Shown: positions 1 to 64,000 of the stretch, one piece after another
Numbering within the stretch: the first letter of the stretch is position 1
Layout of the letters: every line of letters starts with the position of its first letter
Origin: Chrysomallon squamiferum
Lineage: Eukaryota > Animalia > Mollusca
Assembly (NCBI GenBank): GCA_012295275.1
Contig: CM022676.1
Coordinates: 6,138,001-6,202,000, forward strand
Direction of reading: 5' to 3'
DNA: 64,000 bases
Position numbers and translations under genes: made by a program
Notes under the pieces: generated by a model
Seen by the model: the letters and a program-made list of their open reading frames with translations, nothing else
Databases searched by the model: none
Told to the model about the DNA's origin: nothing

Positions 1-104
1 TCAGTCCAGGAAATCTGCTATTAGCTGTAGCAGTGCTTCTGTTGTTCCATGAAAAAATCTTTGTGTTTTTTGATATTATCCGGATGTTTCTGAAGTACTG
101 TACT

Positions 105-139
<35 letters not shown>

Positions 140-1350
140 ATTAATGTAAATAAAAATAAATAACAGATGAATTAATAACAAAATTAATTTAACAACTGCC
201 ACTAACACTAGAACAACAACTATTACAACTACTATTACAACTACTATTACTATACTACAACTACTAACTACTGCTACTATTACAAAATATAACTACTACT
301 ACTAACTACTACTACCACTATCACTACTAGTAATAATAATAAAGTAACTAATAGCAATATTAATAATATAAAACAAATGATTAATAACAAAGAATAAAAT
401 ATTATAACAGCTTTTGAAAACGTTTTACTGAAGGGTCAATATCCTCAGTATAAATTTATATAATACATTATTTCCAATTTCATCTGCACATACCATTGGT
501 TGTGCAAACTTTTCTAACTGAAGTATAACAATGTATATTGTTATGAATGTGCTATGAAAACTGTATCAGCTGGTTTCTCCTCTCACATTCCTCTGTTTTG
601 AATATGACACATTTGACAACATGTCACAGTGGTATTAAAATAAATGTGCTGACAGAATACTTCACAATGGAATCTTTACTTGTCTGGACACTTAATAGGA
701 ACTGAATACTTGTTAAAAAAATGAAAATCACAGTTTTATTTTAATAATGGAATAAAACCTTTAACTTCGGCAGTATGTGTAAAACTACACCGTATCATAG
801 TTGTTGCTGCTGTTGTTGTTATTACCATCACTACAATAAGATATTATTTTTATTGTTGTTCTTGTTATTATTTTTTATTTTTTTAATTTATAAAAAAAAT
901 TATTATTATTATTATTAATATATAAACAAAAAAATGTCACCCATCGTGAAAGTAATCAATTTAACATGATCCTATTCTAACATAAAGATATAAACATGCT
1001 TGACTTGTATTTAATATGTGCAATTATGCATCTATGATATCACAGCGCATACATTACTGCATAAATATTAATGATCCGTTAAATGTGGCATATTTAATGT
1101 ATTGTGTATCAGGATAATTACGTGGAAACATCTGGGTGTTTAAAAAAAAACATGTTTTAGAATTTTGGTAACAAATATGAACATCCTTTAAAAAAAAAAA
1201 AAAAAAAGAAGAATGTTTATGTTTGATTATTTGCATTTGTGCTGGGTTTGAATGTGTGTATGTATGTATGTATGTATGTATGTATGTATGTATGTATGTA
1301 TGTATGTATGTATGTATGTATGCATGTGTGTGTGTATGTGTGTGTACATA

Positions 1351-1503
1351 TACTGTGTCCAACAATGTTTTGATATTTTTGAATTTATGATGCTCTGAAG
1401 TTATGTAATAATATAGTGCTTAATTAAAACAATAAAAAAATAATAATCATAATAATTTTGATAGTAATGATGATGATATTAACACCACTAATAATAATAC
1501 ATA
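1351..1503 (+). repeat. Dispersed ~150-bp direct repeat, copy 1 (copy 2 at ~4403..4552)
   Basis: Both copies read tactgtgtccaacaatgttttgatattt...tagtaatgatgatgatattaacaccactaataataatac. Confidence 0.85.
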
Positions 1504-1518
1504 ATATGTGTATGTCTA

Positions 1519-1559
<41 letters not shown>

Positions 1560-2592
1560 GCATATGTTGTGTTTTATAGTATCTGTGTTTGTGTATGTAT
1601 GTGTGTGGACATCTGTGGCTGTCATCATTTTTCTGATGCTGTAACAGTGTATATATATATATATACATGTCTGGGACTGAGTGTGTGTGTAATATATAAA
1701 TAACACAACCTGTGAGTTGACAACTATTAATATATAAAACACATGTTTTGGCAGGTAGCTGACACTCTTGGTATTCAGATGAGAAATGTTAAACTTAAAC
1801 TGAACACTATTTTCAGATGCATTTGGACAACATTTTTGTCACCATAAAAAAAAAAAAAAAAAAATGTTGTTATTAATACATTATTTCATGAATTTTGCGC
1901 GTACTTTGAAAGAACTATGTGGAAAATGTCGCATATTTAGTCCAGTGTTAAATCAACTTCAAGTGTGAAAAATGTTTTTAAAAAATCGTATTTATATTTC
2001 ACACAAACACACACAAATTGTAGGGTTTTTTTTAAATTTAAAATTTTTAAATAAATGAATAAATAATTTAAAATGTAAAATTAAACAACCTTGACAGTAA
2101 TCATAATAATGTTTTGTTCATAATTATAACAACAAAAATAAATAAATAGAAAATAAATAAATAAACTTTTTAAATAATACTAATAACATCAATAATTTAA
2201 AAATCCACAAAATCTGCTAACAAGATCACTTCTGCTAAGCAAAAACGTTTTGTTAAAAAAATTTAAAAAAAAAAAATTCTAAAAATATCAGACCGGTACT
2301 ACAAGCTTGACAATGAAAAGACAACAGTTATCAAAACCGATGTTTACCTGATAACAAAACACAAGTTTAAAAGGACATTTATCAGTTACACTAAACAGAA
2401 ATCGCCGATTACACAACAACAAACTGACAAATAATGGCCTGAAGACACGTAGAAGAGATCATTTGCTTCACGCCTACAGAAACAATGTCACCTTGGTTTT
2501 AATATCCGATTTAAAGATCTGTCTTGTAATTTTATACGCTTGTAAGACAAAGGATCAATACTTCATAGTATCCGTATTACGTGATTTTACAA

Positions 2593-2760
2593 CATGGAGC
2601 GGTCGTTGGTGATGTGACCTAATTTCCAGTTCCAAACACTGTTCACAATATGGAGCAATCGTTGTTGATGTGACCTAATTTCCAGTTCCAAACACTGTTC
2701 ACAATATGGAGCAGTCCCTGTTGAAGTGACCTTATTGTCAGTTCCAAACACTGCTCCATG
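2593..2760. repeat. Minisatellite, 56-bp unit x3
   Basis: atggagc recurs at 2594, 2650 and 2706; unit core gtgacct...cagttccaaacactg. Confidence 0.9.
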
Positions 2761-3356
2761 AATGGTTATTAAAGACCTATGATATAAATAAATTCTTTTC
2801 CTCACACATACACACAGCAACACACACATACACACACAGACACAGACACACACAGAGTACATATAAATAAATAAATAAAAACTTCTAAATGAAGATAGTA
2901 GCCTATAAAATAATGACAGCAGATTTCTTTCAATTACACATTATCAAACATGATCTTTTAAGATGTAGAATCAACCCAAAGTTTCAAACAAAAACAAAGA
3001 CTAAATTTCTTATTTCCAATAATTATTACTAAATTCACAGACCACTTGTAAATATATTTTAAACTTTTTACATAATTTTATTCAGTATAATTAGAATCAT
3101 AGTGATAAAAAAAAAGAATTATGTTTTTATAATTTAAAAATTAAGTATCTGCTACCTTAGTAATTATATAATTTTATAAGCAGAGGGTGTGTAACAAACT
3201 CTGGATTAGTAAGGAAAAATAATTTGCATTCATATGACACCATTACCTATTACATCATTCATTTTGCACTAAATGACCAAAACATGTTGTTTGCACACAG
3301 TGTTCAGTGCTAGGCAGTTGAAAAGTTCTTTAGAATTATTATTATTTTAATAATAA

Positions 3357-3388
<32 letters not shown>

Positions 3389-3457
3389 CCATCATCATTA
3401 TCATTATCATCATTATTATCATCATCATTAGTATACTACTACTACTAGTACTAGTAT

Positions 3458-3492
<35 letters not shown>

Positions 3493-4402
3493 TTTTATTT
3501 ATTTATTTTTTTTTTTTTATTTTTTTTTTTTTTTTTTTATTTGTTGTTGTTGTCATTGTTGTTCCAGTGTAAATGCTGTAAATTAATTTACTGACATTTA
3601 ATTATTAAAATCTTAGTTAACTGTCAAATTTAGGGAAAAAAAAAAAAACATCACGTAATACTACTAAACATTACATCATTCATCACGTTTTAAATAATCT
3701 TTCCACAGCTTGTATTGTCAATAAATACACACCAAACATGGTGTCACCCTTTAACACAATAGAAAAAAAATCATAAAACTCTTGTAGCCACTAATTATAA
3801 CAAAACAGAGGAGGAAAACAACAAACACTAAATTAGTGTAGTGTTCTCACCTAATACCGTAATGCAAACAATTTATCAGTTACAGATCTTGAATGAAAAC
3901 TGAAATAATTGTACAAAGAAATTTATCACAAAATTGGAAACAGGCCAAAATATAAACAAAATAAATCACCACCTTTGGAGTTCTGGTTGGATTTGGAAAT
4001 AGTGGAAACTGTGCCACTGAGAAGTGTTGATCCTGAAACCCACAGCATTCTATGACTTGCCTTAAAAGAGCCCTATGAGAAAAAGTGGTCAAGATATTAT
4101 CTGTCAGTGACATCTGACAATAAAAGGAATCTTGTTCTGACTGGCCCACATTCCAAATAATAAAAGTCTGAAATGCATTATCATGACTGTCTAACTCAAA
4201 CAATAAAAGAGTTGTAAAAACTTTATACCCCCAAGCTGAATTTTTATTATCAGTACATGTTTGGGGTATCAGATTTAATTTTGTTTCTTTTTTTTTTTAT
4301 CAGGATGAAATTATGTCCTGTACGTGTTTGGTTTTTTCCAAAGATACATGTGATATTTCTTATGACGCACATTGGAATGTTAGGCCTATATTTACCACAG
4401 AT

Positions 4403-4552
4403 TACTGTGTCCAACAATGTTTTGATATTTTAAAATTATAGATCCTTTGAAGTTATGTATTAATATAGTGCTTAATTAAAACAATGAAAAAATAATCACA
4501 GTAATTTTGGTAGTAATGATGATGATATTAACACCACTAATAATAATACTAC
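4403..4552 (+). repeat. Dispersed ~150-bp direct repeat, copy 2
   Basis: Alignable by eye to 1351..1503. Confidence 0.85.
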
Positions 4553-5117
4553 ATACTACTACTACTACAACTACTACTGTTACAATTACTACTACTACTA
4601 CTACTGCCACTACTAGTACCACTAATAATAATAAAGTTGGCAGTTTTATGTTATACACACTATTTGGTATATTTCATTTGTCCCCATAAAAGAAAAATCG
4701 CAAATGTTTTTCAAATGTGTGCATTATTATGTAACATTATGCTTAATTCAAATTATTTGACACAAAGTAACACTAACTGATGAATCTTCTTTTTTAAACA
4801 AAATTAAACAAAATATAGAAAGAAAAAAAAAGAAAAAATAAAGAAATCAATAAATAAAGAAACATTAACTTGTTTTGCACGAAAATAAGTAAACAATGAA
4901 AACACATTAATCACACGTAAAATACATGATTTCATGTTTCCTTTAGTTTCTTCATTAAATATTTTGCAAACATTTGAAAGGGAGTGTAAGGACATTTACA
5001 AACAAATAATTAACATTTATAACCACAGGATGACAAAGCAGGTTTTTTATTCTAAACACGTTAACAATAATATAAACATTCTACGTACTTTTTAAGGTGA
5101 AGTGACCTACAACGTAC

Positions 5118-5400
5118 CTCAAACGATTTGACAATTCTGATGTGAGCATGCGCATGCACTTTTAAGAATCATTAACTGAATCGCAACGCACCGTGCAGAC
5201 AATAATTATTTTTAACCAGCATGACGAGTGATATCTCGCCCTCTCCCAAGTCAGGACCAGGAAAGTCCCGCCGCCATTTATTCCGAATATGATTTACGGA
5301 AACAACCGAAGCACAACTGCCTACGCTCAATTTTGCACGTACCACGAAACCTTGACCGAATACCAAAGTCGCACAGACAAACGCATTGACAAAGCAAAAA
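5118..5400 (-). promoter_or_regulatory. Putative promoter and first exon of an unidentified minus-strand transcript running toward the left edge
   Basis: CpG-enriched island, YY1-like CCGCCATTT (5271..5279; AAATGGCGGCG on -), NRF1-like GCATGCGCATGC (~5147..5158) and a minus-strand donor GAG|GTACGT at 5118/5117. No downstream coding exon could be identified. Confidence 0.35.
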
Positions 5401-6558
5401 AATTTTTTAAAAAATTACATAACAATTACATAACTGAAAAAAGGTTTTTAAAAGTCATATGAAATTCAAGATGAACTGTTTTGGGGATATGTAATCTTAT
5501 TTTAATCGTTATTTCTTATTTATATGGTAATCCAATAATATCGGAATAATTATTATAAAATTAATCGAAATAATCAGCCATAATGATATCGACCTTCTTC
5601 ATTTCCCTTCTATTGCTGTCCTACAAAGTTATTTTTGTCGAACAACTGGCATTTATACAAGAATGTTCTTGGCCTAATTCTGAAGGAAAATGTTTTCATT
5701 GATCTAATTTTATTTTATTATTATTATTTGTATGTATCCTGTAAATAACTTTATTCTTTTCTATAATGACGGTTAACGGACATAAATTTTGTGTAGTGCG
5801 AGTTCCATATAATTATAATCATATAGTCATTCATGTATTTAGGGCTCGTAAAAGTTCGACTGTCCTCAACTTCCCGATTCCGTCCTCTCGTGATAAGAAT
5901 TCGCGCAGTCATTCAAGTTAGCAGAAGTTACCATCCCAGAGTGATAATGCAGTAAATAATAAATAAATGATTAAACAATGCGTGACAGTGAATCGACGTT
6001 TTTAAATTTTGTTTCCTCGAAATATACGAAAGATGCGTCTGTTTTAAGAACTATCGAACGTTACAAGTAAATGCACATGCGCACGCGTCTGCTTACTGGT
6101 TCGTAACGTCATCGGATGGTTTTTCCATCAGCACCATCAAAGTTAATAATAACTTTGTGCTTACATAATAAATTTAATTTGTACCATTTCGCTGTCGTTA
6201 ATATTCAGTTAATTGTTGCTGCGTATAATTATCGTTCTTGCTATTTTTACCTGGTTGCACAGTATTATGTAAATTATGAATAAACTACTCGGGAAAACCG
6301 CACTTTTTTTTATTTTATATGTAAACTACATGCAACATTTGACATACGTCCCTTGTTCCAAATAGAATCGAACGCAAACGTCCTAGTTTATGAATATTCT
6401 GGAACCGCCTCTGGCAATTGGAGAAATAGCACGTTTCTGGTTTACACAGTGCATGCATATAAAAGCCAGTTGGAAACGTTTAAATAAGGGATAAAAATAA
6501 TGGGCATATATTTATACATTACGTCAAATAAATGCTCTACAGAAACACTAAAATAAAT

Positions 6559-6560
<2 letters not shown>

Positions 6561-6606
<46 letters not shown>
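6561..6606. repeat. (GA)n microsatellite
   Basis: Perfect dinucleotide run. Confidence 0.95.
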
Positions 6607-6608
<2 letters not shown>

Positions 6609-8941
6609 AAGAAACACTAAAATATTATATCAACGTAAATAAATAAACTATAATATCTGTTGTTAATGAATAAACGTTCATTTCATCATATTGGAATGGT
6701 CCTTGTATTATATAATCATGTTTTGAACACAATATTTTTAATGTAAATTAGTTTCTTTCTTTCTTTCTTTCCTTCTTTCTCATTTAAATATTTATTTATT
6801 TCTCATTTTTATCATCATCGTCATCATCATCATCATCATTATTATCATCATCATACACACACATATATACTCCGATATACATATATTTCAAATAATTTAA
6901 TAATACTACTTTATTACTACTACTACTACTTTTTTTTTTTGTTTTATATATCATTTATATTATCATAATGATCATTGTTATCATTGCCGTTATAATGACC
7001 ATCATTAATTTTTTTTAATTTGTTTTTTTTTTTTTATTGATATTATTATTTATATTTTTTTATATTAAGTTATTGTAATTCTCGTTATTATAATAATAAT
7101 ATTATTATTAATAATAATAATAATAATAATAATATAATAATAATAATAATCTTTATTTATTTCAGATTATTTCATTGTTATTTATTTATTTATTATTTAT
7201 TTATTTTAATTATTATGCATTTCAAATGAATCAACATACGAGATGCAGTAAATAATAGTATCTCCATTACCGACGCCATGTCATTCTTTCTGAATACTAA
7301 CAATATCAGACATTTGTAAAATACCTGTCTGATTGTGTCAGATTATATAAACGCGTATCAAATTACCTGTAATGACACTATATACGATTTTACCAAACAA
7401 CAAATTCTACGGTATCAAATCACTGTTGTCTATTCACATTTAACATCGGTACAAAAGTGTAACTTCGCAAACTATGAGATATCTTTCAGGGTGATTAAAC
7501 TGATATCGCATTGAAGGGCCAAACGATACGGTTACGTTATCTAGGATGGGTTTGTAGGGGGGGGGAGGGAGGGTGTTCTCACTGTATTCTCGAGAAAAAG
7601 TATTGAGAATTTTCTCTTAGTTTCCAGTCAGTACCATTGCTTGTATTTTTTATTTTATTTTATTTTTTATTTTTTTTTTTTTTTTTTTTTTTTTGTACGC
7701 ATTATAAACCACAGTTATTTTGTCTATCTTTATCTATTCAGATATTAAATTTATATTTATATTCATCTAAACGATAACATTTTACCTTGTAAGATTCTGA
7801 ATTCTCCCCTTAGGCACTTTAATTTAATATATCTGTATAGACATTTAATTTACTAACGGGACCCTCCTAAGCAAGATGTCTACGAAATTATAACCCCTCT
7901 ATAAAAATTCCAGATCCGACCCTATGGAAGATAAAAACCTAAAATATCAATTTAAATATATCACATTTCCATAAATTATGATGAGCATTACTTTGAAGAC
8001 ATTTTAATATATAAACATATATTATTATTATTATCGTTGTTGTTGTTGTTTTATTATTGTTGTTGTAGTTGTCACTATTATTATTACTGTTGTTGCTGTT
8101 ATTGACTTTCTTCTTATTTATTTATTCATTTATTTATTTATTTGTTTTTTTTTTTTAATTAATTTTTAAATCTAATGTTCTTTAATTTTTTATTTTTTTT
8201 TTTAATGCCTAACTTTATGTATGTCAGAATTATAACCTTGTATGACTAACACGAACGTCAAGTTAATTAAATTACTGAAATAACGTTCAAAAGTGTGCAC
8301 TGCGCATGCTTGTTAAAACTTTATAATCACATGCTCAATGTCATGTAATAGTAAATTGATATTTACTCTCTTTTTTTTTTTTTGTGTGTGTGTTAAACTG
8401 TGATCAGGTAATACAATAAATATTTAAAATAAGCAGTTGTAGGTCATACAAAACAAGTGTAGTTTTATTTACAGAACTGACTGTTGTTTTGTTTTAATTT
8501 AATACAGTTGTACAGTTAATACAAATAGTAATGGCAAAAGTACTATGGGAATTTTGGTGGGGTATTTTTCTGTTGTTGTTTTTTCTTTTTTTTTTCTTCT
8601 TTCTTCTCTCTCTTTTTTTTCTTTTTTTCCTATTTTTGTAGTAATATAGATATTTATTTCAATCTATTCTTAAAATAGTAATATCGATTTTTAAACTGGT
8701 ACAAATAATAAATAGTTCCTTTGTTGTTGTTGTTGCTATTGTAGTAATGAAGTTGGCATTTTACTTATAATAGAAGCTGCATTAGTTTTGATAATAGTGA
8801 TCTTACGTTACTGTTACTTCTACTACTGATTCTGTTACAACTACTACTACACTATACAAGTACTGCAACTGCTACTATAACTGTCATTCTAGACTTGGCA
8901 AATATGGATGTGTACGTACATAATAACACAACCACTCTGCG

Positions 8942-8972
<31 letters not shown>

Positions 8973-9912
8973 TTGGTGCTACTGCTGTTACTACTACTAC
9001 TACTAATACAATGACAAATTATTAACTACGTCTATTTATTAAAAATAACACATACTAAAATGTATTCCTGGACAAATTATTATTATTATTGTTGCTGTTA
9101 CTACTATTATTAATGTATTATTAATGGTGATGGTGGTGTGGTTTTTGTTTGTTTTGTTTGGTTTTGGGGTTTTTTTTAAAAATATAGCCACAATGTCATA
9201 TATATATATATATATAAAGTAAACTTCTTCCTAGAACATAAAAATTTATATAAACTTTTTTTTTTTTAGGCTCATTGTAACGTTATACAACATGAACACT
9301 CTTAGTAATAACGTGACGACTTCTGTCAACATTACCAAGTTTTGATGAAAGAGACAGACAGCACGAACTTGACCAATGATATTATGAAAATAAAATATAA
9401 GTAAAAATACTTGTAAATGTTCAAGTGTTCTTCTAAACGACTGTTCAAACATGACGTTGACAAACATGACATTTGAAAAGCTTGTTATCTTAAAGCGAAC
9501 ACACCCTTCCCCGTAACCAGATTCAAACTCAGTCTGAACTGGATATTGATTCGACACTGTGGCTCGTAATTTATTGATACGTGTTATCTTAAGAGCTCTT
9601 TTGTGTTTGAAGTTAATCTTTGGCGATCGAAGAACAAGGGCTCAAGGGAGGTAAATAAAAATTTACGAGTTTCAAATTGGTGTTTTATAAACCATTTGGG
9701 ATTAAAAACGTGTCAATGGACCAGTTTTTTGAAAAGGAACGAAAACTGAATTGGCTTGAAAATGTAAATGATTCTAAGGAAATGAATATTTTTTTTTCTT
9801 TCCTACCTAAATACAGTTCCTGATTTTTTTTATGCGACAAAACTCTTTTAGCTTTGTGAATATATATATATTAGTAAGTGTATGTACATGTTTGTATGTA
9901 TGAATGTATTTG

Positions 9913-9947
<35 letters not shown>

Positions 9948-9968
9948 TTGTATCTGTGTTTTTAGCTT

Positions 9969-9999
<31 letters not shown>

Positions 10000-10049
10000 T
10001 AGTAAGTGTGTGTGTGTTTGTGTGAATTACGTCAGCATATCGTACGCAA

Positions 10050-11088
10050 ATATGGATGTGTACGTGCATTTTGTATGATATTATTTAATTAAAATTATTT
10101 TATAGTGTTTATTTCAAGAATTCAGAGTTTACACAGGTGAGGGGCGAAGACCAATCGATAGAATTGCTGTGGTTACCATAGTGATATCTGGAGACAGTGA
10201 TAAGATTTCTGTAATTTATCATCGGAAACTAATTATGATATTTATTTCACATTCTTCATCTTCAGCTGTATTTCAGTGGCGGATGCAATGTGTTTTCGTA
10301 GGGTTCAGTATATAGTTTGTTATACGATTAAAAAAAAAAAGTACCTGAAACAAGACGTTGTGAATACAGCTATACAAAGAGACATATATATATATATATA
10401 TATACACTCCGACATATACATACAAACATGAATACACACACACATACATATTCATACTGATACGTACACACACGTATATATACAAATATATAGTCCGAAA
10501 TACCCGCACACACACACAAACTTAAACGCACGCACGCACACACACACACACAGAGCAAAAGCTGTAATAACAGTAGTAATAATGGCAACAGTAGTAGCAG
10601 CCGCAGCAGGAGTAGTAGTAGTAGTAGTAGTAGTAGCAGTAGTAGCAGTAGCAACAGTAGTAGTAATTGCAAGGACGTAAAAAGGTTTACAATTATTTAA
10701 ATACAAAATGTTGTCCTGGAACGAACATTAACACTGCCCCCCACCATAGTCACCCAACCTCATCTAGTCCCCCATTCTACCGATCTAGCCTATCACACTT
10801 TCCAATCCATCTCCCACCCACCCCAGTAGTATCCCCCACCTTGGACTCTGCATCTCACAACGTACACAAATAATAACAGAACATTTTTCTAATCTTAGCG
10901 CTAATATTACTTAAATGCGGTATCTAATCGCGCATGTAATATTCATAACGTGATTATTACTTGTTGATTTTCATCTTAGTGTTCCTACGTGTAGCCAAGT
11001 GAAACTGAGGATTACGTGTTAACGTCACATTAAAGATAAGCTGATAAGATTTAAGAGTTTGTAAATTAAACTCTGCATATTGTAAGAG

Positions 11089-11130
<42 letters not shown>

Positions 11131-11213
11131 GGGGTGATAGGTGTATATGAATGTACCAATCAACTGTATATTGCCTGTTTTTGTTCGATGTTTACGTAAT
11201 TCTACATATCTGT

Positions 11214-11246
<33 letters not shown>

Positions 11247-11258
11247 TGTGTGTTTGTA

Positions 11259-11290
<32 letters not shown>

Positions 11291-11320
11291 TGTGTGTGTG
11301 TGTGTGTGTCTATGGATGAT
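10050..11320 (+). repeat. Local tandem duplication, copy 1
   Basis: Blocks tttacacaggtga..gaagaccaatc..gttaccatagtgata and ctaccgatctagcctatcacactttccaatccatctccc..ggactctgcatctcacaacgtacacaaataat recur in the same order at 11596..13355. Confidence 0.88.
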
Positions 11321-11458
11321 GGAGAGATATGTGTGTTTGTGTGTGTGTGTGTTTGAGAGAGTGTGTGTGTTTGTATTTGTGTGTGTGTGTTTGTGTGTGT
11401 TTGTGTGTGTGTGTGTGTTTTGTGTTATGGTTTATCAATGCATATTGTCATTGTTTAT

Positions 11459-11461
<3 letters not shown>

Positions 11462-11544
<83 letters not shown>
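11462..11544. repeat. (TC)n microsatellite
   Basis: Perfect dinucleotide run. Confidence 0.95.
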
Positions 11545-11548
<4 letters not shown>

Positions 11549-11595
11549 ATATATGAATGTGTATATATATATATGTGTATAATAAATGTCTATAC

Positions 11596-11789
11596 ATATG
11601 GATGTTTGTATATTTAATTATGTACGCATCTGTGTATGTTTTTAGCTATGTATGTGGTATGTGTATCATATATATGTATATATGTTATTACGTCTCCATG
11701 CTTTGTCTAAATAAAAACATGTATGATATTATTTATTAATATTACTTCATAGAATTTATTTCAAGTAATGTCAAATAATACCAAAACAG

Positions 11790-11831
<42 letters not shown>

Positions 11832-12688
11832 ACAAAAAAAAAAATCAATAATTTTGGTGTTTACACAGGTGACGCGCGAAGACCAATCAAAAGAATTGCT
11901 GTTGTTACCATAGTGATAGCTTGAGACAGTGATCAGATTGCTATGATTTATTATCGAAAACTAATTATGACATTTATTTCGCATTACTTCATCTTCAACA
12001 CTGTTTCAGTGACGGGAAAAAAAAAAGTATTTTCATAGAATTCAGGATACAGTTTTTACGATTAAAAAAGATCCTTGAACCAAGCTTGATGCTGTGAATA
12101 TGCAGACATGCATACACACGCATACAAACACAAAAATAAACATTTACACACAAACGGAAACACGCACGCAAACGCACACACACACACAAATAACTGTCTG
12201 TCTGTCTTTATTAGGTTTTTTCAATGTATTTTAAAATTCGACTTCTCCAGGTAATTTTTTAATTTTTTACCCTCCCGTCTAAGTTTTATTTCTCCAAAGG
12301 TCTAATACATAAATTGACGCGGAGTTATTATTGGACCTTGGAAATTTCTCAGTGACCCAAGCGGGTCGACATAAACAACTTCTGTGACCCCTGATCTATA
12401 CGTATGCACAGATAATCGTATTCATGTAGATTTAATCCTACAGTCAATGGTATTTTGATCAAGATTATGTTTCAAGATTATATTTTTGTATCACTCGCAG
12501 TAGCTGATGTAGTAGTAGTAGTAGTAGTAGTAGTAATAGTAGTAGTAGTAGTAGTAGAAGTAGTAATGATAATTGTAGTGGTAATAGCAGTAGTAGTGTT
12601 AGCTGTAATAGTAGCAGTAATAGTAGAAGCAATAGTAGTAGTAGCAACAGTAGTAACATCTGTTGTGATGCTAGTAATAGTAGTAGAC

Positions 12689-12722
<34 letters not shown>

Positions 12723-13278
12723 CATTAGTAATAAAAGTAACAAAGACATAAAAAAGGTTTACAATAATTTAAATACAAATATTTGTTCTGAAACATACAC
12801 TGACACTGACCCCCCCCCACCATAGCCACCCTACCAACATCAGCTAGTCCCCCCACCACCACTCTACCGATCTAGCCTATCACACTTTCCAATCCATCTC
12901 CCACCCTCCCCAGTAATCTCCCCAACCTTGGACTCTGCATCTCACAACGTACACAAATAATGACAAAACATTTTCTAATCTTAGCGCAAGTATTGCGTAA
13001 ATGAAGTGTTTAATCACGCATGTAATATTCATAAGGTGATTTCTTGTTTGATTTTCATCTTACTTTTCCAACGTTTATGAAACTGAGGATTACATGCTGA
13101 TAGCGGTATTAGTTCGTCGTCGGATTTAAGCTATAAGAATGTGTACATTAAAGTGTTCTTATTTTAAGATAGCTTATGTGTCTGGTATTTTTGTGTGTGT
13201 ATCAGAGTGACAGGTACATGAATGTACCGGCTTACTGTGTGTAATCTGTTTTAATTCGTTGATTACATAATTATATCT

Positions 13279-13330
<52 letters not shown>

Positions 13331-13355
13331 CGTGTGACTGTCTATATATGGATTC
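11596..13355 (+). repeat. Local tandem duplication, copy 2 (with an extra ~300-bp segment at ~12195..12500)
   Basis: Collinear with 10050..11320. Confidence 0.88.
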
Positions 13356-13392
13356 CAGGTCGATGTAAATACATCGATACGTATTGGTTTAG

Positions 13393-14163
13393 ATAACATA
13401 TCTAGACTCTGTCTCTCAATAGACAAACAAACAGACATTCAGAAAAACAGATATATACTTTATAAAGCATCTAGACTCTCTCTCTCCTCACAGACAAACA
13501 AACAGACAAACAGATATATACTTTATAAAGCATCTAGACTCTCTCTCTCTCTCTCTCATATAGACAAACAAACAGACATACAGACAAACAGATATATACT
13601 TTTATAACACATCTAGACTCTCTCTCACATAGACAAACAAACAGACATACAGACAAACAGATATATACTTTATAAAACATCTAGACTCTCTCTCTCACAT
13701 AGACAAACAAACAGACATACAGACAAACAGATATATACTTTATAAAACATCTAGACTCTCTCTCTCTCACATAGACAAACAAACAGACATACAGACAAAC
13801 AGATATATACTTTTATAACACATCTAGACTCTCTCTCTCACATAGACAAACAAACAAACATACAGACAAACAGATATATACTTTTATAACACATCTAGAC
13901 TCTCTCTCTCACATAGACAAACAAACAGACATACAGACAAACAGATATATACTTTTATAACACATCTAGACTCTCTCTCTCTCTCACATAGACAAACAAA
14001 CAGATATATACTTTTATAACACATCTAGGCTCTCTCTCTCACATAGACAAACAAACAGACATTCAGACAAACAGATATATATACTTTTATAACACATCTA
14101 GACTCTCTCTCTCTCTCACATAGACAAACAAACAGATATATATATACTTTTAAAACTGTCTAG
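13393..14163. repeat. Minisatellite, ~60-78-bp unit x ~11 (catctagac(tc)n acatagacaaacaaacagacatacagacaaacagatatatacttttataa)
   Basis: Direct inspection; unit length varies through the internal (TC)n and CAGA/CAAA sub-repeats. Confidence 0.95.
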
Positions 14164-14578
14164 TGTACATTTATGTAATAACAAGTGCATGTAGGAGTGT
14201 ATTTATCTCTGTTGTGAGTGTTTTTAAGATTCAGAGAGAGATATCGTGGTTTTTTTTTTTTTTCGGTCATTCATCTTAAAGCTCTGTTTTGAAAAGCCTT
14301 TTCTGTCGAGTCTAAAAACGTGTTTCTCCTCTTAATAAGTATGTCGCCTTTGATGTCGTGAGAGGGGGGAATGCATTGTTATAGCCTCGTAGAAAAGTAA
14401 ACAAGTGATATTTCATTCATGTGTATTGTAGTTTCGTCAGTCAGTGATGTCTGACCTCTCTCCAAACCATCTAAACAGTTCAGTGACTGTAATTATATGT
14501 ATTTGTTTGTCAAACAAACAGGGGAAACGTTTTTGTGAAAGTATACAGTTTAACTGAATATTACATCATTCCCGTAAG

Positions 14579-14609
<31 letters not shown>

Positions 14610-14627
14610 TTGCTGTAGTAGTAATAT

Positions 14628-14680
<53 letters not shown>

Positions 14681-14731
14681 TTAATAATAATAATAATAAT
14701 AATAATTACAACAACGACAACAATAATAAAA

Positions 14732-14762
<31 letters not shown>

Positions 14763-15203
14763 TAATACTATTGTTACAGGTAAATCACAGTAATTTAATA
14801 GTTATATTTATACATAAATCCAAGGATGCCTATTGTGCTTACAAGTCTTGAAAACGTATTATTTTATTTAAAAATAAGATTGATAATAATAATAATTTTA
14901 TTTAAAAATAAGATTGATAATAATAATAATAATAATTCAAAAATAAAAATAATAATAATTGATTTTACGTCATATCTGATCGACATGGAAACAACAACAA
15001 TTAAAGTAGAGAGAAAAAAACAACAATGTATCACCTTTTAATAAATTTTAGTAGTTGTTTTTTTAATTATTATTCTTATTGTCGTTGTTATTATTATTAT
15101 TGTTTTAAAATCACATAATACAAATACGGTTTATACAGGTTTATAATAATAATGATAAGAAGAAGAAGAAGAAGAAGAAGAAAAAGAAGCAGCAGCAGAA
15201 GAA

Positions 15204-15236
<33 letters not shown>

Positions 15237-15564
15237 GTTGTTGTTGTTGTTGTAGTTGCTGCTACGTTTTCACCAGTTCCAAAAATCTACCGGTTAACCC
15301 TCTGTTACGAACAGACTGTTTGAAAATGAAATTTAAACGGGATATTTTACAACAAACAATTTAATCCGATAAATCATGCTATAGATACAATAACATTAAA
15401 TTTTAAGCCAGAGATAAATGACCTGTTACTGCGTATTATCTTTTTAGAACAACGTCTTAAAACAAAGAAGAATTACTGTGACGTTTTATGTGATATTTGT
15501 CACGTAAATCCGGCATAGAAAAAGTCTGGGAAAATGGTTTTCGTTTCTGTTATCTCTCTCCGAC

Positions 15565-15606
<42 letters not shown>

Positions 15607-15890
15607 CTTTGAATTTTAATCTTTTTTTTTCATTTTTTTTTTTTTTTTTTTTATTTTTTTTTTTATAGACAGACCCAATCTGTTGATTCCAATTTAACTC
15701 CACATGCTTTTCTGTATATATTTCTCTCTCTTTCTTTTTTTTCTCTCTTTTTCTCTCTTTCTATATTTTTCTCTCGGTCTCTTTGATTTTTTCCTCTTTA
15801 GCCGAAATAATTATATTAAACTGGATAATTTTGATAAAAAGATTTGAAAAAATTACGAAGACTATTTTAGACTTTTATGCTCATATCGTT

Positions 15891-16023
15891 GTATTATATT
15901 ATATTATATTATGTTATGTTATGTTATATTATTTTATATTATATTATGTTATGTTATGTTATGTTATGTTATGTTATGTTATGTTATGTTATGTTATGTT
16001 ATATTATATTATATTATATTATT
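15891..16023. repeat. (TTATG/TTATA)n pentanucleotide microsatellite
   Basis: Direct inspection. Confidence 0.95.
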
Positions 16024-16861
16024 AGATGCACTGAGGGAAAATGTTTACTTATTTTCAAAGTCCATATTTTTCATCTATAATTCTCTCACTTAAAAATATA
16101 AAAATAATTTTTATCTTAAACTCTCAGTCTTCAATTCTATTTTCCTCTGTACAGATTTCACACAAACACACCCATACACCCACCCACTTTTACACACACG
16201 AAGACATACTCACGTACTAACGTACATGGTTTTGTCTGTTTCGTTTTTTTAATTTAAAAAAAAAAAAAAATTCTAATCTCACATGTAGACTTTGTTTAAC
16301 ATTCTTCAGTTACAATATAAACAAAAAGAACGAAAATAGTCTAGTATATTTTTCTAACATTTTTTTTTTTATCTTTCTACTAAAATCATGTGTCACTCAA
16401 TGTATTTCGAGTAAAAAAAAAAAAACTAATAATAAAAAATAAAAATTTGACGTGATTTTGTCACGTTAAAGTCAAATAAAATTTATTTACGTGCTTCACG
16501 TGATCTCCTTCTAACATAGCCTGGGTTATTTAATAAAATTAAAAAGATATTAATAATATGTGTGTGCACGCGCAGATGTGTATAAGTATTTATTTATTTA
16601 TTTATTTATTTTTGTATTAAAGATCTCTTTTTTTGTTGTTGTTCACAGACAAAAAGAGAATCTATCGTCCTATTTATCTAGTACATTGTCATTATTATTG
16701 TCATTAATTAAATACAGTAATTAAATACTATTAAATACAGCAATGGTAGGAATAGTAACGGTAGTAACCAAAGTAGTAGTAATAATCGTAGCAGATGCTA
16801 TCGTAGTAGCAGTTACACAGTTGTCACAGTTTATATTTAAATCCAAATGTAGTCGTTAACA

Positions 16862-16916
<55 letters not shown>

Positions 16917-17322
16917 ACATTAGTCAAATTCAGTTTTCCGTAGTTTAGGCCATCCCGAAATCTAATTTTGGCTCCAACTTAAAAAAAAACTTTTAAAATG
17001 TTTATATTAGTTGGATACGTTCTTATACCTGTTACGTGCTAAATAATGCATAAAATTATCTACGTAGGTTATAAAGTCAAATGCCATGACAACGCCAATC
17101 AAGATAAATCAAATGTGACGTCACCGTTATGTTTGGGAACGATTCTAGAAAATTCCATTATGCGCACAATCGTTATAAAGCAAACAAATTTAGCTTAAAA
17201 GCGGCTGTTAATATTATCTTGTGTTTAAATACTGAAAATAAAAGATATTTTATGAATGTAAACGATTTATTTATTTTATTTACGTTGTTGAATGACTGAG
17301 TAGGAGGAGCCCTTTAAACCAC

Positions 17323-17366
<44 letters not shown>

Positions 17367-17701
17367 TTTTTCAGCGTTACATTCCACATACTTGATGAGG
17401 TTCTGTAGTATTATTGTTGTTGCTGCGTTGTTGTTGTTGTCGTTGATGATGATGATGATGATGATGATGGTGGTGATGTTAAAACTAATCATCGTCACGG
17501 TTTTTATTAATCAAATCTTAGATTTTAATGTTTTATTTTAATATGTTAAGCAGAAAAACATTGATATTTTATTTATTTATTTATTTTCAAAATGAATACA
17601 AATTTATTAATTTATTTTGACTGATTTGACTTGACTTTTCTTGTTCTTTTGGATTAAGTACATTAAAAATGTTTTTATTAATTAATTACTTCTTTACTTT
17701 T

Positions 17702-17741
<40 letters not shown>

Positions 17742-18198
17742 GCTACTACAACTACTACTATCACCATTCTATTGTTATTATTTAGCTACTGAATTATTTT
17801 TCAATGATATTGGTATATTTAAGAAAGAAAAAGCAGTAGTAATAGTATTAGTAGTCGTGGTAGTAGTGGTAGTAGTAATAGTAATGATTGTTGTAGAAAT
17901 AGTAGTTATGGTAATAGAAGTACAAATATAATAACAATAGCAGTATTAAAAGCACTAATGATAATAGCAAAATAAATACTAATAGTTGCTGTTGCTGTTG
18001 TTGTTGTTGTAGCCATAGTAGTAGTGATAATAATAGTAGTATAATAGTTTAATGTGTGATCGATTGGTTTGAGCAAAGATAACAGTTTGGAAGCGATGAC
18101 TGAACTTTTTTTTCTTCTTTTTTTTAACCACTTATCAGCGCATTTTATTATTATATGTCAAATATAATTATGTGTTTTTGTTTATTATGAATACACCT

Positions 18199-18326
18199 GT
18201 ACAAAGAGACAGATATATATACACTACGACATATACATACACACATAAATATACACACATACATACATATCCATACTGATACGTACACACACGTATATAT
18301 ACAAATATATAGTCCGAAATACCCGA
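18199..18326 (+). repeat. Dispersed copy of 10372..10506
   Basis: Shared catactgatacgtacacacacgtatatatacaaatatatagtccgaaatacccg. Confidence 0.85.
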
Positions 18327-18349
18327 TATAAAAGAATTAAACTGCAACC

Positions 18350-18512
18350 TATTTCATGTGTTGTTTTCTTCGACCAACAGCAAGGTATCTTTTACAAGCA
18401 TCGTCATACAGAAATGAACACAGTACGGCTTAAACAGTAAATAAACAAAAGTTGATTTGACGACCCCCGTTTTCAAGCTAGCGTTCTAACACCAGTCTAC
18501 CTTTCGGTCGCA
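18350..18512 (-). mobile_element. Degenerate SINE-like element
   Basis: The reverse complement contains taaaagataccttgctgttg, similar to aaaaatgttcttgctgctaa (~20787) and aaaagaatgcttgctgctag (~56341). Confidence 0.4.
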
Positions 18513-19024
18513 GACTGATAATGCTATACAGTTATTAGGTGAAATTTATTACTTGAAATAAAATAAAGGCCAAGTAAGAAAAACCTCTAAAAATCGACCT
18601 ACCGTTCTTTCCTAAGCCTGCAGAACACGTTATAGCTGGAATTTATTTACTTTAAATAAAATAAAAAATATCGCTAAATCAGAAAGGTCACGATATTTCT
18701 GTCAGTTTGTAAAATTACTGTTTATATAAACATTTAATTATGTATCTTAAACAGTATTTATTATTTTTGAGGCACACAGTACGACTGTATGCAAATTGTA
18801 TTACTGGTGGTCTTTATTTGTTCTTTTTTTTTTTCTCCTGATTTGTTTTGTTTTTTCTTCTTTTTTTTTTTTTTTTTTTGTTCTTTTTAAAAACAAGGTA
18901 TTACAATACATTTTCACGTGCCACCCTTTGCGTTTACACAACATTACACCAAACAATTTTTATTTTTTATTTTATTTTTTATTTTTTTTATTTGCACTAG
19001 TTACTTTATGTTTGCGTATGTGTA

Positions 19025-19196
19025 AGGTGGACTTCCGGCTCATGCTTGAATGTATTATTGCTCCGCTTGTCCCAAGATTTGGCCTAGTTTTTCACGGCGC
19101 ATGCGTCCTGCCGGCAACGCAATCACGCTTCTCTGTTTATAAAAAGAGAACGATTGCAGTGCGCTGGACTGTGCAGTAAATAATAACTTGGTAACG
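19025..19196 (+). promoter_or_regulatory. ETHE1 core promoter
   Basis: Local CpG/GC enrichment with an ETS-type ACTTCCGG (19031..19038), an NRF1-like GCGCATGCGT (19097..19106) and TATAAAAAG (19138..19146) ~50 nt before the ATG. ETS/GABP plus NRF1 sites are typical of nuclear genes for mitochondrial proteins. Confidence 0.7.
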
Positions 19197-51109
<31,913 letters not shown>

Positions 51110-51306
51110 AGTGAAAACAAAACAGAAAAGAAAAGAAAAATCTGGAAATTTCGACTGTTGGACTTTCGTGTGTTAGCTTAATAATCTAAGCATGCAGTAT
51201 TTTACAAATCATTTGTAATGATCAGAGCAACGTTATTTCAGATACAAGAATCACTCCCAGATACATTTTAAATTCTCTCTGATTTTAGCTGTAATTCAGA
51301 TTATAT

Positions 51307-51338
<32 letters not shown>

Positions 51339-54107
51339 CACTCCACAGGTAGAGAATGTAAGAGATATTTAAATTTGAAAATAAAATGTTTATTTTTTTT
51401 TTTTTTTTTTTTTTTTTTGTTATTATTATTAGAAACATTATCATTATGAAAGATATGATTTTTATATTTTAGTTAATTTTAAAATTGTGATTTTTTAAAA
51501 AACTTTTTTTTTGTTTCATTTTTGGTTTTGTTTTAAACAGCAGTTGTGGAATATAAAAAAAAATTTTTAATTTAAAATTCTGTTGGTATTTGGTATTTGA
51601 TTCTAATACCTTTATCTTATTTTATTCTTCTAGGTTATCTAGAATGTAAGAAATATTTTTTATTTAAATTTATTTTGGGGGGGTATCTAAAAATGAATAT
51701 TTTCCAATCAGAATTCAATTTGTATTTCCTACAACCCCATAATATACAGCAGATATTTTGCAATTTAAATTCTCTGTAAAATACAAACTTTTTTTTTTTG
51801 GTTTTAAAATAAAAACTGCTACCCTAAAAACAAAGTTTAATATTTTAATTATCTATTCTTATGTTAAGCTGGAGATTTTGTATTTTCTTTGTGTACTATT
51901 AATAAGAAGCTAATTAATGTAAATAGGTTTTGGGATTAATGAATTAATTATAGGTTTTGGGTGTTTTAATACATTTTTAATCAGCTTTGTAAAATAAATA
52001 TTCAAGTTTTTGCTGAAGCTTTCCGTTTTAAAAATAAACATTAATCCCTATTTTTATCATAGATAATGAAATAATTACGTCATTGTTCTAAAACATGGAG
52101 TCTTTTGTCCAGTTTTTGTAACATTTAATCTCTTGGCTTCTGATTTTTTATTTATTGTTGATTGGTTTAATGTTAAAGAGTCTGGAAATTAGTTTTATTT
52201 TTAATTACTTGCAAAACTGAAAAATGAAAACAGAATAGGTTGGCATTTAAATTTGTCTTGCTAATGTGCTAGAAATAATATTACTGTTTTATTTTAGTTT
52301 ATTATCTTTTTAAAATTTATTGTTTTTTAGAATTAGAATATTTTTCAAGTATTTAAAATATAAATGGCATTTTGTAGGATTTTGGATCAAGTTTATTTTT
52401 TTTTTGCTAAAATTTTAATGTTTTTCATAGATTGATTATTATTTTCTTTAACCGTCTTTAGAAGATGGTGGCTGTAATATTTTAGCTTAATTAATTATAT
52501 TAATTATTCATAAATGTATCCATAAATAAATCACTTCTGTGTGATAATTTTGTTTTTAATCATAGAAATTTATAAAACATATATAATGATTTTAAGCAAA
52601 CAATAAACCGTGAATTCAGAAAAAGATGATTCTGAGCTTACAGAAAAAAAAAAAAAAAAAAAATTTCTATTACAGACAAGGTATATTCATCTATATCTGC
52701 TAATATGGTTTTAAACTGGGGTTTGGTGTATTAGTTTTAAAAAGACAGAAATTTTTTTTTTTGTCTAACATCTAGCCAGAAATTTTATTTCAATTTAGAA
52801 CTGAAAACAATGTTTGCTTGGTTTATACAGATTATGAAAATTATTAAACTATTTATATTCATCTGCATAGAGCTTGAAATATTAAGTCAGTGTTTAATAG
52901 AAGAAAATATAATTTCGTTAAGTTTTTTTTATTTTATGTTTTGTTTCTATATTTTATCTTTTCTGTTAGGTTAATGGTCAATGCAAGGTTAAGAAGTAAG
53001 TGTAGGGCAGACAATACATTTAATATTAATCAGTGGTGTAACAATAAATGTATAAATTATTACCATTATAGTAAAATAAATAAGGAAAATTTTACATGTT
53101 ATAAATGAAACATGTTGCTTAAAGAAAATTATTTATCTTTTTTTCCATACGGTTTTGTAAAAATTTTATTTTTCTAATTTCTTTTTCTTTTGTTCTTTAT
53201 TTTATTTTAAAATTTTTGTTTGGGTAGGGCTTGTGTTTGTTTTGAGGTTTTGTTTTGTGTGTATGTATGTATGTATGTGTGTGTGTGTGTGTGTGTTGGA
53301 GATGGTGGTTAGAAAGAGCAGCAGTCTTCAAACTATGTGGTATGTGCTGTCTGACATTTCCATGAACCAGTCTTAACAGACAAGCAAAGTAGTGTTGATT
53401 ATTCTTTATCCTTGAATTTCTCTATAAACATTTTTCATTTCAAGATGATGATTGAATAAGACAAATATTAACTGGACAATTTTAAGATTTTAATTAGCAT
53501 TTCTATTCTATTGAATTAACATTTGAATTCAGGTCTTTTTTTTGTTTTTACCAGTGCATGACAAAAAAAAAAAAAAAAATAATAAATAAAAATCGTTTGA
53601 AGATTACTGATCTATATTTTGAAATAGAAAAATATTTTTGTTTTTTTTTTTTTGCCCCCCCCTCCATTATGTGTAAATAGAAATAATATATTGTGGAGTT
53701 TTTTTTTTACATTAATGTACGTTATTAGTGAATACTTGTATAACCAGGACACATAGCATCAGTTTGTCTCTCACTTTATATACCCCGTGACAAAATATTT
53801 TTTAAATTTAATTTTGAAATAGTGGTGAAATTGTTATGAGCTAATAGTCGGTGACCAAAAAAAAAAAAAATTGGAGTTCAACATTAAAAAAAAAAAAAAA
53901 GATGAAGAAAATATGTAATTTCTTCTTTAATAGTTTGTATATTTTTAAAATCTTGTGTGCCGTTTGATTCTGTATTGTAAAAAAGTTCACTGATGTAATA
54001 TCAGTTGTAATCTGTAATTTTTTTTTTTTTTTTTTTTTTCACCCTTTGAAATTTGGTTTAATTCAAATACAGTGATTCCTTGAATCGCATGGACCATTAA
54101 GATTTCA

Positions 54108-54228
54108 CTGAGGTCACTAAAGGAATCATCTAAGTGATAGGTCACTAAGGGATCAGCTAAATGTTATAGGTCACTGAATGTTCATCTAAATGACAGGTCA
54201 CTGGATGTTCATCTAAGAGATAGATCAA
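54108..54228. repeat. Minisatellite, ~27-bp unit x4 (aggtcact...tcatctaa)
   Basis: Direct inspection. Confidence 0.8.
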
Positions 54229-56249
54229 TAAGAAAAAAATACTTTTGAACTTAAATTTAAAAGAAAATACTTGAGAACTGAAAAATTTCCAGGGTTCCAG
54301 TAAATGTTTGGGGAAGACAACTCTGTTCTTCTAAGAAATAAAACACTATTTATGAACACCATGAATCAGTCTATGGTCCATTGTAATCAAGGATTCACTG
54401 TTTCTTTGCTACTAGAGAAAAATATTTACTTGTTGGAGTGTGAATATATGATATTTTTTATCACTATTGTACTGCTTTTTTTAATTTTAGAATCTTTTTA
54501 TATCAGTCTATTCAACCAGATATCATATTTTGTTTCCTTAACATTTTAATAATAATAATAATAGCCTGTTTAATTAGCAAAAGGATTATTTTTTTTTCTT
54601 CTAATTTCTTCATGGTTTGCTTCGTTGCTATGGATACGGAGAGATTTGGGGTGGTTTGTTTAAATACATGAAAAGCTGTTAGAAAATGGGAGTTTTAATA
54701 AAATGCAAGACAGTTGTGTAATTTTAAAATGTAATAATTAATTAAAAGTATTAGTGAGGTGAAGGTAAATATATTATTAAAAAACAAAATGTTAAAATTA
54801 ATATTTAAAAAAATGAAATGTTAGCAGAAAAATGGTCATTTTTAAATACATCATAAGGTATATAATATTAACATTAATTTTAAATAATTTTATAATCTAC
54901 ATTTATTAGTACATTGTGAAATGTATGTTTTTCAAGGCCATGAAATAATATTACTTGAATATAAAATGATAGTGGAATATTGCATGAAACAGTGCCATGT
55001 TATATAATGTAGAATTTAAATTTACAAAAAATAATTAAATATGTAAATAAATAAACAACAATTTTAGTCAGAGGGCATTAAAAAAAATGAATAAATTCAA
55101 ACTTGGCAGCTACAGAAAATCAACAGGTTTTTTAAATATTTAAGGTTTTTATTTTGCAATGAATTAAATAAGATTTATTTTAACGTAATAAATTTTAATG
55201 ATCGGCATTATTTACTTTTATTAGTTTTTAATGTTAAAAATAGGCAGCTCAAATTGACAAATTAAATGTTAAGTAAGGGTTAAGTACGAGTTTTTTTATT
55301 TTATTTATTTATATATTTAATCAGTGATCAGTTATCTAAAATTTAAAGATTTAAAACTAATTTTTGTCAAGCTGAAATGATTCGAAAAAGAAGAGATAGA
55401 GATGTTCACGAAACATGGCATAATTATGTACATGAAAAAAAAAATGAAAATGACTTCATGGTCCAGTGCATTGCCCAGGTATTTTTTTATTTGTTAACAG
55501 GTATATTAAGAATAAAAATGATGCCATGCCTATATGTAACTGTTTTTTTTTTTCTAATACAAGTTCAGAGATTTGGCATCATTCATACAAAATGTAACCA
55601 TGTTACTTTGAAAATAGTTTTAACAAATTTTATTTTTTTATTTCTTTATGTCTGTGTGCAGATACTTAAAACGCACATAAAGATGCATGGACGGAAGGAC
55701 ATGCACATGAAAATGCAAGGACGCACAGACATTTTTTGAATTCCATAAACTGGGTGTTGTATTTCATCATAATTAATTTCAATGCCTTTTTTTTTTTTTA
55801 TTTTAAGGGAATTATAACTGTGGCTTTGTTGGTTAGGTTGAAAAAAGACATTGAATGTCATATTTGTAATATTTGGTACCTAAAAATAAAAATAAAACAG
55901 AGAACCATACATGTGGCTTTTCATGTAGATAGATATATCCATGTTACATTTTTGTTGACTTTTTTTGGCAGGCAGAGATAATTATAGTGCTATGGAAAAC
56001 TTATTTTCCTAATAAAGGTTTTTAATCTGAAGATATTGTTTTTTTTTTTTTTTTTGTTCTTTAATGGCCGTTTTACATATACTAATTAAATTTGTAAATA
56101 AGAATATATATGTATATAGTCTTAATAATACGTCTTGTTTTGTTTAAACATTTCTTTTTCCACAAAATTTTTGGTATTTCTTTCAGTCTGTTAACAGGTT
56201 CCTATATGATTATATCTGACAAGTCTTGTTCAGTATATGTTTATAATGT

Positions 56250-56410
56250 GCTCATTGATCTATTTCACAATCCAACTAGTGTTCCATGATGATCAAATCT
56301 CTTCCTGCCTGGATAAAAGCGAATCTTGTTGCCAGCAAATAAAAGAATGCTTGCTGCTAGCCTATGAAGCAGTAGCAGTAAATTTTGTTGTTTTTTGAAA
56401 ATTACCCAAG
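56250..56410 (+). mobile_element. Degenerate SINE-like element
   Basis: Shares its core with the fragments at ~20787 and ~18375 (reverse strand). Confidence 0.4.
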
Positions 56411-57093
56411 TTTATTTTCTCTTGCCTAAATCCATTTATTTCCTTTTATAAACCCTATTTTTTTTCTTTCTTTCTTATTTTTCATTAAACCCGTTATTTT
56501 TGCCATACACACAATAAAAATTTAAAAAACTGGTTTCACCATAAGTAATTTGTTTAAACAAGCATTCTGGGGTACCACAGTATCATGGTACTTAACTATT
56601 TGAAAGAAATATACTTACATATATGAAGGTAAATATACTTCAATATGCATTTTTTTACTGTATCTGCATCACATCCATGCCAAAGTGTTGACAAATAAAT
56701 GCAGTTAAAACATTAATTAAAACAGTTTATGAAAGAACACCATAGCACTGGCTTCCATCCATTCAAGGGAGGTAACCACGATATCACAGTAAATCAATGT
56801 TAGTAATGTCTAGTAAACAAAATTCAACACAAGAACAAAGATAATTCAACTTGAAATGTTTTGTTTTTGATTTGAAGTCAGATAACTATCAGAGCAGAAT
56901 TGTATGTGTGTATGGTAAGTACTGAGGCTATTATTTATAAGCATGGAGGGGCTGTCGGTGAAATCATACTCTGTAATTTTATAACCAAACAGTAAAGCTC
57001 TAAATGTGTACCCCAAAATTTTGACATTTCTTCAAAATAATCCACCGCCAAAACAGCATGTTGTCTGTCTTCACATTTCTGTTAGTAAACCTG

Positions 57094-57107
57094 CCACAAG
57101 GGGGCGC
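57094..57107 (+). promoter_or_regulatory. CTCF-like binding site between the convergent genes
   Basis: CCACAAGGGGGCGC closely matches the CTCF core CCASYAGRKGGCRS (one mismatch) and lies in a small GC-rich island in very AT-rich DNA. Confidence 0.55.
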
Positions 57108-57996
57108 CTTGCAGGCTTAAACCGCGAACTTGTAAATGCCATGTTACCATAGATACCGCGAGCAAGGAGTATACTCATAAATTAACTAGTCTTTCTTTTT
57201 TTTTTTTCCACATAAAAAAACCACACACACACACACACATATATATTTCTTTTTTAAGCTAATTTTATTTAATTTTAAATTTTTATTTATTACTGTTACT
57301 GTTATTACTACAACTTCACATCAATGTGTGATCAATCATTCACTGAAAATAAATAACATGAACCAGTGTTAATTAATTCTAAAACATTTATTTCAGAACG
57401 TGAAAATATGAATGAATTACAGAAGTATGACATTTAAAAAATAAAGAGCATAATTCGTGATGCAAAAATACACAAAATAAACTTTTTGAGGAAGGGTGGT
57501 TTGAAAGAATAATCCATTTATGACAAGCAGGTAAAACAAGTAAAAAAAACAAACAAAAATCAGTATTTTAAAAACAAAACTGAATGATACGGTTAGAAGT
57601 TTCTCAAAAGTGAATTATTTTCTGCATTTTTTTGTATACCAAAATATTTCCCATGTTAGACATATATTAAATTATTTTTGCAATGGAATAAAAGTAAATT
57701 ATTTTCCTCACATAACAAAATTACATTCCCATCTCTTAGAAATGCTGCTATGATTTTTACACATAAGAATGCTACCTCAAAGACACAAACAAAACAAAAA
57801 TTTTTTTTTTTTTAAAAATCAGATGTTAGGTTTTATTATTAAACAAATGAAAAAAAAAAATTAAAATAAAAGTCATCCTCAAGTTTTTCACAATTAAAAA
57901 AGGGAAATGAGACCCAAGATGGAAAATGAAACATTTCAAAGATTATTTTCAACTGACATTTTTTTTTTTTTTTTTTTTTTTTTTTGGTTATTTTCG

Positions 57997-58129
57997 TCAG
58001 TATCGTCCATGACGGTCTCTTGAGCGCGACCTTCGTCGGTCCCGGCTCCGTGACCTTGACCTCCGATCTCTGCTTCTCGACCTTCTTCTGTCTATCTCTC
58101 GCCTTGTAGGTGGTGATCGCGACTTAGAT
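57997..58129 (-). CDS. U2AF1: U2AF1 last coding exon, RS domain ([44 protein letters not shown])
   Basis: Acceptor TTGTTTTCAG|, phase matches the previous exon, RS/RD dipeptides, TGA at 57999..57997. Confidence 0.94.
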
Positions 58130-58399
58130 CTGAAAACAAAGACAAGGTAAAACAAATCAGGCGATTGTCACTTTTAGACTTTGTATCATGTAATCTTTTT
58201 TAATTTTTTCTCTCAAGTATTTAGGGTTTAATTTCAAGTATTATTTTTAATTGTGTCTGCTAGATATTATTTAAATTTTTTAGGAAAGGCTCCATAAATG
58301 TGAATACAATTCAACAGATACTTAACAGTTAACAAATGAACTGTTTAATGTATTTGTTTCAAGTATGAATGTGTGGGGGAGAGATTGAGAGAGAGAGAG

Positions 58400-58456
<57 letters not shown>

Positions 58457-59007
58457 CAGTCAGTGAAGGAGGGATAAAAATTGAATAATAGAGTAAAGGA
58501 CAGATAAAGAGAGACAGACTGAATGAGACTGAGTAAAAGAAGGGATGAGACAGACACAGAAAATGAAGAAGACAGAGATATCCAAGTTTTGTGTTTGTAA
58601 ATCTTAACAAACTTCTCCAGTCCTGCAATTCCTGGGCCCTCACAGATTTCAAAAATTTATAGTCCCGATGGCCGTGAATGTCACGTTAATATCCCGAAAA
58701 TCTTCTTTTTGTCTTAATTTACGTAACTGAAACATACACAGAGTCAATGGGGGAAAAAACAAAATAAAAATAGAATAGAATAAAACTAATTCCTGCCTGT
58801 ACCGTTTCTTTCTTCTTCTGCCATAGAGTTCTCGTCTGAGTTCTCTTGATATAGGCTTCAAGTGCATGAAGTTGCAAAAACCACCTCTAGTGCATTCACT
58901 GAAAATTTTCAATCATTTGTAATACAAAAACGTCATCAGAATCCTAATGCTTTTCAAAAGTTGGGAGTTTCTTGTTTAGAAACTGAACACATTTATATCA
59001 TACACTG

Positions 59008-59041
<34 letters not shown>

Positions 59042-62000
59042 AATCCTTCGATCCCTGATGTATATAATGATGATCTAGGCTTCAAAGTGCCCAGAAAAAA
59101 AAAAAATAATAAAATAAAAAGTAAAAAAATTAATTTGTTCAGTTTTTAAATCTGTGGTTGGTTAAAATAAAATACAAAGGAATAGCCTGGCCTGTTTAGT
59201 GGTCAACTGGAATAGTGGTCCAGCATGCTTGACCACTAACGAGGCCAGGGCAGTTCTAAGGATTAAACAAAAAGAAGTAAAAAAAAAAAATAAATAAAAA
59301 AAAAAATAAATAAATAAATAAATAGAAGAAAAAAAAAAAAAAAAAAAAAAAAATTAAATTAAAAAGATATCTTTTCTTTGAAGAAAAAATAAAACAAAAA
59401 CCCACCAAAATAATATAAATTTTAAAAAAATGACACAAACAAAATTTCGTAAAATAAAAAATTAAAAAATAACTAACTATACCACCCGAGACATTTTTTT
59501 GTCCTCAGTGATCTGTAACTTCAACAACACCAAAACACACACACACATATATAATAAAAAAAATAAAAAAACAACAGACATGACAAAACAGAAAGCCTAA
59601 GAACAAGACATTTACTGCACTATCTACCATCATACCCCATCTCATACTGTCTGCAACAAGCTTCTCGGAAATCAGTCACAGGAGAGAGTTCAGCGTGGAT
59701 TGGTCGGCCATTAAACCACCGATTGTTCAAATCTGCGACAGCTTTTTCAGCATCCTCTTCGTAACGATACTGAAATATAAATTATTTATGATTAACTTAT
59801 ATTAAAAGATTTATAATTATTTAATTTTTAATAAAAAAATTTTAATAAATACCTGTAATATTTCTAATAACGGTTAATGGATATCTAACATTTTAACTTC
59901 TACAATGATAGAAACTGATTACTATGATAATAAATTATTTTTACTGATTAGGAGCAATATATATTTTTTTATACGCCTTCTCATATACAGGACAATGTGA
60001 AAAAGATCAGTGTGTACACAACTGAGAACAGATCCTGAAACCATCCATGTGAGGCAAGAACTCTAACCAATGACCTAAAGTCTATTCTTTTCTCCATGTT
60101 AAAATATTATACATAAAGCCCATTCTTTTTGCTATGTTAAAACATTTATACATTACACTTTAATCCAACAGCATTTTTATCAACTGTATAATGTCCTCAA
60201 ACACTATTCATAACACTTCTGTCATCAAGGGCAATTATTATGAATAATTGAAAAATAGAATTTATAATCATCAAAAAAAAAAAAAAAAAGTAATAAATTA
60301 AAATAATTCACTGGACTGCTGAATACTGATAGACAGTAGTGCATGAGAAATAATGGAACGAAAAATGGAACTGTCATAACAAGAAAAAAAATAAATAAAT
60401 AAAAAAATATATATATATATATAATAATTTAAAAAAATTAAAAGGAAGGTATTTGCAGTTAACACATTGAACCAAGACAAACAATAATCCACTGCAACAA
60501 TGCAACCCAAAGTACAGATACATGATGTAATTTTCTCAAAAGATCAGTTTATAAAATTAATTTTTTATTTTAAAAAGTCACTGTACCTTGACGTAGACGT
60601 TGCCAACAAGATGGTCACCAAGGTTGTCACAAACATTCATCTCTTCAATTTCACCATACTGAAAAAAATAAAAATAATATAATAATAAAAAAAAAAATAT
60701 ATATATATATAAAAATAGAATATACATCATATTCATTATCACAATATCAATATATATTTCTTAAATGTTTTTTTTAAAAACACAGCTAGAACTCTTTATA
60801 AAACAGAATGAAATTTCTCTCCATTTCAAAAAATTACTCTTCATTTTGTTTTTCAAGGAAAAATATCTAAATCCTTTCATGAAATGACTGAAGCAAATTA
60901 TTTAATATTAAATCCTTACCTTCTTTGATTCCATTAAATTAAAAAAAAAATTTACATATATATTTAAATCCACTCATAAAATTATAAAATAAACTTATAA
61001 ACTGGATTTAATCTGGTCTATTTTTTAAAACTGTTATAACAGTTTTAATAAATAACTGAGATGTATTTATGGTACATTTTATCCTATATAATTAATATTA
61101 AATGGGCTGATAATACTTTAATTTATAATTACACAGTCATCTTACAAGATAACATACTTCATAGCTTAATTAGACGGTAATATTTTACTTCATGATTTGA
61201 TCATAAAGCCATATTTTACATATTTGCTCAATTTCAAGGTAATATTTTAAACTATATCTTTATTATAAAGTAATATTTGCTTCAGTGCTTCATTATAAGA
61301 ATATTTTACATCATGGAATGATTGTAAGGTCTCTGCTTCATTGTAATGTAACAATTCTATGAATAACAAATAACAAATCTGCATCTTGCGCTGATTAACT
61401 CAAAAATATAAAAAAATAAAAAGTCCTGAAAGCACAATAAACTTCTTAATAACAGACTTATATCATCAGCTGTTATCACACACATATAATTTATCAGACC
61501 TGTAACTAAAAGAAATCTTCTGTGTTTTATTAATAACCTTTACGTTCAAAGGATACGCCAGTTATACCATTCAAAAACACAATATACCTGTTAAAAAGTT
61601 TCTGCTGAAATTTAATTTGCTGTTATTAAGTAAAAATCTATGGTTTTACGAATCATTTTCTAGGAGAACAAAACATTTATTGTTTTATATACTGTTTGCA
61701 GTACCCAGATGATATTCAAAACCTAATTTTTAACTATCGTAAGTTTTAAACATCTGACACATTAACTGATAACTATTATTCAAAAATTACTAAGGAAATC
61801 TGGTTATTTAAAATAAAAATTAATATAATAATAATAATAATGTACGATATTTTATTTTTTTAACCAAACCAATAAAAAAAACCCATTCTAATTTATAATT
61901 ACATTTGTGAAATCAAAAATCTGTGTAAAACATTTAAAAAAACAAATTAAATTTTAAAAAATCTTTGGATTCTTAAATATATGTCCAAAACAATTTTAGT

Positions 62001-62634
62001 AGATAAATATTCAAATTACTTATTAACATTATTTTTTTTTTGTCAGGCAACAAATATGAATAAAACAGAACAGAAAACGTTACAGATCATATATACTGTA
62101 CATATTTTTAGTTACAAATGAAACGCTAGATGTATTATGAACTTTGCCATTCTTAAATTATAACAACCATGACACAAAAATCTACATTTCCAGAACCAAC
62201 CAGTTCTCACTGAAAAATAAAACTGTGTAAACACATCCTCCTTATGAACCAATTACCAGAACTGAGATAGAAACAGAAAAACCCAAACAAAGATTAAAAA
62301 ACAAACAAAACGTACGTCAGATGAACATCAAGCTGCACATTCTTTTTTTTTTTTCTTTATCTGAAGATATACATGTGCTCATTTTTCTTTTTTATATATA
62401 TATATATATATACACACAGTACAAATTATTTTTACAACAACGGTGCAGTCCAGAGCATATTAGGAGGTCAGTTTATAGGACTGAAATAAAGATGATGTAA
62501 CCAGATACCTTTTCCATTTCAACATAAACCTCTTCAAAGAATTCATCGTAGTGCTGTTGTATTTCAAACTCATCCATTTGGACTACAATGAAGCAGGAAA
62601 CAGTGTTTATTCACATTTGACCAAGTTGCACAAA

Positions 62635-62670
<36 letters not shown>

Positions 62671-63612
62671 TTTTTTTTTTCAAAATAAAAATTTTCATTA
62701 AGTGCACGCCTTGCAAAATGTCAGCATGTTTATCGACAGATGTATTCTTCAAGTTTTTAGAGAACATATCAGTAAAAATGTAAAAAAATTTTACCTGAAA
62801 AGGTAAAATTGTAAAATTGAATTTATATCACATTTTTTTTTGGTTTAATGTACTTTGCTGGATGTACAATTTAAAATTTGTAATCTGAGATATGAACATG
62901 ATCCAAATTTCGAAAAATTAATGAAAAGCGGTATAAAGAGAATTTATTGTTATTTTTAAGATTATTTCTTTCCGTTCAAAACTTGAAAAACACAGCCATG
63001 TTGAAACGACATGCTACATTTGCCTTGTTCTTCTGCCTACTCTGAAAAGTAAGGAAGAAAAAAAAAACACAACACCATAATCAGAAAGAAGCACTTGCAC
63101 GAAGCCCAGGTTAAATCATTCCTTTGTGAAGAGTTTTGCTTTATCACACAGCCATCTCTGATTCGACAAAATGGTTAAAGAATACATTCTTATCTTTAAA
63201 AAAATAAATAAAGCATCCTTTTATTTTTATACTTATAAAACTCCATTTTAAAAATGGATAGAAAAAAAAACAGAAATATATAATTTCTATCCAAAAAAAG
63301 ATAATAATTAAATATACCGTTAGAACAAAAAATTTTTTACGACCACTTTACATTCAAATTCAAAAAAAAACTAAACACCATCATCTTCGACACCCACAAC
63401 AGTCAAAAATAATTTAACCCTGACTAACGCAAGTGCTTATTTCCGTAGTTTACATGGACCAGTTTGACATACCATGGCCGACTGACTACAGAGTACTGGC
63501 CCTGGGTGTATAAATTCAGGATCTAGGTGCATTACCTTGTCCTCGAGTTCCGTAAATACCTCCTCAAAAAAATCGTCGTACTCTTGTTGTGCCTCCACCT
63601 CATCGACAACAA
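57997..63612 (-). CDS. U2AF1: U2 snRNP auxiliary factor small subunit (U2AF35), 5'-partial; join(63612..63536 OR 62582..62509, 60658..60587, 59769..59636, 58898..58803, 58129..57997)
   Basis: The spliced translation has the UHM ([32 protein letters not shown]), the second CCCH zinc finger ([21 protein letters not shown]) and an RS domain; all junctions are GT-AG with matching phases. Confidence 0.97.
58803..58898 (-). CDS. U2AF1: U2AF1 exon (96 nt; [31 protein letters not shown])
   Basis: Acceptor TTTTCAG| and donor CG|GTACAG; end of zinc finger 2. Confidence 0.96.
59636..59769 (-). CDS. U2AF1: U2AF1 exon (134 nt; [45 protein letters not shown])
   Basis: Acceptor ATTTCAG| and donor GG|GTATGA; RWF UHM signature and start of zinc finger 2. 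Confidence 0.97.
60030..60082 (-). mobile_element. tRNA-derived SINE head remnant
   Basis: Reverse complement gactttaggtcattggttagag...ggtttcaggatct aligns to 21925..21971. Confidence 0.45.
60587..60658 (-). CDS. U2AF1: U2AF1 exon (72 nt; [24 protein letters not shown])
   Basis: Acceptor TTTTTTTCAG| and donor AAG|GTACAG; near-invariant U2AF35 peptide. Confidence 0.97.
62509..62582 (-). CDS. U2AF1: U2AF1 helix-A exon, variant B (74 nt; [25 protein letters not shown])
   Basis: Acceptor TTTCCTGCTTCATTGTAG| and donor AAG|GTATCT; open frame, same entry and exit phase as variant A, retains [10 protein letters not shown]. Confidence 0.88.
63536..63612 (-). CDS. U2AF1: U2AF1 helix-A exon, variant A (77 nt; [26 protein letters not shown])
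   Basis: Acceptor ATCTTTTATTTCAG| and donor AAG|GTAATG; homologous to the human segment [25 protein letters not shown]. Confidence 0.92.
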
Positions 63613-64000
63613 CTGAAATAAAAGATCTTCACTAAAACCTCAAGTTCCAAGCAACAGATCACAGAACTTAAGAGAGTTAACAAACAATTTTTTTTTGTTT
63701 TCCTTACACACCTCAGTATATACCTACCTTTTAACAGCAGGAAAGTAATAATCTAATTTTTTTTTTTTTTTTTTTTTTTTTTCTTTTACAGGTTCTTTTC
63801 AGATTTTTTGTTCAGTTAAAGAGAAATCATGGCTAATATCCCTAATATAATAACAAAACAGTTTAAATGGGAGCTATTTAAAGTTAAAATACTTTTTTTT
63901 TTTTTTTTTTTTTTTTTGGTTGTACCGATTCACTGATAGGTTAATATATATCTTTGAAATTTCCAAATGACTGGTTTCTTTCTTAATATACTCCAACCTC

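Follow-up and report, generated by a model that had tools for sequence, protein, structure and literature searches.

Structure of the U2AF1 Locus

The window, which is the whole 64,000-nt stretch of Chrysomallon squamiferum DNA analysed here, carries on its minus strand part of a gene for U2AF1. This protein recognises the AG of 3' splice sites, and few splicing factors are more highly conserved. The exons upstream of exon A lie beyond the window end, and the first CCCH finger is not within the window. The features of the locus are as follows (window positions).

63612..63536, minus strand: exon A, 77 nt, flanked by TTTCAG and GTAATG, with AG/GT ends and an open frame; it encodes UHM helix A in its long form (residues 68-92 in human numbering)
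62583..63535, minus strand: A-B intron, 953 nt, with GT..AG ends
62583..62711, minus strand: AG-free zone 5' of exon B, 129 nt, with a U28 tract and candidate branch points predicted at -119 and -58
62582..62509, minus strand: exon B, 74 nt, flanked by TTGTAG and GTATCT, with AG/GT ends and an open frame; its product is the short form of helix A, with Y86 and V87 and without residue 91
60587..60658, minus strand: exon C, 72 nt, common to both forms; site of the early stop in forms with both or neither of A and B
59636..59769, minus strand: exon D, 134 nt, UHM RWF motif and start of zinc finger 2
58803..58898, minus strand: exon E, 96 nt, remainder of zinc finger 2 and helix alpha6
57997..58129, minus strand: last exon, coding portion, with the RS tail and the stop codon

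Downstream of A and B, the U2AF1 reading frame is completed by exons C, D and E and the last exon. Exons A and B are each stop-free in the phase-1 frame, leave in phase 0 and have a length of 2 mod 3. The first-pass annotation had described two homologous exons of 77 and 74 nt, 953 nt apart, with AG/GT ends and these phases, and we reproduced both the coordinates and the frames. When aligned with one codon gap, the two exons are identical at 47 of 72 nt, and their 24 aligned codons comprise 8 identical, 6-7 synonymous and 9-10 non-synonymous ones, the range reflecting the placement of the gap. A and B are adjacent homologous exons with the same phases, as expected of a tandem duplication.

Gigantopelta aegis RefSeq isoforms X1 and X2 contain the peptides of exons A, B, C and D without a difference (A in X1, B in X2), while the last exon and its RS tail are not the same as in the G. 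aegis protein. These two isoforms match 4YH8 (E ~1e-77) and 1JMT (E ~1e-49), indicating that the gene is a U2AF1 orthologue. Note that both isoforms are already annotated in RefSeq, with no comment attached.

Inclusion of A alone or of B alone keeps the frame open through exon D. On the other hand, inclusion of both leads to a stop 19 nt into exon C, and inclusion of neither leads to a stop 5 nt into exon C, in agreement with the earlier claim that both combinations shift the frame. Three junctions lie downstream of these early stops, and we infer that the both and neither forms are removed by NMD.

Separate Use of Exons A and B in RNA

Five sequencing runs contain part of the locus, of which four are RNA from one study and one is of unstated kind. 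Four runs were mapped on 62490-63640, and X5 gave no cover of either exon; the RNA evidence thus consists of contigs from three samples of one study, and contigs lose rare forms. The RNA contigs break exactly at 63612, 63536, 62582 and 62509 and then run into neighbouring exons, indicating that the exon pair is not a product of chance. The A and B forms share one upstream exon, whose end consists of the ALTADGSH codons and one further base. Upstream-A and upstream-B junctions were each found in X1 and X2. The first-pass annotation had proposed the downstream junctions as a check, and both were seen in the contigs: A-C in X3, and B-C in X1 and X3, as loose contig ends that match the start of exon C. 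No A-B joint was listed in the three RNA runs, as judged from contigs and with one X3 joint row at a repeat left out. Skipping of both exons is invisible on the mapped stretch 62490-63640. Taken as it stands, the mutually exclusive A/B exon pair itself is almost certainly real.

Contig depths of B and A were 20.4 and 29.7 in X2, 61 and 35.9 in X3, and 33 and 8.5 in X1, where 8.5 is that of a junction piece; the tissues are unstated and, since contig depth is a poor measure, these figures give at most a hint of a variable ratio. The A:B ratio may be regulated.

One X1 contig, 63029-63612, starts exactly at the A acceptor and extends past exon A into the intron that follows, while the region upstream of A is not covered. 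Given that no A-C piece was listed for X1, this contig may represent a partly spliced form. Although the intron after A seems to be retained in this run, we gave this no weight, because the intronic depth of 5-13 may come from pre-mRNA or DNA.

Intron Sequence and Choice between the Exons

Among the mapped runs, all 16 substitution rows and all 9 indel rows fell in the A-B intron, and none fell in A or B (binomial p = 0.08 for the substitutions alone and 0.018 for all 25). The 136 nt that follow exon A (63400-63535) are GC-rich, 43% as compared with 21-25% in several nearby intron blocks, and showed no variant in the covering runs; this segment is a candidate regulatory element.

AGs precede exon A at -16, -21 and -28, while exon B has its 129-nt AG-free zone. 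The zone and its U tract recall the long tract of the repressed human exon Ab. The constitutive exon C is also preceded by an AG-free zone, of 103 nt, so that the zone before B is weak evidence, and T runs are common in the DNA of the window.

Several other candidates were examined. Steric exclusion of A-B splicing is not expected from the distance of the candidate branch points of B from the A donor, which exceeds 800 nt. A pyrimidine-CAG/GTAAA motif at 62795/62794 on the minus strand, within the A-B intron, places an acceptor directly against a donor (the pattern occurs once on the minus strand and four times on the plus strand of the window), and no use of it as an exon site was seen in the RNA contigs. 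Likewise, no contig breaks at the strong-looking candidate acceptor 63043-63042 (minus strand), which lies in the same intron with a long pyrimidine tract. A search for docking/selector pairing yielded no pairing element, the 25 longest of 578 inverted repeats being A/T-rich low-complexity runs, and local RNA folds were not unusual (z of -1.13 and 0.38).

Residues Exchanged in Helix A

Human residue numbering can be applied, because the alignment of isoform A with human 1JMT (residues 43-146) is gap-free. A model of isoform B, which is of low confidence overall (mean pLDDT 55, with 70-82 over the helix), has a single helix at 71-90, within exon residues 68-91. The exon can therefore be equated with helix A, as had been claimed from the sequence.

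Nine residues (Q75, D79, F81, F82, E83, E84, E88, E90 and K92) are invariant in 13 of 13 A and 14 of 14 B segments. Position 86 is F in all 13 A segments and in 20 of 20 outgroup segments, and Y in all 14 B segments; residue 91 is missing in all 14 B segments and in B only. Position 74 is also fixed between the types, with a small residue in A (Ala or Gly) and a large one in B (Ile or Leu). Two positions are nearly fixed, namely 78 (F in 12 of 13 A, Y in 14 of 14 B) and 87 (T or C in A, V in 13 of 14 B). The previously noted FT versus YV difference and the shorter B thus held for F86Y and for the loss of residue 91, while position 87 turned out to be only nearly fixed. The N-terminal half of the helix carries further A/B differences at positions 72, 74, 77 and 78, and the mean net charge of the segments is -9.2 for A and -7.8 for B. 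At the E80-equivalent position, where a D/E difference had been proposed, A has D (11/13) or N (2/13) and B has E (11/14) or D (3/14), so this is not a fixed difference. We rejected D/E80 as a tuning residue, since the position varies within both types and is Ala in fission yeast.

In the complex from fission yeast, D79 and E83, which correspond to human E84 and E88, form the bonds to the tryptophan of the ULM (PMC4536312). The first-pass annotation had suggested that the exon switch may tune heterodimer affinity; because these tryptophan-contacting residues are the same in every A and B copy, altered core ULM affinity through acidic residues is unlikely. A change at a second interface, formed by alpha2, alpha6 and the large subunit, appears more plausible from residue patterns and the yeast structure. 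The same source describes alpha6 as packing along alpha2, with I125 and W128 of the large subunit buried against both helices, and labels in its interface figure, taken with the legend, include F81, C82 and F84, that is, human 86, 87 and 89 (PMC4536312). By analogy, the fixed A/B differences include one that maps to the face meeting alpha6 and the large-subunit extension in fission yeast. The yeast alpha6 interface is also described there as poorly conserved in higher vertebrates (PMC4536312), and in UHMs generally, the acidic helix is the binding site for the basic tail of the ULM (PMC5113200). A literature search for residue-level text on human Glu80/Trp92 returned nothing useful.

Distribution of the Two Exon Types in Molluscs

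Sequences were sampled by three protein searches and two cluster look-ups, which cover protein sets rather than genomes. Class counts were made on hand-picked named proteins, in which long denotes the A-length and short the B-length helix end. By these counts, non-heterobranch gastropods had 3 long and 7 short segments, bivalves 12 and 20, and cephalopods 2 and 4, respectively. The chiton contributed one segment, which was short, and no A was retrieved from it; heterobranch snails had 16 long and 0 short segments. None of 23 named non-mollusc proteins had the short B form (21 by pattern, and 2 judged long by inspection). When the pattern was applied to all 246 retrieved proteins, 137 long and 59 short segments were found; the 28 short segments outside the named list consisted of 15 further named mollusc entries and 13 unnamed, mollusc-B-like ones.

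Both types were present in 15 mollusc species, which were chosen for having both, and in 10 of these they appear as separate single-exon models. All seven isoform pairs compared differ in the helix A exon only. Many species were retrieved with one exon type only. A metagenome scan of 80 loci gave 70 long and 2 short helix ends, with 8 unparsed; the 2 short ones showed 60-65% identity and were not B-like, and no mollusc genomic locus with both exons was among the 80. The first-pass annotation had proposed a search across lophotrochozoan genomes; the pair is conserved in relatives, and in the retrieved data it is specific to molluscs and not lophotrochozoan-wide.

Gene models with A and B in tandem were found in six species (Nucella, Mya, two Mytilus, Magallana and Tegillarca). 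Several of them contain apparent intron read-through, and the tandem models are probably annotation errors. One of them, Mytilus californianus X2, is a RefSeq isoform, so that other species may include A and B together in frame by means of a shifted acceptor. Exon B of this window has no AG at the corresponding position.

Isoforms of octopus, oyster and snail carry 1-4 extra residues just before helix A, which points to microexons or to further slight shifts of splicing at this junction. In the ribbon worm Lineus longissimus, residues 50 and 53 are the sole differences between RefSeq X1 and X2. Both fall in the upstream exon, the one duplicated in vertebrates, and either a third independent duplication or the annotation of two alleles may lie behind them.

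Age and Origin of the Duplication

A tree was built from 55 distinct 24-residue segments, and with only 24 columns its bootstrap values are unsettled; it recovered the B segments as one clade (96/91) and the A segments, those of heterobranchs among them, as another (98/95). The two exon clades span gastropods, bivalves and cephalopods, and B also occurs in the chiton. Separate duplications in each class were rejected by the AU test (p = 0.020 with the gastropod copies together, and 0.022 with both octopus copies together). Segments of the same type share 82-83% of their residues, as compared with 59% for A against B. These two orthologous clades, with both types found across classes, uphold the earlier claim of an old duplication in which both copies were kept. 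Judged by the segments, the duplication likely occurred before crown molluscs, which is the simplest reading because the derived deletion of B is present in the chiton and the ancestral length is kept in A. We take such a date to be Cambrian or older.

The 16 heterobranch segments all belong to the A type, which suggests that at least one large lineage can do without B. Bradybaena and Lymnaea each have two paralogous U2AF1 genes with A-type segments, and the same seems to hold for Bulinus and Biomphalaria. One heterobranch paralogue has V87 and often E80, like B. Exon B was possibly lost in heterobranchs, with a gene duplication that followed or accompanied the loss.

Comparison with Known Systems

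The closest counterpart is the vertebrate pair of exons 3 and Ab, which, like the mollusc pair, are tandem UHM exons of the same gene with a length that is not a multiple of three (PMC5224494). The vertebrate pair also gives a stop when both or neither are included, is kept over a whole large clade and touches helix A/alpha2. However, the vertebrate 67-nt pair ends where the mollusc pair begins. The duplicated exon here encodes residues 68-92 and not the RNP2 region of the 67-nt exon, and the exon equivalent to the latter is common to both mollusc forms, being joined to A as well as to B; the pairs are thus not orthologous, and the claim that a different exon is involved was confirmed. The vertebrate pair dates to jawed vertebrates (PMC4494069). 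Because it concerns the preceding exon and has this age, the mollusc and vertebrate pairs have separate origins, and the earlier suggestion of convergence is supported as far as separate origin is concerned. The vertebrate exons differ by 7 substitutions at equal length, whereas the mollusc exons differ by 9-11 substitutions and a one-residue deletion, and the whole helix is replaced.

The fission yeast U2AF23-U2AF59 complex (4YH8) offers a second comparison, since the alignment of isoform B with U2AF23 needs no gap at the end of helix A. 4YH8 and 1JMT each represent one single form, whereas molluscs obtain both lengths from one gene.

Tandem duplicated exon substitution in general resembles the mollusc case in being ancient, with conservative changes and binding residues kept, and convergent origin in orthologues is common for such events: 54 human genes (25.2%) with such an event have fly orthologues that also have one (PMC9741552). 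That source stresses ion transporters, whereas the mollusc case concerns a core spliceosome factor, and a search of its main text for U2AF gave 0 matches. We found no description of the mollusc U2AF1 exon pair in the literature, in which subscription journals were poorly covered.

Interpretation

As the best explanation, we propose that the U2AF1 exon for helix A underwent a duplication that likely preceded the split of the major mollusc classes, and that each copy is spliced in separately to give two proteins. Both are predicted to use one and the same tryptophan pocket for binding U2AF2, and A and B likely differ in how helix A packs against alpha6 and the N-terminal extension of U2AF2. Such altered packing would tune heterodimer stability and 3' splice-site choice. 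The combination of an unchanged pocket and an altered second interface is favoured by the invariant pocket residues, the fixed differences, and the yeast and human interface data. With regard to the latter, PMC5224494 reports that the difference in expression between U2AF1 a and b in human cells depends on U2AF65 and on alpha2/alpha6. We assign this explanation as a whole, namely a swapped helix A with the same pocket and altered U2AF2 packing, a probability of roughly 0.55. Its functional step, in which the fixed residue changes would alter packing, stability or target choice, we regard as an even bet on residue comparison and analogy.

The invariance of the core pocket residues would also fit with two nearly interchangeable proteins, the pair being kept mainly as an NMD-coupled feedback dial on the level of U2AF1. 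Early stops in the both and neither forms are what such a dial would use, vertebrate U2AF1 employs NMD on products of this kind (PMC5224494), and the long AG-free zone of B with its U tract resembles repressed human exon Ab. However, a frameshifting cassette would suffice for level control without two conserved coding versions, and the two types keep their own fixed residues over three or four classes, at the 82-83% within-type versus 59% between-type identity given above. We consider this reading unlikely, although it deserves attention. A somewhat different possibility is that the exchanged residues act on partners other than U2AF2 through the N-terminal half or outer face of the long helix, as several differences lie in the N-terminal half (72, 74, 77 and 78) and the mean net charge differs between A (-9.2) and B (-7.8). 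U2AF1a and U2AF1b of mouse and human do have distinct interactomes and different splice-site preferences (PMC6821156). Against this, the most strictly fixed changes, 86 and 91, sit at the C-terminal end near the large-subunit interface, and we think it improbable that other partners explain the pair.

The tandem models in six species and the many species with one type only might suggest that one copy is a dead duplicate, or that A and B are normally co-included. In the RNA contigs each exon is joined exactly at its ends, and no A-B joint is listed. Including A and B together shifts the frame of the gene in this window, and both types are conserved across classes. The RNA contigs largely refute such readings, which we hold to be barely credible.

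To return to the swapped helix A with a shared pocket, a broader version can be put forward tentatively from sequence and analogy, and we would sooner doubt it than rely on it. Helix A may have served as a regulated two-state switch since before chitons, snails, clams and octopuses split, retuning the heterodimer and its 3' splice sites by tissue or stage. It would then be a functional convergence with vertebrate a/b through the neighbouring exon, with B having the helix-end length of fission yeast and with heterobranchs having replaced the switch by gene duplication.

The mollusc pair is real, expressed and ancient, and exon pairs of this kind are already known; tandem exon events are well known and convergence among them is common, which limits the surprise. 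The pair can be tested in oyster and octopus, for which tissue RNA-seq exists. It differs more than the vertebrate pair but with the tryptophan pocket intact, and so amounts to a natural experiment on the role of the long helix A. That one domain acquired an either-or switch twice independently, the mollusc one being likely the older, suggests that U2AF is preferentially tuned in the region of helix A.
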